DNA from: Escherichia coli
GTDB taxonomy: Bacteria > Pseudomonadota > Gammaproteobacteria > Enterobacterales > Enterobacteriaceae
Strand: one strand, 5' to 3'
Assembly: GCF_022846255.1 (NCBI RefSeq)
Contig: NZ_AP025682.1
Length of the DNA: 64,000 bases
Shown: positions 1 through 64,000 of the stretch, one piece after another
Position numbering within the stretch: position 1 is the first letter of the stretch
Layout: each line of letters opens with the position of its first letter
Translations under genes and position numbers: made by a program
The notes under the pieces: generated by a model
The model's input: the letters and a program-made list of their open reading frames with translations, nothing else
Told to the model about the DNA's origin: nothing
The model's database searches: none

Positions 1-340
1 AAGTGTACGGTGCGGAGTTATCCGGCAGACGTTTGATCCACTCTTTATCAATCCGCCCGCGTTCCGCAATCGCGTCCACGTCATAGGCCAGAGCCAGCGT
101 GACAACATCAGCTTCAATACCGTTGATTACCGACGTCGCTTGTTTGCCTGAACCACCGTGTGACTGACGAATCACCACGTTATCGCCAGTTTGCTGTTTC
201 CAGTGGGCGCTGAATGCCTTGTTGTACTGTTCGTACAATTCGCGCGTTGGATCATATGAAACGTTAAGAAGCTGAATATCCTTTGCCATAACGCTGGTTG
301 CCGCCAGCAAAAATGTTAACCCTACGCCCCACTTTTTCAT
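1..340 (-). CDS. sbp: Sulfate-binding periplasmic protein Sbp, N-terminal part only (gene continues past the window start)
   Basis: Minus-strand reading from ATG at 338-340 gives [43 protein letters not shown]..., recognised as the Sbp signal peptide and N-terminus; position next to pfkA matches K-12 synteny. Confidence 0.85.
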
Positions 341-499
341 CGCCCGACTCTCTTATGTTGTGTTGTGATGAGCAAAGCGTGCCAGAAGGTTGACCAAACA
401 TTAAAGAATAAAAAAAGATTGGCTATAACTTGCGAGTATATGTTGGGGGATTAAAAAGGCGGAAGAAATCCGCCTCATATTGCTGACAAAGTGCGCTTT

Positions 500-610
500 G
501 TCCATGCCGGATGCGGCACAAACGCCTTATCCGGCCTACAAAAGTTTGCAAATTCAATAGATTACAGAATTCATGTAGGCCTGATAAGCGAAGCGCATCA
601 GGCCTTTTTG
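500..610. repeat. REP/BIME palindromic units in the sbp–pfkA intergenic region
   Basis: gccggatgcggcacaaacgccttatccggcctac and gtaggcctgataagcgaagcgcatcaggcc, the canonical E. coli REP consensus. Confidence 0.6.
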
Positions 611-659
611 CTTCTGTCATCGGTTTCAGGCTAAAGGAATCTGCCTTTTTCCGAAATCA

Positions 660-1622
660 TTAATACAGTTTTTTCGCGCAGTCCAGCCAGTCGCCTTTGA
701 ACGGACGCTTCATGTTTTCGATAGCGTCGATGATGTCGTGGTGAACCAGCTGTTCGTTCTGGATACCTACGCAACGACCACCGTAACCTGCCAGCAGCAG
801 CTCGATAGCGTAAGCGCCCATACGGGAAGCCAGAATACGGTCGTAAGGCACCGGAGAACCACCGCGCTGGATGTGGCCCAGCACAGTTGCGCGGGTTTCA
901 CGGCCGGTTTCTTTCTCGATGAAATGCGCCAGTTCGTCAACATCACACATATGTTCGGTAATCGCCACGATCGCGTGTTTTTTACCTTTCGCGATACCCG
1001 CTTTGATTTCGTTTACCAGGTCTTCACGGCTGAATTCAACTTCCGGAACCACAACGAATTCACAGCCACCGGCAATGGCCGCAGCCAACGTCAGATCGCC
1101 ACAATAACGGCCCATCACTTCCACCACGGAAATACGCTGGTGAGAAGAAGAGGTGTCACGCAGACGGTCGATCGCTTCTACAACGGTGCTCAGCGCAGTG
1201 AAGAAACCGATCGTGTAGTCAGTGCCTTTGATGTCGTTGTCGATAGTGCCCGGCAGGCCGATGCACGGGAAGCCCATTTCGGTCAGACGCATTGCACCCA
1301 TGTAGGAACCGTCACCGCCGATAACCACCAGCGCGTCGATCCCACGTTTTTTCAGGTTTTCGATAGCCACGGCGCGGATGTTCTCGTCGCGGAATTCCGG
1401 GAAACGCGCAGAACCGAGGAACGTACCACCACGGTTGATCATGTCAGAAACGCTGTAACGGTCTAGCTGTACCATACGGTCTTCATACAGACCCAGATAG
1501 CCGTCATAAATGCCCATTACTTCCAGACCTTCTGTCAGCGCAGAACGAACAACCCCGCGAATTGCGGCGTTCATGCCTGGCGCATCACCGCCGCTTGTCA
1601 ACACACCGATTTTCTTAATCAT
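660..1622 (-). CDS. pfkA: 6-phosphofructokinase I
   Basis: ORF 660..1718 contains [25 protein letters not shown]...; true start is the internal Met at 1620-1622, giving 320 aa; upstream part of the listed ORF is a spurious N-terminal extension. Confidence 0.95.
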
Positions 1623-1802
1623 GACTACCTCTGAACTTTGGAATGCAAAATGAAATCTGTTGCCGGAAGTCTTCTTGCACATCGAAGTGATCCAACGAAT
1701 GTGCAAATAGTATAACAATCACTTCCTGCTGAATTGATTCAGGTCAGGCCAAATGGCGGTATTTTATACACAAAATGCGGGTCTGGCTCTCTTTTATACT
1801 GA

Positions 1803-2705
1803 TTATGAAAGCATAGACCGTTTACCCTCCCTGGGTACGACGGAACAGGGGTCCTGATGGATAATCACATCCGATCCCGGAAAACGCCGTAAAATAGCCT
1901 GCTCTACCTGATCCGCCACCATATGTGCCTGAACCAAAGGCAGAGAGTCTTCCATTTCCAAATGAATCTGAATAAAGCGGGTCGGCCCTGACTGCCGCGT
2001 GCGAAGATCGTGAGCGCCGCTAACACCCGGCCAGGAAGTCACGATATCAATAATTTCTTGCCGTTCCTCATCAGGCAATGCGCGATCCAGTAATGACTGT
2101 ACCGCCTCATATCCCATGCGTAACGCGCTATATAAAATATAGATGCCGATCCCCAATGCAAACAGAGCATCGGCGCGATGCCAGCCGTACCAGGACAACC
2201 CCAGCGCCAGCAGAATTGCGCCGTTCATCATAACATCAGACTGGTAATGTAGCATATCAGCCCGCACCGCCTGGCTTTGCGTCCGGCGCACCACCCAACG
2301 CTGAAACGAGACAAGGATAATCGTACAAATTAGCGCCACAATTGTCACGATAACCCCGACGCCTGGATCTGTCATCGGTGTTGGAGATACCAGATGTTGA
2401 ATACCCGTCAAAAACAGGAATAGTGCCGAACCGGAGATAAACATACTTTGCGCCAGCGCCGCGAGGGACTCAGCTTTACCGTGACCAAACGAGTGATTAT
2501 CGTCGGCAGGTTGCAGGGAATATCGCACCACCAGTAAATTCGTCAACGACGCGCCGATATCCACCAGCGAATCCACCAGCGCGGCGAGAATACTCACCGA
2601 CCCGGTATACCACCATGCAAAAATTTTAATCAGCAATAGCAGCGAAGCCATCGCCGTCGCAGCAATCGCCGCCCGACTGACCAGCCGTCCATAAGATTGA
2701 TTCAT
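1803..2705 (-). CDS. fieF: Cation-diffusion-facilitator Fe/Zn efflux transporter FieF (YiiP)
   Basis: ORF contains [40 protein letters not shown]...; start set at the internal Met (2703-2705), 300 aa; multi-TM CDF-family protein. Confidence 0.9.
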
Positions 2706-2792
2706 AAATACTCCCGCTATCAACTGACGGTAGTATAACGGAAGCAAATCATCTGCAATGCATTAAGCAGCAGGCAAATTGAGGATAAAAAA

Positions 2793-2815
2793 AACCCCCA
2801 CATCATGTGGGGGAA
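2793..2815 (-). terminator. Rho-independent terminator of cpxP
   Basis: Plus strand aaaaaaacccccacatcatgtggggg; on the minus strand a GC stem cccccacatgatgtggggg followed by a T-run. Confidence 0.6.
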
Positions 2816-2853
2816 GACAGGGATGGTGTCTATGGCAAGGAAAACAGGGTTTA
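2793..2853 (-). ncRNA. cpxQ: CpxQ, sRNA processed from the cpxP 3' UTR (positional inference)
   Basis: Segment between the cpxP stop (2854) and its intrinsic terminator; CpxQ is known to derive from this 3' UTR in enterobacteria; exact ends not verifiable here. Confidence 0.4.
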
Positions 2854-3354
2854 CTACTGGGAACGTGAGTTGCTACTACTCAATAGCTTCAACGATGAAC
2901 TTTTTTGCCATTGCGTCACGTCGCGCAACTGCTCCATTCGTTGTTGATGTTTCTCGTTTAAAACCGCTTGCTGCTCCGGCGTTAACAGGCGATACATTTG
3001 GTTGCGGACTTTTGCCATCTCAACCTGACGAGCAATTTGCTCATTCGCCATTTTTTCTGCCTGTGCGCGCACAGCGTTTTCATCAAAATTTTCTGCGGTG
3101 ACAAGGCGATGCATTGTCTCCAGTTCGCTAACATTAACAGGAGGCTGTTCGTGCCGGGCCTGTTGCATAAGATCTCGCATCTGCTGACGCTGATGTTCGG
3201 TTAAACTTATGCCGTCGAACATATGGCTCTGCGTACTGCGCTGCGTAAGTTCTTCACCCGGATGCCAGTTATCGCCTGAACCGACTTCAGCAGCGTGGCT
3301 TAATGAACTGACTGCCAGCGTTGAGGCCATGACGGCAGCGGTAACTATGCGCAT
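2854..3354 (-). CDS. cpxP: Periplasmic Cpx-pathway adaptor/inhibitor CpxP
   Basis: [24 protein letters not shown]... with two LTxxQ-like segments ([24 protein letters not shown]); divergent from cpxRA as in K-12; 166 aa from the second Met. Confidence 0.9.
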
Positions 3355-3433
3355 CATTTGCTCCCAAAATCTTTCTGTCGCGATTCAACGATAGAGAGTT
3401 TACGATTCAGGCTGCAAACATGCGTCAGGGGGT

Positions 3434-3448
3434 GTAAAACAACGTAAA
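3434..3448. promoter_or_regulatory. CpxR~P binding box in the cpxP/cpxRA divergent promoter region
   Basis: gtaaaacaacgtaaa matches the consensus GTAAA-N5-GTAAA. Confidence 0.6.
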
Positions 3449-3503
3449 GTCATGGATTAGCGACGTCTGATGACGTAATTTCTGCCTCGGAGGTATTTAA
3501 ACA

Positions 3504-4202
3504 ATGAATAAAATCCTGTTAGTTGATGATGACCGAGAGCTGACTTCCCTATTAAAGGAGCTGCTCGAGATGGAAGGCTTCAACGTGATTGTTGCCCACG
3601 ATGGGGAACAGGCGCTTGATCTTCTGGACGACAGCATTGATTTACTTTTGCTTGATGTAATGATGCCGAAGAAAAATGGTATCGACACATTAAAAGCACT
3701 TCGCCAGACACACCAGACGCCTGTCATTATGTTGACGGCGCGCGGCAGTGAACTTGATCGCGTTCTCGGGCTTGAGCTGGGCGCAGATGACTATCTCCCA
3801 AAACCGTTTAATGATCGTGAGCTGGTGGCACGTATTCGCGCGATCCTGCGCCGTTCGCACTGGAGCGAACAACAGCAAAACAACGACAACGGTTCACCGA
3901 CACTGGAAGTTGATGCCTTAAGTCTCAATCCTGGTCGCCAGGAAGCCAGCTTCGACGGGCAAACACTGGAGTTAACCGGTACTGAGTTTACCCTGCTCTA
4001 TTTGCTGGCACAGCATCTGGGTCAGGTGGTTTCCCGTGAGCATTTAAGCCAGGAAGTGCTGGGCAAGCGCCTGACGCCTTTCGACCGCGCTATCGATATG
4101 CACATTTCCAACCTGCGTCGTAAACTGCCGGATCGTAAAGATGGTCACCCGTGGTTTAAAACCCTGCGTGGTCGCGGCTATCTGATGGTTTCTGCTTCAT
4201 GA
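3504..4202 (+). CDS. cpxR: Envelope-stress response regulator CpxR (OmpR family)
   Basis: MNKILLVDDDRELTSLLKELLEMEGFNVIVAHDGEQALDLL...; receiver domain plus winged-helix; 232 aa. Confidence 0.95.
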   Translation: MNKILLVDDDRELTSLLKELLEMEGFNVIVAHDGEQALDLLDDSIDLLLLDVMMPKKNGIDTLKALRQTHQTPVIMLTARGSELDRVLGLELGADDYLPKPFNDRELVARIRAILRRSHWSEQQQNNDNGSPTLEVDALSLNPGRQEASFDGQTLELTGTEFTLLYLLAQHLGQVVSREHLSQEVLGKRLTPFDRAIDMHISNLRRKLPDRKDGHPWFKTLRGRGYLMVSAS

Positions 4203-5572
4203 TAGGCAGCTTAACCGCGCGCATCTTCGCCATCTTCTGGCTGACGCTGGCGCTGGTGTTGATGTTGGTTTTGATGTTACCCAAGCTCGATTCACGCCAG
4301 ATGACCGAGCTTCTGGATAGCGAACAGCGTCAGGGTCTGATGATTGAGCAGCATGTCGAAGCGGAGCTGGCGAACGATCCGCCCAACGATTTAATGTGGT
4401 GGCGGCGTCTGTTCCGGGCGATTGATAAGTGGGCACCGCCAGGACAACGTTTGTTATTGGTGACCACCGAAGGCCGCGTGATCGGCGCTGAACGCAGCGA
4501 AATGCAGATCATTCGTAACTTTATTGGTCAGGCCGATAACGCCGATCATCCGCAGAAGAAAAAGTATGGTCGCGTGGAACTGGTCGGTCCGTTCTCCGTG
4601 CGTGATGGCGAAGATAATTACCAACTTTATCTGATTCGTCCGGCCAGCAGTTCTCAATCCGATTTCATCAACTTACTGTTTGACCGCCCGCTATTACTGC
4701 TGATTGTCACCATGCTGGTCAGTACGCCGCTGCTGTTGTGGTTGGCCTGGAGTCTGGCAAAACCGGCGCGTAAGCTGAAAAACGCTGCCGATGAAGTTGC
4801 CCAGGGAAACTTACGCCAGCACCCGGAACTGGAAGCGGGGCCACAGGAATTCCTTGCCGCCGGTGCCAGTTTTAACCAGATGGTCACCGCGCTGGAGCGC
4901 ATGATGACCTCTCAGCAGCGTCTACTTTCTGATATCTCTCACGAACTGCGCACCCCGCTGACGCGTCTGCAACTGGGTACGGCGTTACTGCGCCGTCGTA
5001 GCGGTGAAAGCAAGGAACTGGAGCGTATTGAAACCGAAGCGCAACGTCTGGACAGCATGATCAACGATCTGTTGGTGATGTCACGTAATCAGCAGAAAAA
5101 TGCGCTGGTTAGCGAGACCATCAAAGCCAACCAGTTGTGGAGTGAAGTGCTGGATAACGCGGCGTTCGAAGCCGAGCAAATGGGCAAGTCGTTGACGGTT
5201 AACTTCCCACCTGGGCCGTGGCCGCTGTACGGCAACCCGAACGCCCTGGAAAGTGCGCTGGAAAACATTGTTCGTAATGCTCTGCGTTATTCCCATACGA
5301 AGATTGAAGTGGGCTTTGCGGTAGATAAAGACGGTATCACCATTACGGTGGACGACGATGGTCCTGGCGTTAGCCCGGAAGATCGCGAACAGATTTTCCG
5401 TCCATTCTATCGGACCGATGAAGCACGCGATCGTGAATCTGGCGGTACAGGTTTGGGGCTGGCGATTGTAGAAACCGCCATTCAGCAGCATCGTGGCTGG
5501 GTGAAGGCAGAAGACAGCCCGCTGGGCGGTTTACGGCTGGTGATTTGGTTGCCGCTGTATAAGCGGAGTTAA
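4199..5572 (+). CDS. cpxA: Envelope-stress sensor histidine kinase CpxA
   Basis: 457 aa; H-box SHELRTPLTRL, HATPase region DDDGPGV...GGTGLGLAIV; start overlaps the cpxR stop (atga). Confidence 0.95.
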   Translation: MIGSLTARIFAIFWLTLALVLMLVLMLPKLDSRQMTELLDSEQRQGLMIEQHVEAELANDPPNDLMWWRRLFRAIDKWAPPGQRLLLVTTEGRVIGAERSEMQIIRNFIGQADNADHPQKKKYGRVELVGPFSVRDGEDNYQLYLIRPASSSQSDFINLLFDRPLLLLIVTMLVSTPLLLWLAWSLAKPARKLKNAADEVAQGNLRQHPELEAGPQEFLAAGASFNQMVTALERMMTSQQRLLSDISHELRTPLTRLQLGTALLRRRSGESKELERIETEAQRLDSMINDLLVMSRNQQKNALVSETIKANQLWSEVLDNAAFEAEQMGKSLTVNFPPGPWPLYGNPNALESALENIVRNALRYSHTKIEVGFAVDKDGITITVDDDGPGVSPEDREQIFRPFYRTDEARDRESGGTGLGLAIVETAIQQHRGWVKAEDSPLGGLRLVIWLPLYKRS

Positions 5573-5595
5573 ACTCCGCATTTGTAGGCAGGATA

Positions 5596-5670
5596 AGGCG
5601 TTTACGCCGCATCCGGCATTTGAGCAGGATGCCTGATGCGACGCTGATAGCGTCTTATCAGGCCTACACT
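5596..5670. repeat. REP/BIME elements in the cpxA–yiiM intergenic region
   Basis: gccgcatccggcatttgagcaggatgcctgatgcgacgctgatagcgtcttatcaggcctac. Confidence 0.55.
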
Positions 5671-5677
5671 CCGGGGG

Positions 5678-6352
5678 TTATTTTCCCCACAAACGGCGGG
5701 AAAAATCTTCGATCTTGCCGCTAAGTCGGCGCTTTTGCATCGTTCGCGTCCAGCTTTTCGATAACCCTGCGGCGGAGAGTAAACGGTGATACTGATCGTC
5801 ATCAAACGGCATATGCCATGCGATGGCGGCAGCCTCCTGCACGGTCACATCGCTGACACGGGAAACCAACTCCAGCGGCGCATCAGCAGATACCAACCCT
5901 GGTGCAATTACGCTATACAACCACCCCACTTTACCCGTGTTTTGCATCAACTGCGCTATATCGCTGATATCAAAATGGTAATTGAGTTTATAGCAAGGTG
6001 AGCGTGGCTGGCTGACCTGAATTAATGCCTCTCCCCAGCGGAAAATATCACCAATATAAACATTACTTTCCGTCAGACCGTCGGTTGAGAGATTTTCGCC
6101 AAACGCAGGCGCAACAAACAGCTCCGCCTGTTCCGGAAATTCCCGCGCCCAGTAGAGATAATGCTCACGAGGATAATGACACAGCGCTCTGTCTGGCCCG
6201 CCGTGGATCTTTTTCTCCGCCTGTTCGTCACCTTCCAGCCCCAGGTCCGTCAGCATCAACTCACCATCAACCTGGATTTTGGCAATTGCGCTGGGTTTGC
6301 CTTCGGGATAAGCCTGAATCTTGCCTGTGTATACATCAACCGGATATCGCAT
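5678..6352 (-). CDS. yiiM: MOSC-domain protein YiiM
   Basis: ORF contains MRYPVDVYTGKIQAYPEGKPSAIAKIQVDGELMLTDLGLEGDEQAEKKIHGGPDRALCHYP...; start set at the internal Met to give 224 aa. Confidence 0.85.
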   Translation of the reverse strand: MRYPVDVYTGKIQAYPEGKPSAIAKIQVDGELMLTDLGLEGDEQAEKKIHGGPDRALCHYPREHYLYWAREFPEQAELFVAPAFGENLSTDGLTESNVYIGDIFRWGEALIQVSQPRSPCYKLNYHFDISDIAQLMQNTGKVGWLYSVIAPGLVSADAPLELVSRVSDVTVQEAAAIAWHMPFDDDQYHRLLSAAGLSKSWTRTMQKRRLSGKIEDFSRRLWGK

Positions 6353-6500
6353 CTGTTCCCTCTCCACGAGAAATTTCCCCATTAGACCATATTTATTTTA
6401 TGTCAGGCGTGCTGTTTTCGCGGTAAGTATCCAGGCAGAAACGCAATTGAAAACCGGACGAACGTTAGTTCATCCGGCTGTGGGGATTAAGGAAGTTGGT

Positions 6501-7202
6501 TTATTTCACCGTACCTAAAATTTCGATTTTCGCCGCTCTGGCTTTGACTTTACGTGACCAGATAGAGGTAAGAATTGGCACCAGAATCGAAGTCACAATG
6601 ACCGCCGTCGCTACCAGCGAAGTTGCTGCCGGAGCCATAGGTTTAAACGCAGGCACCATTTCTGCAATCAGCACAGGTGTCGCTACCGCGGCCCCTGCGG
6701 AACTGGAAGCGGCAATTCCGGCAGTGCCCAGAATAATCATCGTCATGAGCGGCCCGGACTCCAACGACATCAACACAAATGCCCCAGCTTCTTCTTTTGT
6801 GCCGTACTGCTGCATGATGGAAGCGTAAAGTCCGCCGTTGGTCATATCCATCGCCGCCACCAGCGCCAGCGTTGAAAGTCCGGCAAAGAATCCAACTTCA
6901 ACACCATGTTCCGGAATAATGCGCGAGGCAATTGCCGCAACCACCCACGCGACGGCAATTTTAGTTACCACCAGCGTACCGGATTTACGCAGTACCGTTC
7001 CCGTCGCGCTTAATTTTATTGACGCCCCCATGCAAAAAAACCACACCGCCAGAATGGGCACCGTACCGGTAATCATCCCGTTGGTGAATGATCCAAAATA
7101 TTTCCCCGCCCCCGGCGAGAAGGTGTGGCACAGTGCGCCAAGGAATAGCGGGACGAGCATCATCCCCCCCGGGATTTTCTCAATCGAGCGTTTTATCTGC
7201 AT
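6501..7202 (-). CDS. kdgT: 2-keto-3-deoxygluconate permease KdgT, shortened (~233 aa versus the 327 aa I recall for K-12), apparently by an in-frame internal deletion
   Basis: [39 protein letters not shown]... N-terminus and ...[30 protein letters not shown]-terminus are present; the middle is missing around ...[12 protein letters not shown]|[13 protein letters not shown] (about 6711-6728). Confidence 0.75.
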
Positions 7203-7321
7203 TTCCATCACCTGTCGGCATATTTTTAAGGGCTGATGCGTAATTCCTCAACGGAGCATCAATGTTGATGAAAACGAAGATAGACATTCATTTAATCAAT
7301 AAAAGTGATCAAAACCACATC

Positions 7322-7341
7322 AATTGAAACACTGTTTTATT
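7322..7341. promoter_or_regulatory. Candidate KdgR operator upstream of kdgT
   Basis: aattgaaacactgttttatt resembles the KdgR box (AATRAAAYnnnnRTTTYATT) about 120 bp upstream of the kdgT start. Confidence 0.4.
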
Positions 7342-7377
7342 TTTATCAGATTATTGTTTTTATTTTGAAATTAATCA

Positions 7378-7406
7378 CAAAAAAACCACCGCCGTTGGCG
7401 ATGGTT
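7378..7406 (-). terminator. Rho-independent terminator downstream of sodA
   Basis: Minus strand: stem accatcgcc/ggcggtggt followed by a 7-T run. Confidence 0.5.
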
Positions 7407-7461
7407 CATTCTTTAAGCTGATATGCGGCGTAAACGCCTCATTGCAGCAGGCGGCAAATGA

Positions 7462-8082
7462 TTATTTTTTCGCCGCGAAACGTGCCGCTGCTTCGTCCCA
7501 GTTCACCACGTTCCAGAACTCTTTGATGTAGTCCGGACGGCGGTTCTGGAATTTCAGGTAGTAAGCATGTTCCCACACATCCAGGCCCACAATCGGGAAG
7601 CCGGAAGCGCCAGAAATAGCTTCACCCATCAGCGGGGAGTCCTGGTTAGCAGTAGAAACCACCGCCAGTTTATCGCCTTTCAGCACCAGCCATGCCCAGC
7701 CGGAACCAAAGCGGGAAGCTGCCGCTTTCTCAAATTCTGCTTTGAAGTTATCAACGGAACCGAAGTCACGTTCGATAGCCGCTTTCAGGTCACCCTGCAG
7801 GGTGGTGCCTTTTTTCAGACCTTTCCAGAACAGACTGTGGTTAGCGTGACCACCAGCGTTATTGCGCAGTACGGTTTTCTTGTCTGCTGGCAGCTGGTCC
7901 AGTTTGGTGATCAGCTCTTCAACCGGCAGGTTAGCGAATTCTGGCAGGTTTTCCAGCGCCGCGTTGGCGTTGTTGACGTAAGTCTGATGGTGTTTGGTGT
8001 GGTGGATTTCCATGGTCTGCTTATCGAAGTGCGGTTCCAGGGCATCGTAAGCATACGGCAGGGATGGCAGGGTATAACTCAT
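7462..8082 (-). CDS. sodA: Manganese superoxide dismutase
   Basis: [44 protein letters not shown]...; 206 aa from the second Met. Confidence 0.95.
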
Positions 8083-8367
8083 ATTCATCTCCAGTGTTGT
8101 CGGGCGGCCGATTGTTAATGCCGCGTAAGCAGTTGGTTCATTATAGTTAATTAAATGATATTGAAAATGATTATCAATGCCGTACTTTTCATAAGGGTAT
8201 GGTTTTGCAGGAAAATGCCCAAGATGTGAAGCAAATCACCCACTTAATGCCGTGATTGCCAGTAAATCGGCAGCGGCGGCAACAGGCGAAAGGTTAATCG
8301 ACAGCTCAATTTTTACACTCATCTCGTCGGAGATGTGACGCGACGAAAAAATGATGAGGATAAGAAG

Positions 8368-9402
8368 ATGAGTAACGCGATTACGATGGGGATATTTTGG
8401 CATTTGATCGGCGCGGCCAGTGCAGCCTGTTTTTACGCTCCGTTCAAAAAAGTAAAAAAATGGTCATGGGAAACCATGTGGTCAGTCGGTGGGATTGTTT
8501 CGTGGATTATCCTGCCGTGGGCCATCAGCGCCCTGTTACTACCGAATTTCTGGGCGTATTACAGCTCGTTTAGTCTCTCTACGCTGCTGCCTGTTTTTCT
8601 GTTCGGCGCTATGTGGGGGATCGGTAATATCAACTACGGCCTGACCATGCGTTATCTCGGCATGTCGATGGGAATTGGCATCGCCATTGGCATTACGTTG
8701 ATTGTCGGTACGCTGATGACGCCAATTATCAACGGCAATTTCGATGTGCTGATTAATACCGAAGGCGGACGCATGACGTTGCTCGGTGTTCTGGTGGCGC
8801 TGATTGGCGTAGGGATTGTAACTCGCGCCGGGCAGTTGAAAGAGCGCAAGATGGGCATTAAAGCCGAAGAGTTCAATCTGAAAAAAGGGCTGGTGCTGGC
8901 GGTGATGTGCGGCATTTTCTCTGCCGGGATGTCCTTTGCGATGAACGCCGCAAAACCGATGCATGAAGCCGCTGCCGCGCTGGGCGTCGATCCCCTGTAT
9001 GTCGCTCTGCCAAGCTATGTTGTCATCATGGGCGGCGGCGCAATCATCAACCTCGGCTTCTGCTTCATTCGTCTGGCAAAAGTGAAAGATTTGTCGCTAA
9101 AAGCCGACTTCTCGCTGGCAAAACCGCTGATCATTCACAATGTGTTACTCTCAGCACTGGGCGGGTTGATGTGGTATCTGCAATTCTTTTTCTATGCCTG
9201 GGGCCACGCCCGCATTCCGGCGCAGTATGACTACATCAGCTGGATGCTGCATATGAGCTTCTATGTATTGTGCGGCGGTATCGTCGGGCTGGTGCTGAAA
9301 GAGTGGAACAATGCAGGACGCCGTCCGGTAACGGTGTTGAGCCTCGGTTGTGTGGTGATTATTGTCGCCGCTAACATCGTCGGCATCGGCATGGCGAATT
9401 AA
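8368..9402 (+). CDS. rhaT: L-rhamnose–proton symporter RhaT
   Basis: [42 protein letters not shown]...; 344 aa from the internal Met; polytopic membrane protein. Confidence 0.9.
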
Positions 9403-10247
9403 TCTTTCTGCGAATTGAGATGACGCCACTGGCTGGGCGTCATCCCGGTTTCCCGGGTAAACACCACCGAAAAATAGTTACTATCTTCAAAGCCACATTC
9501 GGTCGAAATATCACTGATTAACAGGCGGCTATGCTGGAGGAGATATTGCGCATGACACACTCTGACCTGTCGCAGATACTGATTGATGGTCATTCCAGTC
9601 TGCTGACGAAATTGCTGACGCAAAACGCGCTCACTGCACGATGCCTCATCACAAAATTTATCCAGCGCAAAGGGACTTTTCAGGCTAGCCGCCAGCCGGG
9701 TAATCAGCTTATCCAGCAACGTTTCGCTGGATGTTGGCGGCAACGAATCACTGGTGTAACGATGGCGATTCAGCAACATCACCAACTGCCCGAACAGCAA
9801 CTCAGCCATTTCGTTAGCAAACGACACATGCTGACTACTTTCATGCTCAAGCTGACCGATAACCTGCCGCGCCTGCGCCATCCCCACGCTACCTAAGCGC
9901 CAGTGTGGTTGCCCTGCGCTGGCGCTAAATCCCGGAATCGCTCCCTGCCAGTCAAGATTCAGCTTCAGCCGCTCCGGGCAATAAATAATATTCTGCAAAA
10001 CCAGATCGTTAACGGAAGCGTAGGAGTGTTTATCGTCAGCATGAATATAAAAGAGATCGCCACGGGTAATGCGATAAGGACGATCGTTGAGTACATGCAG
10101 ACCATTACCGCGCCAGACAATCACCAGCTCACAAAAATCATGTGTATGTTCGGCAAAGACATCTTGCGGATAACGGTCAGCCACAGCGACTGCCTGCTGG
10201 TCGCTGGCAAAAAAATCATCTTTGAGAAGTTTTAACTGATGCGCCAC
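9399..10247 (-). CDS. rhaR: AraC-family activator RhaR
   Basis: C-terminal AraC HTH (...[39 protein letters not shown]); start placed at GTG 10245-10247 (…[12 protein letters not shown]) for a 282-aa product; in-frame ATGs further upstream (to 10358) are alternatives. Confidence 0.85.
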
Positions 10248-10320
10248 CGTGGCTACCTCGGCCAGAGAACGAAGTTGATTATTCGCAATATGGCGTACAA
10301 ATACGTTGAGAAGATTCGCG

Positions 10321-11157
10321 TTATTGCAGAAAACCATCCCGTCCCTGACGAATATCACGCGGTGACCAGTTAAACTCTCGGCGAAAAAGCGTCGAAAAGT
10401 GGTTACTGTCGCTGAATCCGCAGCGATAGGCGATGTCAGTAACGCTGGCCTCGCTGTGGCGTAGCAGATGTCGAGCTTTCATCAGTCGCAGACGGTTCAG
10501 GTAACGCTGAGGCGTCAGCCCCGTTTGCTGCTTAAGCTGGCGATGCAGCGTACGCAATGAAAGAGAAAATTGATCCGCCACAGCGTCCCAATTCACCTCA
10601 TCGGCAAAATGGTCCTCCAGCCAGGCCAGAAGCAAGTTGAGACGTGATGCGCTGTTTTCCAGGTTCTCCTGCAAACTGCTTTTACGCAGCAAGAGCAATA
10701 ATTGCATAAATAAGATCTCGCGACTGGCGGTCGAGGGTAAATCATTTTCCCCTTCCTGCTGTTCCATCTGTGCAACCAGCTGTCGCACCTGCTGCAATAC
10801 GCTGTGGTTAACGCGCCAGTGAGACGGATACTGCCCATCCTGCTCTTGTGGCAGCAACTGATTCAGCCCGGCGAGAAACTGAAATCGATCCGGCGAGCGA
10901 TACAGCACATTGGTCAGACACAGATTATCGGTATGTTCATACAGATGCCGATCATGATCGCGTACGAAACAGACCGTCCCACCGGTGATGGTATAGGGCT
11001 GCCCATTAAATACATGAATACCCGTGCCATGTTCGACAATCACAATTTCATGAAAATCATGATGATGTTCAGGAAAATCCGCCTGCGGGAGCCGGGGTTC
11101 TATTGCCACGGACGCGTTACCAGACGGAAAAAAATCCACACTATGTAATACGGTCAT
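10321..11157 (-). CDS. rhaS: AraC-family activator RhaS
   Basis: [50 protein letters not shown]...; 278 aa; cupin plus AraC HTH. Confidence 0.9.
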
Positions 11158-14170
<3,013 letters not shown>

Positions 14171-14690
14171 ACACTGCCGGATGCGGCACAAGTGCCTTAT
14201 CCGGCCTACAGGTCAGCAACAGTTGTAGCCCTGATAAGACGCGACAGCGTCGCATCAGGCATTGATTGCCGGATGCGGCACGAGTGCCTTATCCGGCCTA
14301 CGGGTCGGCAATAGTTGTAGGCCTGATAAGACGCGACAGCGTCGCATCAGGCATTGATTGCCGGATGCGGCACGAGCGCCATATCCGGCCTACGGGTCGG
14401 CAATAGTTGTAGGCCTGATAAGACGCGACAGCGTCGCATCAGGCATTGATTGCCGGATGCGGCACGAGTGCCTTATCCGGCCTACGGGTCAGCAACAGTT
14501 GTAGGCCTGATAAGACGCGACAGCGTCGCATCAGGCATTGATTGCCGGATGCGGCACAAGTGCCTTATCCGGCCTACGGGTCGGCAATAGTTGTAGGCCT
14601 GATAAGACGCGACAGCGTCGCATCAGGCATTGATTGCCGGATGCGGCACGAGTGCCTTATCCGGCCTACGGGTCGTGCATCCGACAACAC
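14171..14690. repeat. BIME tandem array (REP pairs) filling the rhaA–rhaD intergenic region
   Basis: Unit gccggatgcggcac(a/g)agtgccttatccggcctacgggtc(a/g)gcaa(c/t)agttgtaggcctgataagacgcgacagcgtcgcatcaggcattgatt recurs with a ~93-bp period; starts at about 14177, 14270, 14363, 14450, 14543 and 14636. Confidence 0.8.
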
Positions 14691-14712
14691 CGAATTAACA
14701 GGAACACAGAAC

Positions 14713-15537
14713 ATGCAAAACATAACCCAGTCCTGGTTTGTCCAGGGAATGATCAAAGCCACCACCGATGCCTGGCTGAAAGGCTGGGACGAGCGCAACG
14801 GCGGCAACCTGACGCTGCGCCTGGATGACGCCGATATCGCACCATATCACGACATTTTTCACCAACAACCGCGCTATATCCCGCTCAGCCAGCCCATGCC
14901 TTTACTGGCAAATACACCGTTTATTGTCACCGGCTCGGGCAAATTCTTCCGTAACGTCCAGCTTGATCCTGCGGCTAACTTAGGCATCGTAAAAGTCGAC
15001 AGCGACGGCGCGGGCTACCACATTCTTTGGGGGTTAACCAACGAAGCCGTCCCCACTTCCGAACTTCCGGCTCACTTTCTCTCCCACTGCGAGCGCATTA
15101 AAGCCACCAACGGTAAAGATCGGGTGATCATGCACTGCCATGCCACCAACCTGATCGCCCTTACCTACGTACTGGAAAACGACACCGCGGTCTTCACTCG
15201 CCAGCTTTGGGAAGGCAGCACCGAGTGTCTGGTAGTGTTCCCGGATGGCGTTGGAATTCTGCCGTGGATGGTGCCCGGCACGGACGAAATCGGCCAGGCG
15301 ACCGCACAGGAAATGCAAAAACATTCGCTGGTGTTGTGGCCCTTCCACGGCGTCTTCGGCAGCGGTCCGACACTGGATGAAACATTCGGTTTAATCGACA
15401 CCGCAGAAAAATCAGCACAAATATTAGTGAAGGTTTATTCGATGGGCGGCATGAAACAGACCATCAGCCGTGAAGAGTTGATAGCACTCGGCCAGCGTTT
15501 CGGCGTTACACCACTCGCCAGTGCGCTGGCGCTGTAA
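14713..15537 (+). CDS. rhaD: Rhamnulose-1-phosphate aldolase
   Basis: [39 protein letters not shown]...; 274 aa from the internal Met; the listed ORF start lies inside the BIME array and is spurious. Confidence 0.9.
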
Positions 15538-15546
15538 GGAGCAAAC

Positions 15547-15861
15547 ATGATCCGCAAAGCCTTTGTCATGCAGGTAAACCCCGACGCCCACGAAGAGTAT
15601 CAGCGTCGGCATAATCCCATCTGGCCGGAACTGGAAGCCGTGCTGAAATCTCACGGTGCGCATAACTACGCCATCTATCTCGACAAAGCGCGTAATCTGC
15701 TATTTGCCACGATAGAGATTGAATCTGAAGAGCGGTGGAATGCGGTTGCCAGTACAGATGTTTGCCAACGTTGGTGGAAGTATATGACCGACGTTATGCC
15801 AGCTAACCCGGATAACAGCCCAGTCAGTAGCGAGCTGCAAGAAGTGTTTTACCTACCTTAA
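15547..15861 (+). CDS. rhaM: L-rhamnose mutarotase
   Basis: [46 protein letters not shown]...; 104 aa. Confidence 0.9.
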
Positions 15862-15901
15862 TGAGTTGCGGTGCCGGAAAATATCCAGCACCGCGCCTTC
15901 A

Positions 15902-17296
15902 TCAGAAGAAGTATTTAAAGCGAACGCGTGCGCCGTAACGGTCATCAGTATCATCACCGTGTTTTTTATCACCGTCGCTATCCAGAATGGAGTAATAAGT
16001 ACCAAGGTAAATATTAAAGTTCTCCATATCCATCACATTAGCGAACTGGTAAGACGCATGAATGGTGTGAATGGTGTACGTCCCTTCATCATCAATCCAG
16101 CAGTCGTTATCACAAACTACACCGCTGAATTCATCAATCTTATTGTGCGCGTAGATATAACCCAGCTCGAAACGTTTCCACAGCGCGTTAATCCCGGCAG
16201 TGAAATCTTTCTCATTATTAGCATCTAAATAGGCGGTATTAAGATTAACCACGACGCCATTTTCCGGATCCGTTTTCAGGCCATTCCAGGTCATGCTCAT
16301 ACCATAGCCGGTACGATCGGACTGATCGACAAAATTACCCTTGCTATCGGTATAACCATAAGCATTATTTACCATATTCGCTTCCATCGCTGCGGAAACG
16401 GTGAATTCTTCCGTCGGCGACCAGGCAATTACCGGACGCAGATAAGCAACATTTTTCTGCTGTTCCATATCGCGTCCATGATAATTACCGTCGTTATATA
16501 AAGATGTTCCATCTTCCAGTAACGTGTTTAATTCAAAATACCAGTTATCGAGTTGTTTGCTGACGAGGAAATTACCGCCAGCGTTAGAACGTCCGCGGCC
16601 CTCTTTCATCATATAGATATAACCGCTGCCATCGTCATAAAGATCGTTCGCAGTATTACCGGAATGTTCAACAAAGGTATCCTGACTCAGCGGGAACATA
16701 TCGTAGGCTTCAAAACGGCCTACTTTGACCTTCCAGTCGTTTTCTTTGCCAAAGAAGAAAACCGCATCATCGATATTTACTGAACCGTGCATATCCCCCA
16801 GCGGTTGTACGGAGAACCCAGCGAAATAGCCATTATCCAGTTTTCGCATACCATCAAAACCTAACAGAATACGACCATTGAGATTCCACTGTTCATTAGT
16901 GGGATCGCTATTCACATCAGCGTTGGTCATTGCCAGCAGGCCATGATTACTTTCCGCATCCATATTAAATTCTACGTCACCGTAGATTTTTAAATCGCCA
17001 TACCCTGAAAGCAGGAGATTAGGCGGGGTGGCGTTTTTCTTCTCTGACTCCGTCGTTGATTGACCGTTTACCGGCGTGTTGCCCTGTGCGATCTTAATTT
17101 CGCGGATCTCGGCGGCTTGTTGTGTCTGAAGCTGTTTAACCTGCCCCTCTGCTTTTGCTGCCCGCATTTCTGCCGCTTCCAGGCGTTCTTCCAGCAATGC
17201 CATGCGTTGTTCCAGCGTTAAATGCTGTGTTTTTGCCATACCGGTACTACATGCCAATAATAAACCGATGGCTAAAGATAATGTCGATTTTTTCAT
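15902..17296 (-). CDS. Outer-membrane carbohydrate porin with N-terminal coiled-coil (LamB/ScrY-like); not in K-12 at this locus
   Basis: Signal peptide MKKSTLSLAIGLLLACSTGMA, then a coiled-coil (LEQRMALLEERLEAAEMRAAKAEGQVKQLQTQQAAEIREIK), then a beta-rich body ending in aromatic ...RFKYFF typical of OM beta-barrels; lower-GC gene. Confidence 0.65.
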   Translation of the reverse strand: MKKSTLSLAIGLLLACSTGMAKTQHLTLEQRMALLEERLEAAEMRAAKAEGQVKQLQTQQAAEIREIKIAQGNTPVNGQSTTESEKKNATPPNLLLSGYGDLKIYGDVEFNMDAESNHGLLAMTNADVNSDPTNEQWNLNGRILLGFDGMRKLDNGYFAGFSVQPLGDMHGSVNIDDAVFFFGKENDWKVKVGRFEAYDMFPLSQDTFVEHSGNTANDLYDDGSGYIYMMKEGRGRSNAGGNFLVSKQLDNWYFELNTLLEDGTSLYNDGNYHGRDMEQQKNVAYLRPVIAWSPTEEFTVSAAMEANMVNNAYGYTDSKGNFVDQSDRTGYGMSMTWNGLKTDPENGVVVNLNTAYLDANNEKDFTAGINALWKRFELGYIYAHNKIDEFSGVVCDNDCWIDDEGTYTIHTIHASYQFANVMDMENFNIYLGTYYSILDSDGDKKHGDDTDDRYGARVRFKYFF

Positions 17297-17649
17297 TATT
17301 TACGTTCCCTGAAATAAAGGAGACCCTACGCTTTCCAAAAGGAATACGTATATAGAGAAATATAAGGTGTGCACTTTCGAATTTTTAATCCAACTTCAGC
17401 AGGCCGATGGATAGTATCCCGCTGCATAATATGAGTAAATCCGCTGATTTCCTGGAACGTGAGGAATATAACAATAGTGCCGTTTTTAACTAAATATCGT
17501 AAAAAATATTAGATATAATTCACGCTGACTCATAAGCCACAAATATAAATAACGCTTAAACAAATTATCTGAGACATTTTAACATTCACAAAATCATTAA
17601 ATAATGATACTTTATTCACAAAATTTATCCTTCACTCTGCTTTATATTG

Positions 17650-18204
17650 TTACGACTTCGTGACATATCCGTGCTCATCACAAACCCGCCCCGCGATTAC
17701 AATTAACTGAAATATTTCATCGACCATTTCGTTGTAATCGCATAACGCTCGTGGAAATGAGTCTTCGGCCATCCAGCTTGAGTTTGCGTCCTGAAGTTGC
17801 TCTTTATCCCAGTCAGAGTACGGGACTTTATCTCTGATGCGGCGAACGTATTTTTTAGCCTCGAGTTGATACTGGCCTGCCGAATTAATAAACGAGAAAC
17901 TCATGCCGCTTTTATCCGCTTCTTTGGCTTGCGCCACCAGCGTTTCCAGTTCAGACACTTTCTTCATTGCCGCTTCTGCATCTAACTTATCTTGCGATAT
18001 CAGGTTATTAATTTGTTTCGCTGAAATCATGACTGCCAGAGAGTAGTAGTGGAATGTTTTCCCTTTCGCAAACGCATCGTCTTTATAATTTTCCTGGGTG
18101 TAATATTTATCCATTTCGTTAATGGTATTACCCAACGCTACGGCAGCATCAATATAACTCACCGCCACGCCATCAATAGGTTGCAGCGCAGGCGTTAACG
18201 CCAC
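17650..18204 (-). CDS. Hypothetical protein (~184 aa, GTG start); sits where K-12 has yiiG but has no signal peptide
   Basis: ORF MALTPALQPIDGVAVSYIDAAVALGNTINEMDKYY...; in-frame stop 27 codons upstream leaves no room for a longer N-terminus; function unknown. Confidence 0.4.
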   Translation of the reverse strand: MALTPALQPIDGVAVSYIDAAVALGNTINEMDKYYTQENYKDDAFAKGKTFHYYSLAVMISAKQINNLISQDKLDAEAAMKKVSELETLVAQAKEADKSGMSFSFINSAGQYQLEAKKYVRRIRDKVPYSDWDKEQLQDANSSWMAEDSFPRALCDYNEMVDEIFQLIVIAGRVCDEHGYVTKS

Positions 18205-18291
18205 TACACGCGTTTTGTTTATGAGAAAATAACAAAATTCACGAAATGAATAAGTCCTGTAATTTAATATATATCGCAGGACTTATTTTAA

Positions 18292-19125
18292 TTAATTGCT
18301 CAAACGCTGCGGATGGGTATAAACCGTTGCCCGACCCGGTTTACAAAAGCCCACCAGCGTCAGATTACAGCGCTCAGCCACTTCTACAGCAAGTGTGGTC
18401 GCGGCAGACACCGCAAACAAAATCTCTACGCCGCACATCGCCGACTTTTGCACCATTTCATAACTGGCACGGCTGGAAACCAGCACCGCACCTTGCTGCC
18501 AGCTTTCCCCTTCTTGTGACCGGCGGCCTAACAGTTTGTCCAGCGCCACATGGCGACCCACGTCTTCATGCCCGCCGACCAGTTCGCCAGATGGCAACAT
18601 CCATGCAGCGGCGTGAGTACAACCAGTCAGTTGCCCCACTGGCTGGAAATCATTGAGATGACGTAATGCATCATCCAGTTTGTTGAGATCAAACATCTGG
18701 GTGAACGGCAGCGGCTGCACCGGTTTACCGATATCGTTAAGCTGTTCTACACCGCATACGCCACAGCCCGTACGTCCCGCCAGCGCCCGGCGGCGCTCCT
18801 TCAACCCCATAAAGCGGCGGCTGGAAAGCTCAATTTGTACTTCCAGGCCATTACAGGAAGGAACGACATCCATGCCGAAGATATCGCGCGGGCTTTCGAT
18901 AATTCCTTCGGAAAGCGAAAAACCGAGCGCAAAGTACTCAAGGTCTTTGGGCGACGCCATCATCACCACATGCGAAATACCGTTGTAGACCAGCGCAACG
19001 GGAACTTCTTCCGCCACCTCATCTAACCGTGGGTGTTGTAAATCATCACGCCGCCATAACTCAATTTGACGAACACCTGTGATATTTGTCACATTTTCGA
19101 TTTCTTTTTGCTGTGTTTTTTTCAC
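18292..19125 (-). CDS. fdhD: Formate dehydrogenase sulfurtransferase/accessory protein FdhD
   Basis: [59 protein letters not shown]...; 277 aa; divergent from fdoG. Confidence 0.9.
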
Positions 19126-19318
19126 TTTCTCTTAACCAGATAAGAACACACACACCAACATTATGGTATTCTGTTACAAACCCTTCCTGGATGGAGGGAA
19201 ATTGAGCCAATTCTGGACCTTTGCGGCCCCTTCCGCAAAGAAAAATAACTCCCACTCCCTGCACACTCAGCAAGCGAATGTAAATGGGACGTGACAATGT
19301 CGAAACAAGGAGCAATCC

Positions 19319-22300
19319 ATGCAGGTCAGCAGAAGGCAGTTCTTTAAGATCTGCGCTGGCGGTATGGCAGGCACCACGGCGGCGGCACTGGGTTTTGCAC
19401 CCAGCGTAGCACTCGCGGAAACCCGGCAGTATAAACTGCTGCGCACCCGCGAAACCCGTAATACCTGCACCTATTGTTCCGTAGGCTGTGGGCTGTTGAT
19501 GTACAGCCTCGGTGACGGAGCAAAAAACGCCAAAGCATCTATCTTCCATATCGAAGGTGACCCGGATCACCCGGTCAACCGCGGAGCACTTTGTCCGAAA
19601 GGCGCTGGCCTGGTGGATTTCATCCACTCCGAAAGCCGTCTGAAGTTTCCGGAATACCGTGCGCCAGGTTCTGATAAATGGCAGCAAATCAGTTGGGAAG
19701 AGGCGTTTGATCGCATCGCCAAACTGATGAAAGAAGACCGCGATGCAAACTACATTGCGCAAAACGCCGAAGGCGTGACTGTTAACCGCTGGCTCTCCAC
19801 CGGGATGCTGTGTGCTTCCGCGTCGAGTAACGAAACCGGCTATTTAACGCAAAAATTCTCCCGCGCGCTGGGTATGCTCGCGGTCGACAACCAGGCGCGT
19901 GTCTGACACGGACCAACGGTAGCAAGTCTTGCTCCAACATTTGGTCGCGGTGCGATGACCAACCACTGGGTCGACATCAAGAATGCCAACCTCGTCGTGG
20001 TGATGGGCGGTAACGCCGCTGAAGCTCACCCGGTCGGGTTCCGCTGGGCGATGGAAGCCAAAATTCACAACGGCGCGAAGCTGATTGTGATCGATCCTCG
20101 CTTTACGCGTACGGCGGCGGTGGCTGACTACTATGCCCCTATCCGTTCCGGTACTGACATTGCTTTCCTGTCAGGCGTATTGCTGTACCTGCTGAACAAT
20201 GAAAAATTCAACCGCGAATACACCGAAGCCTATACCAACGCCAGCCTGATCGTGCGTGAGGATTACGGCTTTGAAGATGGCCTGTTCACCGGCTACGACG
20301 CGGAAAAACGCAAGTACGATAAGTCCACCTGGACTTACGAACTGGACGAAAACGGCTTCGCCAAACGCGATACTACCCTGCAACATCCACGTTGCGTGTG
20401 GAACTTGCTGAAACAGCACGTTTCCCGCTACACGCCAGATGTGGTTGAAAACATCTGTGGTACGCCAAAAGACGCATTCCTGAAAGTCTGCGAATACATC
20501 GCCGAAACCAGTGCTCACGATAAAACAGCGTCGTTCCTCTACGCCCTCGGCTGGACGCAACACTCCATCGGTGCGCAGAACATCCGTACGATGGCGATGA
20601 TCCAGTTGCTGCTCGGCAATATGGGGATGGCTGGCGGCGGCGTTAACGCCCTGCGCGGTCACTCCAATATTCAGGGGCTGACCGACCTGGGGCTGCTGTC
20701 GCAGAGTCTGCCAGGTTACATGACGTTGCCAAGCGAGAAGCAGACCGATCTGCAAACTTACCTCGCTGCCAACACGCCAAAACCACTGCTGGAAGGCCAG
20801 GTCAACTACTGGGGCAACTACCCGAAATTCTTCGTCTCAATGATGAAGGCATTCTTTGGTGATAAAGCGACGGCGGAAAATAGCTGGGGCTTTGACTGGT
20901 TGCCGAAGTGGGATAAAGGCTACGACGTCCTGCAATACTTCGAGATGATGAAAGAGGGCAAGGTCAATGGCTATATCTGCCAGGGCTTTAACCCTGTTGC
21001 CTCATTCCCGAACAAAAACAAAGTGATCGGCTGTCTGTCGAAGCTGAAATTCCTCGTAACTATCGACCCGCTGAACACTGAAACCTCTAACTTCTGGCAG
21101 AACCACGGTGAGCTGAACGAAGTTGACTCGTCGAAGATCCAGACCGAAGTGTTCCGTCTGCCATCGACCTGCTTCGCGGAAGAGAACGGTTCAATCGTTA
21201 ACTCTGGTCGCTGGTTGCAATGGCACTGGAAAGGTGCGGACGCCCCGGGGATTGCGCTGACTGATGGCGAGATCCTCTCCGGTATCTTCCTGCGCTTGCG
21301 CAAGATGTATGCCGAACAGGGTGGTGCGAACCCGGACCAGGTGCTGAACATGACCTGGAACTACGCCATTCCGCATGAGCCATCTTCAGAAGAAGTGGCA
21401 ATGGAGAGCAACGGCAAAGCGCTGGCCGATATTACCGACCCGGCAACCGGTGCGGTTATCGTCAAGAAAGGCCAACAACTTAGCTCGTTCGCCCAACTGC
21501 GCGATGACGGTACAACCTCCTGTGGCTGCTGGATTTTCGCCGGTAGCTGGACGCCGGAAGGCAACCAGATGGCGCGTCGTGATAACGCCGATCCGTCTGG
21601 CCTCGGTAACACGCTGGGCTGGGCATGGGCATGGCCGCTTAACCGCCGCATTCTGTATAACCGCGCCTCCGCAGATCCGCAGGGTAACCCATGGGATCCG
21701 AAGCGTCAGTTGCTGAAATGGGACGGCACTAAGTGGACCGGCTGGGATATTCCGGATTACAGCGCAGCGCCTCCGGGCAGCGGCGTAGGGCCGTTTATCA
21801 TGCAGCAGGAAGGCATGGGACGTCTGTTTGCCCTCGATAAGATGGCGGAAGGTCCGTTCCCGGAACACTACGAGCCGTTTGAAACGCCGCTGGGAACTAA
21901 CCCGCTGCATCCAAACGTTATCTCGAACCCGGCGGCGCGTATCTTTAAAGACGACGCCGAAGCATTGGGTAAAGCCGATAAGTTCCCGTATGTCGGAACC
22001 ACCTATCGTCTGACCGAGCACTTCCACTACTGGACCAAACACGCGCTGTTGAATGCGATTTTGCAACCAGAGCAGTTTGTGGAAATCGGGGAGTCGCTGG
22101 CGAATAAACTTGGCATTGCCCAGGGCGATACTGTGAAAGTCTCCTCCAACCGTGGCTATATCAAAGCCAAAGCGGTAGTGACCAAACGTATTCGCACGCT
22201 GAAAGCAAACGGCAAAGATATCGATACCATCGGTATTCCGATTCACTGGGGCTATGAAGGTGTTGCGAAAAAAGGCTTTATTGCCAATACGTTGACGCCA

Positions 22301-22369
22301 TTCGTCGGTGATGCGAACACGCAGACGCCGGAGTTTAAGTCCTTCCTTGTGAATGTGGAAAAGGTGTAA
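19319..22369 (+). CDS. fdoG: Formate dehydrogenase-O catalytic subunit (selenoprotein; in-frame TGA at 19904-19906 read as selenocysteine)
   Basis: ORFs 19319..19906 and 19955..22369 are in the same frame, separated only by TGA; Tat signal MQVSRRQFFKICAGGMAGTTAAALG; Fe-S motif CTYCSVGC; total 1016 codons. Confidence 0.9.
19907..19955 (+). promoter_or_regulatory. Putative SECIS stem-loop directing Sec insertion at the fdoG UGA
   Basis: Immediately 3' of the in-frame TGA: cacggaccaacggtagcaagtcttgctccaacatttggtcgcg contains complementary segments (agcaagtcttgct); folding not computed. Confidence 0.5.
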
Positions 22370-22381
22370 CGGAGACGACAT

Positions 22382-23284
22382 ATGGCTTATCAATCGCAAG
22401 ATATCATTCGTCGTTCCGCGACTAACGGTCTGACCCCCGCGCCTCAGGCGCGGGACTTCCAGGAAGAAGTGGCGAAACTCATCGACGTTACCACCTGTAT
22501 CGGCTGTAAAGCCTGTCAGGTGGCGTGTTCAGAGTGGAACGACATTCGCGATACCGTCGGCAATAACATTGGGGTGTACGACAACCCCAATGATTTAAGT
22601 GCCAAATCGTGGACGGTGATGCGATTCTCGGAAGTGGAGCAGAACGACAAACTGGAATGGCTGATCCGCAAAGACGGCTGTATGCACTGTTCCGATCCAG
22701 GCTGCCTGAAAGCGTGCCCGGCGGAAGGGGCAATTATTCAGTATGCCAACGGTATCGTCGACTTCCAGTCCGAGCAGTGCATCGGCTGCGGTTATTGCAT
22801 TGCGGGCTGTCCGTTCGACATTCCGCGCCTCAACCCGGAAGACAACCGCGTCTACAAATGTACGTTGTGCGTTGACCGCGTGGTGGTTGGGCAAGAACCG
22901 GCCTGCGTGAAGACCTGCCCAACGGGCGCGATTCACTTCGGTACGAAAGAGTCGATGAAAACGCTGGCGAGCGAGCGCGTGGCGGAGCTGAAAACCCGTG
23001 GTTACGACAATGCGGGTTTGTACGACCCGGCAGGCGTCGGTGGTACACATGTTATGTACGTGCTGCACCATGCTGACAAGCCAAATCTGTATCATGGCTT
23101 GCCGGAGAACCCGGAAATCAGCGAAACCGTGAAATTCTGGAAAGGCATCTGGAAACCGCTCGCAGCTGTTGGCTTTGCGGCTACCTTCGCAGCCAGTATC
23201 TTCCACTACGTGGGTGTCGGTCCGAACCGTGCGGATGAGGAAGAGAATAATCTGCACGAAGAGAAAGACGAGGAGCGCAAATGA
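22382..23284 (+). CDS. fdoH: Formate dehydrogenase-O Fe-S subunit
   Basis: 300 aa; several CxxCxxCxxxCP ferredoxin motifs ([41 protein letters not shown]) and a C-terminal TM anchor. Confidence 0.95.
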
Positions 23285-23916
23285 AACGACGTGACACCAT
23301 CGTGCGCTACACCGCGCCGGAACGTATCAACCACTGGATCACCGCCTTCTGCTTCATCCTGGCGGCGGTGAGCGGGCTGGGCTTTTTGTTCCCGTCCTTC
23401 AACTGGTTGATGCAAATCATGGGCACACCGCAGCTGGCGCGCATTCTGCACCCGTTTGTCGGCGTGGTTATGTTTGCCTCGTTCATCATCATGTTTTTCC
23501 GTTACTGGCATCACAACCTAATCAATCGGGATGATATCTTTTGGGCGAAGAATATTCGTAAGATCGTCGTCAACGAGGAAGTAGGTGACACCGGGCGTTA
23601 TAACTTCGGTCAGAAATGCGTTTTCTGGGCGGCGATTATTTTCCTGGTTCTGCTGCTGGTGAGCGGCGTGATTATCTGGCGTCCTTATTTTGCGCCTGCT
23701 TTCTCAATCCCGGTGATCCGATTCGCGTTAATGCTGCATTCATTTGCCGCAGTGGCGTTAATTGTGGTTATCATGGTGCATATCTACGCCGCCCTTTGGG
23801 TGAAAGGCACGATTACCGCCATGGTGGAAGGATGGGTGACCAGCGCCTGGGCGAAGAAACATCACCCGCGCTGGTACCGTGAGGTCCGCAAGACAACGGA
23901 AAAGAAAGCTGAATGA
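23281..23916 (+). CDS. fdoI: Formate dehydrogenase-O cytochrome b556 subunit
   Basis: 211 aa; multi-TM; overlaps the fdoH stop (atga). Confidence 0.95.
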
Positions 23917-24842
23917 GTATTCGCATAATCCCGCAAGATGAGCTGGGTTCGAGCGAGAAACGTACGGCGGATATGATTCCGCCGTTATTGTTCCCTCGGC
24001 TCAAGAATTTATACAACCGCCGCGCCGAGCGTCTGCGCGAGCTGGCAGAAAATAATCCGCTGGGTGATTACCTGCGCTTTGCTGCGCTTATCGCCCACGC
24101 CCAGGAAGTGGTGCTGTACGACCATCCGCTGGAAATGGATTTGACCGCACGCATTAAAGAAGCCAGCGCACAAGGCAAGCCCCCGCTGGATATTCACGTT
24201 CTGCCGCGTGATAAGCACTGGCAAAAGCTGCTGATGGCGCTGATTGCTGAGCTGAAACCTGAAATGAGCGGCCCGGCGCTGGCAGTGATTGAGAATCTGG
24301 AGAAGGCATCGACTCAGGAGCTGGAAGATATGGCCAGCGCACTGTTTGCCTCTGATTTCTCGTCCGTCAGCAGCGATAAAGCGCCGTTTATCTGGGCTGC
24401 GCTGTCGCTCTATTGGGCGCAGATGGCTAATCTGATCCCCGGCAAAGCCCGCGCTGAATACGGCGAACAACGTCAATATTGCCCGGTATGTGGCTCTATG
24501 CCGGTGTCCAGCATGGTGCAAATTGGCACCACTCAGGGTCTGCGTTACCTGCACTGCAACCTGTGTGAAACTGAATGGCACGTAGTGCGCGTAAAATGCA
24601 GCAACTGTGAACAGAGCGGCAAACTGCATTACTGGTCGCTGGATGACGAACAGGCCGCGATTAAAGCCGAAAGCTGCGATGACTGCGGCACTTACCTGAA
24701 GATTCTTTATCAGGAAAAAGAACCGAAAGTTGAAGCCGTGGCAGATGACCTCGCCTCTCTGGTACTGGACGCGCGAATGGAGCAAGAAGGCTATGCCCGT
24801 AGTTCCATTAACCCGTTCCTGTTTCCGGGTGAAGGGGAGTAA
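23913..24842 (+). CDS. fdhE: Formate dehydrogenase formation protein FdhE
   Basis: 309 aa; paired CxxC motifs ([33 protein letters not shown]). Confidence 0.95.
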
Positions 24843-24930
24843 TCTCTGACGTTTTCCGGGTGGCGCTGGTCGCCCGGATTACAGCTCATAGGGTGTGACG
24901 ACACCTGCTATTCCCGCAAAATCTCTCGTA

Positions 24931-24975
24931 TTTCGCGAGGCGTTTTCCAGATATGATGTAACAGTTGCAGTTATT
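24931..24975. repeat. Copy A of a ~45-bp intergenic repeat
   Basis: tttcgcgaggcgttttccagatatgatgtaacagttgcagttatt; 36/45 identical to copy B; its 5' half matches copy C. Confidence 0.6.
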
Positions 24976-25057
24976 ATAAGTTCAAGTAAAACAGCCTTGT
25001 ATTAATACCAGAATAAGGGCATCTGGTTTTTTATATTCATGAATAAAAAAACTTTTG

Positions 25058-25276
25058 TCATTCCTTATGCTGCTTACATAGTTCTTCAACACCAACTGCC
25101 TCGTCCCTTTGCCTGCCGCCTTTTGCCTTACGCACCGGAAATTGCTGCCGCTCCAGATATTGCTCTACCGCTTCGCGTAAAATTGCAGAGCGCGAAACCT
25201 TACGCCATCCCCGAAGCTTGTTCAGCCGTTTAATTGCCTCTTCTGATAAATGAAGAAAAACCGTATTCATCGCCAT
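25058..25276 (-). CDS. yiiE: Ribbon-helix-helix (CopG-family) small regulator; I take it to be YiiE, but YiiE versus YiiF cannot be settled from memory
   Basis: MAMNTVFLHLSEEAIKRLNKLRGWRKVSRSAILREAVEQYLERQQ...; RHH beta-strand/helix pattern; 72 aa from the internal Met. Confidence 0.65.
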   Translation of the reverse strand: MAMNTVFLHLSEEAIKRLNKLRGWRKVSRSAILREAVEQYLERQQFPVRKAKGGRQRDEAVGVEELCKQHKE

Positions 25277-25370
25277 TACCACCACCTTACATATATTACT
25301 CATTAATGTATGTGCGAAAATTACGCCGGAAAGTTAATTAACGAAAGCGGATTTTTTCATATTGTTTTGT

Positions 25371-25415
25371 TTTTGCGAGACGGCATCCAAAGATAATGTA
25401 ACAGTTTCAGTTATT
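25371..25415. repeat. Copy B of the ~45-bp intergenic repeat
   Basis: ttttgcgagacggcatccaaagataatgtaacagtttcagttatt. Confidence 0.6.
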
Positions 25416-25671
25416 TCAATTGTTACTCAAAAATGGTTTATTACTTTTAATTAAGCGGGGGCACATCTACAGGAAAGAAACAACAAATAATAAGGATGAA
25501 TTATGGATGCTATAAATATTTTATATTCAAGAATATTTTTTGATTGGGTCTTCATTTGCTTCATCAGGATGGTGTACCCGAAAAAGTCAGCAGCTTTACC
25601 GCACCAGGGTTTAAGGTGAAATCTACCATTCATAACGACCGGTCAGTGCCGCACCAACCGGTCTTTAATTG

Positions 25672-25950
25672 TTAGTAGTAGTAAATTTGTGGATAACAGT
25701 CCGGGAACCAGACGATTCCTTCCGGATCATCCCCCTGCATTACCCGATGACATTGGCGTCGATCATCTGCGCGACGGCGAAGCGTAGTATAGAGCCGCTT
25801 CCATTCATGATCGCCCGGTGTACTGTAGTTTACCCAACAATCCATTGAAGGGTGACGCCATTTACCTGTAAGTGTTGGGATCCCTGAATGCTTATGCGGC
25901 TTCGCTTTACCATTACGATCCCTATCTTTACGCGTATTAAACGTGGACAT
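25672..25950 (-). CDS. Hypothetical small protein (92 aa), His/Cys/Trp-rich; possibly the 3' part of a frameshifted gene
   Basis: ORF MSTFNTRKDRDRNGKAKPHKHSGIPTLTGKWRHPSMDCWVNYSTPGDHEWKRLY...; AT-rich context; no recognisable family. Confidence 0.3.
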   Translation of the reverse strand: MSTFNTRKDRDRNGKAKPHKHSGIPTLTGKWRHPSMDCWVNYSTPGDHEWKRLYTTLRRRADDRRQCHRVMQGDDPEGIVWFPDCYPQIYYY

Positions 25951-26011
25951 TTTTAGTCTCCTGTTAAGAGTTCTAAAAATGTGCTTCCTTAAAATAGTTC
26001 ATCATTTTCCC

Positions 26012-26224
26012 TTAATTCGCATAGCGTGCTTTTGCACGAATTTCCGATACGCGGGGACCATTATGATAGCGTCGATGCCCACACATCCAACAAGAACAAA
26101 TACAGGGAGTACGAAAGCAAATACCTGATGCTTTTTTGCTTCCATCGCCTGCAGTGCGATAACGACAGCGGATTTTTTTTAATCGCACCATATGATGGCG
26201 ACGTTCAGCACGATTACGGGTCAT
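26012..26224 (-). CDS. Hypothetical Cys-rich small protein (70 aa), possible zinc-ribbon
   Basis: ORF MTRNRAERRHHMVRLKKIRCRYRTAGDGSKKASGICFRTPCICSCWMCGHRRYH...; same strand as, and 60 bp upstream of, the 92-aa ORF in a different frame. Confidence 0.3.
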   Translation of the reverse strand: MTRNRAERRHHMVRLKKIRCRYRTAGDGSKKASGICFRTPCICSCWMCGHRRYHNGPRVSEIRAKARYAN

Positions 26225-26308
26225 AGCAAAACTCCTGAGCAGGCGGCACTATGCCGCTTTCATAGGAGTTCTGAATGCTGGTGCTTTCTGTATGGCATAA
26301 CCATGCCT

Positions 26309-26599
26309 CTAACGGTTAAGTGCTTGCAGCACATGTTGCGGATCATTGGCAATCGCTCGCAGCAAAGCCTTTGCAGGCCCGGTCGGTGAACGTCGCCCCT
26401 GCTCCCAGTTACGCAACGTGTCTACGCTTACGGAAATAAGATCGGCAAATTTAGATTGTGACAACCCTGAAGCGCGGCGTATTTCTTTGATTTTCATAGC
26501 ATCAACTTCAAAAGTCCGTGAAGGCTGTCGCGTTCCTTCAATAATTTCATTCATCTGGGCCATGCTGTGAGTCAACCGCTCAAAAAGTGCCTTATCCAT
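26309..26599 (-). CDS. HTH (XRE-type) antitoxin, HigA-2-like
   Basis: HTH segment IKEIRRASGLSQSKFADLISVSVDTLRNWEQGRRSPTGPAKALL; start codon abuts the stop of the upstream toxin ORF. Confidence 0.7.
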   Translation of the reverse strand: MDKALFERLTHSMAQMNEIIEGTRQPSRTFEVDAMKIKEIRRASGLSQSKFADLISVSVDTLRNWEQGRRSPTGPAKALLRAIANDPQHVLQALNR

Positions 26600-26911
26600 T
26601 TACCACCTCGTATTTAACAACCGGAGCATTGCTTTTTCCTGGGGAGACAGATCATCTTTAATACCCTTACGATAAATAAGCAGTAATCTGATCTCATAAT
26701 GTTTAACCTGATGAAAGTAAATAACCCTGACACCAGCACGTTTCCCCTTTCCTCCTGAGACCCATCGAACCTTTCTTAACCCACCAGTTTCAGGTATTAC
26801 CTCACCATAGTCAGGATTCAAGGCCAGGAAAAACTGAAAACGACTGAATTCATCGTCGTTCAGCAGTTTTTGAACATCTTCAGTAAAAATTTCCGTTTCG
26901 ATGAAGAGCAT
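26600..26911 (-). CDS. Type II toxin, RelE/ParE superfamily, HigB-2-like
   Basis: 103 aa; ...ETGGLRKVRWVSGGKGKRAGVRVIYFHQVKHYEIRLLLIYRKGIKDDLSPQEKAMLRLL... matches the conserved core of the Vibrio HigB-2 family; toxin-first gene order. Confidence 0.7.
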   Translation of the reverse strand: MLFIETEIFTEDVQKLLNDDEFSRFQFFLALNPDYGEVIPETGGLRKVRWVSGGKGKRAGVRVIYFHQVKHYEIRLLLIYRKGIKDDLSPQEKAMLRLLNTRW

Positions 26912-27030
26912 AATTATACGCCATTGGCTTAGAGTAACAATCCTTTTTGTACGTCATTGACGTACCATTGAAACCACTAGCTTACTGATAGTGCTCCAGC
27001 AAAACCACGTCTCTGCCGGGTTTGTCTTTA

Positions 27031-27053
27031 CATTTGCGAGGCGCTTTCCAGAT
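27031..27053. repeat. Copy C (5' half only) of the ~45-bp intergenic repeat
   Basis: catttgcgaggcgctttccagat, 21/23 match to the 5' half of copy A. Confidence 0.5.
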
Positions 27054-27127
27054 TTTTCACGCCCGTGAATTTCCCTGTATCCATCCAGCAAAAACGGGTG
27101 TATAAAACTGTACATTCATACAGCAAA

Positions 27128-28048
27128 ATGAGTTCTACTATGGCACTGGAAAAAGGAATTGCAGAGTTAGTCGAAGAGTTTATCGCTGCGGGTCGCCCCT
27201 CATCGCGCCAACAAAGTATTACGCAGCGCAGAGAGGGCTATATCGCCAGCGCTGTCCTTGCGGGTGAGACAGAAACGCGGGTAGATATTCAGACTATCGA
27301 ACTTGAAGGGATGACCTTACGAATAGTGTCACCGCTGAATGCCCCGACATTACTCCCGACGATAATTTATTACTACGGTGGCTGTTTTGTTAGCGGCGGG
27401 TTCGCAACTCACGACAACCAGCTGCGCCAGTTAGCCTATTACGGGCAATGTCGGATTATTGCCGTCCAGTATCGGCTGGCACCGGAACATACTTTCCCCG
27501 CCGCCCATGATGATGCACAACGAGGTGCAGAATTAGTCCGGCAACACGCCGAACGACTCGGCGTTGATAAACAACGAATAACTCTTGCCGGTGACAGTGC
27601 GGGAGGGCATCTGGCGCTGGTAACTGCTTTGCGATTGAAGCGTGCTGGCGAGTGGCAACCAGCACAACTCATCTTAATTTATCCTATGCTTGATGCGACT
27701 GCGCATTTCGAAAGCTACATACGCAATGGTCACGATTACATCATCACACGCGACACTTTACTGAGCGGCTTTGAGATGTACCTGCCAGGCATTGAACGCA
27801 GGCATCCTGAAGCCAGCCCTATTTGGCGCAATGATTTCAATGGCTTGCCACCTGTACATATCATTACCGCTGAATACGACCCACTTTGCGATGAAGGTGA
27901 AGCGTTGTATCACCGCATGACAGGGCAAGGAGTGCAATGCACCTGCCAACGCTACCTTGGCGTTATCCACGGATTTTTTCAGTTAGGTGGTATCAGTGAG
28001 GCTGCGCGATCGGCGCTACGGGATGTTGCCTGGAGAGCGGGAAGGTAA
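27128..28048 (+). CDS. Alpha/beta-hydrolase, hormone-sensitive-lipase-type esterase (Aes-like)
   Basis: Oxyanion-hole motif YYYGGCFVSGG (HGG-type) and nucleophile elbow GDSAGG; C-terminal HGF; start placed at ATG 27128 (MSSTMALEKG), alternatives at 27065 (GTG) and 27140. Confidence 0.7.
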   Translation: MSSTMALEKGIAELVEEFIAAGRPSSRQQSITQRREGYIASAVLAGETETRVDIQTIELEGMTLRIVSPLNAPTLLPTIIYYYGGCFVSGGFATHDNQLRQLAYYGQCRIIAVQYRLAPEHTFPAAHDDAQRGAELVRQHAERLGVDKQRITLAGDSAGGHLALVTALRLKRAGEWQPAQLILIYPMLDATAHFESYIRNGHDYIITRDTLLSGFEMYLPGIERRHPEASPIWRNDFNGLPPVHIITAEYDPLCDEGEALYHRMTGQGVQCTCQRYLGVIHGFFQLGGISEAARSALRDVAWRAGR

Positions 28049-28111
28049 CTCCGGACCAGGGCCCAGAAAAGGTTTTCAGATTGAAAACCTTTTCAGTCAA
28101 GTAAAACGCCC

Positions 28112-29101
28112 CTACTCTTCTTCGTTTCCGCCCTCTTCATACGGACCAAATGGCTTCGCGGGCAGAACGATATACGTGCCTTCAAACACTGCACCCGGCG
28201 TCTCGTCGCCAAAGATTTCGACCTGCATTTGTACCCGCGCTTTTCGTCCGCGCGCCAGACGGTCGAGATCGCCACTTAAGGCACCAAGGTCGGCTACCGC
28301 ATGGGGTTTACCACTAATCGGTTTGCTATAGCGGATATGCGCATCCGCCAGAATAATCGTTCCGCCGAGGTGGCGTTCGCGCAGCATCAGCCAGATAAGC
28401 CCCCAACCGGTGAGCGTAGCCAGCGAGAATAAACTCCCGGCAAACAGCGTGTGATGCGGATTCTGATTGCCGGTTTCCGGCATGGTGGTGATAAATTTTT
28501 GCCCGGTATATTGCTGAATGCGCACACCCATTTTTTCGCTTAACGGGATATGTTCATACCACGCTTGCTGGAGCTGGGCGCACCAGTCGCCGCGATGAAG
28601 AATATCATCCAGAGTGGCAACAGGTTTTATCATCAAAAAATGGCGAATCGGCGTGGTGGTTGGCGTGGTGATTTCACCCTGATTAACAAACCCCAGCTTG
28701 GCGAAAAACTCCACCGCGTCTTCACGGGCGCTACAGGTCACGCGCTTAACGCCTTCCTGACGTGCCACCGACTCCAGGGTCATCGCCATCAGCGTGCCTA
28801 ACCCTTTGTCCTGCACGTCGGGATGAACGGCCATAAAGCGAATGGACGCTTCATTGTCGGCATTAATATACAGTCGGCCTACCGCTACCAGATTACCCTG
28901 CTCGTCGACGACCATCTGGTGATGCGCCATCGCATCCCACGCGTCGCGTTCCGAACCTTTTGGTTGATGCAGGGGCTTACGCAACATTTCCCAGCGAAAC
29001 TGATAGTAACGCTCTAATTCTTCTTCTGTTTGTGGAACCCGAAGGTGATACATAGCGATACTCTCTCTTGTTTCCCGTGACAACCCTGGAAGCTGGCTCA
29101 T
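28112..29101 (-). CDS. yiiD: GNAT acetyltransferase / hotdog thioesterase fusion protein YiiD (FabY)
   Basis: 329 aa; [56 protein letters not shown]... Confidence 0.9.
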
Positions 29102-29535
29102 ACCTGCAACCAGAATGTCACGGGGCCATCATTGACCAGCGATACCTGCATATCCGCAGCGAAGCGTCCTGTTTGCGTGTTCATCTCTTGCTGACGGCAG
29201 CGTTCGACGAAATAGTCATATAACGCCTCTGCGCGATCCGGTGATGCGCCTTTGGAGAAACTTGGGCGCATCCCCCGTTCGGTATCTGCGGCAAGGGTAA
29301 ACTGGGAAACCACCAGTACACTGCCGCCCGCCTGTTGCACGTTGAGATTCATCTTGCCTTCGGCATCGCTAAAGATGCGGTAGCCGAGCACACGCTCGCA
29401 CAGACGGTTTGCTTTCTGTTCGTCGTCATCCTTTTCGACACCCAATAACACCAAAAGTCCCGCGCCAATTTCACCCGTCACTTCTCCCTCCACGGTGACG
29501 CTGGCACGGGTTACGCGTTGAATTAATGCAATCAT
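29098..29535 (-). CDS. dtd: D-aminoacyl-tRNA deacylase
   Basis: 145 aa; [55 protein letters not shown]... Confidence 0.95.
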
Positions 29536-30404
29536 GGTTCGTCGTCTTCTTCTTGTTCAGCAGCTTGTTTTAATTTGCGGTATTCCCCGAGAGTGACAGT
29601 AATTTCCGCGCCAAGCAAGACGATACACCATGTCCAGTAGACCCAAACAAAGAGAATGGGGATCACCGCCAGCACACCGTAAATGAGCTGATATGATGGG
29701 AACATGGTGATATAAAGCGCGAAACCTTTCTTTCCTGCTTCGAACAGGAGCGCGGCGACAAACGCGCCGACAATCGCGTCGCGGTTAGGTACACGGATGG
29801 TAGGAACGATGCTGTACAGCAGCCAGAAAGAGATCCACGACAACAGCAGCGGAAAAATACGCAACACATTATCGATGACAGTATTGAGATCGCTCGCCCA
29901 GCGCAGAGAGAGCAGATAGGAGCTGATCGCCAGACTGGCCCCTGCCAACAGCGGCCCCAGCGTTAAAATCATCCAGTACACGGCAAACGAGTAAATTTTG
30001 GGTCGCGCTCGTTTACTGCGCCAGATGGTATTCAACGCGCTATCGATGGAGTACATCAACAATAACGCCGTGACGATCAGCCCGCACGCCCCGACGGCGG
30101 TCATTTTGTTGGAATTGGCGACAAACTGTTCGATATATCGCTGGATAACATCGCCAGTAGCAGGCAGAAAGTTGGCAAAAATAAAGTGACGCAACTGAAT
30201 GCTGACGTCGGAAAACATGGGAAAAGCGGCGAAAAGCGCAAAAACAACGGCAACCAGCGGCACTAATGAGAGCAACGACACATAGGCAAGGTTACCTGCC
30301 AAGGTTGTCATGTTGTCCTCATCAATGCGTTGCCAGAGTAGTTTTAGCCAGGCCCATAGTGGACGGGTACGATGCCTGGCTTTGTCCTGAATGGTTTTTA
30401 GCAT
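29532..30404 (-). CDS. yihY: Inner-membrane protein YihY (BrkB/YihY family)
   Basis: 290 aa; multi-TM; synteny dtd–yihY–yihX. Confidence 0.9.
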
Positions 30405-30997
30405 AACACCTTCGCGAAATAGTCCGGGATGGTGGTTTTATCTTTCACCAGAATACTAGTAATGCCTAGCCGATTAGCTCCTTCTATATTATCGGCGTTA
30501 TCGTCGAAAAAGACCGTATCGTCTGGTGAAAAACCTTCTGCCTGCAAAACATGCTGATAAATTCGTGCTTCAGGTTTGCGCATACCCAAGTCTTGCGACA
30601 GATAGATATGGTCAGCAGCATCACGGATTTCCGGGTATTCCTCCGGCCAGAAGGTAGTATGCAGGCGGTTAGTATTGGAAAGCACCACCACGCGATGCCC
30701 CTGCTCACGCAGTTTATGCATGATGGCGATCACTTCCGGTCGTAGCGCAACAAATACCGCCTGCCAACCGTGGGAGAACTGCTCATAGCTTAGCGGCAGG
30801 GCCATCTCATGACACAGTGCCTCTGCGAACGCTTCGTCGCTAATTTCCCCACGCTCATGCTGATGAAACGCCTCGCCCATGTGGAAACTCTTCTTAAGCG
30901 TAGCCAGTGGAACACGCGTTAAATCGCTCCAGGCCCCCAGCACACGGTTAAAGTCGATATCGACAATCACATTACCTAAATCAAAGATATAGAGCAT
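30398..30997 (-). CDS. yihX: HAD-family alpha-D-glucose-1-phosphate phosphatase YihX
   Basis: [25 protein letters not shown]... (HAD motif I DxGxV); 199 aa from the internal Met. Confidence 0.9.
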
Positions 30998-31095
30998 TTT
31001 TGCCTCCTTTCGCGCCACAAGAAATTAACTGTAGCGGGAAAGGATGGGTTTGGCTATGTGGCCAAGTGTGAAGCCAGGTCAACGGTCACAAAATT

Positions 31096-31881
31096 CTACG
31101 CGTCTTCCTGGGGAAGGATGATTTCAATTTGGCTGTCTTGTAAGCGTGATTTTAGCGCAGCGGGCGGCAGCTCGTCGGTAAAGAGCGCAGTGACCTGTGC
31201 CACGTTACCAATTTCAACCGCCGCCGAAGCATGATACTTAGTGTGATCGGCGACCAGCAGGATATTTCTCGCGTGCGCCATCATCGTTTTCACCACGTTA
31301 GCTTCGTTAACATCAAACTCCATCAACGCGCCATCGCTCTCGATTGCGCCTACGCTTGTTACCAGATAATCTGCGCGAAAATCGGCCACAAAGGACGCCG
31401 CTGAAGGGCCAATGATCCCACTGTTATGGGAACGCAGCGTTCCGCCAGGCACCATCACTTCAAAGCGCGGGTTGTGGTAAAGAATATGCGCCACACGCAG
31501 GCTGTTGGTGATTATCCGCAAATGGTTATGGTTAAGTAACGCCCGGGCAACATGCTCAACGGTCGTACCAATGGTGATAAATATTGTTGAACCATCAGGA
31601 ATATAATCTGCCACCGCTTCGGCAATCGCTTTTTTTTCTTCGGTTTGCGAAACCTCACGCTGCTCGAACGCCGTATTAACGACGCTGGAAGCCCGACCCG
31701 CGCCACCGTGATGGCGCGTAATCAGTCCTTGCTCGCTTAATTTACGAATATCCCGGCGCACCGTCTGCGTGGAGACATCCAGCAGATTTGCCAGCTCATC
31801 AATATTCATATACCCACGCTCGGCGATCAGCATGAGGAGTTGGTCGTGCCGCGGGTTACCGGTTAGTTCGGTAAGGCTCAT
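31096..31881 (-). CDS. yihW: DeoR-family repressor of sulfoquinovose catabolism (CsqR/YihW)
   Basis: MSLTELTGNPRHDQLLMLIAERGYMNIDELANLLDVSTQTVRRDIRKL...; HTH plus sugar-binding domain; 261 aa from the internal Met. Confidence 0.9.
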   Translation of the reverse strand: MSLTELTGNPRHDQLLMLIAERGYMNIDELANLLDVSTQTVRRDIRKLSEQGLITRHHGGAGRASSVVNTAFEQREVSQTEEKKAIAEAVADYIPDGSTIFITIGTTVEHVARALLNHNHLRIITNSLRVAHILYHNPRFEVMVPGGTLRSHNSGIIGPSAASFVADFRADYLVTSVGAIESDGALMEFDVNEANVVKTMMAHARNILLVADHTKYHASAAVEIGNVAQVTALFTDELPPAALKSRLQDSQIEIILPQEDA

Positions 31882-31914
31882 GAAAATTCCTCGAAAAACC
31901 ATCACCCTGGCATT

Positions 31915-32811
31915 TTATACAAAAAGTGACAAAAAAGATCGGGTTTGATCACAGTCAGGGATCCCAGCTCGTCCACCGGGACGTGTGCATTTTAACGCCG
32001 CTACACCGCTGGCGAAGCGGACTGACTCCGCTAAATCCCCACCTGTGGCCAGCGCCACCGCCAAAGCGCCGTGAAAAACATCACCCGCTCCTGTGGTATC
32101 TACCACATCAACTTTGAAGGCCGGTTGATGTTGACGCCCGCCATTTTCCAGCCAGTCGCAGCCTGCGCTGCCCTGGGTCACATAGACATGACCATTTGTG
32201 AGCGTTTGTGCCTGTTTTAGGGCACTCGCCATCTCTTTCACGCCCGTTAAGCGCGCCAGACCCGGTTCTGAAAAAGCTGCATGATCGCTTAACGCCACCA
32301 GTTCGCTGATATCCTGCGGCGTAATATCACCGTCCAGCACGGTCATTACGCCCGCCTGCCGCGCCAGAGTGAAGGCTTTTTTCGCGCCGTCGTGCCAGCG
32401 TACATCTGCCAGCACCACGTCCCACTGAGAGAAATCAATTTCCTCCAACCACTCTGCATCAGGCAGTAGGTCTGGGCTGGGATAGTTAATGATGATGCGC
32501 TCACCTTTGGCATCCACCATGATGGCGGATTGCGAAGATTTCGCCTGGTTATACCGTTTGGTGTAACGGGTGTTAACACCCCAGGATTCCAGCTCTGCCA
32601 GCAGGCTGTTGCCCGTGTCGTCGTCACCGACGCGACCAATAAAATCGACCTGCGCACCTAGTCTGGCCGCCGCAACTGCTGCTGTAGCCGCTGGCCCGCC
32701 GCCAACTTCCGTATAATTTTTCGCCACGTATTTACCGCTCTCCGTCGGCAATCCTTCCACGTAATAGATGCGATCCATCACGGTAATTCCTACACAAGCA
32801 ACACGAATCAT
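31915..32811 (-). CDS. yihV: 6-deoxy-6-sulfofructose kinase (PfkB family)
   Basis: MIRVACVGITVMDRIYYVEGLPTESGKYVAKNYTEVGGGPAATAAVAAARLGA...; C-terminal DTTGAGD motif; 298 aa. Confidence 0.9.
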   Translation of the reverse strand: MIRVACVGITVMDRIYYVEGLPTESGKYVAKNYTEVGGGPAATAAVAAARLGAQVDFIGRVGDDDTGNSLLAELESWGVNTRYTKRYNQAKSSQSAIMVDAKGERIIINYPSPDLLPDAEWLEEIDFSQWDVVLADVRWHDGAKKAFTLARQAGVMTVLDGDITPQDISELVALSDHAAFSEPGLARLTGVKEMASALKQAQTLTNGHVYVTQGSAGCDWLENGGRQHQPAFKVDVVDTTGAGDVFHGALAVALATGGDLAESVRFASGVAALKCTRPGGRAGIPDCDQTRSFLSLFV

Positions 32812-32817
32812 GGTCAT

Positions 32818-32978
32818 TCCTTAAGCATTTTGGGATGCGTTCATTTTAATTTCATCAATTGTTTAAAAAGTGACGGCTGTCAATTTTTTGACGATAAATT
32901 ACAAATACGATCAAAAACAGACAAGCAAGGCATGTCATAAATGACAAAAAGTGACATCACTGTATTCAGGAGAGAGTT
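32818..32978. promoter_or_regulatory. Divergent yihV / yihUTS… control region with repeated AAAAAGTGAC motifs (candidate CsqR operators)
   Basis: aaaaagtgac at 32864-32873 and 32945-32954, plus a third copy at 31921-31930 upstream of yihW; also near-palindrome tgtcataaatgaca. Confidence 0.4.
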
Positions 32979-33875
32979 ATGGCAGCAATCGCGTTTATCG
33001 GTTTAGGGCAAATGGGTTCGCCAATGGCGAGCAATTTATTGCAGCAAGGGCATCAACTTTGCGTCTTCGATGTGAATACCGAAGCCGTACAGCATCTGGT
33101 CGACAAAGGGGCGACTCCCGCTGCTAACCCAGCGCAGGCCGCTAAAGGTGCCGAATTTATCATTACCATGTTGCCGAATGGCGATCTGGTGCGTCACGTG
33201 TTGTTCGGTGAAAACGGTGTCTGTGAGAGCTTATCTTCCGATGCGCTGGTCATTGATATGTCGACCATCCACCCGCTGCAAACCGATAAATTGATTGCTG
33301 ATATGCAGGCCAGAGGCTTCAGCATGATGGATGTTCCGGTAGGCCGTACTTCCGCAAATGCCATTACCGGTACTCTGCTACTGCTGGCTGGCGGCACTGC
33401 TGAACAAGTTGAACGCGCCACGCCGATCCTGATGGCGATGGGCAGCGAGTTGATCAACGCGGGCGGTCCGGGCATGGGGATCCGCGTTAAGCTTATCAAC
33501 AACTACATGAGCATCGCGCTCAATGCGTTGTCGGCAGAAGCCGCCGTTTTGTGCGAAGCCCTCAATCTTCCCTTCGATGTTGCCGTCAAGGTAATGAGCG
33601 GTACTGCCGCCGGTAAAGGCCACTTCACCACTTCCTGGCCGAACAAAGTCCTCAGCGGAGATCTTTCTCCCGCCTTCATGATCGATCTTGCCCATAAGGA
33701 TCTTGGCATCGCCCTTGATGTCGCCAACCAGTTGCATGTGCCGATGCCACTGGGGGCCGCCTCACGGGAGGTTTATAGCCAGGCGCGCGCAGCGGGTCGC
33801 GGTCGCCAGGACTGGTCCGCCATTCTGGAGCAGGTCCGTGTCAGTGCCGGGATGACTGCCAAAGTAAAAATGTAA
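32979..33875 (+). CDS. yihU: 3-sulfolactaldehyde reductase (beta-hydroxyacid dehydrogenase family)
   Basis: [33 protein letters not shown]... (Rossmann GxGxxG); 298 aa. Confidence 0.9.
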
Positions 33876-33898
33876 CGACTGGATAAAGGAATAAATGA

Positions 33899-34777
33899 AT
33901 GAATAAGTACACCATCAACGACATTACGCGTGCATCGGGCGGTTTTGCCATGCTGGCGGTCGATCAGCGCGAAGCCATGCGCATGATGTTTGCCGCGGCT
34001 GGCGCACCCGCTCCAGTAGCCGATAGCGTTTTAACTGATTTCAAAGTTAACGCCGCGAAGACTCTTTCACCTTATGCATCGGCGATTCTGGTAGATCAAC
34101 AATTCTGCTACCGCCAGGTGGTTGAGCAAAACGCGATTGCCAAAAGTTGCGCCATGATTGTCGCCGCCGATGAGTTCATTCCTGGCAACGGTATTCCGGT
34201 AGATAGCGTGGTCATTGACCGCAAAATCAATCCGCTACAAATCAAACAAGACGGTGGCAAAGCCTTAAAACTGCTGGTGCTGTGGCGTAGTGATGAAGAT
34301 GCGCAGCAACGCCTGGATATGGTGAAAGAGTTTAACGAAATGTGCCACTCACACGGTCTGGTAAGCATCATTGAGCCAGTCGTCCGCCCACCGCGTCGTG
34401 GCGATAAATTCGATCGCGAACAAGCAATCATCGATGCAGCCAAAGAGCTGGGCGACAGTGGCGCTGATCTCTACAAAGTTGAAATGCCGCTTTACGGTAA
34501 AGGTCCGCAACAAGAGCTTCTCAGTGCTTCACAACGTCTGAATGACCATATCAATATGCCGTGGGTGATCCTCTCTTCCGGTGTCGACGAAAAACTGTTC
34601 CCGCGTGCCGTACGCGTGGCAATGACAGCGGGTGCATCGGGCTTCCTGGCTGGTCGTGCCGTCTGGGCATCGGTCGTCGGTTTACCAGACAACGAGCTGA
34701 TGCTGCGTGACGTTTGCGCACCGAAATTACAACAACTTGGCGATATCGTCGACGAAATGATGGCTAAACGCCGTTAA
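33899..34777 (+). CDS. yihT: 6-deoxy-6-sulfofructose-1-phosphate aldolase
   Basis: 292 aa; [37 protein letters not shown]... Confidence 0.9.
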
Positions 34778-34792
34778 GATGGGGATACAAAA

Positions 34793-36034
34793 ATGAAATG
34801 GTTTAACACTTTAAGTCACAACCGTTGGCTGGAACAGGAAACCGATCGCATCTTTGATTTTGGTAAAAAATCCGTAGTACCGACCGGATTTGGCTGGTTA
34901 GGCAATAAAGGGCAAATCAAAGAAGAGATGGGCACCCATCTGTGGATCACAGCTCGTATGTTGCACGTTTATTCCGTTGCTGCGGCGATGGGCCGACCTG
35001 GCGCTTACTCGTTGGTTGATCACGGTATCAAAGCCATGAATGGCGCACTGCGCGATAAAAAATATGGCGGTTGGTATGCCTGCGTGAATGACGAGGGCGT
35101 GGTGGATGCCTCCAAACAGGGCTATCAACATTTCTTTGCTCTGCTGGGTGCTGCCAGCGCCGTCACTACCGGTCATCCGGAAGCGCGCAAGCTGCTCGAT
35201 TACACCATTGAAATTATCGAGAAATACTTCTGGAGCGAAGAAGAGCAGATGTGCCTGGAGTCCTGGGATGAAGCCTTCAGCAAAACCGAAGAGTATCGCG
35301 GCGGCAATGCCAATATGCACGCGGTGGAAGCCTTCCTGATTGTCTATGACGTCACCCATGACAAAAAATGGCTGGATCGCGCGATTCGCGTGGCTTCCGT
35401 GATTATCCACGACGTCGCCAGAAATAATCATTATCGCGTTAACGAACACTTCGATACCCAGTGGAATCCGCTGCCAGATTACAACAAAGATAACCCGGCG
35501 CACCGCTTCCGCGCGTTCGGAGGTACTCCGGGCCACTGGATCGAATGGGGCCGTTTAATGCTGCACATTCACGCGGCCCTGGAAGCCCGTTGCGAACAAC
35601 CGCCAGCATGGCTGCTAGAAGATGCCAAAGGTCTGTTTAACGCCACCGTGCGCGATGCCTGGGCACCCGATGGCGCGGACGGGATTGTTTATACCGTTGA
35701 CTGGGAAGGAAAACCGGTGGTCCGCGAACGTGTGCGTTGGCCTATCGTCGAAGCGATGGGTACGGCCTACGCGCTCTACACCGTCACTGGCGATCGCCAG
35801 TACGAAACTTGGTATCAGACATGGTGGGACTACTGCATCAAATACCTGATGGACTACGAAAATGGTTCATGGTGGCAGGAGCTGGATGCGGACAATAAGG
35901 TCACCACCAAAGTCTGGGACGGCAAACAGGATATTTATCATCTGCTGCATTGTCTGGTGATCCCACGTATCCCGTTAGCGCCAGGCCTGGCTCCGGCGGT
36001 TGCGGCGGGTCTGCTGGATATTAACGCGAAATAA
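34793..36034 (+). CDS. yihS: Sulfoquinovose isomerase
   Basis: 413 aa; [47 protein letters not shown]... Confidence 0.9.
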
Positions 36035-36100
36035 CTGACTAAAAAAACGACATATCAGGCTGCACGCCGGGTATGTCGTTATTCAATAAAGGTACCTCGT

Positions 36101-37003
36101 ATGCAAATCACCAACATGCATTGCAGTGGACAGACCGTTTCACTTGCCGCGGGGGATTATCACGCGACCATTGTGACCGTCGGTGCAGGTCTGGCTGAAT
36201 TAACCTTTCAGGGCTGTCATTTAGTTATTCCGCATAAACCCGAAGAGATGCCGCTGGCACATCTGGGCAAAGTCCTTATTCCGTGGCCAAACCGGATCGC
36301 CAACGGCTGTTATCGCTATCAGGGGCAGGAATATCAGTTACCCATTAATGAACATGGTTCAAAAGCCGCTATTCATGGGCTGCTCGCCTGGCGTGACTGG
36401 CAAATCAGCGAATTAAGCGCCACCAGCGTCACATTAACCGCCTTTCTGCCACCCAGTTACGGCTACCCGTTTATGCTGGCTTCGCAGGTGGTTTATTCGC
36501 TCAACGCCCGCACGGGTCTTTCCGTTGAGATCGCAAGCCAGAATATCGGCACTGTCGCAGCGCCTTACGGTGTGGGTATTCACCCTTATTTAACCTGCAA
36601 CTTAACATCTGTTGATGAATATCTGTTCCAGCTTCCGGCAAACCAAGTTTATGCCATCGATGAGCACGCTAATCCGACAACGCTTCACCACGTTGATGAG
36701 CTGGATTTAAATTTCACGCAGGCGAAAAAAATAGCCGCGACAAAAATCGACCACACCTTTAAAACCGCTAATGATTTGTGGGAAATGACTATTACCCATC
36801 CACAGCAGGCGCTTTCGGTGAGCCTCTGTTCCGATCAACCCTGGGTGCAGGTTTATAGCGGTGAAAAATTACAACGTCAGGGACTGGCAGTTGAACCAAT
36901 GAGTTGCCCGCCTAACGCCTTTAATTCAGGTATCGACTTATTATTACTGGAACCAGGGAAAACGCACCGCCTGTTTTTTAATATTCACGGGCAGCACAAT
37001 TAA
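36101..37003 (+). CDS. yihR: Aldose-1-epimerase-like (sulfoquinovose mutarotase) YihR
   Basis: 300 aa; MQITNMHCSGQTVSLAAGDYHATIVTVGAGLAELTFQGCHLVIPHKPEEMPLAH... Confidence 0.85.
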   Translation: MQITNMHCSGQTVSLAAGDYHATIVTVGAGLAELTFQGCHLVIPHKPEEMPLAHLGKVLIPWPNRIANGCYRYQGQEYQLPINEHGSKAAIHGLLAWRDWQISELSATSVTLTAFLPPSYGYPFMLASQVVYSLNARTGLSVEIASQNIGTVAAPYGVGIHPYLTCNLTSVDEYLFQLPANQVYAIDEHANPTTLHHVDELDLNFTQAKKIAATKIDHTFKTANDLWEMTITHPQQALSVSLCSDQPWVQVYSGEKLQRQGLAVEPMSCPPNAFNSGIDLLLLEPGKTHRLFFNIHGQHN

Positions 37004-37063
37004 TTTTATTAAGAAAAGAACGAGATCATTGTTTAGAGTTGTATTTACACAACAGGAAATATT

Positions 37064-37939
37064 ATGGACTTTTTTACGTTATTTTCACCGGATGGGGTCA
37101 TGCTGGAAACAAACGTGGTATGTATCGTTATCGCGTTAATGTTTCTTTATACCTTTGTGGGGATATGCGCGGGATTTGGCGGTGGTTTAACCACCATGCC
37201 GCTCGTCACGTTAATGCTCCCCGTAAAAATGGCAACTCCGCTCTCGGTGATTGTCGGCACCGCGACCGCCTTGTACGCCACCTGGCTGTCACGTAAAGAA
37301 ACGGATTGGCGATCGGCAATGGTACTGATTATTTTCTCGTTTCTGGGAATACCCGTCGGTTTATATGCGCTGTCGTATTTACCCGACCATTTTATGAAAG
37401 TGGGCTTAGGCGGATTCCTTATCCTGTACTCCTTTTACAGTATGTTTATTCCACGCCTGCCGATTTATGACCGTAGCTGGATCGCCGCACCTATCGGCGC
37501 CGTGGCAGGAGCGTTAGGGGCAGCATTTTCAACCAACGGACCGCCGATGGTTATCTACGGTATGCTGCGTAACTTAGGCCCGGCGGCATTTCGCGGCACT
37601 CTGAACGCTTTCTTCACCGCAAACAACATCGCGGTGATCGGCGGGCTGGCGACCAGCGGAATTTTGACTGTCTCTATCTTTAAACTGGTGCTGTTTTGTA
37701 TTCCCACCATGATCCTCGGTTCACTGGTTGGACAATATGTGCATAAACGCATTTCGGTCAAAGTGTTCCGTGTGATGGTCTTTTTATTGCTGATTGCCTC
37801 CGGTTCTATGTTGATAAAAGGCGCGCTGGGAATTCCCGCCGCTGCCGCACTTCTTCCTCCGTTTACCTTGTTAGTTATACTGCAACTGGCATTTGGTAAA
37901 AAAGTGGCGGCAATCCGTCGGGCGGAAGAAAGTAAATAA
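37064..37939 (+). CDS. TauE/SafE-family (DUF81) membrane permease; not a K-12 yih gene as far as I recall
   Basis: 291 aa; polytopic hydrophobic protein with Gly-rich TM segments (GFGGGLTTMPLVTLML, GAVAGALGAAFSTNGPPMVIYG) typical of TauE/SafE anion exporters; RBS aggaaatatt before ATG. Confidence 0.7.
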   Translation: MDFFTLFSPDGVMLETNVVCIVIALMFLYTFVGICAGFGGGLTTMPLVTLMLPVKMATPLSVIVGTATALYATWLSRKETDWRSAMVLIIFSFLGIPVGLYALSYLPDHFMKVGLGGFLILYSFYSMFIPRLPIYDRSWIAAPIGAVAGALGAAFSTNGPPMVIYGMLRNLGPAAFRGTLNAFFTANNIAVIGGLATSGILTVSIFKLVLFCIPTMILGSLVGQYVHKRISVKVFRVMVFLLLIASGSMLIKGALGIPAAAALLPPFTLLVILQLAFGKKVAAIRRAEESK

Positions 37940-38044
37940 TCATTATGCGGGTTTTAATTTATACCCGCACACATTCTTTAATTAATGAAACCTGTAATAA
38001 CAGGATGGCATGAAATATTAGTTTTATATCTATGGAGATTATTT

Positions 38045-40081
38045 ATGGATACGCCACGCCCACAGCTATTAGATTTTCAATTTCATCAGAATAACGACAG
38101 TTTTACTCTACGTTTTCAAGACCGCCTTATTTTAATCCATAGCAAAGATAATCCTTGTTTATGGATTGGTTCAGGTATAGCGGATATCGATATGTTCCGC
38201 GGTAATTTCAGCATTAAAGATAAATTGCAGGAGAAAATTGCGCTTACCGACGCCATCGTCAGCCAGTCACCGGATGGCTGGTTAATCCATTTCAGCCGTG
38301 GTTCTGACATTAGCGCCACGCTGAATATCTCTGCCGACGATCATGGCCGTTTATTGCTGGAACTACAAAACGACAACCTTAACCACAACCGCATCTGGCT
38401 GCGCCTTGCCGCACAGCCGGAAGATCATATCTACGGCTGCGGCGAACAATTCTCCTACTTTGATCTGCGCAGCAAACCGTTCCCGCTGTGGACCAGTGAA
38501 CAAGGCGTTGGTCGCAACAAACAAACCTATGTCACCTGGCAGGCCGACTGCAAAGAGAATGCGGGAGGGGATTACTACTGGACCTTCTTTCCACAACCCA
38601 CGTTTGTTAGCACGCAGAAGTATTACTGCCATGTTGATAACAGTTGCTATATGAACTTCGACTTTAGCGCGCCGGAATACCATGAACTGGCGCTGTGGGA
38701 AGACAAAGCAACACTGCGTTTTGAATGTGCTGATACATACATCTCCCTGCTGGAAAAATTAACCGCGCTGCTGGGACGCCAGCCAGAACTGCCCGACTGG
38801 ATTTATGACGGAGTAACGCTCGGCATTCAGGGCGGCACTGAGGTGTGCCAGAAGAAACTGGACACCATGCGTAACGCGGGCGTGAAGGTCAACGGCATCT
38901 GGGCGCAGGATTGGTCCGGTATTCGTATGACCTCTTTTGGCAAACGCGTAATGTGGAACTGGAAGTGGAACAGCGAAAACTACCCGCAACTGGATTCACG
39001 TATCAAGCAGTGGAACAAAGAGGGCGTACAGTTCCTTGCCTATATCAACCCGTATGTTGCCAGCGATAAAGACCTCTGCGAAGAAGCGGCAAAGCGCGGC
39101 TATCTGGCAAAAGATGCCGCCGGCGGCGATTATCTGGTGGAGTTTGGCGAGTTCTACGGCGGCGTTGTCGATCTCACTAATCCGGAAGCCTACGCCTGGT
39201 TCAAGGAAGTGATCAAAAAGAACATGATTGAACTCGGCTGCGGCGGCTGGATGGCTGACTTCGGCGAGTATCTGCCCACCGACACTTACCTGCATAACGG
39301 CGTCAGCGCCGAAATTATGCATAACGCCTGGCCTGCGCTGTGGGCGAAATGTAACTACGAAGCCCTTGAAGAAACGGGCAAGCTCGGCGAGATCCTCTTC
39401 TTTATGCGCGCCGGTTCCACCGGTAGCCAAAAATATTCCACCATGATGTGGGCGGGCGACCAGAACGTTGACTGGAGTCTGGACGATGGACTGGCGTCTG
39501 TCGTCCCGGCGGCGCTGTCGCTGGCAATGACCGGACATGGCCTGCATCACAGTGATATTGGCGGTTACACCACCCTGTTTGAGATGAAGCGCAGCAAAGA
39601 GCTGCTGCTGCGCTGGTGCGATTTCAGCGCCTTCACGCCGATGATGCGCACCCATGAAGGTAACCGTCCAGGCGACAACTGGCAGTTTGATAGCGACGCG
39701 GAAACTATCGCCCATTTTGCCCGTATGACCACCGTCTTCACTACCCTGAAACCTTACCTGAAAGAGGCCGTCGCGCTGAATGCGAAGTCCGGCCTGCCGG
39801 TTATGCGCCCGCTGTTCCTGCATTACGAAGACGATGCACAGACCTACACCCTGAAATATCAGTACCTGTTAGGCCGCGACATTCTGGTCGCTCCGGTGCA
39901 TGAAGAAGGCCGTAGCGACTGGACGCTCTATCTGCCGGAGGATAACTGGGTCCACGCCTGGACGGGTGAAGCGTTCCGGGGCGGGGAAGTGACCGTTAAT
40001 GCGCCCATCGGTAAACCGCCGGTCTTTTATCGCGCCGATAGCGAATGGGCGGCACTGTTCGCGTCGTTAAAAAGCATCTAA
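38045..40081 (+). CDS. yihQ: Sulfoquinovosidase (GH31)
   Basis: MDTPRPQLLDFQFHQNNDSFTLRFQDRLILIHSKDNPCLWIGSG...; GH31 catalytic region (…WAQDWSGIRM…, …WMADFGEYLP…); 678 aa from the internal Met. Confidence 0.9.
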   Translation: MDTPRPQLLDFQFHQNNDSFTLRFQDRLILIHSKDNPCLWIGSGIADIDMFRGNFSIKDKLQEKIALTDAIVSQSPDGWLIHFSRGSDISATLNISADDHGRLLLELQNDNLNHNRIWLRLAAQPEDHIYGCGEQFSYFDLRSKPFPLWTSEQGVGRNKQTYVTWQADCKENAGGDYYWTFFPQPTFVSTQKYYCHVDNSCYMNFDFSAPEYHELALWEDKATLRFECADTYISLLEKLTALLGRQPELPDWIYDGVTLGIQGGTEVCQKKLDTMRNAGVKVNGIWAQDWSGIRMTSFGKRVMWNWKWNSENYPQLDSRIKQWNKEGVQFLAYINPYVASDKDLCEEAAKRGYLAKDAAGGDYLVEFGEFYGGVVDLTNPEAYAWFKEVIKKNMIELGCGGWMADFGEYLPTDTYLHNGVSAEIMHNAWPALWAKCNYEALEETGKLGEILFFMRAGSTGSQKYSTMMWAGDQNVDWSLDDGLASVVPAALSLAMTGHGLHHSDIGGYTTLFEMKRSKELLLRWCDFSAFTPMMRTHEGNRPGDNWQFDSDAETIAHFARMTTVFTTLKPYLKEAVALNAKSGLPVMRPLFLHYEDDAQTYTLKYQYLLGRDILVAPVHEEGRSDWTLYLPEDNWVHAWTGEAFRGGEVTVNAPIGKPPVFYRADSEWAALFASLKSI

Positions 40082-40126
40082 TCACATCCGCCCGTGGGGA
40101 AACTCACGGGCAAAGGGAGAACAACG

Positions 40127-41512
40127 ATGAGTCACATCACAACGGAAGATCCAGCAACTCTACGCCTGCCCTTTAAAGAGAAACTCTCTTACGGTATCGG
40201 CGATCTGGCCTCTAACATCCTACTGGATATCGGCACGCTTTATCTTTTGAAGTTTTATACCGATGTTCTGGGGCTGCCTGGCACCTATGGCGGCATTATC
40301 TTTTTGATTTCAAAATTCTTTACCGCCTTTACCGATATGGGTACCGGCATTATGTTGGATTCCCGACGCAAGATCGGTCCAAAAGGTAAGTTCCGTCCTT
40401 TTATTCTGTATGCGTCATTTCCGGTCACCCTGCTGGCGATCGCCAACTTTGTCGGCACACCGTTTGATGTCACCGGTAAAACGGTGATGGCCACCATCCT
40501 GTTTATGCTTTACGGACTGTTTTTCAGCATGATGAACTGCTCGTATGGCGCGATGGTCCCCGCTATTACTAAAAACCCCAACGAACGCGCCTCACTGGCG
40601 GCATGGCGTCAGGGTGGCGCTACATTGGGCCTGCTGCTTTGTACGGTGGGATTCGTGCCGGTTATGAATCTTATCGAGGGTAATCAGCAACTTGGCTATA
40701 TCTTCGCCGCCACGCTGTTTTCACTGTTCGGCCTGCTGTTTATGTGGATCTGCTATTCGGGCGTGAAAGAGCGTTATGTCGAAACCCAACCTACCAATCC
40801 GGCGCAAAAGCCTGGCTTGTTGCAATCTTTCCGCGCAATTGCGGGGAACCGCCCACTGTTCATTTTGTGCATTGCCAACCTCTGTACCTTAGGGGCGTTT
40901 AACGTCAAGCTCGCCATTCAGGTCTATTACACCCAGTACGTGCTTAACGATCCCATCCTGTTGTCATATATGGGATTTTTCAGCATGGGCTGTATTTTCA
41001 TCGGCGTGTTCCTGATGCCTGGTGCAGTCAGACGTTTTGGTAAGAAGAAGGTCTATATCGGCGGTCTGCTGATCTGGGTGCTGGGCGATCTGCTCAACTA
41101 TTTCTTCGGCGGCGGCTCGGTCAGCTTTGTGGCTTTCTCCTGCCTGGCGTTCTTTGGTTCGGCGTTTGTTAACAGCCTGAACTGGGCGCTGGTTTCTGAC
41201 ACCGTCGAGTACGGCGAGTGGCGCACCGGTGTGCGTTCAGAAGGTACGGTCTACACCGGTTTCACCTTCTTTCGCAAAGTATCTCAGGCGCTGGCAGGTT
41301 TCTTCCCAGGCTGGATGCTGACGCAAATTGGCTATGTGCCAAACGTCGCCCAGGCTGACCACACTATCGAAGGGTTGCGCCAACTGATCTTCATCTACCC
41401 AAGCGCACTGGCAGTAGTCACCATTGTGGCAATGGGTTGCTTCTACAGTCTGAACGAGAAGATGTACGTCCGCATTGTTGAAGAGATAGAAGCCCGTAAA
41501 CGCACGGCGTAA
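40127..41512 (+). CDS. yihP: GPH-family sugar:cation symporter YihP
   Basis: MSHITTEDPATLRLPFKEKLSYGIGDLASNILLDIGTLYLLKFYTDVLGLP...; 12-TM. Confidence 0.85.
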   Translation: MSHITTEDPATLRLPFKEKLSYGIGDLASNILLDIGTLYLLKFYTDVLGLPGTYGGIIFLISKFFTAFTDMGTGIMLDSRRKIGPKGKFRPFILYASFPVTLLAIANFVGTPFDVTGKTVMATILFMLYGLFFSMMNCSYGAMVPAITKNPNERASLAAWRQGGATLGLLLCTVGFVPVMNLIEGNQQLGYIFAATLFSLFGLLFMWICYSGVKERYVETQPTNPAQKPGLLQSFRAIAGNRPLFILCIANLCTLGAFNVKLAIQVYYTQYVLNDPILLSYMGFFSMGCIFIGVFLMPGAVRRFGKKKVYIGGLLIWVLGDLLNYFFGGGSVSFVAFSCLAFFGSAFVNSLNWALVSDTVEYGEWRTGVRSEGTVYTGFTFFRKVSQALAGFFPGWMLTQIGYVPNVAQADHTIEGLRQLIFIYPSALAVVTIVAMGCFYSLNEKMYVRIVEEIEARKRTA

Positions 41513-41554
41513 TTATAATAAACAACGCCCTGCGGGGCGTTATAAGGAGTGATT

Positions 41555-42958
41555 ATGTCTGACCATAATCCACTGACATTAAAACTGAATCTGCGGGAAA
41601 AAATCGCCTATGGTATGGGCGACGTCGGTTCGAATTTAATGCTTAGCATCGGCACTCTGTATCTCCTCAAATTTTATACCGATGAATTAGGGATGCCTGC
41701 TTACTATGGCGGGATTATCTTTCTGGTGGCGAAATTCTTTACCGCATTTACCGATATGCTCACCGGATTTTTACTCGACTCGCGGAAAAATATTGGACCT
41801 AAAGGAAAATTCAGGCCGTTTATTTTATACGCAGCGATTCCGGCGGCGTTAATTGCAACGCTCCAGTTTATCGCCACCACCTTTAGTTTGCCGGTTAAAA
41901 CGACGATTGCCACCGCACTGTTTATGATGTTTGGACTTTCATACAGTCTGATGAACTGCTCGTATGGCGCGATGATCCCGGCCATTACCAAAAACCCGAA
42001 TGAGCGCGCGCAACTCGCTGCTTACCGCCAGGGTGGTGCAACCATAGGGCTATTGATCTGTACCGTGGCGTTTATTCCTTTGCAGTCACTATTTTCTGAC
42101 TCCACCGTCGGCTACGCCTGCGCGGCACTGATGTTCTCCATTGGCGGCTTTATTTTTATGATGCTGTGCTACAGAGGTGTCAAAGAGCATTATGTGGACG
42201 CGACGCCAACCGGACATAAGGCCAGTATTCTCAAATCATTTTGCGCGATATTTCGTAATCCACCTTTGCTGGTATTGTGCATTGCTAACCTGTGTACCCT
42301 GGCGGCATTTAATATCAAACTGGCGATTCAGGTCTATTACACCCAGTATGTGCTGAATGATATTAACTTATTGTCGTGGATGGGATTCTTTAGTATGGGA
42401 TGCATTCTCATCGGCGTATTACTGGTGCCACTAACTGTAAAATGTTTTGGTAAAAAACAGGTTTATCTGGCTGGCATGGTGCTGTGGGCGGTGGGGGATA
42501 TCCTGAATTATTGCTGGGGCAGTAACTCATTCACTTTCGTCATGTTCTCTTGTGTCGCCTTTTTTGGCACGGCCTTTGTAAACAGCCTGAACTGGGCACT
42601 GGTACCAGATACCGTAGATTATGGTGAATGGAAAACAGGTATACGTGCCGAAGGTTCTGTTTATACCGGTTATACCTTCTTTCGTAAAATTTCAGCCGCA
42701 CTTGCTGGCTTCTTGCCCGGCATTATGCTGACGCAAATCGGTTATATTCCCAACATCGCGCAAAGCGATGCAACATTACAGGGTTTGCGTCAGCTCATTT
42801 TTATCTGGCCTTGTGCGCTGGCAATTATTGCTGCATTGACGATGGGGTTCTTTTACACGCTCAATGAGAAACGGTTTGCACTGATTATTGAGGAAATTAA
42901 CCAACGCAAAAATAAAGAAATCGAGACAGAAGAAAAAACGGCTTCCGTAACGTTATAA
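41555..42958 (+). CDS. yihO: GPH-family sulfoquinovose transporter YihO
   Basis: MSDHNPLTLKLNLREKIAYGMGDVGSNLMLSIGTLYLLKFYTDELGMP...; paralogous to the preceding yihP. Confidence 0.85.
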   Translation: MSDHNPLTLKLNLREKIAYGMGDVGSNLMLSIGTLYLLKFYTDELGMPAYYGGIIFLVAKFFTAFTDMLTGFLLDSRKNIGPKGKFRPFILYAAIPAALIATLQFIATTFSLPVKTTIATALFMMFGLSYSLMNCSYGAMIPAITKNPNERAQLAAYRQGGATIGLLICTVAFIPLQSLFSDSTVGYACAALMFSIGGFIFMMLCYRGVKEHYVDATPTGHKASILKSFCAIFRNPPLLVLCIANLCTLAAFNIKLAIQVYYTQYVLNDINLLSWMGFFSMGCILIGVLLVPLTVKCFGKKQVYLAGMVLWAVGDILNYCWGSNSFTFVMFSCVAFFGTAFVNSLNWALVPDTVDYGEWKTGIRAEGSVYTGYTFFRKISAALAGFLPGIMLTQIGYIPNIAQSDATLQGLRQLIFIWPCALAIIAALTMGFFYTLNEKRFALIIEEINQRKNKEIETEEKTASVTL

Positions 42959-43025
42959 ATGTCAATAGCCGCTATTTCCATCCTGATGGGTGGCGGCCTC
43001 CCTACGTTTAAAAAATGGACTTATT

Positions 43026-43718
43026 ATGAAAAATATTAATGCAATAATTTTATTATCTTCTCTGACCTCTGCCTCGGTATTCGCTGGCGCATACGTCGAA
43101 AACAGGGAAGCATATAATCTCGCCTCCGATCAGGGCGAGGTTATGCTACGTGTGGGTTATAACTTCGATATGGGCGCGGGTATTATGCTAACCAATACCT
43201 ACACCTTTCAGCGAGAAGATTAACTCAAACATGGCTATAATGAAATTGAAGGTTGGTATCCTTTATTTAAACCTACCGATAAATTAACCATCCAGCCCGG
43301 TGGCTTAATTAATGACAAGAGTATCGGTTCGGGTGGTGCTGTTTATCTGGATGTTAACTACAAATTTACTCCGTGGTTTAACCTGACGGTGCGTAATCGC
43401 TATAACCATAATAATTACAGCTCTACAGATTTGAACGGCGAATTGGATAATAACGACACCTATGAAGTTGGCACCTACTGGAACTTTAAAATAACAGAAA
43501 AATTTTCCTATACATTTGAACCACATTACTTCATGCGAGTGAATGACTTTAATAGTAGCAACGGGAAAGATCATCATTGGGAAATCACTAACACCTTCCG
43601 TTACCGTATTAATGAACACTGGCTTCCTTATTTCGAATTGCGCTGGTTAGACCGCAACGTCGAGCCGTACCACCGCGAGCAAAACCAGATTCGTATCGGA
43701 ACGAAGTATTTCTTCTGA
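43026..43718 (+). pseudogene. ompL: ompL outer-membrane porin, disrupted by a premature TAA at 43221-43223 (codon 66)
   Basis: ORF 42990..43223 (signal peptide MKNINAIILLSSLTSASVFA...TFQRED*) and ORF 43389..43718 (...IRIGTKYFF) are in the same frame; translation after the stop continues LKHGYNEIEGWYPLFKPTDKLT... without further stops. Confidence 0.8.
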
Positions 43719-43770
43719 TGTAAAAATTCCTGATGCGATGCTGGCGCATCTTATCAGGTCTACAAAAGCC

Positions 43771-43803
43771 AAAAAAAACCTGCCATCGCTGGCAGGTTTT
43801 TTA
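43771..43803. terminator. Bidirectional intrinsic terminator between ompL and typA
   Basis: aaaaaaaacctgccatcgctggcaggtttttta: GC stem flanked by an A-run and a T-run. Confidence 0.6.
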
Positions 43804-43819
43804 TGACTAAAAAACGAAA

Positions 43820-45643
43820 TTAATCGTCTTTCGGTGCGCGGTTGGCGCGACGACGATCGTTTTCCGTCAGGTGACGTTTACGAATACGGATAGAGGTCGG
43901 AGTCACTTCTACCAGTTCGTCATCATCGATGAACTCCAGAGCTTGTTCCAGAGTCATGCGGATAGGCGGAACCAGAACAACGGCTTCGTCAGTACCGGAA
44001 GCACGCATGTTGGTCAGTTTCTTACCGGTCAGGCAGTTTACAGTCAGGTCGTTAGAGCGGCTGTGAATACCGATAATCTGACCTTCGTAAACTTCAGCAC
44101 CGTGACCGAGGAACAGCTTACCGCGATCCTGCAGACCGAACAGCGCGAACGCTACCGCTTTACCCTGACCGTTAGAGATCAGTACGCCGTTCTGACGCTG
44201 GCCCACTTCACCCGGACGTACGTCGTCGTAGTGGCTGAAGGTGGAGTACAGCAGACCAGTACCGGAAGTCATGGTCATGAACTCAGAACGGAAGCCAATC
44301 AGACCACGGCTTGGGATCACGTAGTCGAGACGTACGCGGCCTTTACCGTCTGGATTCATGTTTTTCAGGTCGCCTTTACGTTCGCCCAGCGCCTGCATTA
44401 CAGAACCCTGATGCTGTTCTTCAACGTCCAGAGTCACGTTTTCATACGGCTCTTGTTTACGACCGTCGATTTCACGGAAGATAACTTTCGGACGGGATAC
44501 CGCCAGTTCGAAACCTTCACGACGCATGTTTTCGATAAGAACAGACAGGTGCAGTTCGCCACGACCAGAAACGCGGAACGCATCGGCGTCTTCGGTTTCT
44601 TCTACGCGCAGCGCAACGTTGTGTACCAGTTCTTTGTTCAGACGATCCAGGATCTGACGAGACGTTACGAACTTACCTTCTTTACCGCAGAACGGCGAGG
44701 TGTTAACGCAGAAGAACATAGAAACGGTCGGCTCATCAACGGAGAGTGCCGGCAGCGCTTCAACGTTTTGCGTGTCGCAAACGGTGTCAGAAATGTTCAG
44801 TTCGCCAAGACCCGTGATCGCCACGATATCGCCAGCTTCCGCCAGATCGGTTTCGATACGTTCCAGACCGAGGTGGCCCAGCACTTTACCGACTTTCGCG
44901 TTGCGGGTTTTGCCTTCGCTATCGATGATAGTAACCTGCTGGTTCGGCTTCACTTTACCGCGCTTGATGCGGCCAATGCCGATAACGCCAACATAGCTGT
45001 TGTAATCGAGCTGAGAAATCTGCATCTGGAACGGACCGTCAAGGTCAACGTCCGGCGCAGGAACGTGGTCAACAATCGCCTGGTACAGCGGGGTCATGTC
45101 TTCCGCCATATCTTCGTGGTCCAGACCCGCGATACCGTTCAGCGCAGAAGCGTAAACGATCGGGAAGTCCAGCTGCTCGTCGGTCGCGTCGAGGTTAACG
45201 AACAGATCGAATACCTGATCCACAACCCAATCAGGACGCGCGCCAGGGCGGTCAACTTTGTTGATAACAACAATCGGCTTCAGGCCGTAAGCAAACGCTT
45301 TTTTGGTTACGAAGCGCGTTTGCGGCATCGGGCCGTCAAATGCGTCAACCACCAGCAGCACTGAGTCTACCATGGACATTACACGTTCAACTTCACCACC
45401 GAAGTCGGCGTGCCCCGGGGTATCAACGATGTTGATACGGTAATCATTCCATTTGATAGCGGTGTTTTTCGCGAGGATGGTAATCCCACGCTCTTTCTCC
45501 AAATCGTTGGAGTCCATCACGCGCTCTTGGGTTTCGGCACGAGAGTCGAACGTACCGGATTGTTGGAGCAGCTTGTCTACCAGGGTGGTTTTACCATGGT
45601 CTACGTGCGCGATGATGGCGATATTACGCAATTTTTCGATCAC
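43820..45643 (-). CDS. typA: Ribosome-associated translational GTPase BipA/TypA
   Basis: 607 aa; [32 protein letters not shown]... (G1 [10 protein letters not shown]3 DTPGH, NKVD). Confidence 0.95.
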
Positions 45644-45795
45644 AACTTTGCCTCAGGCATTAGAAATAGCGCGTTATTGTACACGGATTAATCGCACTAC
45701 AAAACAGGATCACAAACATCCTCCGCAAACAAGTATTGCAGAGTCCCTTTGTGATCGCTTTCACGGAGCATAAAAAGGGTTATCCAAAGGTCATT

Positions 45796-45932
45796 GCACC
45801 AATATGGTGCTTAATGTTCCCATTGAAGCACTATATTGGTGCAACATTCACATCATGGTGCAGCCCTTTTGCACGATGTTAAGCATGATAACGCCTTTTA
45901 GGGGCAATTTAAAAGTTGGCACAGATTTCGCT
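45796..45932 (+). promoter_or_regulatory. glnA control region: NtrC enhancer sites and sigma-54 promoter glnAp2
   Basis: NtrC-type palindromes gcaccaatatggtgc (45796-45812) and gcactatattggtgca (45828-45843); sigma-54 -24/-12 element ttGGCACagatttCGCTt at 45916-45932. Confidence 0.7.
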
Positions 45933-46015
45933 TTATCTTTTTTACGGCGACACGGCCCATTTAATTGCAGATTTCGTTACCACGACGACAATGACCAATC
46001 CAGGAGAGTTAAAGT

Positions 46016-47425
46016 ATGTCCGCTGAACACGTACTGACGATGCTGAACGAGCACGAAGTGAAGTTTGTTGATTTGCGCTTCACCGATACCAAAGGTAAAG
46101 AACAGCACGTCACTATCCCTGCTCATCAGGTGAATGCCGAATTCTTCGAAGAAGGCAAAATGTTTGACGGCTCCTCGATTGGCGGCTGGAAAGGCATTAA
46201 CGAATCCGATATGGTGCTGATGCCAGACGCATCCACCGCAGTGATTGACCCGTTCTTCGCCGATTCTACCCTGATTATCCGTTGCGACATCCTTGAACCT
46301 GGCACCCTGCAAGGCTATGACCGTGACCCGCGCTCTATTGCGAAGCGCGCTGAAGATTACCTGCGTTCTACTGGCATTGCCGACACCGTACTGTTCGGGC
46401 CAGAACCTGAATTCTTCCTGTTCGATGACATCCGTTTCGGATCGTCTATCTCCGGTTCCCACGTTGCTATCGACGATATCGAAGGTGCATGGAACTCCTC
46501 CACCCAATATGAAGGTGGTAACAAAGGTCACCGTCCGGCAGTGAAAGGCGGTTACTTCCCGGTTCCGCCGGTAGACTCAGCTCAGGATATCCGTTCTGAA
46601 ATGTGCCTGGTGATGGAACAGATGGGTCTGGTGGTTGAAGCTCATCACCACGAAGTCGCTACCGCAGGTCAGAACGAAGTGGCTACCCGCTTCAATACCA
46701 TGACCAAAAAAGCTGACGAAATTCAGATCTACAAATATGTCGTGCACAACGTGGCGCACCGTTTCGGTAAGACCGCGACCTTTATGCCAAAACCGATGTT
46801 CGGTGATAACGGTTCCGGTATGCACTGCCACATGTCGCTGTCTAAAAACGGCGTCAACCTGTTTGCTGGCGACAAATACGCAGGTCTGTCTGAGCAGGCA
46901 CTGTACTACATTGGCGGCGTAATCAAACACGCTAAAGCGATTAACGCCCTGGCAAACCCGACCACCAACTCTTACAAGCGTCTGGTCCCGGGCTACGAAG
47001 CACCGGTAATGCTGGCTTACTCTGCGCGTAACCGTTCTGCGTCTATCCGTATTCCGGTGGTTTCTTCTCCGAAAGCACGTCGTATCGAAGTACGTTTCCC
47101 GGACCCGGCGGCTAACCCGTACCTGTGCTTTGCTGCCCTGCTGATGGCCGGTCTTGATGGCATCAAGAACAAGATCCATCCGGGCGAAGCCATGGACAAA
47201 AACCTGTATGACCTGCCGCCAGAAGAAGCGAAAGAGATCCCACAGGTTGCAGGCTCTCTGGAAGAAGCACTGAACGAACTGGATCTGGACCGCGAGTTCC
47301 TGAAAGCTGGTGGCGTGTTCACGGATGAAGCGATCGATGCGTACATCGCTCTGCGTCGCGAAGAAGATGACCGCGTGCGTATGACTCCGCATCCGGTAGA
47401 GTTTGAGCTGTACTACAGCGTCTAA
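46016..47425 (+). CDS. glnA: Glutamine synthetase
   Basis: 469 aa; [60 protein letters not shown]... Confidence 0.95.
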
Positions 47426-47485
47426 TAGTTGAAGTTGTACTACCCGGCGCAACAACGCCGGGATTTAGTTGCCGTGGAAACTTTC

Positions 47486-47510
47486 AGCCCATCTCTGCAT
47501 GGGCTTTTTT
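47486..47510 (+). terminator. Intrinsic terminator after glnA
   Basis: cagcccatctctgcatgggctttttt; the region between the glnA stop and this hairpin is also where the 3'-UTR sRNA GlnZ would lie. Confidence 0.5.
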
Positions 47511-47560
47511 CTCCGTCAATTCTCTGATGCTTCGCGCTTTTTATCCGTAAAAAGCTATAA

Positions 47561-47577
47561 TGCACTAAAATGGTGCA
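47561..47577 (+). promoter_or_regulatory. NtrC site at the glnL promoter
   Basis: tgcactaaaatggtgca (TGCACnnnnnTGGTGCA-like palindrome) about 25 bp upstream of the glnL start. Confidence 0.5.
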
Positions 47578-47598
47578 ACCTGTTCAGGAGACTGCTTT

Positions 47599-48648
47599 AT
47601 GGCAACAGGCACGCAGCCCGATGCTGGGCAGATCCTCAACTCGCTGATTAACAGTATTTTGTTAATTGATGACAATCTGGCGATCCATTACGCCAACCCC
47701 GCCGCGCAACAACTGCTCGCCCAAAGCTCCCGCAAATTGTTTGGTACACCGTTACCGGAACTGTTGAGCTACTTCTCATTAAATATCGAGCTGATGCAAG
47801 AAAGTCTGGAGGCGGGGCAAGGTTTTACCGATAACGAAGTGACGCTGGTCATCGACGGGCGCTCGCATATCCTTTCTGTGACGGCTCAGCGTATGCCGGA
47901 CGGCATGATCCTGCTGGAGATGGCACCGATGGATAACCAGCGCCGCTTAAGTCAGGAACAGCTACAGCACGCCCAGCAGGTTGCTGCCCGTGATTTAGTG
48001 CGCGGCCTGGCACATGAGATTAAAAATCCGCTTGGCGGTTTACGTGGCGCGGCGCAGCTACTCAGCAAAGCATTACCTGACCCGTCACTACTCGAATATA
48101 CCAAAGTGATTATCGAACAGGCGGACCGGCTGCGAAATCTGGTCGACCGTCTGTTGGGGCCGCAGCTGCCCGGTACGCGCATTACCGAAAGTATTCACAA
48201 AGTGGCTGAACGCGTGGTGACGCTGGTGTCGATGGAACTGCCGAACAACGTGCGGTTGATTCGGGATTACGACCCCAGCCTGCCGGAACTGGCGCACGAC
48301 CCGGATCAAATTGAACAGGTCTTGCTGAATATTGTGCGCAATGCGCTACAGGCGCTGGGGCCGGAGGGTGGTGAAATCATTCTGCGTACCCGCACAGCGT
48401 TTCAACTGACCTTACACGGCGAGCGCTATCGGCTGGCGGCGCGGATTGATGTGGAAGATAACGGGCCGGGCATTCCGCCTCATTTGCAGGATACGCTGTT
48501 TTACCCGATGGTCAGCGGCCGCGAAGGTGGCACCGGGCTTGGCTTATCCATCGCCCGTAATTTGATTGATCAGCATTCAGGCAAAATTGAATTTACCAGT
48601 TGGCCAGGTCATACCGAGTTCTCGGTTTACCTGCCTATCAGGAAATAA
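47599..48648 (+). CDS. glnL: Nitrogen-regulation sensor kinase NtrB
   Basis: 349 aa; PAS region, H-box [14 protein letters not shown], HATPase (DNGPGIP...GTGLGL). Confidence 0.95.
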
Positions 48649-48659
48649 AGGTGACGTTT

Positions 48660-50069
48660 ATGCAACGAGGGATAGTCTGGGTAGTCGATGACGATAGTTC
48701 CATCCGTTGGGTGCTTGAACGTGCGCTCGCTGGAGCGGGTTTAACCTGTACGACATTTGAGAACGGCGCGGAAGTACTGGAGGCGCTGGCGAGCAAAACG
48801 CCGGATGTGCTGCTTTCAGATATCCGTATGCCGGGAATGGACGGGCTGGCGCTGCTCAAGCAGATTAAACAGCGCCATCCGATGCTTCCGGTCATCATTA
48901 TGACCGCACATTCCGATCTGGATGCTGCCGTCAGCGCCTATCAACAAGGGGCATTTGATTATCTGCCCAAACCGTTTGATATCGACGAAGCCGTGGCGCT
49001 GGTTGAGCGCGCCATCAGTCATTACCAGGAACAGCAGCAGCCGCGTAATGTTCAGCTTAACGGCCCAACGACCGATATCATCGGTGAAGCGCCAGCCATG
49101 CAGGACGTGTTCCGGATTATCGGTCGGCTTTCGCGTTCTTCTATTAGCGTGCTGATTAACGGCGAATCCGGCACCGGTAAAGAACTGGTCGCTCATGCCC
49201 TGCATCGCCACAGTCCGCGAGCCAAAGCGCCGTTTATCGCGCTCAATATGGCGGCTATCCCGAAGGATTTGATCGAATCCGAACTGTTTGGTCACGAGAA
49301 AGGCGCATTTACCGGCGCGAATACCATTCGTCAGGGGCGTTTTGAACAGGCTGATGGCGGTACATTATTTCTTGATGAAATTGGCGATATGCCGCTGGAT
49401 GTGCAGACGCGTTTGCTGCGCGTGCTGGCAGACGGTCAGTTTTATCGCGTTGGCGGCTATGCGCCGGTGAAAGTAGATGTGCGGATTATCGCTGCCACTC
49501 ACCAGAATCTTGAACAGCGGGTGCAGGAAGGCAAGTTCCGTGAGGATCTGTTCCACCGCCTGAACGTCATCCGCGTTCATCTGCCGCCACTGCGCGAACG
49601 TCGGGAAGATATTCCCCGTCTGGCACGCCATTTTTTACAGGTTGCCGCGCGAGAGCTGGGCGTAGAAGCGAAGTTGCTGCATCCGGAAACCGAAGCCGCG
49701 CTGACGCGTCTGGCGTGGCCAGGCAACGTGCGCCAGCTGGAAAACACCTGTCGCTGGCTAACGGTGATGGCTGCCGGACAGGAAGTGTTGATTCAGGATT
49801 TGCCTGGCGAACTGTTTGAATCAAACGTACCGGAAAGCACTTCACACATGCAGCCGGACAGTTGGGCAACGCTGTTAGCACAGTGGGCAGACAGAGCGCT
49901 GCGTTCCGGTCATCAAAACCTGCTTTCCGAAGCACAGCCAGAGCTGGAAAGGACGTTACTGACCACCGCGCTGCGACATACGCAGGGGCATAAACAGGAA
50001 GCGGCGCGGCTACTTGGCTGGGGTCGCAACACCCTGACGCGTAAGTTAAAAGAGCTGGGGATGGAGTGA
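48660..50069 (+). CDS. glnG: Sigma-54-dependent response regulator NtrC
   Basis: [25 protein letters not shown]...; AAA+ region with GESGTGKE and GAFTGA, C-terminal HTH; 469 aa from the internal Met. Confidence 0.95.
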
Positions 50070-50180
50070 TTCACGGCTTGTGTGTAAAGATTGATTATTG
50101 AGCGCAAATTGCTGGTATTTTGCGCTTTACTGTTCCGATAAGTTCAGTATGATCTTGCCCGGAAAACGGGGAGAGTCATT

Positions 50181-50291
50181 ATGCTGGAATCAATAATTAA
50201 TCTGGTATCGAGTGGCGCAGTTGACAGCCACACACCGCAAACTGCTGTTGCTGCCGTGCTGTGTGCCGCGATGATAGGGCTGTTTAGCTGA
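50181..50291 (+). CDS. yshB: Small membrane protein (36 aa), YshB-like
   Basis: ATG preceded by ggggagagtcatt; MLESIINLVSSGAVDSHTPQTAVAAVLCAAMIGLFS; below the 60-aa cutoff of the supplied ORF track; recalled as the K-12 small protein YshB. Confidence 0.5.
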   Translation: MLESIINLVSSGAVDSHTPQTAVAAVLCAAMIGLFS

Positions 50292-50306
50292 AGCTCGTTG
50301 TTTACG

Positions 50307-50458
<152 letters not shown>

Positions 50459-50523
50459 TCTTGTTCTCAGCACATTGATGGCGCTTTCGTTTTCTACTTT
50501 GTAAACGAAGCGCCATTCACAAT

Positions 50524-51897
50524 TTAAATCACCCGAGAGAACTGCTGCATCCGCGCTTTCTGGCGCAGATAGGTATCAAAGCACATGCAAATGTTGCGGA
50601 TAAGCAGGCGACCTTTCGCCGTCACCTGAATCCCCTTCTCATCCACATCCACCAGCCCATCTTTTGCTAACGGGGCGAGCAGCTTGAGATCTTCCGCAAA
50701 GTAATCAGCGAAGTACAAATCCCACTGTTGCTCAATCGGAGCGTAATCCAGACGGAAGTTGCAGATGAGCGACTTAATCACATCGCGGCGAATACAGTCA
50801 TCACGCGTTAGCGCAATACCACGCCACAGCGCATTGCCTTGTTCATCCACTTGCTGATAGTACTGCTTCAACTCTTTCTGGTTCTGCGCGTAGCAGTCGC
50901 CAATCATGCTGATGGCGGAAACGCCCATCCCCAGCAAATCGGTATCGCCCTGAGTGGTATAGCCCTGGAAGTTACGATGCAACACGCCTTCGCGCTGGGC
51001 CACTGCCAGCTCGTCATCAGGGCGAGCAAAGTGATCCATACCGATAAACTGATAGCCCGATTGTGTCAGGAAGGCGATGGTTTCCTGCAAGATATCGAGT
51101 TTTTGTTGCGGACTCGGCAAGTCAGCATCTTTGATTTTGCGTTGGGCGGCAAAAATAGTTGGCAGATGCGCGTAGTTAAAGACGCTCAGACGGTCAGGGT
51201 TCAGTTCCGCCACGCGTTTCAGGGTAAAGGCGAAACTCTCCGGCGTCTGTTTCGGCAGGCCGTAAATCAGGTCGATGTTGGTGGAGGTAAAACCAATCTC
51301 ACGCGCATGGTTAAGCAGTGCAAAGATGAACTCTTCATCCTGCTCGCGGTTAACCAGACGTTGCACTTCTTTGTTGAAGTCCTGCACGCCCATGCTCAGG
51401 CGATTAAAGCCTTCGGCGCGTAAATGATCGAGTACATCCAGTTCGATTTCCCGCGGATCGACTTCGATCGAAATCTCCGCATCGGCATTGAACTGGAAGT
51501 TTTCGCGCAGCAGCTTCATCAGGCGGCTGATTTGCGCTTTATTCAGATACGTCGGCGTTCCGCCGCCCCAGTGCAATTGGCTGACGTGACGCCCGGCGAA
51601 CAGCGGTGCACGATGGACGATTTCTTGCTCCAGCGCGTCCAGATACTGATCGGCCTTGTGCTGCTGGCGAGTAACAATCTTATTGCAACCGCAGAAGTAA
51701 CAAAGCTTATGGCAGAACGGAATATGTACGTAGAGAGATAATGGACGCTCAGGATAGCGCGCCACGGCTTGTAAAAACGCCTGTTCGCCGAAGTCTTCTG
51801 AAAACTCCAGCGCGGTCGGGTACGAGGTGTATCGTGGCCCGGAATAGTTATATTTCTGGATCAGGGCCAGATCCCAGTCGATTTGCTGTACAGACAT
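50524..51897 (-). CDS. hemN: Oxygen-independent coproporphyrinogen III oxidase (radical SAM)
   Basis: MSVQQIDWDLALIQKYNYSGPRYTSYPTALEF...; radical-SAM motif CHKLCYFCGC; 457 aa. Confidence 0.9.
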   Translation of the reverse strand: MSVQQIDWDLALIQKYNYSGPRYTSYPTALEFSEDFGEQAFLQAVARYPERPLSLYVHIPFCHKLCYFCGCNKIVTRQQHKADQYLDALEQEIVHRAPLFAGRHVSQLHWGGGTPTYLNKAQISRLMKLLRENFQFNADAEISIEVDPREIELDVLDHLRAEGFNRLSMGVQDFNKEVQRLVNREQDEEFIFALLNHAREIGFTSTNIDLIYGLPKQTPESFAFTLKRVAELNPDRLSVFNYAHLPTIFAAQRKIKDADLPSPQQKLDILQETIAFLTQSGYQFIGMDHFARPDDELAVAQREGVLHRNFQGYTTQGDTDLLGMGVSAISMIGDCYAQNQKELKQYYQQVDEQGNALWRGIALTRDDCIRRDVIKSLICNFRLDYAPIEQQWDLYFADYFAEDLKLLAPLAKDGLVDVDEKGIQVTAKGRLLIRNICMCFDTYLRQKARMQQFSRVI

Positions 51898-52085
51898 GCT
51901 CACTCCTTCCGATGGCGTCTCTGGCGGCTACGGCGTACCGGCGGATGCCCGTTTCGGGTCATCAGCCGGTTGCGCAGCCACTTTTGTCGCCGCGACAACC
52001 GCTGTAGTTTAACGAATAACCACACCAGATAACATATAACCGGAAGGGTTATCAGCAGAACGGGAAGGCCCACGGCGGCAATCCG

Positions 52086-52595
52086 TTAGTTGCCCCGCAG
52101 CAGACGCATCATGTCTTCTTGCTTCTCGTCTTCTTCCTCTTCTTCGTCATCGTCATAAGAGAGGCCGAGTTTCTGCATCAACTCATCAATACGATCCAGT
52201 TTGGCATCCACCCAGGATTGCTCTTCGGCGCTCAGGGTTTTGCCTGCTTCCAGACGTTCCAGCAGCGCATCCAGACGCTCATCCGTTTCCAGTAACTCCA
52301 ACTCCGCCTTCGGTGAAAGCATAGGTTTCTCACTCTTCGGTTTGTGCTGTTTGGTGACTTTTTCAGTCACGCCCAATGGAATAGGGGTTTTACTGCCAAT
52401 ACGTGGATCTTTTGGTGCGTTCTGACCTTTGCTGCCTGACGTGGTGTTACCGCCCGCTGCGCGGCTGCCCGGCGCATGACCACGACGTTTTTTCTGACGC
52501 TTACGGTCACGAGCTTCCTGATCCAGCTCCTCGCGTGTTTTTCGACGCGCTTTTGCATGACCTTTGCTGCGTGAGTTTGAAGATGATGGTTTCAT
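52086..52595 (-). CDS. yihI: Der GTPase-activating protein YihI
   Basis: [39 protein letters not shown]...; acidic C-terminus [16 protein letters not shown]; 169 aa from the internal Met. Confidence 0.9.
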
Positions 52596-52666
52596 AATGG
52601 TTCGTCTTTTAGCCGTTTTATTCAGTATAGATTTGCGGCGGAATCTAACAGAAAGCAAGCAAAGAA

Positions 52667-52906
52667 AAAAGGCGACAGATTACTCTGTCGCCTTTTTTCC
52701 TGACTCATAACCCTTAACGGGTCTTACAATCCTTGCAGGCCGCCAACACACCCTGTTTTTCCATTAGCCGGAACAATCCGTGTTGATTCCATTTCCATTT
52801 AATTACGTCTCCGGACGTTTATCTTCCTGACAATCCTCTGTCTTCGCCTCCTGGCGCTCCTGACCCTCATCCTGAGTCATTGTTCCTGTTAGCGTCCTCG
52901 CTCTAT
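52667..52906 (-). ncRNA. csrC: CsrC, CsrA-sequestering sRNA
   Basis: Intergenic yihI–engB, the known csrC locus; minus strand carries many GGA motifs (plus-strand TCC: atccttgc, tctccgga, cttcctga, atcctctg, ctcctggc, ctcctgac, atcctgag, gttcctgt); ends at terminator ggcgacagagtaatctgtcgcc + T-run; 5' end approximate. Confidence 0.6.
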
Positions 52907-53161
52907 GGGTGCTACTTTACGCCTTTGCTTTAAATAAACAATCAACCGCCATCAGTATTTGCACATTTTCAGAGTTTTATATAAAAGCAATTCACTGATT
53001 TATATAGCTTATTTGACATGCGTCGCAGAATTTTCTCTGCTATTTCGCATAAAGACTATCGGCAATGTCTCACAAAGCATATGGCTTTTACTTACAACGC
53101 TCACGCCGAAAAATCCGCCTTTTATTATGGTTCAGGTATAATCGCCGCAAAGCTTTGACTG

Positions 53162-53809
53162 ATGGAGACGACCGCTTTGACTAATTTGAATTATCAACAG
53201 ACGCATTTTGTGATGAGTGCGCCTGATATTCGCCACCTACCTTCCGATACCGGAATTGAAGTGGCTTTTGCAGGCCGTTCCAACGCAGGTAAATCCAGCG
53301 CGCTGAACACGCTGACTAACCAGAAAAGCCTGGCTCGTACCTCAAAAACCCCAGGGCGCACCCAGCTTATCAACCTGTTTGAAGTGGCTGACGGCAAGCG
53401 TCTGGTTGACTTGCCTGGATACGGTTATGCGGAAGTCCCGGAAGAGATGAAGCGCAAATGGCAGCGCGCGCTCGGCGAGTACCTCGAAAAACGTCAGAGC
53501 CTGCAAGGTCTGGTGGTGCTAATGGATATTCGCCATCCGCTGAAAGATTTGGATCAGCAGATGATTGAGTGGGCGGTAGACAGCAATATCGCCGTGCTGG
53601 TACTGCTGACCAAAGCGGACAAACTGGCAAGCGGCGCACGTAAAGCGCAATTGAATATGGTGCGTGAAGCGGTGCTGGCGTTTAACGGTGATGTGCAGGT
53701 TGAAACGTTTTCTTCGCTGAAGAAACAAGGCGTGGACAAGCTGCGGCAGAAACTGGATACCTGGTTTAGCGAGATGCAGCCTGTAGAAGAAACGCAGGAC
53801 GGCGAATAA
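53162..53809 (+). CDS. engB: Ribosome-biogenesis GTPase EngB (YihA)
   Basis: ...[45 protein letters not shown]... (G1 GRSNAGKSS); the annotated start may be an internal TTG. Confidence 0.9.
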
Positions 53810-53831
53810 TTTTCTTGCCTTAATGCTTGTG

Positions 53832-53910
53832 CCGGATGTGGCGTATCCGGCCCGTAAATTCAATAGATTACAATTCTACCGTTGGCCTGATAAACATGGC
53901 GTATCAGGCA
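53832..53910. repeat. REP elements between engB and spf
   Basis: gccggatgtggcgtatccggcc ... ggcctgataaacatggcgtatcaggc. Confidence 0.55.
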
Positions 53911-53934
53911 TTACGGATCTTTTCTTTCGCCCAA

Positions 53935-54043
53935 TAAAAAACGCCCCAGTCATTACTGACTGGGGCGGCTAAAATATTCAGCCAAATCCGATTACGTGAA
54001 GTAAAAGGTCTGAAAGATAGAACATCTTACCTCTGTACCCTAC
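53935..54043 (-). ncRNA. spf: Spot 42 sRNA
   Basis: Minus-strand sequence GTAGGGTACAGAGGTAAGATGTTCTATCTTTCAGACCTTTTACTTCACGTAATCGGATTTGGCTGAATATTTTAGCCGCCCCAGTCAGTAATGACTGGGGCGTTTTTTA matches Spot 42 as recalled, including its terminator; location between polA and engB. Confidence 0.85.
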
Positions 54044-54190
54044 GCGACTAACTTTACTCTTTTTTGTTCAGTTCAGAAAGCATTTTTTGTAATTTTTTTT
54101 CAGTTGTTGCATAGGAATTTCTAATAGCCATCACAAAACGTGACAGCTTATGTTGCTTACTTACGAAAAAAGGGCATGTTCAGGCGAATC

Positions 54191-56977
54191 TTAGTGCGCC
54201 TGATCCCAGTTTTCGCCACTCCCCACTTCCACCAGTAACGGCACATCCAGACGGGTACAGTTTTCCATCAGTTGATGAATCTGCTTCGCGACGGCATCGA
54301 CATCATCTTTATGGACTTCAAATACCAGTTCATCGTGTACCTGCATGATCATACGCACACGCGGTTGCTCAGCCTGTAGCCACGCATCAACGGCAATCAT
54401 CGCCCGTTTGATAATGTCGGCGGCGGTTCCCTGCATTGGCGCGTTAATGGCTGCACGTTCAGCCGCTGCACGACGAGCACCATTGCTGGATTTGATATCC
54501 GGCAGATACAGACGGCGTCCGTCCAGCGTTTCAACGTAGCCCTGCTCTTTCGCCTGAGCACGGGTGCGTTCCATATACTCCAGCACGCCAGGGTAGCGTT
54601 CGAAGTAAAGGTCCATGTACTTCTGCGCTTCTTTACGTGGAATGTTCAATTGCCGCGCCAGACCGAAAGCACTCATGCCATAAATCAGACCAAAGTTGAT
54701 CGCTTTTGCACTACGACGTTGCTCGCTGGTGACGGTTTCCAGTGGCAAACCAAACACTTCTGCCGCCGTTGCACGGTGGATATCTTTTCCTTCCGCGAAT
54801 GCGGTCAGCAAGCCTTTGTCACGCGAGAGATGCGCCATAATGCGCAGTTCAATCTGCGAGTAGTCCGCTGAGACAATCACATAATCCTCTGGCGCAATAA
54901 ACGCCTGGCGGATACGGCGACCTTCTTCGTTACGCACCGGAATGTTTTGCAGGTTAGGATCGGTTGACGATAAACGTCCCGTTGCGGTTACTGCCTGGTG
55001 ATAAGAGGTATGTACACGCCCGGTTTTCGGGTTGATCATCAACGGCAGCTTGTCGGTGTAGGTCGATTTCAGCTTCGCCAGACCACGATACTCCAGAATC
55101 ACTTTTGGCAACGGATAGTCCAGCGCCAGTTCTTCCAGTACCTCTTCCGACGTTGACGGCGCGCCACCCGGAGTTTTCTTCAGCGGTTTAATGCCCTGTT
55201 TTTCAAACAGAATGGTTTGTAACTGCTTGGTGGAAGAAAGGTTAAATTCTTCACCTGCAATTTCATGCGCTTTCTTTTCCAGCTCAGCCAGACGCAAGGT
55301 GAGCTCTTCAGAGTGATTGTGCAGCACTTTCGGATCGATCTTCACACCGTTACGTTCAATGCGTGAAAGCACCGGCACCAGCGGCATTTCGATATTCTCG
55401 AAGACGTTCAACGGCCCTTTGTGTTTTTGCAGATCCGGCCACATTTTCAGATGCAACTGCAAGGTGACATCTGCATCTTCGGCGGCGTAACGCCCGGCTT
55501 CTTCGAGGGCAATCTGGTTAAAGGTCAGTTGATTTTTGCCTTTACCCGCAATCTCTTCAAAAGTGATGGTTTTGTGCTTCAACCAACGTTCCGCGAGGCT
55601 GTCCATATCGTGACGCCCGGCAACGCTATTGAGAATGTAGGACTCCAGCATGGTATCAAACGCAATCCCACGTAGTTCAATGCCGTAGTTCGCCAGAATA
55701 CCGCGATCGTATTTCAGGTTTTGCCCGACCTTCAGCGCCTTTTCATCTTCCAGCAGCGGTTTTAGCAACTCGAGTGCACGCTCGCGAGAGATTTGATCGG
55801 GCGCATCAAGATAATCATGAGCAACCGGAATATATGCCGCTACGCCTGGCTCGATAGCAAAAGAAAGCCCGACCAGGTTAGCAGAGATGTTATCAAGGCT
55901 GTCAGTTTCGGTATCAAATGCAAATACCGGCGCTTTTTCCAGCTTCGCAATCCACTCTTTCAGTGTTTCTTCATCAAGGATGGTGACGTAGTTGTCATAA
56001 GAAATCACCGTTGCCGTCACTTCTGGCGCTTCGTCTGCAACACTGGTTTCCTGCGGCCTGGCTGCGGGTTTCGCCCCTTTAGCCTGTAGCCATTTTCCCG
56101 CTTCGACATCAGCAGTCCAGCGTTTGAACTCATACTTTTTGAACAGCCCTAACAACTCTTCCGCCGCCGGTGGCTGCACTTCCAGTTGTTCACAGGTCAG
56201 CTCCAGTTCAACGTCGGTTTTAATCGTCGCCAGCTGGTATGAGAGATAAGCAACTTCTTTGTTTTGCTCGAGCTTCGCTGCCATTGTTTTCGCGCCACGG
56301 AAGCTCAACCCAGCAATTTTTTCTGGCTCGGCATACAGCGTATCCAGCCCGCCAAGACCTTGCAGCAATGCCTGCGCGGTTTTTTCACCGACGCCCGGTA
56401 CGCCAGGAATGTTATCAGAGGAGTCACCCATCAGCGCCAGGAAATCGATGATCAGTTCTGGCGGCACGCCGTACTTATTCACCACCTCTTCCGGTCCGAG
56501 GATGGTATTCGTCATGGTGTTGATAAGCGTGATATTTGGTGTCACCAGCTGCGCCATATCTTTATCGCCAGTGCTGATCAGCACCGGACGCCCGGCTTTT
56601 TCGGCTTCGCGCGCCAGAGTACCAATAACGTCGTCCGCTTCTACGCCAGAAACCGCCAGCAGCGGCAGTCCCATCGCTTTAACCATCGCGTGCAGAGGTT
56701 CGATTTGTGCTCGCAGATCGTCCGGCATTGGCGGGCGATGTGATTTGTAATGTTCAAACAGTTCATCACGAAAGGTTTTTCCCTTGGCGTCAAAGACCAC
56801 CGCTGCATGCGTCGGTTTATATTGCATGATCAGACTGCGCAGCATGTTGAGGACACCATACATCGCACCGGTCGGCTCGCCTGCGCTGTTAGTCAGCGGG
56901 GGAAACGCGTGATATGCGCGATAAAGGTAAGATGAACCATCTACAAGGATAAGTGGATTTTGGGGGATCTGAACCAT
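54191..56977 (-). CDS. polA: DNA polymerase I
   Basis: 928 aa; [47 protein letters not shown]...; 5'-nuclease, 3'-5' exonuclease and polymerase domains. Confidence 0.95.
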
Positions 56978-57340
56978 AATGTCCGTGCCTGTTTATCAGA
57001 TTATGGGTAAAGGATGCCACAGACAGGATGAAAACATGAGTTTTTCACCGCTTTTCGTGAAAATCTTTTGTAGATCTTCTGGATCGCTCGCAAATCGTCA
57101 TGTGGATAACTTTGTGCATAAATTATTTACATCGCTTTTAATTTATTATCATGCTTTTTACAGCATGGTGTTTGTCTTTGTTTTTCATGCAGTTAAAAAT
57201 AAAGCCATCCCTAATAATTGAGATAATGGGATTTTTTCTAATGTGGATAGATATGAATTATTTTTCTCCTTAAGGATCATCCGTTATTTGGGTCGTTTTC
57301 TGCTAAAATCTGCGCCTTGCGCTTCTTTAGCGCACTGTCT

Positions 57341-58273
57341 ATGGCTAACCTTTTGAATAAATTCATTATGACGAGAATACTCGCTGCGATAACCCTTTTG
57401 CTGAGTATCGTATTGACCATTTTGGTCACTATTTTTTGTTCCGTCCCGATCATCATTGCCGGGATTGTAAAACTATTGCTACCTGTGCCAGTCATTTGGC
57501 GAAAGGTTTCGCGTTTTTGTGATTTTATGATGTATTGCTGGTGTGAAGGTCTGGCGGTATTACTGCATCTGAACCCATACCTGCAATGGGAAGTTCACGG
57601 GCTGGAAGGGTTAAGTAAGAAGAACTGGTATCTGCTTATTTGTAACCACCGTAGTTGGGCAGATATTGTCGTACTGTGCGTGCTGTTTCGTAAGCACATT
57701 CCGATGAATAAATATTTCCTCAAGCAGCAGCTGGCCTGGGTGCCTTTTCTTGGCCTGGCGTGCTGGGCGCTGGATATGCCGTTTATGAAGCGTTATTCCC
57801 GCGCTTATTTATTACGTCATCCGGAGCGACGTGGTAAAGATGTCGAAACCACTCGGCGTTCTTGTGAAAAGTTTCGCCTGCATCCCACCACCATTGTCAA
57901 TTTCGTTGAAGGCTCCCGTTTCACGCAAGAAAAACATCAGCAAACCCACTCCACTTTTCAAAACTTGTTGCCACCAAAGGCGGCAGGCATTGCGATGGCG
58001 CTAAATGTACTGGGTAAACAATTCGATAAACTGCTTAATGTTACGCTGTGTTATCCGGACAATAACCGTCAGCCGTTCTTCGATATGTTAAGCGGTAAAC
58101 TGACGCGGATTGTCGTACATGTGGATTTACAGCCTATTGCCGATGAGTTACATGGCGACTACATCAATGACAAAAGCTTTAAGCGCCATTTTCAGCAATG
58201 GCTGAACTCACTGTGGCAGGAAAAAGACCGGCTTCTGACGTCGTTGATGTCATCACAGCGGCAGGACAAGTAA
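57341..58273 (+). CDS. yihG: Putative acyltransferase YihG (PlsC family)
   Basis: [28 protein letters not shown]...; acyltransferase motif NHRSWADI; 310 aa from the internal Met. Confidence 0.85.
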
Positions 58274-58313
58274 ATTTTGCTCGCCTCTGAATGAGCAGAG
58301 GCGAGTGAGTATT

Positions 58314-59744
58314 TTAATGAACAAAACGTCCGGCACGAGACATAAATTCTTCTTCGCTCATCTCCTGTCCGTTAAAAGCAACTTTACCCGGTGTATAACG
58401 CAGTTGCAGCGAGGCGGTATTGTTGTCAATCGTGATTAACTGAAACATCTGACCTAAGGTCATCATCCCGCTGATTTGTTTATCAGCCTGCTTTTGCGCT
58501 TTTTCCGCATCCATTCCTTCAGATAAATTAAGCTGTTTTGCGATTTCTGTGGCGACATTAAGCGGTAATTTCACATCAAAATTGAGCGATTTAATATCTT
58601 TGTTTGTGGATGATGAAGATTTGGCTGGGTCGGCAATACTGATATCCAGATTGGCATTTAGTTCGCCGAGTGCATTCTTCCATCTTACCGGTTGTTTAAT
58701 GGTCGGCTCACTTTTTTTTAATAACGGTAAATACTCTTTGAACAATGCAGTATTCACTTCTTGCAGAGCAACTTCATCGTTTGCTAACTCAGGGTGTGCA
58801 GCAAGCTGCTTCTGCATCGCAATGTTATACTGGATGATAAATTGGCGCACCGCTGAGGGATCAATAGATTCAGCAATCAATGACCACTCACCACTACCGA
58901 GTTGCTGATTCCCTTTTGTTAACTTATCAAGTTCGTAGGTCAGATTGACATTGATATAATCTTTGTCTTTAACGCGATCCAGCCTGGTTTTTGCAACGAA
59001 AGCATCGATTTGGGCAACGTCTTCCCCGTGATTGATAATGTTAATCTGATTAAATTTCGACTCGCTTTCACCAACCGGAAATTTCTTTTCTTCTAATCGC
59101 GCCAGAGAATCAATGGTAAAACTTTTCGCCGTTACTTTGTTCATTGGTGATAATTGCAGAACAATATCTTCGACTTTGCCTTCAATATCCAGGTTAGACA
59201 ATGAACTACCATCACCATTAAAAGTAAACTGGCCCTCACCAAAAGAAAACTTTCCATATTTTGCAGGGGCAACATCTAATGTCGTGGAGAATGAGCCACC
59301 AAACGCGAATCGCAATGTCGCTTCCACGGGCGATTTATTTTTCGCGGCGATAAATAGCGGTTGTGTCAGTTCATTATTCACTAATTTCACTTTTGCCGCT
59401 GCCAGTGCGGGGATGACATTACCACGCATTAACATTGTGATGGGCAACGGACCGTGCTCAACATCCACATCAAATACAATTTTCTGGCCTGGCTTGATAT
59501 CGAGATCGGGTGCACCGTTATCAAATGTCATTTGCATTTGAAAACGGGAATTAAAAAAGCCTTTGTCAAAATTTTTATAACTTAACGTCATATCGTAGGC
59601 ATGTTCACCTTTCTTTTTAGCATCGTTAAAACCTTTAATAAACTTTTCGACACCAGGTTGAATTTGCGTACCTGTGTACCATGTGCCACCACCCCAGATT
59701 ACGGCTAACGCAACAATAGCACCTGTAGCTGACTTACGTATCAT
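58314..59744 (-). CDS. yihF: DUF945-family exported protein YihF
   Basis: MIRKSATGAIVALAVIWGGGTWYTGTQIQPGVEKFIKGF...; start set at the internal Met (476 aa); listed ORF extends to 59786. Confidence 0.8.
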   Translation of the reverse strand: MIRKSATGAIVALAVIWGGGTWYTGTQIQPGVEKFIKGFNDAKKKGEHAYDMTLSYKNFDKGFFNSRFQMQMTFDNGAPDLDIKPGQKIVFDVDVEHGPLPITMLMRGNVIPALAAAKVKLVNNELTQPLFIAAKNKSPVEATLRFAFGGSFSTTLDVAPAKYGKFSFGEGQFTFNGDGSSLSNLDIEGKVEDIVLQLSPMNKVTAKSFTIDSLARLEEKKFPVGESESKFNQINIINHGEDVAQIDAFVAKTRLDRVKDKDYINVNLTYELDKLTKGNQQLGSGEWSLIAESIDPSAVRQFIIQYNIAMQKQLAAHPELANDEVALQEVNTALFKEYLPLLKKSEPTIKQPVRWKNALGELNANLDISIADPAKSSSSTNKDIKSLNFDVKLPLNVATEIAKQLNLSEGMDAEKAQKQADKQISGMMTLGQMFQLITIDNNTASLQLRYTPGKVAFNGQEMSEEEFMSRAGRFVH

Positions 59745-59898
59745 ATAAATATTCCCTGATAAAACAGCAAAACTTTGAATATCCACTTATGCTGAAATAA
59801 TGTCCAGCAGCAGGACGCATTATCAGAATGTATTTATATTTATTAAATAATAAAAAAAGCCCGTGAATATTCACGGGCTTTATGTAATTTACATTGAA

Positions 59899-60525
59899 TT
59901 ATTTTTTCTCGGACAGATATTTCACAGTATCAGCATACTGCTGAACAAAAACATCCATATTGCTGGTATCCATACCCTGCGGATTCAGCTGATATTTACC
60001 GTTAACAAACATCGCCGGAACACCACGCAATTGCACGTCAGCTGCAGCTTTTTCCTGCTGAGCGACCAGAGATTTCACCACGAAGCTGTTCCACGCCGCG
60101 TCGTACTCTTCACCTTTAATACCTGCGTTGATAAATACATCGCGGATATCAGATGCTGAACGAATGGTCTGGGTTTTTTGTACGCCTTCAAACAGCGGAA
60201 CTGTGACTTTGTCTTCCACGCCCAGCGCCATCGCCACAGCCCATGCCTGAGTCAGCTCTTTGCCCAGGTCACCCCCCATGAAGTTGACGTGGTATTTAGT
60301 CATCTTCACGCCTTCCGGCAGTTTTTTCTTCACGTTATCAGAAATATGCAGAACTTCTTCAAACTGATAGCAGTGCGGGCAGAAGAAAGAGAAAAACTCC
60401 AGCACTTGCGGCGCGCCAGCAACTGGTTTTTCCAGGGTAGTGTACTGTTTACCATCTTCATACTGCGCCGCCGATGCGCTAAACGCTAAAACTAAACCAG
60501 CCAGCGCCAGCCAAATCTTTTTCAT
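59899..60525 (-). CDS. dsbA: Periplasmic thiol:disulfide oxidoreductase DsbA
   Basis: 208 aa; [58 protein letters not shown]... (active site CPHC). Confidence 0.95.
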
Positions 60526-60541
60526 GATCTACTCTCTCCGA

Positions 60542-61528
60542 TTAATACATAGGTGTTAATTGCAAAGGGGGTTCTTGTAGAACTTTTGCCTGTTCTATAA
60601 AAGTCACCGTCTGTCGTAGCCAGTAATCTTCCCCGGTTAACCACGGGAAATTTTTCGGGAACGCGGGATCAGCCCAACGCCGCATTAGCCAGGCAAGATA
60701 ATAAACCAAACGCATGGCGCGTAAAGGTTCAATCAGTCCGATTTCAGCGGTGTCGAACTCGCTAAATTCTTCATAAGCCTCAATAATAGTTTCCAGTTGC
60801 ATCCGCTGCTCGGCTTTATCACCATTGAGCAACATCCACAAATCCTGAACGGCTGGACCATTACGTGCATCATCCAGATCAACAAACATTGGACCATCGC
60901 GCCAGAGAATATTCCCGGCGTGGCAGTCTCCATGTAGCCGCAGAACGGTGAAATCTTCCCGCCAGTGTGCTGTAACGGCGGCAATCAGCTCATCTGTCGC
61001 TTTCAGGAATGCCGCTTTCAACCCGGAAGGTATCAGTGTAGCGTCCTCAAACAGCTTGCGTGGCTCAATGAGATATTCATTCAAACCGATGGTCGGGCGA
61101 TGGATAAAAAGCTGTTTGCGCCCCGTCTGGTGCATACGCCCTAAATAACGCCCAACCGCTTCCATCTGATCGATATTATCAGCTTCGAACTGGCGACCAC
61201 CGACGCTTGGAAAAACAGCGAAATAAAATCCCTGATGGTTCAATAAAGTCTGACCATTAAAGGCCACAGGTGCTGCGACCGGAACTTCATCGTTAACCAG
61301 CTGCAACGCAAATTGATGTTCTTCGAGGATTTGATCGGCTGTCCAACGTTCAGGGCGATAAAATTTGACGACAAAACGTCGACGATCTTCGTCCTGAAAT
61401 TGATAGACACGGTTTTCATAGCTGTTAAGCGGGGTAAGACCGGAATCCACCCGAATCCCATGCTCAAACAGAGCGTCCATGATGGTATCCGGGTGTAGTG
61501 TCTGGAAAGTAAAAGCGCTGTTGTTCAT
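60542..61528 (-). CDS. srkA: Stress-response Ser/Thr kinase SrkA (RdoA/YihE)
   Basis: 328 aa; MNNSAFTFQTLHPDTIMDALFEHGIRVDSGLTPLNSYENRVYQFQDEDRRRFVVKFYRPERW... Confidence 0.9.
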   Translation of the reverse strand: MNNSAFTFQTLHPDTIMDALFEHGIRVDSGLTPLNSYENRVYQFQDEDRRRFVVKFYRPERWTADQILEEHQFALQLVNDEVPVAAPVAFNGQTLLNHQGFYFAVFPSVGGRQFEADNIDQMEAVGRYLGRMHQTGRKQLFIHRPTIGLNEYLIEPRKLFEDATLIPSGLKAAFLKATDELIAAVTAHWREDFTVLRLHGDCHAGNILWRDGPMFVDLDDARNGPAVQDLWMLLNGDKAEQRMQLETIIEAYEEFSEFDTAEIGLIEPLRAMRLVYYLAWLMRRWADPAFPKNFPWLTGEDYWLRQTVTFIEQAKVLQEPPLQLTPMY

Positions 61529-61604
61529 CCCATCATCCGGAAAACATTACGAATGATGAAGGATATCATTTCACGATGATTTTGGTTGCGCCGCTTACAA
61601 GCTT

Positions 61605-61874
61605 TTACTCTTTAATTACACCACGTGCGCGTAATAGCGCCGTTTTGAAATCTTCTTCATAATCTTTCTGCAAACCCGGGATCACCGCATCTTTCGCGGA
61701 ATCACGCATTTTCAGGTGATAGATCAGAATGTCATCCGTCAAATCCGCCAGTTCGCCGTCAAAACCTGACTCTTTCGCCAGTTTCTGCAAGAATTGCAGC
61801 AGGTTAAGGTCTGGCTCTTTTTGCCAGGCTGGCTGGAGGAGTTCAATAACTTCATTCAGACGTTTACATTTCAT
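61605..61874 (-). CDS. yihD: DUF1040 protein YihD
   Basis: [58 protein letters not shown]...; 89 aa from the internal Met. Confidence 0.85.
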
Positions 61875-61943
61875 AGTAATGCTCCTTACTCTTGAGACAG
61901 ACACGTTAGCAGGGTCAATCCCACAATAAAAGAGGCGATATCG

Positions 61944-62528
61944 GTGAATCTGATGACGACGATAACAGGCGTTGTGCTGGCGGGCGGTAAAGCCAGACGA
62001 ATGGGCGGCGTAGATAAAGGATTGCTTGAATTAAACGGCAAACCATTATGGCAGCATGTCGCTGACGCGCTTATGACGCAGCTTTCTCACGTCGTGGTTA
62101 ATGCTAATCGTCATCAGGAAATCTATCAGGTAAGCGGTCTGAAAGTGATTGAAGATTCACTGGCGGATTACCCTGGTCCTCTGGCAGGAATGCTTTCAGT
62201 AATGCAGCAGGAAGCGGGTGAGTGGTTTTTGTTTTGCCCGTGCGATACGCCTTACATTCCCCATGATTTAGCCGCCCGGCTTACTCATCAGCGCAAAGAT
62301 GCGCCTGTCGTGTGGGTCCACGACGGTGAACGCGATCACCCGACTATTGCTCTGGTAAACCGCGCAATTGAGCCTTTATTACTGGAATATCTGCAAGCAG
62401 GAGAACGCCGGGTTATGGCATTTATGCGTCTGGCTGGCGGTCATGCGGTTGATTTCAGCGATCGTAAAGAGGCATTTATAAACGTGAATACGCCAGAGGA
62501 GCTTGCCCGATGGCAGGAAAAACGATGA
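61944..62528 (+). CDS. mobA: Molybdenum cofactor guanylyltransferase
   Basis: 194 aa; [43 protein letters not shown]... Confidence 0.9.
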
Positions 62529-63037
62529 TACCGTTACTCGCCTTTGCTGCATGGAGTGGCACCGGAAAAACAACGCTGCTGAAAAAATTGATCCCGGCAT
62601 TATGCGCCAGAGGGATCCGTCCGGGGCTGATTAAGCATACGCACCATGATATGGATGTTGATAAACCGGGCAAAGATAGCTATGAGTTGCGCAAGGCTGG
62701 CGCGGCGCAAACCATCGTTGCCAGCCAGCAGCGATGGGCCTTGATGACGGAAACACCAGACGAAGAAGAGCTGGATCTACATTTTCTCGCAAGTCGAATG
62801 GATACCTCAAAGCTGGATTTGATTCTGGTCGAAGGGTTTAAGCATGAAGAGATCGCAAAGATTGTGCTGTTTCGCGATGGAGCCGGACATCGACCGGAAG
62901 AATTAGTGATAGACAGGCATGTTATTGCTGTAGCCAGTGATGTGCCGCTTAATCTTGATGTCGCGTTACTGGATATTAATGATGTTGAGGGGCTGGCTGA
63001 TTTTGTGGTGGAGTGGATGCAAAAGCAGGACGGATAA
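62510..63037 (+). CDS. mobB: Molybdopterin-guanine dinucleotide biosynthesis adapter MobB
   Basis: P-loop [17 protein letters not shown]; overlaps the mobA 3' end; an internal Met at 62525 is an alternative start. Confidence 0.9.
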
Positions 63038-63094
63038 GCAAGAGTAGGCTGGAGCAAACGCGCCAGCGTCGCATCCGGCATTTATTCCGCACCA

Positions 63095-63125
63095 ACGCAA
63101 AAAAGCCCAGTCTTCCGACTGGGCT
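63095..63125 (-). terminator. Terminator of the rRNA operon (downstream of 5S on the minus strand)
   Basis: Plus strand aaaaaagcccagtcttccgactgggctctt; on the minus strand a stem agcccagtcggaagactgggct followed by a T-run. Confidence 0.5.
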
Positions 63126-63139
63126 CTTCGCTTAATTTG

Positions 63140-63259
63140 ATGCCTGGCAGTTCCCTACTCTCGCATGGGGAGGCCCCACACTACCATCGGCGCTACGGCG
63201 TTTCACTTCTGAGTTCGGCATGGGGTCAGGTGGGACCACCGCGCTACGGCCGCCAGGCA
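63140..63259 (-). rRNA. rrfA: 5S ribosomal RNA (probably rrfA given the adjacent mobB)
   Basis: Reverse complement reads TGCCTGGCGGCCGTAGCGCGGTGGTCCCACCTGACCCCATGCCGAACTCAGAAGTGAAACGCCGTAGCGCCGATGGTAGTGTGGGGCCTCCCCATGCGAGAGTAGGGAACTGCCAGGCAT; 120 nt. Confidence 0.9.
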
Positions 63260-63357
63260 AATTCTGTTTTATCAACACGTCTCGTTATGACCTGTCGATT
63301 TAATCTGTATCAGGCTGAAAATCTTCTCTCTATCCGCCAAAACATCTTCGGCGTTGT

Positions 63358-64000
<643 letters not shown>

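What the first reader, a model, noticed from the sequence alone, without database searches (positions are those of the whole stretch)
24931..27053. Three copies of a ~45-bp repeat, each in a different intergenic gap of the island
Copy A (24931-24975) and copy B (25371-25415) are 36/45 identical; copy C (27031-27053) matches the 5' half of A at 21/23. All three sit in non-coding gaps, each 60-80 bp upstream of a plus-strand start codon: the 64-aa ORF antisense to yiiE, a 38-aa ORF at 25503, and the esterase. B and C also lie about 100 bp upstream of minus-strand genes (yiiE, the TA operon). The conserved core acagtt(g/t)cagtt is a short direct repeat. Candidates are a shared promoter/operator (for example for the RHH regulator or the antitoxin) or cassette-boundary scars from successive insertions at one site.
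Basis: seen in the sequence. Interest (0 to 1): 0.55.

Follow-up and report, generated by a model that had tools for sequence, protein, structure and literature searches.

The report
Sxy-dependent CRP sites flanking toxin-antitoxin cassettes
The three "repeats" are copies of a 22-bp binding site for the CRP-Sxy competence regulator (a CRP-S site) in front of small regulator, toxin-antitoxin and esterase genes in a variable E. coli locus; this is a known kind of site, but it links the island to the competence and SOS responses and marks where strains have lost cassettes.

Summary
The repeat is real. Copies A and B match at 36/45. It has two layers.

The half shared by all three copies (window + strand TTTGCGAGGCGyTTTCCAGA) matches the published E. 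coli CRP-S motif TGCGA-N6-TTCCA, the Sxy-dependent CRP site. It is 18/22 and 16/22 identical to the validated sxy and ppdD sites. The same 22-mer lies upstream of radC in almost every E. coli genome examined. Near-exact copies occur at more than 20 other loci in Enterobacteriaceae, often beside toxin-antitoxin cassettes.

The half shared only by A and B (the acagttNcagtt part) comes from the tandem duplication that produced the paralogous RHH genes yiiE and yiiF.

Copy C is a consensus site between the esterase and relE-like/nadS promoters. Copy B, upstream of yiiE, is decaying. Copy A is an orphan left by a vapBC (yiiF) deletion.

Strain comparisons show three deletions with breakpoints inside these sites.

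It is not an RHH or antitoxin operator, a σ54 promoter, a structured RNA or a dispersed repeat element. No evidence supports it being an active integration site.

Sxy/CRP dependence is inferred, not shown. Verdict: new member of a known kind, moderate interest.

The parts
27032..27053 (.). Copy C: consensus CRP-S site ATT-TGCGA-GGCGCT-TTCCA-GAT, between the divergent relE-like/nadS operon and the esterase gene
   Evidence: 10/10 half-site positions against the published motif T4G5C6G7A8-N6-T15T16C17C18A19. 20/22 to the 22-mer consensus. Conserved at the orthologous position in Citrobacter, Superficieibacter and Enterobacter while the flanks diverge.
25371..25392 (.). Copy B, proximal half: degenerate CRP-S site TTT-TGCGA-GACGGC-ATCCA-AAG, 95 nt upstream of yiiE
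   Evidence: 9/10 half-site positions and 16/22 to the consensus. The K-12 allele of the same site is intact: TTTTGCGAGGCGTTTTCCAGAA.
25393..25415 (.). Copy B, distal half (ATAATGTAACAGTTTCAGTTATT): shared only with copy A; part of the yiiE/yiiF duplication unit; function unknown
   Evidence: Absent from copy C and from all other loci that carry the 22-mer.
24931..24952 (.). Copy A, proximal half: orphan CRP-S site of the deleted vapB(yiiF)-vapC operon, TTT-CGCGA-GGCGTT-TTCCA-GAT (T4 changed to C at the deletion junction)
   Evidence: In K-12 and strain CUVET16-465 the same site (TGCGA) lies 93 nt upstream of yiiF/vapB. The junction is shown.
24953..24975 (.). Copy A, distal half (ATGATGTAACAGTTGCAGTTATT): duplication-unit homology with copy B
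24879..24937 (-). 3' remnant of vapC, fused to copy A through TTTCGCG/TTTTGCG microhomology
   Evidence: Window 24800-24937 is 97.8% identical to the fdhE end plus vapC 3' end of CUVET16-465. Junction alignment.
25058..25276 (-). yiiE, an RHH (CopG-family) protein and paralog of YiiF/VapB
   Evidence: Annotation. 41% identity to YiiF over 54 aa, E = 5e-12. PF01402 in homologs.
25318..25323 (-). Predicted -10 (TAATTT) of a CRP-S-dependent P1 promoter of yiiE, 47 nt from the site edge (site centre about -70.5)
   Evidence: A TAnnnT hexamer sits at the identical offset (+48) in yiiE, yiiF, the relE-like gene, the Citrobacter relE-like gene and vapB of two other genera: 7 hits against a background of 0.83 per offset. 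This is a prediction only; no TSS data.
25290..25312 (.). Operator-like palindrome CATATATTA-CTCAT-TAATGTATG overlapping a second -10 (TAATAT), just upstream of the yiiE start codon (P2-like)
   Evidence: Read from the sequence. Not part of the repeat.
26600..26911 (-). RelE-like toxin gene, first gene of a toxin-first operon
   Evidence: Annotated as RelE/ParE family in strain GPEC856. Weak Pfam RelE match, E = 0.006. phrog_5869, E = 4e-27.
26309..26599 (-). nadS: HTH (NadS/MqsA-like) antitoxin gene
   Evidence: NCBIfam NF041265, 60.7 bits against a cut-off of 60.
26979..26984 (-). Predicted -10 (TAAGCT) of a CRP-S-dependent P1 promoter of the relE-like/nadS operon, 47 nt from the site edge
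   Evidence: The Citrobacter ortholog has TAAGGT at the same offset.
26913..26940 (-). Strong σ70-type promoter (TTGTTA-16-TATAAT) that ends 2 nt before the toxin ATG; a P2-like promoter
   Evidence: 10/12 match. The palindrome TACGTCATTGACGTA at 26950-26964 lies just upstream.
27101..27123 (+). Esterase promoter: -10 TATAAA (27101-27106) and LexA-box-like CTGTACATTCATACAG (27108-27123)
   Evidence: Both elements, and their distance from the CRP-S site, are conserved in four genera while the intervening sequence is not.
27140..28048 (+). Alpha/beta hydrolase (hormone-sensitive-lipase family esterase)
   Evidence: Annotation. NCBIfam LipP1-like, E = 1.5e-70, below the curated cut-off.

Best explanation
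The element shared by all three copies is a 22-bp CRP-S site. This is the asymmetric, low-affinity CRP site (TGCGA-N6-TTCCA) at which cAMP-CRP activates transcription only together with the competence co-activator Sxy.

Inferred mechanism: when Sxy is present, CRP-Sxy binds the site and activates, in class I fashion, promoters whose -10 elements lie 47 nt from either edge of the site (site centre about -70.5). Copy C would serve the esterase gene, which also carries a LexA box, and probably the divergent toxin-first relE-like/nadS operon. Copy B would serve yiiE. Copy A served vapB(yiiF)-vapC before that operon was deleted in this strain. Each unit also has a second, operator-overlapping promoter next to its start codon, the same two-promoter layout described for hicAB.

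The extra 23 bp or more shared only by A and B exist because yiiE and yiiF are tandem paralogs whose whole upstream regions were duplicated. The function of that part is unknown.

As a side effect, these near-identical 22-bp sites act as short direct repeats at which deletions remove whole cassettes, which produces much of the mosaicism of the fdhE-fabY locus.

Shown: motif identity, similarity to validated sites, conservation, spacing and deletion junctions. Inferred: CRP-Sxy binding, promoter positions and regulation.
For: (1) Sondberg et al. 2019 (PMC6728893) give the E. coli CRP-S motif of Sinha 2009 as T4G5C6G7A8-6N-T15T16C17C18A19. They describe it as asymmetric, orientation-independent and at class-I-like distances. 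Copy C matches 10/10 half-site positions; A and B match 9/10.

(2) Against the 22-mer consensus TTTTGCGAGGCGCTTTCCAGAA, the validated Psxy site scores 18/22 and the EMSA-validated ppdD site 16/22, spacer included. Copies C, A and B score 20, 19 and 16. No other position among 128,000 in the window exceeds 15.

(3) The copy present in 5424 of 5426 E. coli genomes lies about 70 nt upstream of radC. radC is a competence-regulon gene whose enterobacterial orthologs were analysed for CRP-S sites (PMC1635313). That paper also notes that enterobacterial half-sites lacking C6 have G6, as here.

(4) The exact 19-mer gave 88 hits in 100,044 species genomes, against about 17 expected by chance by my estimate. 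About 50 of them are in Enterobacteriaceae, at 20 or more unrelated flank contexts and in both orientations relative to neighbouring genes.

(5) Footprint of the esterase promoter in four genera: only the site, the -10 and the LexA box are conserved, and their spacing is conserved.

(6) A TAnnnT hexamer lies at exactly +48 from the TGCGA edge in seven related units, against a background of 0.83.

(7) Precedent: hicAB P1 (CRP-S) with P2, H. influenzae toxTA, and Sxy induction of chpSB, higBA and hokD.

(8) For the A-B layer: YiiE and YiiF are 41% identical, the units repeat every 438-440 bp, and homology continues outside the 45-mer.

(9) Deletion junctions lie inside the sites.
Against: There is no expression, TSS, ChIP or EMSA evidence for these particular sites. 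The primary regulon paper (Sinha 2009) could not be read here, so it is unknown whether yiiE/yiiF were Sxy-induced. Copy A has lost T4 and has no gene to regulate. Copy B has a diverged spacer and A15, so it may be non-functional in this strain. The near-invariance of the whole 22-mer, spacer included, across unrelated loci is stronger than usual for a transcription-factor site. It could also reflect common descent or mobility of the cassettes. Promoter positions rest on weak -10 hexamers (TAATTT, TAAGCT). The +48 regularity comes from evolutionarily related units, so the seven cases are not independent. Other Sxy-induced TA promoters (higB, hicA) show only TGGAA-N6-TTCC(A/T) sites that score 12-13/22.
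Confidence: 0.78

Rival explanations
1. The repeats are operators bound by the locus's own RHH protein (YiiE/YiiF) or by the NadS antitoxin, giving shared autoregulation.
For: The sites lie upstream of RHH and TA genes at a constant distance of about 95-120 nt. The A/B distal half contains a short direct repeat (CAGTTnCAGTT) and a TAAC-N7-GTTA symmetry that an RHH protein could bind.
Against: The half common to all three copies also occurs upstream of radC, sxy and ppdD and next to relBE, higBA-like, ccdAB-like, RhuM and PTS genes that have no RHH partner. Typical operator palindromes overlapping -10 elements lie elsewhere: 25290-25312 for yiiE and 26950-26964 for relE-like/nadS. The distal half is absent from copy C and from vapB homologs in other genera. 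This idea remains possible only for the A/B-specific distal half.
Confidence: 0.07
2. The 22-mer is an attachment or crossover site of a cassette-insertion system. It would mark the 5' boundary of mobile TA cassettes that integrate one after another, like an integron without an integrase.
For: Each unit in the array starts with a copy. At the same position different genera carry different TA cassettes right after the site: relE-like/nadS or vapBC at fabY-fdhE, and ccdAB-like or higBA-like after one shared upstream gene. TA-plus and TA-minus alleles at nrdG-cybC differ by a segment that carries the site. Two natural deletions cross over exactly inside sites.
Against: The radC-coaBC copy is never interrupted in 5424 genomes. 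The motif is essentially absent from true plasmids. No recombinase gene is linked. There are n sites for n cassettes, not n+1, and no second-end motif. The third junction is 7-bp microhomology inside vapC, as in illegitimate recombination. In the nrdG-cybC and ilvY-ilvA loci the site points away from the TA genes. The esterase-side footprint shows the site belongs to a conserved promoter.
Confidence: 0.08
3. The core is a σ54 (RpoN) promoter: CTGGAAAGCGCCTCGCA has GG and GC at the -24/-12 spacing.
For: GG-N10-GC spacing and 10 of 13 consensus positions match TGGCACG-N4-TTGCW (reading of the sequence).
Against: Genome-wide σ54 ChIP-seq in K-12 lists no site at yiiE, yiiF or the radC-coaBC core. 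The nearest sites are a different sequence 923 bp from dfp and one inside fdoI (PMC4591121). The motif lacks the conserved C after GG and the T before GC. The spacer is conserved, which σ54 does not require.
Confidence: 0.02
4. The repeat encodes a structured RNA (leader, sRNA or riboswitch-like element) or a small peptide.
For: Constant distance to start codons. Short upstream ORFs can be drawn in the leaders, for example MKKSAFVN in copy B's leader.
Against: Folding energies are no better than shuffles, with z from -0.5 to +1.3. No Rfam family is matched, the best E-value being 2.6. No reading frame is open consistently across loci. The site works in both orientations relative to genes.
Confidence: 0.02

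Closest known systems
CRP-S site of the E. coli sxy promoter (Jaskolska & Gerdes 2015; analysed in Sondberg et al. 2019, PMC6728893)
   Same: 22-bp asymmetric site. ATTTGCGAGGCTCTTTCCGAAA is 18/22 identical to the consensus of the copies here. The TGCGA half is promoter-proximal, and the site ends 125 nt from the ATG, like copy C relative to the relE-like gene.
   Different: That site is experimentally proven to need CRP and Sxy; the sites here are only predicted. The second half is TTCCG there and TTCCA here.
hicAB P1/P2 promoters of E. coli K-12 (Turnbull & Gerdes 2017, as summarised in PMC6957337) and toxTA of Haemophilus influenzae
   Same: A toxin-first TA operon with an upstream CRP-S-dependent promoter and a downstream antitoxin-repressed promoter. 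The relE-like/nadS operon here has a CRP-S site at -120 from the ATG, plus a strong promoter and palindrome abutting the toxin start codon.
   Different: The TA families are unrelated. Here one site lies between two divergent units (TA operon and esterase), and several cassettes stand in tandem, each with its own site. Regulation is untested.
ppdD (type IV pilin) CRP-S site (Cameron & Redfield 2006, PMC1635313)
   Same: It shares TTTGCGAGGCGTT, including the spacer, with the yiiE/yiiF copies and is 16/22 to the consensus. CRP binding was shown by EMSA and Sxy-dependent induction by qPCR.
   Different: Its second half-site is ACGAA, and it controls a DNA-uptake gene rather than a TA or regulator cassette.
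Integron attC sites / pdif modules (cassette boundary sites)
   Same: A short conserved sequence at the edge of each small cassette in a tandem array, many of them TA modules. Cassettes are lost by recombination between the sites.
   Different: No integrase or Xer-type architecture, no inverted-repeat structure, and no n+1 arrangement. The sites are not on plasmids. One chromosomal copy is never used for insertion.

Membership tests
CRP-S site (Sxy-dependent CRP site, E. coli type) | 22-bp CRP architecture: two 5-bp half-sites separated by 6 bp | tested here: met
   A: CGCGA-GGCGTT-TTCCA. B: TGCGA-GACGGC-ATCCA. C: TGCGA-GGCGCT-TTCCA.
CRP-S site (Sxy-dependent CRP site, E. coli type) | One half-site TGCGA, with C6 instead of the canonical T6 | tested here: met
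   Present in B, in C and in the K-12/CUVET allele of A. Window copy A has CGCGA because of the deletion junction. Motif as quoted in PMC6728893.
CRP-S site (Sxy-dependent CRP site, E. coli type) | A second, less conserved half-site TTCCA (G6 on the opposite strand, never T6), making the site asymmetric | tested here: met
   TTCCA in A and C; ATCCA in B. The G6 rule comes from PMC1635313.
CRP-S site (Sxy-dependent CRP site, E. coli type) | Resemblance to experimentally validated sites beyond chance | tested here: met
   Psxy 18/22 and ppdD 16/22 to the consensus of the copies. The window background maximum is 15/22 over 128,000 positions.
CRP-S site (Sxy-dependent CRP site, E. coli type) | Class-I-type position upstream of a promoter, independent of orientation | tested here: inconclusive
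   -10-like hexamers lie 47 nt from both edges of copy C and from the TGCGA edge in yiiE, yiiF, vapB and the relE-like genes, putting the site centre at about -70.5. No TSS data could be retrieved.
CRP-S site (Sxy-dependent CRP site, E. coli type) | Transcription of the downstream gene requires both CRP-cAMP and Sxy; CRP binds weakly on its own | not testable with these tools
   Needs expression or binding experiments. Sinha et al. 2009 (microarray list) is not in the held library.
CRP-S site (Sxy-dependent CRP site, E. coli type) | Occurs in taxa that have Sxy (Enterobacteriaceae, Pasteurellaceae, Vibrionaceae) | tested here: met
   About 50 of the 88 exact 19-mer hits are in Enterobacteriaceae. 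The rest are scattered single hits consistent with the chance expectation of about 17.
Antitoxin/RHH autoregulatory operator | Site specific to the promoter of the protein's own operon, usually a palindrome or repeat overlapping -35/-10 | tested here: not met
   The shared 22-mer is found at many unrelated genes. It is not palindromic and lies 50 nt or more upstream of the operator-like palindromes.
Site-specific recombination site (attC/att/dif-like cassette boundary) | Linked recombinase, insertion polymorphism at the sites, a site on both sides of each cassette | tested here: not met
   No recombinase gene is annotated in any fdhE-fabY allele fetched that lacks an IS or transposase insertion. 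The radC-coaBC site is uninterrupted in 5424 genomes. No copy follows the last cassette. Only deletions are documented.
σ54 promoter | σ54 holoenzyme binding at GG-N10-GC | tested here: not met
   The spacing fits, but K-12 ChIP-seq lists no peak at the three K-12 copies (PMC4591121).
Dispersed repetitive element (REP/BIME, ERIC, MITE) | Tens to hundreds of copies per genome, palindromic or with terminal inverted repeats | tested here: not met
   1-8 places per E. coli genome, median 4; 3 in K-12 derivatives. No hairpin.
Tandem gene duplication (explains the A-B-specific half) | Paralogous genes, constant unit length, homology continuing through the flanks | tested here: met
   YiiE and YiiF are 41% identical, E = 5e-12. 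Copies are 438-440 bp apart. Upstream regions align over about 200 nt.

The most novel reading that the evidence does not exclude
Near-invariant CRP-S sites are more than regulatory sites. They could be the portable short-homology sequences through which small TA and accessory cassettes are gained, swapped and lost at enterobacterial chromosomal hotspots (fdhE-fabY, infA-clpA, nrdG-cybC, ilvY-ilvA). That would give an integron-like cassette array without an integrase, whose members are all wired to the competence (Sxy) response.
Probability: 0.12. Interest if true: 0.7.

Novelty: new member of a known kind. Interest (0 to 1): 0.4.

Why it matters
This result assigns a concrete, testable regulator (CRP-Sxy, plus LexA for the esterase) to a hypervariable E. 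coli islet whose genes are uncharacterised: yiiE, yiiF/vapBC, a relE-like/nadS pair and an esterase. It extends the known link between toxin-antitoxin modules and the competence regulon from a few K-12 and Haemophilus cases to several TA families in several enterobacterial genera. It also explains the strain-to-strain mosaic of the fdhE-fabY locus as deletions between, or into, 22-bp regulatory sites. It does not reveal a new kind of element.

Tried and rejected
σ54 promoter: the spacing fits, but published ChIP-seq shows no binding.

σ70 promoter inside the core, either strand: no workable -35/-10 combination. The consensus scan found only a weak TTGAAA-18-TATCTT overlapping copy B.

Structured RNA: no Rfam hit and no folding signal.

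Coding remnant: the frame GKRLAK is open at the 3' end of some upstream genes (for example the gene upstream of RhuM in Enterobacter), but no frame is consistent across loci.

Xer/dif-like, Tus-Ter, marbox, IHF, LexA and DnaA motifs were compared by eye and did not fit.

Integration hotspot: rejected for the radC-coaBC copy. Plasmid origin: rejected.

TSS evidence: the Cappable-seq supplement is truncated before this region. Thomason 2015 and Sinha 2009 are not held. Romero 2014 has no entry. Adams et al. report only an fdhE-side 3' end antisense to yiiF. A literature search for yiiE/yiiF gave nothing relevant to the repeat.

hofM promoter: the consensus scan did not pick up the two sites predicted there, so the consensus used here does not capture all CRP-S sites.
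Full report
**Context.** The window is E. coli: 24800-28150 is 100% identical to an ST80 clinical isolate. The finding lies between fdhE (+, ends 24842) and fabY (-, 28112-29101). The gene order is: yiiE (RHH, - 25058-25276); a 92-aa hypothetical gene (- 25672-25950); nadS (HTH antitoxin, - 26309-26599); a RelE-like toxin gene (- 26600-26911); and an alpha/beta-hydrolase gene (+ 27140-28048). This interval is highly variable among 5,424 complete E. coli genomes. K-12 has yiiF-yiiE and a remnant. Other strains have vapC-vapB(yiiF)-yiiE, yiiE-higBA, yiiF alone, or the full set.

**Observation check.** A (24931-24975) and B (25371-25415) are 36/45 identical. Simulated 64-kb sequences never gave more than 29. 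The copies are on the same strand and in non-coding DNA. The 'acagttNcagtt' motif is in A and B only.

**Two layers: the A-B half.** In K-12 the two full copies lie 93 and 95 nt upstream of the start codons of yiiF and yiiE. YiiE and YiiF are paralogs, 41% identical with E = 5e-12. The units repeat every 438-440 bp, and their upstream regions align well beyond the 45-mer. The A-B similarity is therefore that of a tandem duplication. In strain CUVET16-465 yiiF is the antitoxin gene of an intact vapBC pair. In the window that pair is deleted and copy A is its orphaned upstream region, fused to the last 59 nt of vapC through TTTCGCG/TTTTGCG microhomology.

**Two layers: the shared half.** The half shared with C is a discrete block of about 22 bp that is invariant among eight aligned upstream regions.

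**The shared block is not locus-specific.** An exact search for its 19-mer core (CTGGAAARCGYCTCGCRAA on the gene strand) in 100,044 species-representative genomes gave 88 hits, against roughly 17 expected by chance (my estimate). About 50 were in Enterobacteriaceae, at 20 or more loci with unrelated flanks. Conservation is confined to about 22-24 bp.
- Neighbouring genes include vapBC, relE-like/nadS, higBA-like, ccdAB-like and relBE modules, and also a RhuM gene, a PTS transporter and DUF1016.
- E. coli genomes carry 1-8 copies, median 4. K-12 derivatives carry three: yiiF, yiiE, and one between radC and coaBC.
- The motif is essentially absent from genuine plasmids.
- The radC-coaBC copy is never interrupted in 5,424 genomes.

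**Identification.** Read on the window + strand, the block is TTT-TGCGA-GGCGCT-TTCCA-GAA. Sondberg et al. 2019 quote the E. coli CRP-S motif of Sinha et al. 2009 as T4G5C6G7A8-6N-T15T16C17C18A19. They describe it as asymmetric, functional in either orientation, and at class-I-like distance from the start site (PMC6728893). Cameron & Redfield 2006 add that enterobacterial half-sites lacking C6 always have G6, as the second half does here (PMC1635313). Copy C matches all ten half-site positions; A and B match nine.

I fetched two experimentally validated sites for comparison. The sxy promoter site (ATTTGCGAGGCTCTTTCCGAAA) is 18/22 identical to the consensus of the copies, and the ppdD site (ATTTGCGAGGCGTTACGAAGAA) is 16/22, spacer included. 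C, A and B score 20, 19 and 16, and the radC site scores 20. Nothing else in the window's 128,000 positions exceeds 15. radC is a classical competence-regulon gene.

Sxy-dependent regulation of TA operons has precedent. hicAB has a CRP-S promoter P1 and an antitoxin-repressed P2. H. influenzae toxTA is similar. Sxy overexpression induces chpSB, higBA and hokD.

**Promoter anatomy (predicted).** I aligned the esterase upstream region from E. coli, Citrobacter, Superficieibacter and Enterobacter. Only three things are conserved: the CRP-S site, a -10 (TATAAA, 27101-27106) and a LexA-box-like CTGTAyATkCATACAG (27108-27123). Their spacing is also conserved. This puts the site centre near -70.5 and suggests joint Sxy/CRP and SOS control of the esterase.

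On the other side of copy C, and downstream of the yiiE, yiiF and vapB copies, a TAnnnT hexamer sits exactly 47 nt from the TGCGA edge. This occurs in seven units, against a background of 0.83 per offset, but the units are evolutionarily related and so not independent.

Closer to the start codons lie separate operator-like palindromes overlapping stronger -10 elements: 25290-25312 for yiiE, and 26950-26964 plus TTGTTA-16-TATAAT for the toxin-first relE-like/nadS operon. This is the P1/P2 layout known from hicAB. No TSS data could be obtained.

**Recombination.** Three natural variants have breakpoints in the sites.
- Strain Trh52 lacks 25383-27032 through a crossover inside copies B and C.
- Strain 23CRST038 lacks yiiE through a crossover in the 22-bp identity of the yiiF and yiiE sites.
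- The window's own vapBC deletion ends in copy A.

All three are losses. I found no evidence of site-directed gain. The array has one site per cassette, with none after the last cassette.

**Rejected alternatives.**
- RHH or antitoxin operator: the site occurs at unrelated genes, and the palindromes are elsewhere.
- σ54 promoter: the spacing fits, but K-12 ChIP-seq is negative.
- Structured RNA: no Rfam match, and folding is no better than shuffles.
- Coding remnant: no consistent reading frame.
- Dispersed repeat element: copy number is too low.
- Integration site.

**Limits.** CRP-Sxy binding and regulation of these particular sites are inferred. Sinha et al. 2009 could not be read, so the K-12 yiiE/yiiF and radC sites may already be listed there. 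The function of the A/B-specific distal half is unknown. Copy B is partly decayed in this strain and copy A is a relic.

**Verdict.** The 'scar' reading describes a side effect: deletion breakpoints. These are new or unverified members of the known CRP-S class, in an interesting setting: tandem TA/RHH cassettes and an SOS-boxed esterase.

Noticed in passing
window 27101-27123 (also L046, L054, L079): The esterase (alpha/beta hydrolase) promoter carries a LexA-box-like CTGTACATTCATACAG directly after its -10. The box is conserved in Citrobacter and Enterobacter (CTGTATATTCATACAG, CTGTATATGCATACAG) and nearly so in Superficieibacter. This suggests an SOS-regulated esterase that also has a CRP-S site.
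   Followed up: partly
window 26913-26964: The relE-like/nadS operon is toxin-first. It has a 10/12 σ70 promoter whose -10 ends 2 nt before the toxin ATG, preceded by the palindrome TACGTCATTGACGTA. A transcript from it could hardly translate the toxin, which recalls the antitoxin-only P2 transcripts of hicAB and toxTA.
   Followed up: partly
window 26012-26224 (-): An unannotated 70-aa ORF between the 92-aa hypothetical gene and nadS matches phrog_4499 (unknown function) at E = 1.4e-13, so it may be a missed gene. The neighbouring 92-aa protein (25672-25950) has no Pfam, NCBIfam or PHROG match, and K-12 keeps only a pseudogene fragment of it.
   Followed up: partly
window 24879-24937; L001 2600-2870; L004 3080-3696: K-12 yiiF is the orphan antitoxin of a vapBC pair. 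Strain CUVET16-465 has vapC intact. K-12 has REP elements where vapC was and keeps only its last codons. The window strain lost vapB and most of vapC.
   Followed up: yes
L026, L035, L042, L017, L064 (infA-clpA interval of Enterobacter, Lelliottia and relatives): The same 22-mer marks one edge of a variable interval. In different species the interval is empty, holds a higBA-like TA pair, or holds an Hcp-containing islet. The left flank is conserved up to the site and the content after it varies.
   Followed up: partly
L009, L028, L036, L061 (Enterobacter): Here the 22-mer lies inside the 3' end of an upstream ORF (…AIQTPRPGKRLAKSNTNHLA*), directly before a RhuM-family gene. I guessed the ORF is a type I restriction hsdM, but this was not verified. 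The protein tail may be encoded by inserted DNA.
   Followed up: no
L104 232-253 and L100 267-288: Upstream of K-12-type higB and hicA (both reported Sxy-induced) there are TGGAA-N6-TTCC(A/T) sites (TTCTGGAATCGCGTTTCCATAA and TTATGGAATCTTCCTTCCTGAT), about 150 and 110 nt from the start codons. I could not check whether these are the published CRP-S sites.
   Followed up: no
L015, L065, L081: Contigs filed under an uncultured Clostridiales bacterium, Robinsoniella and Bacillus coahuilensis carry E. coli-like yiiF/fdhE sequence. This is probably contamination of those assemblies.
   Followed up: no
PLSDB records NZ_OL790696.1, NZ_CP141089.1, NZ_CP134663.1: Several 4.8-4.9-Mb E. coli chromosomes are filed as plasmids in the plasmid collection. 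This inflates 'plasmid' hit counts for chromosomal motifs.
   Followed up: no
K-12 yiiF (L001 2872-3114): Adams et al. (bioRxiv 10.1101/2020.07.18.207399) list a strong RNA 3' end antisense to yiiF. It is probably the end of the convergent fdoGHI-fdhE transcript reaching into the islet.
   Followed up: no

Follow-up and report, generated by a model that had tools for sequence, protein, structure and literature searches.

The sulfo-EMP (yih) locus of Escherichia coli carries a short A-rich repeat around its divergent promoters, which raises the question of whether this repeat is part of the operators of the DeoR-family repressor encoded there. The window analyzed here, a 64,000-nucleotide stretch of E. 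coli DNA, contains csqR (yihW; 31096-31881, - strand), the gene of this repressor, followed by yihV (31915-32811, - strand), which encodes sulfofructose kinase, and yihU (32979-33875, + strand), which encodes sulfolactaldehyde reductase and is the first gene of the divergent operon. The three genes were assigned from their open reading frames and from the RefSeq annotation of the identical sequence. In addition, the CsqR protein showed Pfam matches to HTH_DeoR (PF08220, 2.6e-23) and DeoRC (PF00455, 1.7e-49); among solved structures, the closest relative is 7L6L, the C-terminal domain of DeoR. Over this region, the sequence shows 100% identity to annotated E. coli chromosomes, and it is colinear with K-12; compared with K-12, the 167-bp yihV/yihU spacer has five SNPs, which leave the motif untouched. 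The last ~12 codons of yihV appear to double as the promoter and operator of csqR. Shimada et al. (2019, Microbiology 165:78) have reportedly described the regulation of yihUTS, yihV, and csqR by CsqR (YihW) in E. coli K-12.

The 10-mer AAAAAGTGAC was found in exactly three copies in the whole window, all on the + strand, at 31921-31930 (copy 1), 32865-32874 (copy 2), and 32946-32955 (copy 3). Dinucleotide shuffles gave an expectation of 0.15 copies, and none of 100 shuffles reached three. The threefold occurrence reported in the first-pass annotation was therefore confirmed as far above chance. Its coordinates were correct for copy 1 but 1 nt too low for copies 2 and 3. These two copies do lie between yihV and yihU, as had been described; copy 1 does lie upstream of yihW, but within the yihV reading frame (..TTG TCA CTT TTT GTA TAA) rather than between genes. 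A further 150 kb of E. coli K-12 DNA contained the 10-mer twice, inside fabA and inside glpB. A similar frequency throughout the genome, which the first-pass annotation had named as grounds for refutation, was not borne out in this sample: the background is ~1 per 100 kb, compared with three copies in 1.04 kb at the yih locus. In all, 214 kb of E. coli DNA (the window together with three K-12 segments of 50 kb) were sampled, along with ~0.4 Mb from orthologous loci. The 13-mer ACAAAAAGTGACA is common to copies 1 and 3, and a fourth copy with one mismatch, AAAAATTGAC, is present at 32879-32888 on the - strand as the inverted partner of copy 2.

These copies belong to a family of elements in which an A-tract is followed by N-(T/A)-GAC(A). 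The family is represented at least seven times, in four operator-like units (O1-O4). On sequence grounds, AAAAAGTGAC is the best-matching form of this wider family of putative half-sites. The recognition unit probably consists of (G/T)ACA repeats at 10-bp multiples, with the 10-mer representing a spacer plus one half-site; the bases that CsqR contacts are inferred. The degenerate form AAAAN[TA]GACA had four matches in the window, all within these two control regions, compared with four in 150 kb of other K-12 DNA, and in an unbiased k-mer test A-tracts, TGAC, and GACA ranked highest. The paired form KACA-N6-GACA was found twice in the window against 2.9 expected; its count does not exceed chance and its location alone is telling, and its frequency was rejected as a stand-alone statistic.

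O1 (TACAAAAAGTGACA; 31918-31931, + strand) holds copy 1 and contains two (G/T)ACA half-sites 10 bp apart. It is placed in the spacer of the csqR promoter, just upstream of the -10 element and within the final codons of yihV. O2 is an inverted repeat, AAAAAGTGAC-GGCT-GTCAATTTTT, centered at 32876.5 over the yihV -35 region. Its left arm is copy 2 (32865-32874, + strand), an exact and conserved match, and its right arm is the one-mismatch copy AAAAAATTGACA (32878-32889, - strand). An extra GAC element, TTTTTTGAC (32884-32892, + strand; profile G94 A100 C98), lies 10 bp before the TACA of O3. O3 (ATAAATTACAAATACGATCAAAAACAGACA; 32894-32923, + strand) is nearly invariant and has a TACA at 32900 and a GACA at 32920. 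O4 (ATAAATGACAAAAAGTGACA; 32937-32956, + strand) holds copy 3 and has GACA at 32943 and 32953, 10 bp apart; the stretch around copy 3, GACAAAAAGTGACA (32943-32956), thus has two (G/T)ACA cores at the same distance as in O1. A repeat finder paired ATAAATTACAAA (32894-32905) with ATAAATGACAAA (32937-32948) and CAAAAACAGACA (32912-32923) with CAAAAAGTGACA (32945-32956), indicating that the 30-bp O3 is a paralogue of the 20-bp O4 with 10 extra bp between the cores. The O2 inverted repeat escaped a repeat search with a seed of 6, which also returned nothing in the junction. The near-palindrome TGTCAT AA ATGACA (TGTCATAAATGACA) that had been pointed out in the first-pass annotation is present at 32933-32946 on the + strand, with its right arm alone conserved. 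Outside Escherichia, its left arm varies (positions 38-70% conserved), and for this reason it was discarded as a conserved operator; the conserved near-palindrome of relevance is the one at 32865-32889 instead.

The positions of these units were compared with the published transcription starts, which lie at -27/-28 from the ATG for yihW, at -25/-27 for the major start of yihV (several yihV starts being reported), and at -15, -25, -35, -62/63, and -82/92 for the five starts of yihU (Kaznadzey et al. 2018, PMC5816610). O1 lies at ~-13 to -23 of the csqR start, O2 over the yihV -35 region, and O3 and O4 over the yihU starts, with O4 overlying the proximal ones. A consensus promoter scan, at its threshold, gave no sigma-70 -35/-10 pair in 31800-33050, and the -10 and -35 assignments therefore rest on the published starts and on inspection. 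The putative csqR -10 element, TATAAA (31914-31919, - strand; alternatively TAAAAT at 31912-31917), fits the published start, and TGTATAAAAT at this position is invariant across orthologues. Likewise, the putative yihV -10 element, TAAAAT (32843-32848, - strand), fits the published major start and is invariant in orthologues, and the yihV promoter has no recognizable -35 element. The csqR promoter also contains a CRP-like region, TGTGATCAAAC (31938-31962, - strand), with an invariant TGTGA at 31949-31953; copy 1 lies outside it, and the core scan gave it three to four mismatches. A conserved CRP site has been described at -41.5 of the yihW start (PMC5816610). GATC (Dam) sites are present at 32909-32912 in O3 and at 31937-31940 and 31946-31949 in the csqR promoter as invariant parts of these regions; CGATC is kept in nearly all orthologues, and methylation-sensitive binding is possible.

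The array was then set against published data on CsqR binding. According to three reports (PMC8006165, PMC8249747, PMC12608037), gSELEX placed CsqR essentially at the yihU/V spacer alone and, as a second location, in the DNA upstream of csqR; EMSA, which was done on both fragments, and AFM revealed cooperative, oligomeric, high-order complexes along the spacer; binding was weaker at the yihV/W fragment; and whole-fragment complexes dissociated with sulfoquinovose, SQ-glycerol, or sulforhamnose. The binding of CsqR to both regions and its release by sulfoquinovose had thus been shown in prior work by others. In addition, YihW ChIP-exo yielded one strong peak (S/N 168) at NC_000913.2 4071641-4071681 and no peak at the csqR promoter in the published table (Gao et al. 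2021, PMC8464067). The strong peak corresponds to positions 32892-32932 of the window, namely, to O3, between the exact copies 2 and 3. For this conversion, an offset of 1977 was applied from version.2 to version.3, and the window position was then obtained as 4106550 minus the K-12.3 position; we take 1977 to be the total length difference between NC_000913.2 and.3. The offset agrees with the U00096.2 promoter coordinate in PMC5816610.

The ChIP-exo interval contains the degenerate family members ATAAATTACA and AAAAACAGACA and none of the three exact 10-mers. The peak nevertheless supports the family, in that O3 and O4 consist of the same kind of half-sites. The proposal that the repeats are CsqR/YihW operators of both divergent operons was accordingly supported at the level of region and motif family, whereas the comparison with published sites spoke in part against the literal 10-mer, since the peak falls outside its exact copies. 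The presence of a single unit at O1 fits both the weaker binding to the yihV/W fragment and the lack of a ChIP-exo peak there. On inspection, the minor YihW ChIP-exo peaks at yafO, ssuE, and glpA contained no convincing copy of the motif. The glpA peak (S/N 13.7) lies on the GlpR-operator-like AAAAAACGAAC just upstream of glpA in the K-12 glpT-glpA spacer (L065, ~25620-25640); this sequence resembles the CsqR half-site pattern, and cross-binding between DeoR-family paralogues is possible. Full-text literature searches, whose scope did not extend to Shimada et al. 2019, found no base-level CsqR consensus or footprint.

Conservation was assessed in sixty orthologous yihV loci (6.9 kb each) taken from one-genome-per-species collections; these loci are related, so their counts are not independent. 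The exact 10-mer occurred solely at three homologous positions, two of them relative to the yihV ATG (~-63 and ~-144) and one located 12 nt ahead of the stop codon of yihV, and this positional pattern was found in Citrobacter, Salmonella, Klebsiella, Enterobacter, Leclercia, Pectobacterium, Rahnella, and others. Copy 2 was exact at -62 to -64 from the yihV ATG in most genera (profile A96-100, then G98 T100 G100 A100 C89), and the 13-mer ACAAAAAGTGACA was exact at the O1 position in 36 fetched loci. Among 56 distinct spacers, 32843-32923 was almost invariant. Within this block, the arms of O2 were conserved while its three central bases (GGC) varied freely, the pattern characteristic of a protein site with two arms.

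Across many genera (~55 orthologous loci), both the GAC(A) cores and the distances of 10/20/23 bp between them were retained while the spacer sequence drifted. Downstream of O3, GACA followed at 23 bp (occasionally 22) and then at 10 bp in essentially all genera, and the 23-bp sequence itself was free. In Enterobacter, the A-tract of O4 was replaced (TTGACACGATGTGACA), but the GACA-10-GACA geometry stayed, indicating that the cores are more important than the A5 run, which accounts for half of the 10-mer. The recognition helix of CsqR, VSTQT(V/I)RRDIRKLS, was invariant in all orthologues. In one Enterobacter metagenome-assembled genome (L046), copies 1 and 2 both read AAAAATTGAC, O2 is the perfect palindrome AATTGAC-CGAT-GTCAATT, and CsqR uniquely has a V to I change in its recognition helix; this is a single case and a hint of co-variation.

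The end of yihV showed a corresponding constraint. In codons 287-298, the third-position entropy dropped to 0.39, whereas the mean over the gene was 1.32; no other window of yihV had a lower value. TGTCAC was retained in genera in which the penultimate codon changes its amino acid (F to Y or S). The csqR gene was adjacent in all loci but one; in this sole locus without csqR downstream (L014), copy 1 with O1 and the neighboring TGTGA are gone, and both the constraint and the C-terminal residues of YihV are changed. Conservation alone cannot identify the protein, because the 80-bp block also encodes two divergent promoters and possibly CRP or IHF sites.

About 1400 of 5426 complete E. coli genomes are without the K-12-type spacer. 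A short cassette, as represented by E. coli NCTC9966 (L063, 3463-3634 and 2527-2600), has the order yihN-DeoR regulator-kinase / yihU-aldolase-Zn-ADH-MFS, and its regulator is 72% identical to CsqR with the same recognition helix. In this cassette, ATAAAGTGACA is kept at the junction, and the spacer contains TGTCA direct repeats and the palindrome GTCAATTTAAATGAC. The spacer keeps the central block alone (78% identity), and its yihU-proximal TGTCA repeats are oppositely oriented. The shared helix and the motifs kept in the short cassette fit the published finding that each of the two regulators, that of K-12 and that of the short cassette, also binds the DNA of the other.

Other explanations of the repeat were considered. 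The GTGA-containing copies might serve cAMP-CRP in activating the promoters of yihV and csqR and not be repressor operators. O2 reads AAA AGTGA CGGCTG TCAAT TTT, which matches seven of ten CRP core positions with a center at ~-40.5 from the published yihV start; the yihV promoter lacks a recognizable -35 element, and CRP binding to these fragments has been published (PMC5816610). However, a CRP core with three mismatches is ordinary, with 151 such sites in the window. Neither copy 1 nor copy 3 has an acceptable second CRP half-site (at least four mismatches), and the two lie at repressing positions, at ~-13 to -23 of the csqR start and over the yihU starts, respectively; the published CRP site of csqR is at least 10 bp away from copy 1. 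The bases that are conserved also point elsewhere: the first G, which is critical for CRP, varies (GTGAC, TTGAC, ATGAC, CAGAC), whereas the C after GA, which is irrelevant for CRP, is ~100% conserved and the A-tract is kept as well, and the O2 palindrome of L046 contains neither GTGA nor TCAC. CRP as the explanation of all three copies was rejected because the conserved bases are not CRP-critical and copies 1 and 3 are one-sided, and the CRP account as a whole is unlikely. CRP as a second occupant that overlaps CsqR at O2 is plausible. Elsewhere in the window, a perfect CRP core, TGTGATATTTGTCACA, is present at 19078-19093; a one-mismatch match of the 10-mer at 19088-19097 belongs to it and is unrelated to the yih sites.

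The repeats could also reflect promoter architecture without dedicated repressor contact, that is, -35-like TTGACA/GTGACA hexamers, A-tracts acting as UP-like or bending elements, and possibly IHF. xTGACA matches five of six positions of the sigma-70 -35 consensus, A-tracts are typical upstream elements, and many starts (five of yihU and several of yihV) have been mapped in the spacer. The IHF core consensus is WATCAANNNNTTR with a 5' A/T-rich tract; TGTCAATTTTTTG (32877-32889), a putative site with an A-tract upstream, matches 12 of its 13 positions and overlaps the right arm of O2 alone. Against this explanation, the scan gave no -35/-10 pair in 31800-33050, a promoter based on the O4 hexamers, which are 24-36 nt away from the yihU ATG, would initiate in the ribosome-binding site or the open reading frame, and on the csqR strand the sequence of copy 1 is TGTCAC, which does not resemble a -35 element and has the wrong orientation for csqR. 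Moreover, the fixed 10/23-bp phasing of GACA cores in the same orientation is no promoter property, and the genome-wide restriction of CsqR to these two loci would be left unexplained; we consider promoter architecture as the sole cause rather improbable. Chance alone, by which an A-rich 10-mer would recur because regulatory DNA is AT-rich and copy 1 would be conserved simply as coding sequence, has a negligible probability. The spacer is indeed AT-rich, two copies occur in 150 kb of K-12 DNA, and copy 1 encodes the YihV C-terminus, but no shuffle reached three copies, the copies are positionally conserved across genera, the synonymous positions of yihV are frozen, and TGTCAC stays when the penultimate codon changes its residue. 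Pure chance is effectively refuted by these observations.

The explanation that we favor, and consider probable, is that the 10-mer is part of an operator array of the sulfoquinovose-responsive DeoR-family repressor CsqR (YihW). The motif family, its enrichment and conservation, the fixed spacing, and the overlap with promoter elements were observed directly in this analysis. The recognized unit would be a (G/T)ACA or TGAC(A) half-site after an A-tract, arranged as direct repeats at 10, 20, and 23 bp in O1, O3, and O4 and inverted once, in O2. Approximately seven such half-sites over ~95 bp of the yihV/yihU spacer (32865-32956) could be covered by cooperative CsqR oligomers, which would occupy the yihV -35 region through O2, the distal yihU starts through O3, and the proximal yihU starts through O4, and occupancy of the array would shut both divergent promoters. 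O1, a lone unit of two half-sites between the CRP-like site and the csqR -10 element, would confer weaker autorepression. The binding of sulfoquinovose, SQ-glycerol, or sulforhamnose to the DeoRC domain would release CsqR.

A more specific version of this model, for which we see even chances, holds that the CsqR operator is a set of phased (G/T)ACA half-sites, at 10-bp multiples and with A-tract spacers over ~95 bp, on which one cooperative filament or wrapped complex would silence two divergent promoters. In this version, the autoregulatory unit and the csqR promoter would be embedded in the last 12 yihV codons and constrain the C-terminus of the protein, and O2 would be a site of competition between CsqR and CRP.

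It is already established that CsqR controls the sulfo-EMP genes, and the repeat refines known biology and reveals nothing new; the view of sulfoquinovose catabolism is unchanged. The value of the analysis lies in a concrete operator model, consisting of O1-O4, GAC(A) cores, and fixed phasing. Such a model would explain the strong cooperative binding to the yihU/V spacer and the weak binding at csqR as well as the cross-binding between the K-12 and short-cassette regulators, and it could guide the design of sulfoquinovose reporters or biosensors. Furthermore, the 3' end of yihV (31915-31953) clearly exemplifies how synonymous sites can be constrained by regulatory signals.

In comparison with the known CsqR system of K-12 (PMC5816610, PMC8464067), the locus, the two target regions, the repressor, and the inducers are the same. 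Published binding is described at the level of fragments and peaks, whereas the half-site family, its phasing, and the units O1-O4 are what we infer here. The arrangement at O2 is similar to that of class II CRP promoters with an overlapping repressor (anti-activation), in that O2 lies at ~-40.5 of the yihV start on a weak CRP-like site; it differs from them in that the CRP-like match of O2 is statistically ordinary. The GlpR and DeoR operators of E. coli consist of multiple tandem or distant operators that are bound cooperatively by tetramers or octamers. The predicted CsqR array resembles these in belonging to the same regulator family, in having several ~10-bp half-sites spread over one or more promoters, in responding to a sugar or sugar-phosphate-type inducer on DeoRC, and in having sites that may overlap CRP sites in a divergent region. 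Unlike the GlpR and DeoR operators, it has another half-site sequence, mixes direct (10/20/23 bp) and inverted arrangements, and contains strong A-tracts.

Follow-up and report, generated by a model that had tools for sequence, protein, structure and literature searches.

A TauE/SafE-family permease gene in the Escherichia coli sulfoquinovose cassette, absent from K-12 and a candidate for C3-sulfonate export

The yihR-yihQ interval and its permease gene

The window, i.e. the whole stretch of E. coli DNA that was analysed (64,000 nucleotides), carries the yih cassette for the sulfoglycolysis of sulfoquinovose (SQ). The window locus is 100% identical to that of E. coli FHI_NMBU_03, which served as the source of the RefSeq annotation. 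On the + strand the gene order is yihU-yihT-yihS-yihR-tauE-yihQ-yihP-yihO-ompL, and tauE is co-directional with all of these genes. The RefSeq annotation agrees in this respect with the first-pass annotation, which had reported an open reading frame (ORF) between yihR and yihQ, in the same direction as yihUTSR and yihQPO. The features of the locus are the following.

31096..32811, - strand: csqR and yihV, genes for the regulator and the sulfofructose kinase, divergent (RefSeq)
32979..36034, + strand: yihU-yihT-yihS, for SLA reductase, SFP aldolase and SQ isomerase, at the head of the co-directional string
36101..37003, + strand: yihR, sulfoquinovose mutarotase, upstream neighbour (RefSeq of the identical strain; 96.7% aa identity to K-12 YihR)
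37004..37063, + strand: yihR-tauE spacer of 60 nt (promoter/terminator scan, no site on the + strand)
37007..37985 (approximate), no strand: presence/absence segment of ~980 bp, in place of which K-12 has ~140 bp of unrelated AT-rich sequence (pairwise alignment)
37054..37059, + strand: Shine-Dalgarno-like AGGAAA, its AGGA at 37054-37057 (read from the sequence)
37064..37939, + strand: tauE-like gene, a 291-aa ORF with ATG start and TAA stop (translation and PF01925)
37946..37969, + strand: imperfect hairpin TGCGGGTTTTAA/TTTATACCCGCA directly 3' of the tauE stop (inverted repeat with no T-run, not called as a terminator)
37991..38004, no strand: palindrome CCTGTAATAACAGG upstream of the yihQ start (K-12 alignment; blastn-short match 37991-38010; stem found)
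38045..40081, + strand: yihQ, sulfoquinovosidase, downstream neighbour (RefSeq; 98.4% aa identity to K-12 YihQ)
40127..41512, + strand: yihP, GPH/MFS_2 permease (RefSeq; 99.3% aa identity to K-12 YihP)
41555..42958, + strand: yihO, GPH/MFS_2 permease, SQ importer (RefSeq; PMC6278857 for the role)

The permease had been drawn earlier at 37004-38044. The locus is right, but this span is the whole interval between yihR and yihQ, of which the gene itself takes up 37064-37939. The gene as such is already known, being annotated in RefSeq as 'sulfite exporter TauE/SafE family protein' (WP_000345435.1). A good ribosome binding site had also been noted, and AGGA is indeed located 6 nt before the ATG. 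The spacer between yihR and tauE contains no promoter- or terminator-like site on the + strand, which would be consistent with co-transcription of tauE with yihR from upstream; the overall counts of the scan equalled the shuffled expectation, however, and the scan is uninformative. Downstream, 105 nt separate tauE from yihQ, and the palindrome CCTGTAATAACAGG in this spacer is a possible regulatory site. Zero Rfam matches were obtained across 36900-38150.

The protein matches Pfam PF01925 (TauE) with an i-E value of 7.9e-35 and a score of 121.1, residues 23-248 aligning to model positions 2-235 of 237, and its close homologues all carry the same match. Hydropathy analysis gave 8-9 hydrophobic segments, and the AF2 model (built on 77 homologues; pLDDT 93.3, pTM 0.89) is polytopic and all-helical with 11 helices. 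The description of the ORF as a 291-aa polytopic TauE/SafE protein is borne out by these results. In the model, the first half (helices 16-36, 40-49, 54-75, 82-105 and 108-128) and the second half (helices 138-155, 159-168, 173-198, 203-227 and 232-255) form two pseudo-repeats, each with one TM helix, then a short helix and then three further TM helices, and an extra C-terminal helix (259-290) follows. A BLASTP comparison of the two halves (residues 1-135 vs 136-291) gave a best match of 27% identity over 73 aa with an E value of 0.25, which alone is not significant. Invariant in the 77-sequence alignment are the GFG motif (G37, F38 and G39), G99 and F235, and at least 90% conserved are G145, G149, G159 and P160.

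Searches with the protein yielded 0 NCBIfam families at E ≤ 0.01 and 0 PDB sequence matches at E ≤ 1. The best Foldseek match of the AF2 model in the PDB was BacA/UppP (E 0.011; PDB 5oon and 6fmt), at a TM score of 0.45-0.51 and 16-17% identity, which is weak and below the usual threshold for the same fold. BacA is an enzyme, undecaprenyl-pyrophosphate phosphatase, and not a transporter; we read this match only as a probable sign that no TSUP structure has been solved. The ORF thus belongs to the TauE/SafE family (TSUP; TC 2.A.102), for which the literature consulted cites Shlykov et al. 2012, and its product is most likely a secondary transporter of the inner membrane.

Distribution in E. coli and ancestry of tauE

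In the K-12 derivatives BW25113 and MC1061, yihR and yihQ are 198 bp apart and tauE is absent, as the first-pass annotation had stated for K-12. Alignment of the K-12 spacer with the window is limited to a few bases directly behind the yihR stop and to the last ~55 bp before yihQ, the latter stretch including the palindrome CCTGTAATAACAGG. For the ~140 bp of filler between these two stretches, no similarity was found to the window or to any of the related loci compared. No TauE remnant was detected in the K-12 spacer by blastn-short or tblastn, the best tblastn E value (0.11) being at noise level. Sliding-window identity between the window and K-12 is 90-99% along the cassette, with no divergence block at the indel.

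A collection of 5,426 complete E. coli genomes, biased towards clinical isolates, was searched for the gene. A tauE match was present in 1,296 of them, essentially full length in 1,287 and with partial coverage in 9. Among the carriers are strains of O157:H7, at 97.1% identity, and a genome of O25b:H4-ST131, at 99.4%. The K-12-type junction was found in 2,517-2,650 genomes, mostly at ≥99% identity, and looks like a single allele. The genes yihUTS were present in 4,025 genomes; the ~1,400 genomes without them are probably the 'short cassette' strains of PMC12608037. Some two thirds of the long-cassette genomes do not contain tauE. Judging from the strain labels, on which the pattern rests, the labelled strains suggest that tauE was lost in phylogroups A and B1 and kept in B2 and E.

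Outside E. coli, the same yihR-tauE-yihQ arrangement was found in E. whittamii (99% identity, dN/dS 0.02) and in Salmonella enterica. In the assembly collection, 23,831 indexed blocks contain the exact TauE protein of Salmonella, which is therefore very widespread there. At the amino acid level the window TauE is 86.9% identical to that of Salmonella, and the corresponding values for the cassette neighbours are 86.9% (YihQ), 85.4% (YihP), 84.8% (YihO), 87.9% (YihU) and 87.7% (YihT). Since the Salmonella orthologue occupies the identical slot and has diverged like the flanking yih genes, tauE is ancestral and its absence from K-12 a derived loss. The simplest history is that tauE was inherited vertically with the cassette from before the separation of Escherichia and Salmonella, and that a single replacement-deletion later came to dominate the K-12-like lineages. 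Mobile insertion of tauE was considered and rejected, as there are no IS or transposase genes, the G + C content of the gene (49.8%, vs 50.7% for the window) is unremarkable and the Salmonella orthologue lies in the same slot with the divergence of its neighbours. The sole flanking repeat, a 12-nt direct repeat (92%) at 37053 and 38009, is likely due to chance.

That the reading frame is a genuine gene, and did not arise by chance, is clear from the 1,287 genomes with an intact copy and from the comparison of the window with Salmonella (pN 0.08; pS 0.78, saturated). These values, with the comparison to E. whittamii, put tauE under purifying selection, which is shown here from the alignments. 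A decaying or functionless passenger on its way out of E. coli would agree with the absence of tauE from about two thirds of the long-cassette genomes and with the 9 genomes of partial coverage, but we find this reading barely credible. Nearly every genome with any trace of the gene has it at full length (1,287/1,296), the purifying selection is strong against both E. whittamii and Salmonella, and 74-99% identity is kept across Enterobacterales and Vibrio, with tight or overlapping gene junctions elsewhere.

The 10-gene cassette of K-12 is accordingly not the full ancestral complement. In a survey of yih cassette variants from 2025, tauE is not mentioned as an 11th gene (PMC12608037), and that tauE is ancestral to the Escherichia/Salmonella cassette and was lost in K-12-type strains has apparently not been discussed in the literature searched. 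A transporter gene that is conserved, under selection and retained in Salmonella, O157:H7 and ST131 is absent from the reference strain; this provides a concrete candidate for the export step as well as natural, isogenic-like contrasts.

An isolated clade in two types of sulfoglycolysis cassette

Among 1.84 billion representatives clustered at 50% identity, one close full-length cluster was found (80%), all other full-length relatives being at most 38% identical. The clade is tight, at 74-99% identity across Enterobacterales and Vibrio. A word-indexed search located the clade in Salmonella, Kluyvera, Enterobacter, Klebsiella, Raoultella, Hafnia, Mixta, Pantoea, Morganella, Lelliottia, Atlantibacter and Leminorella, and it was also found in Edwardsiella and Vibrio owensii. 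The extra C-terminal helix and a conserved FGKKVAAIR motif are present in all clade members and missing in both ~240-aa outgroup relatives that were compared. The contexts of the nearest relatives outside the clade (P0127, P0130 and P0131; 34-38% identity) offered little, being short or uninformative, and give no family-level help on the substrate.

Twelve genomic contexts, picked from named hits and not forming an exhaustive census, were examined. All 12 are sulfoglycolysis cassettes, 5 of the sulfo-EMP type and 7 of a sulfo-ED-like type. The sulfo-EMP contexts are those of E. coli, E. whittamii and Salmonella, with tauE between yihR and yihQ, and those of strain RIT691 and K. quasipneumoniae, in which tauE is located between yihQ and an MFS gene. 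The sulfo-ED-like contexts are from Leminorella, Edwardsiella, Vibrio owensii, Hafnia, Kluyvera, E. kobei and Mixta. Hafnia, Leminorella and Vibrio are named among the carriers of sulfo-ED clusters in PMC7491151.

One arm of the ED-like operon consists of a LacI-type regulator and an SSF (Na+/solute) symporter, divergent from the enzyme genes. The other arm runs in the order IlvD/Edd dehydratase, HpcH/HpaI aldolase, aldose epimerase, SGL-type lactonase, HIBADH-type reductase (27-31% identity to YihU), SDR dehydrogenase and TauE, with the TauE start 9 nt downstream of the last enzyme gene. By its gene content this is the sulfo-ED enzyme set, with the aldehyde dehydrogenase replaced by a reductase. 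In Kluyvera the ED-like cassette sits in the slot between yihX/yihY and typA/glnA, the site of the EMP cassette in E. coli. In E. kobei an ED cassette with TauE adjoins an EMP cassette with an MFS gene of its own but with neither yihR nor tauE.

In a neighbour-joining tree the EMP-linked and the enterobacterial ED-linked TauE proteins form sister subclades at 74-99% identity, the ED-linked Vibrio protein is basal, and the outgroups are set apart by a long branch. The two cassette types have in common the SQ substrate (hence the mutarotase), a C3-sulfonate product made by a reductase and the TauE permease. The identity of TauE between the cassette types is far above that of any other shared function. 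An isolated TauE clade that serves both cassette types has apparently not been described in the literature searched.

Candidate functions of the permease

On balance we favour a role for TauE as an ancestral, operon-embedded part of the enterobacterial SQ cassette, most likely exporting the C3-sulfonate end product, which here would be 2,3-dihydroxypropane-1-sulfonate (DHPS). In this scheme SQ would be taken in by the canonical symporter of the cassette, a YihO-type GPH/MFS protein in EMP cassettes or an SSF protein in ED-like ones; YihU would form DHPS as the end product of sulfo-EMP, and TauE would move it from the cytoplasm outward. The substrate (DHPS or sulfolactate) and the outward direction are suggested by the gene context. 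The pathway needs one importer and one exporter. The ED-like cassettes encode a single SSF symporter and TauE as their transporters, and the EMP cassette of K. quasipneumoniae encodes a single YihO-like MFS protein (73.7% identity to YihO, 68.3% to YihP) and TauE, with no second MFS protein. As TauE is the sole other transporter in these cassettes, export is its most parsimonious assignment.

Export by TauE is the default idea in the field for such clusters, and its confirmation would be useful rather than surprising. TauE-type proteins are the predicted SL/DHPS exporters of sulfo-TAL, sulfo-ED and actinobacterial sulfo-EMP clusters (PMC7491151, PMC8873060), and Denger 2014 and Felux 2015 are credited in PMC8940949 with having noted TauE genes in sulfo-EMP and sulfo-ED clusters. 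SftE (sulfo-TAL of Bacillus aryabhattai and gut Firmicutes), the TauE of Arthrobacter sp. AK04 (sulfo-EMP) and the sulfo-ED TauE have the same PF01925 domain as the window protein and likewise lie inside an SQ operon beside a separate importer, with a proposed role in C3-sulfonate excretion (PMC7491151, PMC8873060). Their export role is predicted, and their likeness to the window protein is one of description; the enterobacterial clade is set off from other family members by the gap from ~80% to ≤38% identity.

The first-pass annotation had proposed the gene as a candidate for the missing export step of E. coli sulfoglycolysis. This proposal gains support from the 12 of 12 sulfoglycolysis contexts, but TauE would not be the sole route. 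K-12 turns SQ into excreted DHPS with the C-S bond intact (PMC6278857), and since it does so without tauE, E. coli has at least one other way to export DHPS and the gene is dispensable in at least one background. The premise that the DHPS exporter of E. coli is not firmly assigned holds: YihP is still called the 'putative' or 'most likely' DHPS exporter (PMC6278857, PMC8873060, PMC12890257), and export is the least well-founded assignment in the textbook scheme of E. coli sulfoglycolysis.

YihP belongs to the same cassette as TauE and is assigned to the same export step, by elimination, but as a GPH/MFS_2 protein it is unrelated to TauE in fold and family. A ΔyihO mutant of K-12 does not grow on SQ (PMC6278857), and as this deletion alone abolishes growth, YihO is the SQ importer in K-12. 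YihP is a 64.6%-identical paralogue of YihO, which makes a role as importer at least as plausible for YihP as export. YihP and TauE coexist in the window and in Salmonella, TauE occurs without YihP in K. quasipneumoniae, and YihP occurs without TauE in K-12. Against the exporter reading of TauE, it must be noted that the window strain has yihO, yihP and tauE all together, that the distribution is not cleanly complementary and that tauE has been lost from about two thirds of the E. coli genomes with the long cassette. In the literature searched, the questions that the distribution of tauE relative to YihP raises for the YihP assignment have apparently not been discussed.

TsaS of Comamonas testosteroni, the founding member of TSUP, takes up an aromatic sulfonate. 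It belongs to the same superfamily as the window TauE and has a sulfonate as its substrate, and as TsaS is reported to act in uptake and TauE/SafE in export, the family has no single direction of transport. TauE could be an uptake permease for SQ, an SQ glycoside or another sulfonate, adding to YihO and YihP. The name TSUP itself stands for '4-toluene sulfonate uptake permease', TauE/TSUP genes in sulfo-EMP and sulfo-ED clusters have been described as importers (PMC8940949), and the E. kobei gene, being common to the pathway types, fits a substrate-side or a product-side role alike. We nevertheless consider uptake unlikely. Every cassette examined already has an uptake-type symporter of the SSF or GPH/MFS_2 family, so that with TauE as an importer the ED-like and Klebsiella cassettes would have two importers and no candidate exporter; moreover, the deletion of yihO alone blocks growth of K-12 on SQ (PMC6278857).

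The RefSeq product name would point to a literal sulfite exporter that clears sulfite from desulfonation, and the paper on TauE of Cupriavidus necator is titled as one on a sulfite exporter, as it appears in the reference list of PMC8873060. SafE and the TauE of C. necator H16, the name-giving members of PF01925, resemble the window protein in family by HMM, in their polytopic nature and in their link to sulfonate metabolism. They are associated, however, with C2-sulfonate degradation and with export of sulfite or sulfoacetate, whereas the window cassette has no desulfonating enzyme. None is encoded in either cassette type, all functions in the gene lists being of the glycosidase, mutarotase, isomerase, kinase, aldolase, dehydrogenase, lactonase, dehydratase or reductase kind, and sulfite is for this reason not an expected product. 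With DHPS excreted by sulfo-EMP with its C-S bond intact (PMC6278857) and no TauE from beyond the clade more than 38% identical to the window protein, sulfite export is very improbable here.

A further alternative to DHPS export is that TauE is a relief valve or exporter for another anion of the cassette (sulfolactate or sulfolactaldehyde, under aerobic conditions), bulk DHPS leaving through YihP. The export of DHPS by K-12 without tauE would fit this (PMC6278857). An aldehyde dehydrogenase gene adjoins the ED-like cassette of Hafnia, and sulfolactate may be the product in some hosts; in Arthrobacter AK04, TauE has been tied to sulfolactate export (PMC8873060). Yet all tauE-carrying cassettes examined encode a YihU-type or HIBADH-type reductase, and YihP, the supposed carrier of DHPS, is missing from the Klebsiella cassette, which leaves a role of this kind rather improbable.

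Beyond the preferred reading of TauE as the likely exporter of the C3-sulfonate, a wider and more doubtful proposal may be put forward tentatively. The TauE clade could be the original, pathway-independent C3-sulfonate exporter module common to EMP and ED-like cassettes, which can occupy the same yihX-typA slot. K-12 would then be a derived form that has lost its exporter, YihP would be a second importer paralogous to YihO and not a DHPS exporter at all, and K-12 would export DHPS by another carrier. DHPS from Enterobacteriaceae feeds sulfonate-respiring gut bacteria that produce H2S. If the clade were the original exporter, carriage of tauE (O157:H7, ST131 and Salmonella) as opposed to its loss (K-12-like A/B1 strains) would alter the rate at which DHPS is released to these sulfidogenic partners. 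The RNA-seq experiments in PMC12608037 used K-12, which is without tauE, and Nissle 1917.

Divergence of the cassette between the window and K-12

Comparison of the sulfoquinovose cassette (window 29500-43700) with the K-12 locus L002 showed a synonymous divergence of approximately 0.2 over the entire cassette, with dS values of 0.15-0.26 per gene. Given the values typical for the species, a dS of ~0.2 seems high for two E. coli strains, and because of this the sequence comparison suggests that the alleles at this locus may be old. The yihS-yihR spacer (window 36035-36100) is 66 bp long versus 137 bp in K-12, an indel of ~71 bp.

In approximately 1,400 of the 5,426 complete E. coli genomes (e.g. 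H95, NZ_CP116188.1, and H30, NZ_CM169477.1), yihUTS gave no megablast match. In some of these genomes a few dozen bases beside yihQ are all that is left. The yihUTS-negative genomes fit the 'short cassette' described in PMC12608037, and their existence contradicts the common claim that the full cassette belongs to the E. coli core genome.

Sequence elements around tauE and the C-terminus of its product

Two sequence elements and one protein feature were located at the TauE/SafE-family permease gene (tauE):
Window 37991-38004: palindrome CCTGTAATAACAGG, a perfect stem, ~40 nt before the yihQ start codon
Window 37053-37064 and 38009-38020: 12-nt direct repeat CAGGAAATATTA / CATGAAATATTA, flanking tauE, 956 bp apart
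Window 37838-37936: extra C-terminal helix of TauE, residues 259-291

The palindrome is kept in both the window and the K-12 allele, with unrelated sequence on its left side, and may serve as an operator or RNA element in the expression of yihQPO. The direct repeat does not match the boundaries of the K-12 deletion, and its presence around tauE is probably due to chance.

All 12 members of the TauE clade carry the extra helix, with a conserved FGKKVAAIR motif followed by an acidic/lysine-rich tail, whereas both outgroup TauE proteins used for comparison, P0127 and P0131 (~240 aa), lack it. The tail is longer in the K. quasipneumoniae TauE, which reaches 313 aa.

Flanking genes and sulfo-ED-like cassettes

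The following regions were delimited:
Window ~27339-28101 (from L001 239-1001): higB/HTH toxin-antitoxin pair, adjoining fabY
Salmonella locus L008, 141-895: higB/HTH toxin-antitoxin pair, adjoining fabY
Kluyvera ascorbata locus L012, 1068-10885: sulfo-ED-like cassette
Enterobacter kobei locus L016, 1095-20876: sulfo-ED-like cassette region

K-12 has no higB/HTH pair beside fabY; a pseudogene fragment and yiiE are found in its place. The genes yihL-yihM-yihN, located between ompL and typA in K-12 (L002 15866-18931), are missing both in the window (ompL-typA spacer ~43719-43819) and in the Salmonella locus.

The slot from yihX/yihY to typA holds the sulfo-EMP cassette in E. coli and the sulfo-ED-like cassette in Kluyvera. 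The latter cassette type encodes a LacI regulator, an SSF symporter, an IlvD/Edd dehydratase, an HpcH aldolase, an epimerase, an SGL lactonase, a reductase (HIBADH-type in L012 and L016), an SDR dehydrogenase and TauE. E. kobei carries both cassette types next to each other, with yihR and tauE missing from the sulfo-EMP one, as if common functions were pooled between the two.

Follow-up and report, generated by a model that had tools for sequence, protein, structure and literature searches.

Interruption of the ompL reading frame

The locus raises the question of whether its porin gene, ompL, still encodes a functional product, or whether a single premature stop codon has recently turned it into a pseudogene. 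We examined this in a stretch of 64,000 nucleotides (hereafter the window), which represents the part of the E. coli chromosome that extends from sbp to the rrn operon following mobB. The ompL frame occupies positions 43026..43718 on the + strand and comprises 231 codons including its normal stop. It is interrupted once. The sole internal stop is an ochre TAA at 43221..43223 (+, codon 66), where T at position 43221 takes the place of the G of GAA (Glu66); the base just 3' of this stop is C. The gene is thereby divided into a translatable 5' remnant (43026..43223, +), composed of 65 sense codons and the premature TAA, and an untranslated 3' remnant (43224..43718, +), composed of 164 sense codons and the normal TGA. 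The latter begins with LKHGYNEIEGWYPLFKPTDKLT, ends with ...IRIGTKYFF and contains no secondary lesions. In the mechanical list of open reading frames, ompL appeared as two ORFs, one running to 43223 and the other starting from GTG at 43389, the earliest in-frame start past the stop; the latter ORF is 109 aa long and lacks a signal peptide.

The features needed for outer-membrane targeting are still encoded, as judged by inspection. Codons 1-20 (43026..43085, +) specify the signal peptide MKNINAIILLSSLTSASVFA, with a lysine near the N-terminus, a hydrophobic core, a VFA motif and predicted cleavage before GAY; the stretch is the same as in K-12 OmpL save for N3K. The C-terminal ...KYFF motif is located 3' of the premature stop and is thus not made.

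When codon 66 was restored to Glu, the repaired product matched the Pfam KdgM profile PF06178 with an E-value of 3.4e-90 (residues 14-230, profile positions 1-222 of 222) and the NCBIfam equivalog NF007434 'porin OmpL' with 472.4 bits over positions 1-230 of 230, the curated cutoff being 288 bits. It also aligned to NanC (PDB 2WJQ, 2WJR) over residues 27-226 (E about 1e-9), and in this alignment the stop falls at about residue 46 of the 215 residues of NanC. An AlphaFold model of the repaired protein from the single sequence reached a pLDDT of 33 and was discarded. By our own rough arithmetic, the chance that an open continuation of 164 codons would follow a random stop is approximately 4e-4. 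Because the repaired product matches both the KdgM and the OmpL profile over their full length, the frame is one interrupted gene and not a chance pairing of two ORFs. An uninterrupted frame of 230 residues, as required for functional OmpL, is not present here owing to the TAA at codon 66. An earlier note, made from the sequence alone, had described an otherwise intact ompL with a normal signal peptide, about 65 codons ahead of TAA at 43221-43223 and a normal ...IRIGTKYFF end. This description was borne out, as there is a single internal stop after 65 sense codons and the match to OmpL extends over the whole of both halves. The TAA at 43221 lies in no homopolymer or repeat, and the lesion is a substitution, not an indel. 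Phase variation of ompL by slippage was ruled out on the same grounds.

Comparison with intact alleles

The nearest annotated intact allele, WP_000789940.1 (found in 95-3322 and Z1323HEC0016), differs from the ompL of the window by two nucleotides. The first is a synonymous polymorphism at 43136 (+, codon 37), where the window has C and the nearest RefSeq alleles have T; the second, T/G at 43221, converts GAA to TAA. As the C at 43136 is common to K-12 and contigs L037 and L011, it is not derived. A still closer relative was obtained by look-up of the exact YihQ protein of the window: in L037, a 133-kb metagenome contig (with 10 further similar places), 12,036 of 12,037 bases equalled the window and the sole difference was G at 43221. 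In L011, too, 1,335 bases without a difference from the window were followed by G at 43221. GAA was found at codon 66 in 95-3322, Z1323HEC0016, K-12 and the intact contigs among L005-L042, in agreement with the glutamate codon that the earlier note had given for the intact protein. That note had also named what would speak against inactivation, namely functional orthologues with a stop at this position; none occurred among the relatives examined. Taken together, the G-to-T transversion at 43221 is the single derived change on its haplotype, and the pseudogene is very young. With one difference in 12,037 bases and no secondary lesions, the proposed recent and clean pseudogenisation is well sustained.

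The alignment with K-12 ompL, which had been suggested for confirmation of a single G-to-T difference, turned out unsuitable for that purpose. The lineage of the window carries a divergent allele, from which the K-12 gene differs by 45 nt and 7 codons (93.5% identity). The claim of a single difference therefore fails against K-12 and holds against L037. The K-12 allele was informative in another respect, for the dN/dS of the repaired ompL relative to K-12 was 0.039, which shows the gene to have been under strong purifying selection until the recent stop. The closest complete RefSeq genome was only 99.7% identical over 21 kb, and the lineage of the window is therefore poorly represented in that set.

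Setting of ompL in the sulfoquinovose cluster

The genes are arranged in the order csqR and yihV (both on the opposite strand), yihU-yihT-yihS-yihR, a TauE/SafE-family gene, yihQ-yihP-yihO-ompL, the convergent typA and glnALG. The order yihQ-yihP-yihO-ompL is common to the window, 95-3322, Z1323HEC0016 and K-12. The cluster is of the type described as the 'long' yih (sulfoquinovose) cassette (PMC12608037), and synteny places ompL as its last gene, so that the assignment of the porin to the sulfoquinovose cluster was correct. OmpL has been termed a 'sulfolipid porin' (PMC8006165) and is the porin of the long cassette, induced on sulfoquinovose (PMC12608037). According to work cited in bioRxiv 10.1101/2021.11.10.468170, it lets through solutes of less than about 600 Da; in the same preprint, antibiotic resistance was unchanged in a ΔompL mutant.

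The genes preceding ompL, yihQ (38045-40081), yihP (40127-41512) and yihO (41555-42958), all on the + strand, are intact; they share 99.86-100% identity with Z1323HEC0016 and contain no stops or gaps. The same applies to the whole of the cluster upstream of ompL, in which all nine genes from csqR to yihO are intact and share 99.8-100% identity with the closest genome. The yihQPO-ompL genes form one transcription unit in which ompL is last (bioRxiv 10.1101/2020.04.27.065417). Downstream, typA (43820..45643, -) converges with ompL. A polar effect of the ompL stop was ruled out because ompL ends the operon and typA is convergent. In the ompL/typA spacer, a REP-like hairpin (43732-43750) is found ahead of a terminator-like site (43773..43802), the latter a G+C-rich hairpin between an A-run and a T-run, listed without a strand and reported on the - strand, its symmetry being visible.

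Several observations concern gene content in and around the cassette. Between yihR and yihQ there is a gene for a 291-aa TauE/SafE-family 'sulfite exporter' (37064-37939, +); at this site K-12 has a 198-nt gap only. The gene was present in 1,287 of 5,426 complete E. coli genomes, O157:H7 included, and goes unmentioned in the 2025 article on variants of the yih cassette (PMC12608037). It is a candidate for an extra sulfonate exporter of the sulfoquinovose pathway. Contig L023 carries a different island in the ompL/typA interval, with sulfatase, radical-SAM and ATP-grasp genes. In GCA_024100175.1 (L039, 1-4281), which has the exact YihQ of the window, filamentous-phage-like genes (Zot-like and secretin) lie upstream of yihQ, where they replace yihU-yihR and the TauE gene.

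Rarity of the allele and other lesions of ompL

The gene was present in 3,850 of 5,426 complete E. coli genomes, i.e. about 29% were devoid of it. In E. coli Nissle 1917 and in many pathogenic strains, the yih cassette is short (yihTUVW) and likewise contains no ompL (PMC12608037). Because of both, ompL is dispensable in nature. The premature stop itself was much rarer. Of the complete E. coli genomes with a match to the 81 bases around it (2,804 in number), not one contained the exact 81-mer. The E66 stop was also sought in JGI metagenome contigs, the neighbouring polymorphic sites being set to N so as to admit any allele background, and 0 matches were obtained. The exact YihQ of the window occurred at 6 distinct places among the matches listed, all of them accompanied by an OmpL of 230 aa. 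The TAA allele is confined to one clone, and the suggestion that it might be strain-specific was right with respect to the complete genomes.

Other lesions of ompL were encountered in public assemblies. An 875-nt deletion spanning yihO and ompL (window positions 42364-43238) was present in L014/L023 and 13 similar places; its junction was found in 0 of 5,426 complete genomes. Smaller lesions comprised 1-bp deletions near 43219 (L017) and at 43317 (L021) and a 4-bp deletion at 43355 (L015). Assembly errors may account for several of these small indels; L018/L024 represents an error-ridden assembly. In L025 (4709-8128, run SRR25418686), yihQ was in two pieces (164 aa and 476 aa), yihP was shortened to 445 aa and ompL was frameshifted; either the sulfoquinovose cluster is decaying there or the assembly is poor.

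Carriers of the stop and alternative explanations

The TAA allele was recovered in two assemblies besides the window. The Logan assembly of run DRR322657 (L016) equalled the window at 6,330 of 6,330 bases and that of run DRR727809 (L008) at 2,604 of 2,604, with TAA present in both. Logan assemblies are built per run from reads and therefore amount to read-level support for the stop, with the qualification that DRR322657 may represent the source strain's own reads, so that plausible independence can be claimed for just one of the two runs. The allele has also been deposited in GenBank: the 65-aa product is BDH35530.1 (TRECRb50_43460) and the 109-aa product is BDH35531.1. The two stand next to each other in E. 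coli TRECRb50, which is probably the genome that the window comes from, and both are labelled 'hypothetical protein'.

Look-up of the 65-aa product had seemingly yielded nine independent carriers. This count was rejected, as eight of the nine contigs just end at 43220-43222; any of the eight that reach 43221 carry G, and L008 alone has TAA. Mixed-sample assemblies (L005-L013) often break contigs at window-equivalent positions 43220-43222 of ompL, probably due to a strain-variation bubble at nearby polymorphic sites. Such breaks yield partial 65-codon calls which mimic truncated OmpL in exact-sequence look-ups. Caution is thus warranted when carriers of truncated proteins are counted in this manner.

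A sequencing or assembly error, with G as the true base at 43221 and ompL intact, could be suspected from the fact that one base alone separates the stop allele from the closest haplotype (L037), that T occurs at this position in no complete RefSeq genome and that JGI metagenomes provided no match. However, the recurrence of the same allele in the assemblies of two runs and in the deposited TRECRb50 genome is hard to reconcile with an error, and a substitution outside any homopolymer or repeat would be atypical of platform errors. Moreover, the remaining genes of the window, about 50 in number, contain neither stops nor error-like frameshifts, the exceptions being the normal Sec-UGA of fdoG and a deletion allele of kdgT. 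We therefore regard an error, which the earlier note had left as an option, as very improbable. We attach equally little weight to the suggestion that the allele still functions, either because its UAA is suppressed by an ochre-suppressor tRNA or because a leaky UAA-C is read through. In its favour, the stop is followed by C, and UAA-C is not the strongest termination context; also, the ompL frame downstream is perfectly intact. The intact frame finds its explanation in the youth of the mutation (one difference in 12 kb). In E. coli, termination is most efficient at UAA, and the basal level of read-through is much too low to be useful. A local suppressor was ruled out within the 64-kb window, which contains no tRNA gene. 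The absence of a stop at codon 66 from all relatives examined gives no sign of conserved recoding, and programmed recoding of the stop codon is not supported (GAA in the relatives examined, the TAA 81-mer in 0 of 2,804 complete genomes).

The question of why the gene was lost is separate from whether it was lost. The stop might have been positively selected, if the loss of OmpL removed an entry route for phages, colicins or toxic solutes, or saved its cost in a host where sulfoquinovose glycosides are not used. The several routes by which ompL has been lost (the 875-nt deletion, the 1-bp and 4-bp deletions and the truncation of the cassette described in PMC12608037) and the occurrence of the TAA allele in more than one data set would fit such a process. 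Against this, each lesion is rare (0 of 5,426 complete genomes for the 875-nt junction, 0 of 2,804 for TAA), some of the small indels may have arisen only in assembly, and the dN/dS of 0.039 points to long-term purifying selection wherever ompL is kept. Furthermore, no receptor role of OmpL was found in the accessible literature, and the antibiotic resistance of the ΔompL mutant was unchanged. Positive selection for the stop thus seems unlikely to us, and it is similarly doubtful that a recurrent adaptive knockout of the sulfoquinovose-induced porin is in progress across E. coli lineages, driven by a role of OmpL as an entry point for a phage, a bacteriocin or a toxic solute in the gut, with the E66 stop caught midway.

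Proposed origin and consequence of the stop

Our preferred reading, to which we assign a probability of roughly 0.9, is that ompL of the window is a genuine and very recent loss-of-function allele that arose by one G-to-T nonsense change. A single transversion at 43221 converted the Glu66 codon GAA to the ochre codon TAA on a haplotype otherwise equal to that of its intact relatives, and translation would end after 65 codons. Removal of the 20-residue signal peptide would leave about 45 of approximately 210 mature residues. Judged from spacing along the NanC alignment, these might correspond to the first two to three strands of the 12-stranded barrel of the KdgM family. The outer-membrane assembly machinery recognises a C-terminal aromatic motif. 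Because it would have too few strands and no such motif, the fragment is not expected to insert as a pore; devoid of ...KYFF, it would presumably be degraded. Nor would the downstream 164 codons be usefully translated, as their first start is the GTG at 43389 and no signal peptide would precede the product. On these grounds the truncated ompL is almost certainly non-functional.

No other gene is expected to be affected, and the sulfoquinovose pathway genes are intact. The strain has probably lost only its dedicated outer-membrane route, with general porins taking small sulfosugars. As to the effect of OmpL loss on growth on sulfoquinovose or its glycosides, nothing was found in the accessible literature. 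In the simplest view, a dispensable accessory gene would have acquired the stop by drift, with a neutral or mildly deleterious effect. The allele is an ordinary strain-specific nonsense pseudogene.

Other features of the window

A second altered gene of the window is kdgT (6501-7202, -), which has an in-frame internal deletion of 282 nt, i.e. 94 codons, removing about residues 165-258 of 327. The deletion lies between 18-nt direct repeats encoding GTAGIA and probably disables the transporter. The exact 233-aa KdgT product was found in 1,692 blocks of the draft-assembly collection, also in backgrounds about 1% divergent, and for this reason the deletion is not private to the strain of the window. 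GCA_976941965.1 differs from the window at 2 positions in 6.7 kb around kdgT. In RefSeq complete genomes the deletion is rare, and all 59 full-length matches that were sampled there lacked it. The distribution might reflect either a recurrent repeat-mediated event or an allele spread by recombination.

Elsewhere, the yiiE-fabY segment (25277-28111) is not the same as in the closest genome, where genes for a HigB toxin and an HTH protein are found. In the window, this segment contains a gene for a 327-aa alpha/beta hydrolase (27065-28048; Abhydrolase_3, E 1.7e-68) and several small ORFs (25672-26911, -). The rhaA-rhaD spacer (14171-14712) is 542 nt long as compared with 276 nt in the closest genome, with 266 nt extra.

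Implications for annotation and use

The two adjacent entries BDH35530.1 and BDH35531.1 should be annotated as one ompL pseudogene, not as unrelated 'hypothetical proteins'. A nonsense pseudogene is a well-known type of event, it concerns here a known and dispensable gene, and the allele had already been deposited in mis-annotated form. Beyond the annotation of the strain, the stop matters little. It adds one more data point to the view that E. coli can do without the outer parts of the yih cassette. The strain nevertheless represents a natural porin-only knockout, in which every other gene of the sulfoquinovose cluster is intact. Comparison with a T-to-G revertant could reveal the share of OmpL in the uptake of sulfoquinovose and its glycosides; no revertant-type test of OmpL in sulfosugar uptake was found in the accessible literature.

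Comparison with known systems

The closest counterpart is the intact OmpL WP_000789940.1, in which all the other 229 residues are the same as in OmpL of the window. Both this allele and L037 have G at 43221 (Glu66) and therefore encode a full-length porin. K-12 OmpL (b3875; NF007434; WP_000723465.1) is likewise encoded directly after yihO at the end of a long yih cassette and comprises 230 codons. In contrast to K-12, the gene of the window has the premature TAA at codon 66 and six further amino-acid differences. The surroundings differ as well: yihN-yihM-yihL (about 3.2 kb) separate ompL from typA in K-12, whereas in the lineage of the window ompL adjoins typA, with only the spacer 43719-43819 between them.

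At the level of the protein family, the repaired OmpL resembles NanC and KdgM (PF06178; 2WJQ, 2WJR), small 12-stranded outer-membrane channels, and matches the whole Pfam profile. Unlike these channels, only about 45 mature residues could be produced here, too few for a barrel. The substrates within the family are assigned by inference, OmpL being linked to sulfoquinovose and its glycosides (PMC8006165) and, by their names, NanC to sialic acid and KdgM to oligogalacturonate.

Other public lesions of ompL (L014/L023, L017, L021 and L015) represent independent inactivations on other backgrounds, and none of them equals the E66 stop. Finally, strains with the short yih cassette resemble the strain of the window in that a functional ompL is missing there too (PMC12608037). 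In those strains, ompL-yihOPQRS has been deleted together with the first steps of the pathway, whereas in the window a point mutation hits the porin alone and, unlike in the short-cassette strains, all catabolic and inner-membrane transport genes are intact.

Follow-up and report, generated by a model that had tools for sequence, protein, structure and literature searches.

A yihLMN-less ompL–typA junction in Escherichia coli as the probable product of a secondary loss

In the 64-kb stretch of E. coli DNA analysed here (hereafter, the window), the 3' ends of ompL and typA face each other across a short spacer, at a position where, according to an earlier note on this sequence, K-12 has three genes, yihL, yihM, and yihN. 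This arrangement raises the question of whether the three genes were lost from the locus or were never acquired by it. The comparisons described below suggested that the window probably carries the yihLMN-less allele of an old polymorphism downstream of typA, and that this allele arose by secondary loss.

The convergent junction and its K-12 counterpart

The features of the junction are listed in Table 1. The spacer is exactly 101 bp, close to the distance of about 100 bp given previously, and holds one complete REP unit and one symmetric terminator hairpin. No match to yihL, yihM, or yihN was found anywhere in the 64-kb window by tblastn. The window OmpL is 97% identical to K-12 OmpL (tblastn), and typA is 100% identical to K-12 typA in amino acids and 99.5% identical in nucleotides.

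Table 1. Features at and around the ompL–typA junction of the window
Feature	Position	Strand	Remarks
yihQ	37985-40081	+	gene order around the junction
yihP	40094-41512	+	gene order around the junction
yihO	41549-42958	+	gene order around the junction
ompL (porin OmpL), 230 codons	43026-43718	+	left flank; TGA stop at 43716-43718
ompL–typA convergent spacer, site without yihLMN	43719-43819		101 bp
REP unit, single, complete, T/A arm variant	43729-43763	+	35 nt
Filler AAAAGCC	43764-43770		7 bp, in place of 3,279 bp in K-12
T2, typA intrinsic-terminator hairpin	43771-43802		A8, CCTGCCA-TCGC-TGGCAGG, T6
typA (bipA), ribosome-dependent GTPase	43820-45643	-	right flank; stop codon at 43820-43822
glnA	46016-47425	+	followed by glnL and glnG

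The earlier note had placed a REP fragment and a terminator in the spacer; both elements are present, but the REP unit is complete. Its 35-nt sequence occurs once in the window, with zero occurrences expected by chance, and its tail, CTTATCAGGTCTAC, is one mismatch away from the motif CTTATC(A/C)GGCCTAC, of which the window contains 19 copies against an expectation of 0.03. The unit folded into an imperfect hairpin (-16.5 kcal/mol, z = -4.0). It is extragenic, lying between two stop codons, and is a multi-copy, imperfectly palindromic sequence with a conserved tail, as is characteristic of a REP element. The same 35 nt gave a weak Rfam match to naRNA4, described in Rfam as a nucleoid-associated noncoding RNA, a family that we take to be connected to REP elements. 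Elsewhere in the window, a BIME-like tandem array of six alternating REP units with a spacing of ~92 bp was observed at 14196-14669, together with three more REP pairs at 526-588, 5584-5667, and 50325-50441.

The hairpin next to typA, designated T2, folded at -19 kcal/mol (z = -7.5); its GC-rich stem of 7 bp is preceded by an A8 run and followed by a T6 run, a sequence that fits an intrinsic terminator on both strands. The terminator scan called T2 on the typA strand; on the plus strand, extension of the stem swallowed the T-run. Because the sequence is symmetric, the label "bidirectional" appears reasonable, and T2 could serve ompL and typA convergently. A full-length match (1-71) to the Rfam family STnc370 (RF02064) was found at 43767-43835 on the minus strand (E = 1e-6), with a score of 53 bits, one bit short of the gathering threshold of 54 bits; the E. 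albertii equivalent scored 47 bits. This region is probably best treated as a typA 3'-end and terminator element, and not called an STnc370 member, and the match suggests that STnc370 itself represents a fragment of the typA 3'-UTR or terminator. Beyond this sub-threshold match, the Rfam search of the spacer returned only weak, chance-level matches. In four related loci, the ES222 sRNA was detected above its gathering threshold in the typA–glnA spacer (L008 2753-2860, L013 15936-16044, L019 4627-4733, and L050 5065-5172).

In the K-12 annotation (L001), ompL and typA are separated by yihN, yihM, and yihL, which lie on the strand opposite to ompL, so that the gene order given in the earlier note proved right; we looked for ompL adjoining typA in K-12 and found yihNML there. 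When K-12 and the window were aligned from typA to ompL, as the earlier note had proposed, homology extended through ompL and the REP, was lost over 3,279 bp of K-12 (L001 2721-5999), and came back at the A-run of T2. The K-12 segment comprises yihN, yihM, yihL, and the yihL promoter region, and the window has the 7-bp AAAAGCC in its place. K-12 and the window share the flanking genes, the position of the REP right after ompL, T2, and the gene order from glnG to yihQ. The K-12 REP, however, is a G/C-arm variant with a different interior, unlike the T/A-arm variant of the window, and ompL is intact in K-12 whereas it is interrupted in the window. The long sulfoquinovose cassette of the window is divergent from that of K-12 (ompL 93.5% and yihO 95.4% identity), compared with 99.5% for typA. 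The glnA gene is only 97.1% identical to that of K-12 beside a typA at 99.5%, indicating a mosaic recombination history, and the glnA–glnL spacer measures 173 bp in the window (47426-47598) as well as in S88, Nissle, and FHI_NMBU_03, compared with 285 bp in K-12 (L001 9656-9940).

The K-12 segment encodes only yihL, yihM, and yihN, the products of which are a regulator with Pfam GntR and UTRA domains, a xylose-isomerase-like TIM-barrel protein (AP_endonuc_2), and an MFS_1 transporter, respectively. Our literature search on yihL, yihM, and yihN found no study of their function or of a presence/absence polymorphism. Neither the annotation nor the boundary sequences showed an integrase, a transposase, or a flanking direct repeat at the ends of the K-12 module, and a sequence comparison of its boundaries, GGTTGATACGG... 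and ...CGACAGGC, revealed no common repeat. The module thus appears to lack the marks of a mobile island or transposon, and mobile-element machinery was probably not involved in the absence of yihLMN.

Distribution of the allele in E. coli and E. albertii

The ompL–typA junction of the window was found in 215 of 5,426 complete E. coli genomes (~4%; 98.8-100% identity, at least 80% coverage), from sources including humans, marsupials, bats, rodents, and poultry. The window-type allele aligned across the junction without gaps with the other carriers, including E. albertii (0 gaps). The same-junction genomes FHI_NMBU_03, SE15, MP1, and A22 have an identical ompL-REP-AAAAGCC-T2-typA architecture; their ompL is annotated as intact, and none has the nonsense codon of the window ompL described below. 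The genome closest to the window over 24 kb was FHI_NMBU_03, which is collinear at 99.7% identity and also carries the TauE gene considered below; no genome identical to the window was found among the matches listed.

The pangenome check proposed earlier showed that the yihLMN segment is present at a coverage of at least 80% in 4,239 of the 5,426 genomes. The yihL–typA junction was found in 4,350, so that ~20% of the genomes are without it. Long and short yih cassettes (ompL-yihOPQRSTUVW and yihTUVW) have been described by Kaznadzey et al. (2025; PMC12608037). The short cassette lies immediately next to typA in 624 genomes, among them those of S88, JJ2434, and the type strain ATCC 11775, and a short cassette followed by yihNML was found in 736, for example Nissle 1917, which leaves ~3,500 genomes (4,239 minus 736) with the K-12 arrangement. 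Each cassette form was thus seen both with and without yihLMN, and the occurrence of all four combinations indicated that the two polymorphisms recombine freely. The cassette dimorphism lies in the same neighbourhood, and its authors reached the same conclusion, namely that recombination reshuffles an evolutionarily labile region. PMC12608037 makes no mention of yihL, yihM, yihN, or typA, and the yihLMN polymorphism represents a separate layer.

Sporadic IS-mediated variants of the region also occur in individual strains, and these, together with the four states of cassette and yihLMN among the 5,426 genomes, bore out the previous view that the locus is variable. In UTAK-5 (L046 2983-4432), an IS1-associated deletion extends from yihR into yihL, and in GMM076 (L047 5447-9958), ISEc31 carrying a group II intron is inserted in yihM. 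In RM10466 (L055 6089-6200), a short cassette is followed by a hairpin resembling T1, the terminator hairpin of other genera described below (TCCGCTGGGGATTCAGCGGA), a truncated REP (GCCGGATGCGGCCTAC), the K-12-type boundary GGTTGATACGG, and yihNML. The T1-like hairpin thus coexists with yihNML in this strain, which represents an intermediate haplotype and shows that a further small deletion gave the Nissle-type boundary. The T1-like hairpin of S88 was considered as the yihW terminator of the long cassette, carried there by an inversion; this proposal was rejected, as the window contained no match to it at up to three mismatches and as the hairpin occurs together with yihNML in RM10466.

The age of the allele was assessed against E. 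albertii NBRC 107761 (L008), the comparison covering this one genome, with E. fergusonii, E. marmotae, and E. ruysiae not included. The two spacers share their length, the REP position, AAAAGCC, and T2, and they aligned gap-free with 94 of 101 positions identical (93.1%, 7 mismatches). The identities of the neighbouring genes were 96.2% for typA, 96.1% for glnA, and 84.4% for ompL. The divergence of the spacer (7/101) is at the species level, so that the allele is old, having been inherited or exchanged long ago, and neither its deletion nor its import can be recent. Window-type and S88-type junctions have the same AAGCC directly before the A-run, which hints at a common origin of their typA-proximal breakpoint. 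The E. albertii REP combines a K-12-type left arm (CCGGAT) with a window-type right arm (ATCAGG), and these hybrid arms prompted us to consider REP–REP recombination as the deletion mechanism. In a spread sample of 60 of the 4,350 genomes with the yihL–typA junction, the spacing was constant at 459-462 bp, with one IS200C insertion, and no REP was found between the yihL promoter and T2. REP–REP recombination was thus unsupported in these genomes, although it may have acted in an extinct ancestor.

Gene contexts in other genera and the origin of the allele

A scan for OmpL in one genome per species yielded 41 loci. ompL directly adjoins typA in 15 of them, the species including E. albertii, two Citrobacter, S. 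enterica subsp. arizonae, Enterobacter, Kosakonia, Atlantibacter, Franconibacter, and Buttiauxella. Within this set, the loci with yihNML between ompL and typA are those of E. coli K-12, E. whittamii, and three Citrobacter genomes; taken by itself, this pattern would point to an insertion in E. coli. As in the window, ompL and typA of Enterobacter, Kosakonia, Citrobacter werkmanii, S. enterica subsp. arizonae, and others are convergent, 57-103 bp apart, with one bidirectional terminator. In the four taxa named, however, this hairpin is T1 (GCCGCTGA..TCAGCGGC), whereas that of the window is T2, suggesting that these junctions are not the same event.

The order typA-yihL-yihM-yihN was found in Kluyvera, Pseudocitrobacter, Klebsiella aerogenes, Pluralibacter, Citrobacter, and Escherichia. 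The identity of YihM was 85% for a Kluyvera MAG, 83% for Pseudocitrobacter, 76% for Pluralibacter lignolyticus, and 71% for K. aerogenes, dropping roughly with taxonomic distance. K. aerogenes, Pseudocitrobacter, and Pluralibacter have yihLMN beside typA and no sulfoquinovose cassette at all, which indicates that the linkage of yihLMN to typA is old and independent of the cassette. In Obesumbacterium and Serratia, the trio was found at unrelated loci. yihLMN was thus found to be a neighbour of the sulfoquinovose (sulfo-EMP) cassette ompL-yihOPQRSTUVW and not a member of it, and PMC12608037 does not give the three genes as part of the cassette.

A T2-type hairpin (A-run, CC(C)YGCC ... GGCAGG) was present in all 12 yihL-bearing loci, from six genera, at 26-28 nt from the typA stop in each, and also at this position in the Escherichia loci without yihLMN. 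T2 was found in 4/4 Escherichia loci without yihL (the window, FHI_NMBU_03, E. albertii, and S88) and in none of the non-Escherichia loci without yihL, most of which carry T1 alone (GCCGCT..AGCGGC) and six of which have neither hairpin. In Citrobacter and Kluyvera bearing yihLMN, T1 is located at the boundary between the cassette and yihN; in Escherichia, the cassette end adjoins yihN, and ompL is followed by the REP. As T1 and T2 are similarly spaced from the typA stop, the two hairpins might be variants of a single terminator and not independent markers. Taken together, these data show directly that the ancestral order in this part of the Enterobacteriaceae is typA, T2, yihL, yihM, yihN. The gene contexts of YihM and the distribution of T1 and T2 also overturned a candidate reading in which the ompL–typA adjacency was ancestral and yihLMN a recent insertion. 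The retention of T2 at the Escherichia sites without yihLMN is as predicted for a deletion from a yihLMN-bearing ancestor, and the difference between T1 and T2 boundaries suggested that the sites without yihLMN in other genera are separate events.

In the proposed course of the loss, a single deletion in one Escherichia lineage would have started immediately behind the REP, ended ~7 bp short of the A-run of T2, and removed ~3.3 kb, producing ompL-REP-AAAAGCC-T2-typA. This allele would then have persisted and spread among lineages as homologous recombination acted in the conserved flanks, and it is now found in E. albertii and ~4% of E. coli, including the window strain. The filler AAAAGCC matches neither end of the K-12 module, so that the deletion is not reconstructable from K-12-like sequence and its breakpoints are inferred.

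This feature of the filler would also fit a primary empty site, in which the Escherichia ancestor had the order ompL-REP-T2-typA and most E. coli later gained the 3.3-kb module by recombination from another enterobacterium, with the window keeping the original state, a history that we regard as unlikely. It agrees with the absence of yihLMN and the collinear spacer in E. albertii, an outgroup to E. coli, with the widespread ompL–typA adjacency in the Enterobacteriaceae (the 15 of 41 loci), and with the divergence of the window ompL and yihO from K-12, which fits an old separate haplotype. However, T2 was found together with yihLMN in six genera, whereas no non-Escherichia site without yihLMN has it, and a never-occupied Escherichia site should therefore carry T1. 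Moreover, no known donor exceeds 85% identity in YihM, and yihLMN-bearing E. coli keep the Escherichia-type REP on the ompL side and not a donor-type T1. The yihN of E. whittamii, at a species-level nucleotide identity of 94.9%, indicates that Escherichia has carried yihLMN for a long time as well.

The loss from a yihLMN-bearing ancestor that we favour is itself old, and a recent strain- or clone-specific deletion, for example one mediated by an IS or arisen in the laboratory, is highly improbable: the IS events in UTAK-5 (IS1) and GMM076 (ISEc31 with its group II intron) demonstrate that such changes do occur in the region, but the junction has no IS or scar, and its recurrence in 215 genomes and, at 7% divergence, in E. 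albertii refutes this explanation. Even less credible is an assembly artefact in which collapse of the REP and terminator repeats dropped 3.3 kb. The 19 REP copies in the window are repeats of a kind that can confuse short-read assemblies; the artefact is nevertheless refuted by the same structure in 215 finished genomes, K-12 has no second REP on the yihL side with which a collapse could occur, and the flanks are continuous and collinear with FHI_NMBU_03 over the 24 kb at 99.7%.

Neighbouring polymorphisms and significance

The earlier note had grouped the absence of yihLMN with a nonsense codon in ompL and an extra TauE gene, as signs that the periphery of the sulfosugar cluster is evolutionarily fluid. 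This view held for the yihLMN and TauE polymorphisms, but the ompL nonsense is private and a different kind of event. The window ompL is interrupted by TAG at codon 66 (43221-43223), which is presumably Glu in K-12 OmpL. A 61-mer around this TAG had no exact match in the 5,426 genomes, every match having at least one mismatch; the TAG is private to the window strain or a sequencing error.

The TauE/SafE sulfite-exporter gene lies between yihR and yihQ (37064-37939; Pfam PF01925, E = 8e-35). We assume that K-12 is without a TauE gene at this position, and the K-12 strain did not appear among the matches listed in the TauE search. The gene was found in 1,287 of the 5,426 genomes, including O157:H7 EDL933, which keeps yihLMN, so that the presence or absence of TauE is independent of yihLMN. 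A strict linkage of TauE to the absence of yihLMN, as one ancient haplotype, was rejected for the same reason, as O157:H7 carries both. In the Kluyvera MAG (L048), a TauE gene was observed between yihP and yihQ instead. The region thus holds at least three independent polymorphisms, namely the cassette form, TauE, and yihLMN.

The absence of yihLMN is an ordinary accessory-gene polymorphism, already visible in hundreds of annotated public genomes. What our analysis adds is its probable direction (a loss that retained T2), its age (from E. albertii), its independence from the cassette and TauE, and the cargo found in the gap elsewhere. The window strain presumably lacks one small module for the uptake and catabolism of a sugar derivative, and its ompL and typA would, in the absence of yihLMN, converge on T2 as one shared terminator. 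For annotators, the strain belongs to a minority E. coli haplotype without yihLMN, a fact of little significance beyond bookkeeping. The natural nulls, comprising the 215 window-type and at least 624 short-cassette genomes, could serve as ready controls for finding the substrate of YihLMN.

We tentatively considered, as a joint proposition that we hold to be rather doubtful, that the presence or absence of yihLMN is a long-lived trans-species polymorphism kept by selection in a sugar-derivative niche and that the spacer downstream of typA is a family-wide cargo hotspot. If this is true, the polymorphism would be common to E. coli and E. albertii, with a parallel in Citrobacter, where C. youngae strains differ, and the cargo of the hotspot would comprise the STM4011-4015 cluster, Hcp-effector modules, and yihLMN.

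Across genera, the ompL–typA gap looks like a recurrent insertion spot. In Superficieibacter (L045 10748-16307), the gap contains genes of the STM4015, STM4014, STM4013, STM4012, and STM4011 families and a Cof-type phosphatase gene, and in Siccibacter (L037 10776-12216), a TssD/Hcp gene and two small ORFs. A common trio of unassigned ORFs was found in the gaps of Atlantibacter hermannii (L030 10899-12498) and Franconibacter helveticus (L044 10725-12317), and two unassigned ORFs were observed in that of Citrobacter amalonaticus (L020 10902-12024).

Follow-up and report, generated by a model that had tools for sequence, protein, structure and literature searches.

Immediately downstream of glnG, in a 64,000-nucleotide stretch of Escherichia coli DNA (contig NZ_AP025682.1; hereafter, the window), there is a short open reading frame whose length is well within what might be found by accident in any intergenic region, and the locus raises the question of whether this frame is a genuine gene and, if so, which one. 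The original prediction, made from the sequence alone, described it as a yshB-like gene for a small membrane protein of 36 residues and considered that a longer open reading frame of 70 aa on the opposite strand was most likely spurious. Our study leaves us all but certain that positions 50181-50291 are yshB, a core enterobacterial small-protein gene that has already been catalogued; the gene itself is known and ordinary, and there is nothing new about it in the window. The evidence for this identification, the alternatives to it, and what can be proposed about the mode of action of the protein are presented below.

Identity of the 36-codon open reading frame

The frame was found on the plus strand exactly where it had been placed, running from an ATG to a TGA, and it translates as MLESIINLVSSGAVDSHTPQTAVAAVLCAAMIGLFS. 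It is important to note that 37 open reading frames of at least 20 aa overlap the 2.5 kb between positions 49000 and 51500. A frame of 36 codons is, taken alone, at the level of chance, and the case for a gene consequently rests on comparative evidence. Three kinds of such evidence raise this frame above chance: a match to a known family, a frame that is kept in related genomes, and expression signals that are kept with it.

The product is identical at 36 of 36 residues to YshB of E. coli K-12 (b4686, YP_002791260.1), and the coding DNA differs from that of K-12 MG1655 by only three nucleotides, all of them synonymous and located at third positions. The protein also matches the NCBIfam equivalog NF033841 (small_YshB) with 72.1 bits (E = 2.4e-20; cut-off 34), in an alignment that spans the complete protein (residues 1-36) and the complete profile (positions 1-40 of 40). 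In this way, the comparison with YshB, which had been set beforehand as the test able to refute the prediction, came out positive both by sequence identity and by the family HMM. The exact protein is present as YSHB_ECOLI in a collection of ~15 billion proteins, where it occurs on more than 1000 contigs. Our local copy of Pfam-A gave no match for the product, the model PF28018 (YshB) being apparently absent from that copy; PF28018 does appear in the precomputed annotations of the Salmonella orthologue and of others.

The genomic position also agrees with the prediction, given that the frame lies between the glnG stop (50069) and a REP cluster (~50300-50457) that is followed by the stop of the convergent hemN gene (50524). 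The predicted ribosome binding site, GGAG, is part of a longer GGGGAG motif located 7 nt before the ATG (Table 1). With K-12, the window shares the protein, glnG upstream, convergent hemN downstream, and the sequences of the promoter and the ribosome binding site; beyond the synonymous changes, only the REP cluster differs, by indels of 6 nt and 10 nt and by one extra REP unit. With regard to the coordinates, the mechanical list of open reading frames begins glnG at a TTG at position 48600, and the annotated ATG comes only 20 codons later, which indicates that the starts in this list are not gene starts.

Table 1. Coordinates of the features of the glnG-yshB-hemN region in the window.
Feature	Position	Strand	Basis
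glnG (ntrC)	48660..50069	+	Annotation of Nissle 1917 (identical region) and of K-12; ORF list
9-bp hairpin, GAGCGCAAA / UUUGCGCUU	50100..50127	+	Fold; directly after the glnG stop
Sigma-70-type promoter-like site, TTTACT-16 nt-TATGAT	50126..50153	+	Sequence scan, alignment
Antisense 70-aa ORF, spurious	50144..50356	-	ORF list
Shine-Dalgarno GGGGAG	50168..50173	+	7 nt before the ATG; GGG core invariant in the 7-lineage alignment
yshB CDS	50181..50291	+	ATG, 36 codons and TGA; ORF list, family match, frame conservation
REP/BIME cluster, three REP units and one partial	~50300..50457		Inverted and direct repeats
Strong 13-bp-class hairpin	50478..50516		Fold; 8 nt past the hemN stop
hemN, convergent	50524..51897	-	Annotation in Nissle 1917 and K-12; ORF list

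Occurrence and annotation among E. coli genomes

The distribution of the locus among 5,426 complete E. coli genomes was analyzed by megablast, with positions 50070-50530 (461 bp) as the query. Among the matches listed, these 461 bp are 100% identical in Nissle 1917, in several strains typed as O25b:H4-ST131 and in other strains, and the annotation under these identical matches reads "yshB: YshB family small membrane protein". The gene order in Nissle 1917 is glnA-glnL-glnG-yshB-hemN(-)-yihI(-), and it is the same in K-12 MG1655. For the population as a whole, we used a query of 176 bp that extends from the promoter to the stop codon; this sequence is present in exactly one copy in 5425 of the 5426 complete genomes, always with at least 95% identity.

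The original prediction stated that the gene falls below the 60-aa threshold of the supplied list of open reading frames and would be lost in routine annotation. The former is correct, but the latter does not hold: RefSeq/PGAP names yshB in 39 of 40 records sampled evenly down the ranking, and the protein has been called on the more than 1000 contigs mentioned above. The sole unannotated record of the 40 is NZ_CM176498.1 (E. coli Eco_23-2678; L011:301-476), in which codon 20 has changed from CAA to TAA (equivalent to position 50238 of the window), so that a stop takes the place of the otherwise invariant Q20. The lack of annotation in this record is thus due to a natural nonsense allele, whose presence in a natural isolate implies that this strain, at least, can do without yshB.

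Conservation of the frame and the locus in other lineages

We compared the locus of the window with those of Salmonella (L003) and of four more distant lineages (L005/L006, L007/L008, L009, and L010), using as a measure of divergence the identity of their GlnG proteins to that of the window, which is 92-96% for these lineages. In all of them, as well as in K-12, yshB is located directly after glnL-glnG and on the same strand. The convergent pair hemN-yihI is found downstream of yshB in every lineage except L007/L008, where yshB also follows glnG and a solute-binding protein gene (SBP_bac_5) replaces hemN (L007/L008:2615-3300); the linkage of yshB is therefore with glnLG and not with hemN. A length of 36-37 codons, the ATG, and the GGG of the Shine-Dalgarno sequence are kept in Salmonella and in the four further lineages.

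A particular case was observed in the metagenome-assembled L010 (L010:2501-2656), in which the stop codon of yshB has been lost and the resulting product of 51 aa overlaps, by 15 nt at its 3' end, the convergent hemN. This contig may simply hold errors, since its glnG is split into two calls.

At the sequence level, the pairwise Nei-Gojobori dN/dS values against the other lineages are 0.04-0.26, with dN of 0.05-0.39 and with synonymous sites near saturation (dS about 0.8-2). The differences from Salmonella number 5, 0, and 14 at codon positions 1, 2, and 3, respectively, and the +1 frame is the only one without internal stops in all seven sequences. As judged from these alignments, the yshB frame is under purifying selection in related genomes, so that the conservation of the frame, which the prediction had also left to be checked, is borne out by the low dN/dS, the excess of changes at third positions and the single open frame.

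The alignment of 10 homologues contains seven invariant residues (M1, E3, H17, Q20, T21, A22, and C28), and five others are at least 90% conserved (T18, P19, L27, A29, and F35). The product of the window has the core of the family, namely 36-37 residues with H-T-P-Q-T-A, followed by L-C-A and by an F near the C-terminus. When 1.84 billion cluster representatives were searched exhaustively with HMMER, 15 relatives were retrieved at E <= 0.001; most of them are variants or mis-called forms of YshB, and identity falls to 53-60% in the two most divergent. The YshB of Salmonella enterica is ~92% identical, with three conservative changes (V23L, M31L, and I32V), and its gene likewise follows glnG, at the equivalent locus and with the expression signals seen in the window. 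The Salmonella locus differs from that of the window in the lack of a REP cluster after yshB, and hemN is reached after 89 bp. E. coli, Klebsiella, Salmonella, and Shigella have been reported to share the smORF family of yshB as part of their core genomes (bioRxiv 10.1101/2020.07.27.224071).

Expression signals and flanking elements

In the spacer between glnG and yshB, the alignment of the seven lineages has TTTAC, GTAT.AT, GGG, and the ATG as its invariant elements, among columns that for the most part vary. The first two of these elements belong to the promoter-like site of Table 1, which is the only sigma-70-like site found between positions 49800 and 50800, and its spacing is also kept across the lineages (TTTAC, 16-17 nt, TAT.AT). 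According to published work, yshB has a promoter of its own, from which transcription does not depend on nitrogen status (PMC9731577).

The hairpin that follows the glnG stop is a candidate terminator of glnALG. Of the lineages compared, E. coli, Salmonella, and L009 alone have kept it, and the 71-nt stretch that contains it is no more stable than its shuffled versions (z = 0.09). The 3' arm of this hairpin extends into the -35 hexamer of the promoter-like site, TTTACT; consequently, the candidate terminator of glnALG and the promoter of yshB would share bases.

Downstream of yshB, the region 50285-50525 has a fold z-score of -6.6, and within it positions 50328-50399 match the Rfam family naRNA4 (RF02564) with a minus-strand score of 77 bits and a plus-strand score of 51.9, for a gathering score of 59.5. 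We rejected this match as a specific sRNA gene, given that it is a generic REP/BIME match and that an E. coli genome has, as a median, 32 places that match this region. The REP cluster is absent from this position in Salmonella and in the other lineages, in which a simple GC-rich hairpin follows the yshB stop instead. Closer to hemN, the strong hairpin at 50478-50516, which is identical in K-12, is probably the terminator of hemN, and it possibly also stops read-through from yshB. There is no clear T-run after it on either strand, which is why it escaped a simple terminator scan.

Alternative interpretations of the locus

The presence of a short open frame after glnG could be explained without a protein, if the frame had arisen by chance in the non-coding 3' UTR of glnALG or within an sRNA gene similar to NrsZ of Pseudomonas, which is located downstream of ntrBC. 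The abundance of short open reading frames in the region, with the 37 counted above in 2.5 kb, is compatible with such an origin, and the corresponding Pseudomonas locus does hold an sRNA (PMC9731577). However, synonymous sites between lineages are near saturation and yet the protein has been kept; the length, the ATG, the stop, and the Shine-Dalgarno sequence are conserved; the product matches a curated family, NF033841; no Rfam family matches the yshB open reading frame; and mass spectrometry has revealed the protein in its native form (PMC12529367). We consider that this explanation is effectively refuted and that its probability is negligible. Practically no probability remains either for the converse assignment, in which the minus-strand frame of 70 aa would be the real gene and the plus-strand frame its shadow. 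This frame is the longer of the two, it passes the 60-aa threshold, and it has no stop within the yshB span in E. coli and in Salmonella (L003), but in five of the six other lineage sequences (L005, L006, L007, L009, and L010) it is interrupted by stops over the same span. Its start codon lies in a REP unit, and its first 22 codons, the N-terminal third of the frame, consist of REP sequence that the other lineages lack. Moreover, its product has no match in NCBIfam or in the local Pfam, its exact sequence is absent from the ~15 billion proteins, RefSeq does not annotate it in the corresponding regions of Nissle 1917 and K-12, and the third-position wobble tracks the plus-strand frame. The antisense frame is therefore spurious, as had been proposed, since it belongs to no family, has no exact match, is broken in five lineages and starts in an E. 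coli-specific REP element; as an alternative to yshB, it is effectively refuted.

A third interpretation accepts the protein and adds a second function, according to which the yshB transcript, with its REP-containing 3' end, would also be a regulatory RNA. Such a transcript would be short and abundant in stationary phase, and the highly structured REP elements that follow the gene match the naRNA4 family. These elements are nevertheless specific to E. coli in this position and their naRNA4 match is the generic one described above, the nucleotides are not conserved beyond what the protein requires, and the literature searched contains no experimental hint of this function. We regard it as very improbable, and the interpretation of 50181-50291 as the protein-coding gene yshB is the one that we maintain in what follows.

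Properties of YshB and a possible mode of action

YshB has no Lys or Arg, contains two acidic residues and has a GRAVY of 1.12. In the Kyte-Doolittle profile, the 15-residue windows 21-35 and 22-36 both have a mean of 2.37, and the N-terminal 14 residues are amphipathic. The AlphaFold2 model, which was built from a 10-sequence alignment and is of moderate confidence (pLDDT 70, pTM 0.31), contains helices at residues 2-12 and 18-34. The hydrophobic stretch comprises about 15-17 residues, which is short for a transmembrane helix. A search of the PDB by sequence retrieved no solved structure that contains YshB, even at E = 10.

Several published observations are relevant to these properties. TMHMM and TOPCONS predict one membrane-spanning segment in YshB, and the N-terminally tagged protein is cleaved in vivo and in vitro by the intramembrane S2P protease RseP, both chromosomal and purified, which made YshB a class I candidate substrate; these cleavage data come from tagged and mostly overproduced constructs (PMC10470546). 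Native, untagged YshB has been detected intact in E. coli by top-down mass spectrometry, in a report that labels it a "small protein" and does not count it among the "small membrane proteins" (PMC12529367). Its predicted abundance exceeds 11,000 copies per stationary-phase cell (PMC7549839; PMC10502375), and the His-tagged protein was undetected in one study (PMC7549839). Salmonella has been reported to require its YshB both to replicate intracellularly and to be virulent (Bomjan 2019, J Bacteriol 201:e00314-19, as cited in PMC10470546 and PMC9731577); it is for Salmonella only that the virulence phenotype has been demonstrated.

Based on the predicted helices and on the conservation pattern, the molecule would be organized in three parts: residues 2-12 would form a short amphipathic helix, H17-T-P-Q-T-A22 an invariant polar hinge, and the C-terminal part a hydrophobic helix carrying the invariant C28. 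The hydrophobic helix, of 15-17 residues, would most likely be inserted post-translationally into the inner membrane, with the N-terminus predicted to remain in the cytoplasm. Once there, YshB may bind and modulate a larger membrane protein through the invariant face formed by HTPQTA and C28, as an accessory or regulatory subunit, and its level would be set by the growth phase, RseP, and other proteases. This scheme is weakened by the shortness of the hydrophobic span, by the moderate confidence of the model, by the classification of YshB in the mass spectrometry report, by the undetected His-tagged form, and by the tagged constructs behind the RseP data; we found no evidence against the identification of the gene.

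This scheme draws on an analogy with MgrB, AcrZ, CydX, and MgtS, whose respective partners are PhoQ, AcrB, cytochrome bd, and MgtA. These four small membrane regulators resemble YshB in their size class, in having a single predicted hydrophobic helix, and in their growth-phase or stress-linked expression. By analogy, YshB probably acts in the same way on a putative larger membrane partner. The differences are also clear: there is no sequence similarity between YshB and these proteins, and its helix lacks flanking basic residues. None of the four is known to have a counterpart of the invariant polar HTPQTA hinge. The likeness is that of a possible working mode and not of homology. Several of these regulators were RseP substrates in the same screen as YshB (PMC10470546).

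A more specific version of this scheme is that the HTPQTA hinge and C28 form a putative binding or ligand site that regulates an inner-membrane complex, with cleavage by RseP as the off-switch. We put this version forward as a speculative suggestion with a rather small chance of being right. If it were true, and regulation through HTPQTA and C28 took place in stationary phase or during intracellular growth, the virulence phenotype of Salmonella would be explained.

Significance of the locus

These results illustrate that a threshold of 60 aa for open reading frames conceals real and conserved genes of small proteins, which can be recovered by a careful reading of the raw sequence, and that the longer antisense frame that passes the same threshold is an artefact. 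To the question of yshB, the window adds only the pattern of conservation of its residues and of its expression signals. The gene to which this pattern belongs is a core enterobacterial gene, present in all but one of the 5426 complete E. coli genomes, for which a role in the virulence of Salmonella has been reported in the papers cited above.

Follow-up and report, generated by a model that had tools for sequence, protein, structure and literature searches.

Escherichia coli K-12 csrC was reportedly described by Weilbacher et al. in 2003, and its product, the CsrC sRNA, is said to have been characterised since then. K-12 CsrC sequesters CsrA through GGA motifs in loops and linkers, at up to about five CsrA dimers per RNA (PMC7652899, PMC10729762), and its GGA count is tabulated as 14 (PMC10729762). 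The csrC gene is activated by UvrY phosphorylated by BarA, without an IHF requirement (PMC4682653), and it is repressed in E. coli by cAMP-CRP, which competes with UvrY (PMC7591399). The turnover of both K-12 RNAs, CsrB and CsrC, depends on CsrD and RNase E (PMC7591399, PMC7652899). CsrB (RF00018), which belongs with CsrC to the Rfam clan CL00106, is also a CsrA sponge made of multiple GGA hairpins and controlled by BarA-UvrY from a far-upstream inverted repeat, but it is longer, carries 22 GGA, lies at another locus and needs IHF for activation, and the inverted repeat of csrC is less symmetric than that of csrB. RsmY and RsmZ of Pseudomonas and other Csr/Rsm sponges resemble CsrC in being activated by GacA/UvrY and in titrating proteins of the CsrA/RsmA family with repeated GGA loops, although RsmY and RsmZ have no sequence-level homology with it and lie at other loci.

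The DNA analysed here, called the window, is a stretch of 64,000 nucleotides of E. coli (contig NZ_AP025682.1). The spacer between its yihI and yihA (engB) genes carries on the minus strand an element which is almost certainly the intact, already known E. coli csrC gene in an ordinary common allele, and none of the results speaks against this reading. The identity, structure, motif content, terminator, UvrY site, synteny and conservation of the gene were established in the present analysis.

Identity and locus of the csrC gene

A scan of the whole window with Rfam 15 finds CsrC (RF00084) at 52653..52906 on the minus strand, with a score of 276.7 bits (E = 2.9e-87; the gathering score is 61), and the match covers model positions 1-255 of 255, so the element is full length and not truncated. 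The initial annotation had proposed CsrC on this strand of the spacer and had taken a covariance-model match as the point on which the proposal would stand or fall, so that the full-length match confirms it. Alignment to the K-12 gene, the other check that had been named, gives the same answer: csrC of K-12 MG1655 (b4457, “small regulatory RNA CsrC”, 4051036..4051281) aligns to window 52661..52906 on the minus strand with 243 of the 246 positions identical. The identification as CsrC follows from the RF00084 match and the K-12 identity, together with the position, the strand, the GGA array and the terminator.

The window gene is like K-12 csrC in locus, orientation, length, number of GGA motifs, terminator and UvrY repeat, and differs from it by three substitutions in the RNA and four in the upstream spacer, one of which adjoins the putative -35 element. 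The RNA substitutions are C86U (52821), which lies in a linker, and C110U (52797) and A144U (52763), each of which alters the base directly preceding a GGA. The alignment of the spacer to K-12 has no difference in a GGA motif, in the terminator or in the UvrY site.

The interval 52596..53161, which had been given for the sRNA signature, is the entire intergenic spacer; it does hold csrC, but the RNA itself occupies only 52661..52906, and the remainder, 52907..53161, is the csrC promoter and regulatory region (Table 1). The neighbouring engB had been started at the ATG that adjoins this interval, while RefSeq places the start of yihA/engB further inside the gene. In the curated K-12 record csrC has yihA, then spf and polA, to one side of it and yihI, then hemN, to the other, and the order polA, spf, yihA, csrC, yihI, hemN is common to the window and K-12, the window being inverted.

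Table 1. Positions in the window of csrC, its structural and control elements and the adjoining genes
Feature	Position	Strand	Basis
csrC gene (CsrC sRNA)	52661..52906	-	246 nt per K-12 annotation
csrC ends	transcription start 52906; 3' end beyond the terminator U-run	-	K-12 alignment
GGA motifs, 5' part (first G)	52897, 52886, 52872, 52860, 52851, 52836, 52827	-	motif count
GGA motifs, 3' part (first G)	52812, 52796, 52790, 52779, 52762, 52732	-	motif count
GGA in terminator (first G)	52700	-	motif count
Array of GGA-presenting hairpins and linkers, putative CsrA-binding sites	52726..52902	-	motifs and consensus structure
Array hairpins 1-4	52902..52891, 52879..52861, 52856..52845, 52842..52829	-	Rfam consensus structure
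Array hairpins 5-7	52818..52805, 52785..52744, 52736..52726	-	Rfam consensus structure
Rho-independent terminator of csrC	52701..52662	-	18-bp stem, 7 G-C pairs, 4-nt loop
Putative sigma-70-type -10, TAAAGT	52919..52914	-	distance to K-12-defined RNA 5' end
Putative -35, TTGTTT, 16-nt spacer to -10	52941..52936	-	distance to K-12-defined 5' end
UvrY site, 18-nt imperfect inverted repeat TGTGAGACATTGCCGATA	53057..53074 (-168..-151)	-	exact published match
TGTAAG half-repeat, 16 bp upstream of the UvrY repeat	53091..53096 (-190..-185)	-	exact match
yihI, begins 65 nt downstream of csrC	52086..52595	-	ORFs and RefSeq
yihA/engB, divergent from csrC	ATG at 53162; RefSeq start 53177	+	
PGAP pseudogene in the window	52714..52880	-	RefSeq/PGAP
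PGAP pseudogene elsewhere	L001 2782..2948; L003 1520..1689; L004 2059..2225; L005 2532..2698; L006/L007 427..593		

Other RNA elements were found by Rfam in the 64-kb window. The Spot 42 (spf) sRNA at 53935..54053 on the minus strand is a full-length match of 122.8 bits and has its K-12 position between yihA and polA, and Spot 42 lies beside csrC in 11 of 12 loci from other species, the twelfth (L008) ending before that side. The nucleoid-associated REP-type RNA naRNA4 (CssrE) has seven matches, of which five form a head-to-tail array with a period of about 92 nt at 14228..14666 (-) and the others are at 5587..5664 (+) and 50328..50399 (-). ES222 sRNA matches at 45725..45832 (-) with 132 bits, ES036/CssrF at 541..582 (+) with 37.9 bits, barely above threshold, and the selenocysteine insertion element SECIS_3 at 19901..19959 (+) with 84 bits, presumably inside a formate dehydrogenase gene. 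The 5S rRNA is at 63142..63257 (-) and the 3' part of the 23S rRNA at 63358..64000 (-), where it runs off the window end; these rRNA genes lie about 10.2 kb from csrC, a distance that fits the rrnA operon of the K-12 map.

GGA motifs, RNA fold and terminator

The spacer contains 15 GGA on the minus strand and 3 on the plus strand, and 14 of the 15 lie inside the 246-nt RNA, in agreement with the at least eight minus-strand motifs that had been claimed and equal, for the RNA, to the published K-12 value. The background of the window is 3.3 GGA per 254 nt per strand, and csrC is the top-scoring 254-nt stretch for GGA on either strand of the 64 kb. Dinucleotide shuffles of the RNA have 8.9 +/- 2.0 GGA, 0.9% of them reaching 14 (p about 0.009), and mononucleotide shuffles have 7.7 +/- 2.2, 0.6% of them reaching 14, so the enrichment over composition-preserving shuffles is only modest, because the whole RNA is purine-rich.

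CsrC has a fold energy of -87.7 kcal/mol, which corresponds to z = -5.2 against shuffles. The single minimum free energy (MFE) fold hides several 5' GGA in a long-range helix, which contradicts the family structure supported by covariation, and for this reason it was dropped as the basis for counting loops. The loop and linker classes were taken from the Rfam consensus structure and from ensemble unpaired probabilities; the loop count depends on the family consensus structure, because the MFE fold buries the 5' motifs. The consensus structure puts 11 of the 14 GGA in loops or linkers, 6 of them in hairpin loops and the other 5 in single-stranded linkers, and of the remaining three one is in a bulge, one in a stem and one at the terminator base. 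The hairpin-loop spacing that had been read from the motifs is borne out by this structure for the six loop motifs, with the five linker motifs beside them. In the partition-function ensemble the mean P(unpaired) is above 0.5 for 9 of the 14 GGA and above 0.9 for four.

The Rfam structure was projected onto a MAFFT alignment of 73 sequences, where standard pairs occur in 85.9% of cells against 39-49% in controls that slide the partners by 1-3 columns, and changes on both sides of a pair occur in 89 cells against 14-46 in the slid controls. Compensatory pairs are found in helix 1 (G-C 44, A-U 26), helix 5 (U-A 43, C-G 24) and helix 6 (C-G 24, A-U 22); helices 2 and 6 appear weaker, mostly as a result of MAFFT offsetting Escherichia-like against Enterobacter-like sequences. 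GGA is kept in at least 63 of the 73 sequences at 8 of the 14 sites, and it is invariant at 52851 and 52732.

The terminator stem is followed by the U-rich tail CTTTGCTTGCTTT, which agrees with the strong intrinsic terminator noted earlier at the 3' end. The terminator is kept in all 73 sequences; across the 73 species 99% of it is paired, and of the 16 pairs modelled in it 10 do not vary.

The SELEX consensus for CsrA is RUACARGGAUGU, in which a purine is preferred immediately 5' of GGA, and A144U departs from this purine. Judged from the sequence, it is unlikely that C110U and A144U make one or two sites bind CsrA slightly less tightly; if they did, the buffering by CsrB and CsrC would be shifted in the lineages that have this allele, about one fifth of complete E. 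coli.

Control region and distribution among genomes

UvrY binding to E. coli csrC was mapped by ChIP-exo and DNase I footprinting by Zere et al. 2015 (PMC4682653), who footprinted the 18-nt repeat TGTGAGACATTGCCGATA, found a UvrY crosslinking zone at -49..+32 and placed the csrC promoter, with that of csrB, among the two strongest genomic sites of UvrY; a TGTAAG half-site is described for csrC of E. coli and Salmonella in the same work (PMC4682653). Both the repeat and the half-repeat are present in the window (Table 1). The known site stands unchanged at its known distance, which points to a UvrY-dependent csrC promoter, and 39 of the 70 species with enough upstream sequence have TGTGAGA at about -153 to -168. 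The core promoter of csrC is probably located at 52914..52941, an assignment that rests on the 5' end of the K-12 RNA and on GTAAAGT, which is kept at an equal distance from the start in other genera; a strict sigma-70 consensus scan of 52500..53300 called no promoter.

Of 5426 complete E. coli genomes, 5425 have a match to the 566-nt spacer, and 5425 have one to the 254-nt RNA. Identity classes were read from 40 evenly spaced rows of the ranked 5425-genome matches, and these comprise common classes with 100%, 99.2% and, for K-12-like alleles, 98.8% identity; one outlier among the genomes has 86.9%. The exact RNA allele of the window is in 8 of the 40 rows, about one fifth of complete E. coli. 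GGA motifs were counted in one or two representatives of each identity class: the window allele, K-12 and two alleles of the 99.2% class have 14, and the common classes sampled in this way cover nearly all of the 5425 genomes. Thirteen GGA are found in one divergent E. coli allele and in Escherichia sp. MOD1-EC7003, and both drop only the GGA of the terminator stem, which is base-paired (P(unpaired) 0.01). Variation of the GGA count between strains was absent among the common E. coli alleles sampled, and the initial suggestion that strain-specific differences in the count alter the capacity for CsrA sequestration is therefore unsupported, as every one of these alleles has 14.

Species-representative genomes were scanned with a 22-base GGA-hairpin pattern, which gave 80 loci, and 72 of these have csrC homology by nhmmer; the other eight are from unrelated phyla, have no csrC homology and were discarded as chance matches. 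The homologues belong to 72 species of about 20 Enterobacteriaceae genera, which include Escherichia, Salmonella, Citrobacter, Enterobacter, Klebsiella, Kluyvera and Kosakonia, and also Leclercia, Lelliottia, Trabulsiella, Yokenella, Phytobacter and others. Twelve of twelve diverse representatives are full-length CsrC in Rfam, with 140-298 bits. The order yihA, csrC, yihI is kept wherever the flank is in the fetched DNA (yihA in 67 of 72, yihI in 71 of 72), with a divergent yihA 243-374 bp upstream of csrC, in all but one case 243-283 bp, and yihI on the same strand 50-98 bp downstream. Across the 72 species the GGA count is 12-17, with a mode of 14 (44 of 72).

Three E. coli genomes carry csrC loci of an unusual form. 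In strain Z1322HEC0002 (NZ_CP148581.1, L003 1497..1750) a csrC body of about 200 nt, equivalent to window 52703..52902, is divergent with 79-88% identity, while the flanks, promoter and terminator are 96-100% identical, and this form is found in 1 of 5425 genomes. The gene is nevertheless recognised as CsrC, at 264 bits, and contains 13 GGA, and the best match of its body among the 72 species is just 87%; in sequence it looks like a short-patch replacement from an enterobacterial donor. In NZ_CM149864.1 (L005 1170..2500), from a pig-faeces isolate, an IS3-family element is inserted at csrC -5..-1, equivalent to window 52907..52911, between the -10 and +1, and to judge by its position this insertion should uncouple csrC from its UvrY-dependent promoter. 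In NZ_OZ546967.1 (L004 1034..1801) an IS1A with a 9-bp target duplication is inserted at csrC -231..-223, equivalent to window 53129..53137, between the yihA start and the UvrY site; csrC and the UvrY repeat are intact, and yihA is cut off from most of its upstream region.

Annotation, alternative readings and role of CsrC

The RefSeq/PGAP records of E. coli that were inspected have no csrC ncRNA and place inside csrC a pseudogene of 167-170 nt for a “hypothetical protein”, labelled as frameshifted in all six records and also with an “internal stop” in five of the six. The curated record of K-12 MG1655 annotates csrC as an ncRNA, b4457. The earlier remark that gene callers do not report this element holds for protein-gene callers and for RefSeq/PGAP, but not for the curated K-12 record. 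The pseudogene looks like a systematic mis-annotation, and its probable origin is in the chance open frames that Leclercia and a few other genera have.

A reading of the region as the remains of a protein-coding gene, in place of an RNA gene, would agree with the presence of the pseudo-CDS in every RefSeq E. coli record inspected and with the open frames of up to 81 codons that run through csrC in a few other genera, yet these long frames are low-complexity translations of GGA and purine repeats, rich in E, K, R and G. In the window the frame of the pseudo-CDS has two in-frame stops within 55 codons. Of 73 species, only 6 retain its putative ATG, and no reading frame in csrC survives the single-base indels that separate the species. 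Conservation follows the RNA hairpins and GGA motifs and not codons, and the curated K-12 record has an ncRNA at the position of the pseudo-CDS, which leaves a decayed coding gene extremely improbable. Coding potential was rejected on the translation of the pseudo-CDS and an ORF search of the 72 homologues, since the start codon and the frame are unconserved.

An RNA element could also act mainly in cis, as a CsrA-regulated 5' leader of yihI and not as a sponge acting in trans, and the placement of yihI on the same strand 65 nt downstream, an arrangement kept in all species examined (50-98 nt), is in its favour, as is some read-through of the terminator into yihI, with which the sequence is compatible. 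This is very unlikely, however, as a very strong terminator of 18 bp with an invariant G-C core separates the GGA array from yihI in every one of the 73 sequences, K-12 CsrC, which is nearly identical, occurs as a separate RNA of about 245 nt that acts in trans (PMC7652899, PMC10729762), and the csrC promoter is, with csrB, one of the two places in the genome that UvrY targets most strongly (PMC4682653). A trans-acting sponge could in turn be a paralogue of the CsrB type (RF00018), or a generic CsrB/RsmB clan member, and not CsrC proper; both families are in CL00106, and cmscan noted lower-scoring overlapping clan matches, which were suppressed. No credence is given to this reading: the best CL00106 match is CsrC over the full length, about 246 nt with 14 GGA fits CsrC and not CsrB with its 22 GGA (PMC7652899), and the locus of the window is the K-12 csrC locus.

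CsrA binding, regulation and turnover of the csrC product of the window are inferred from published studies of K-12 csrC, which is nearly identical. The csrC gene would be transcribed on the minus strand from 52906 and stop at the intrinsic terminator at about 52661, which would give a non-coding RNA of about 245 nt in which about a dozen GGA are accessible, some in the loops of short hairpins and others in the linkers between them. Each CsrA dimer would take two GGA, so one CsrC would occupy several dimers and keep them off mRNA targets of lower affinity, and in this way it would relieve the repression or activation that CsrA exerts on glycogen synthesis, biofilm formation, motility and central carbon metabolism. 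Phosphorylated UvrY at the -168..-151 repeat would activate csrC transcription, cAMP-CRP would oppose it as in K-12, and decay dependent on CsrD and RNase E would remove the RNA.

This copy of csrC brings no new biology, and its practical value lies in annotation, as pipelines that rely on RefSeq/PGAP records of E. coli miss the csrC sRNA and count a false pseudogene. In the sequences compared, the number of GGA motifs looks constrained and not strain-variable, and the 14 GGA of the common alleles, with the range of 12-17 over about 20 genera, indicate stabilising selection on the capacity of the sponge.
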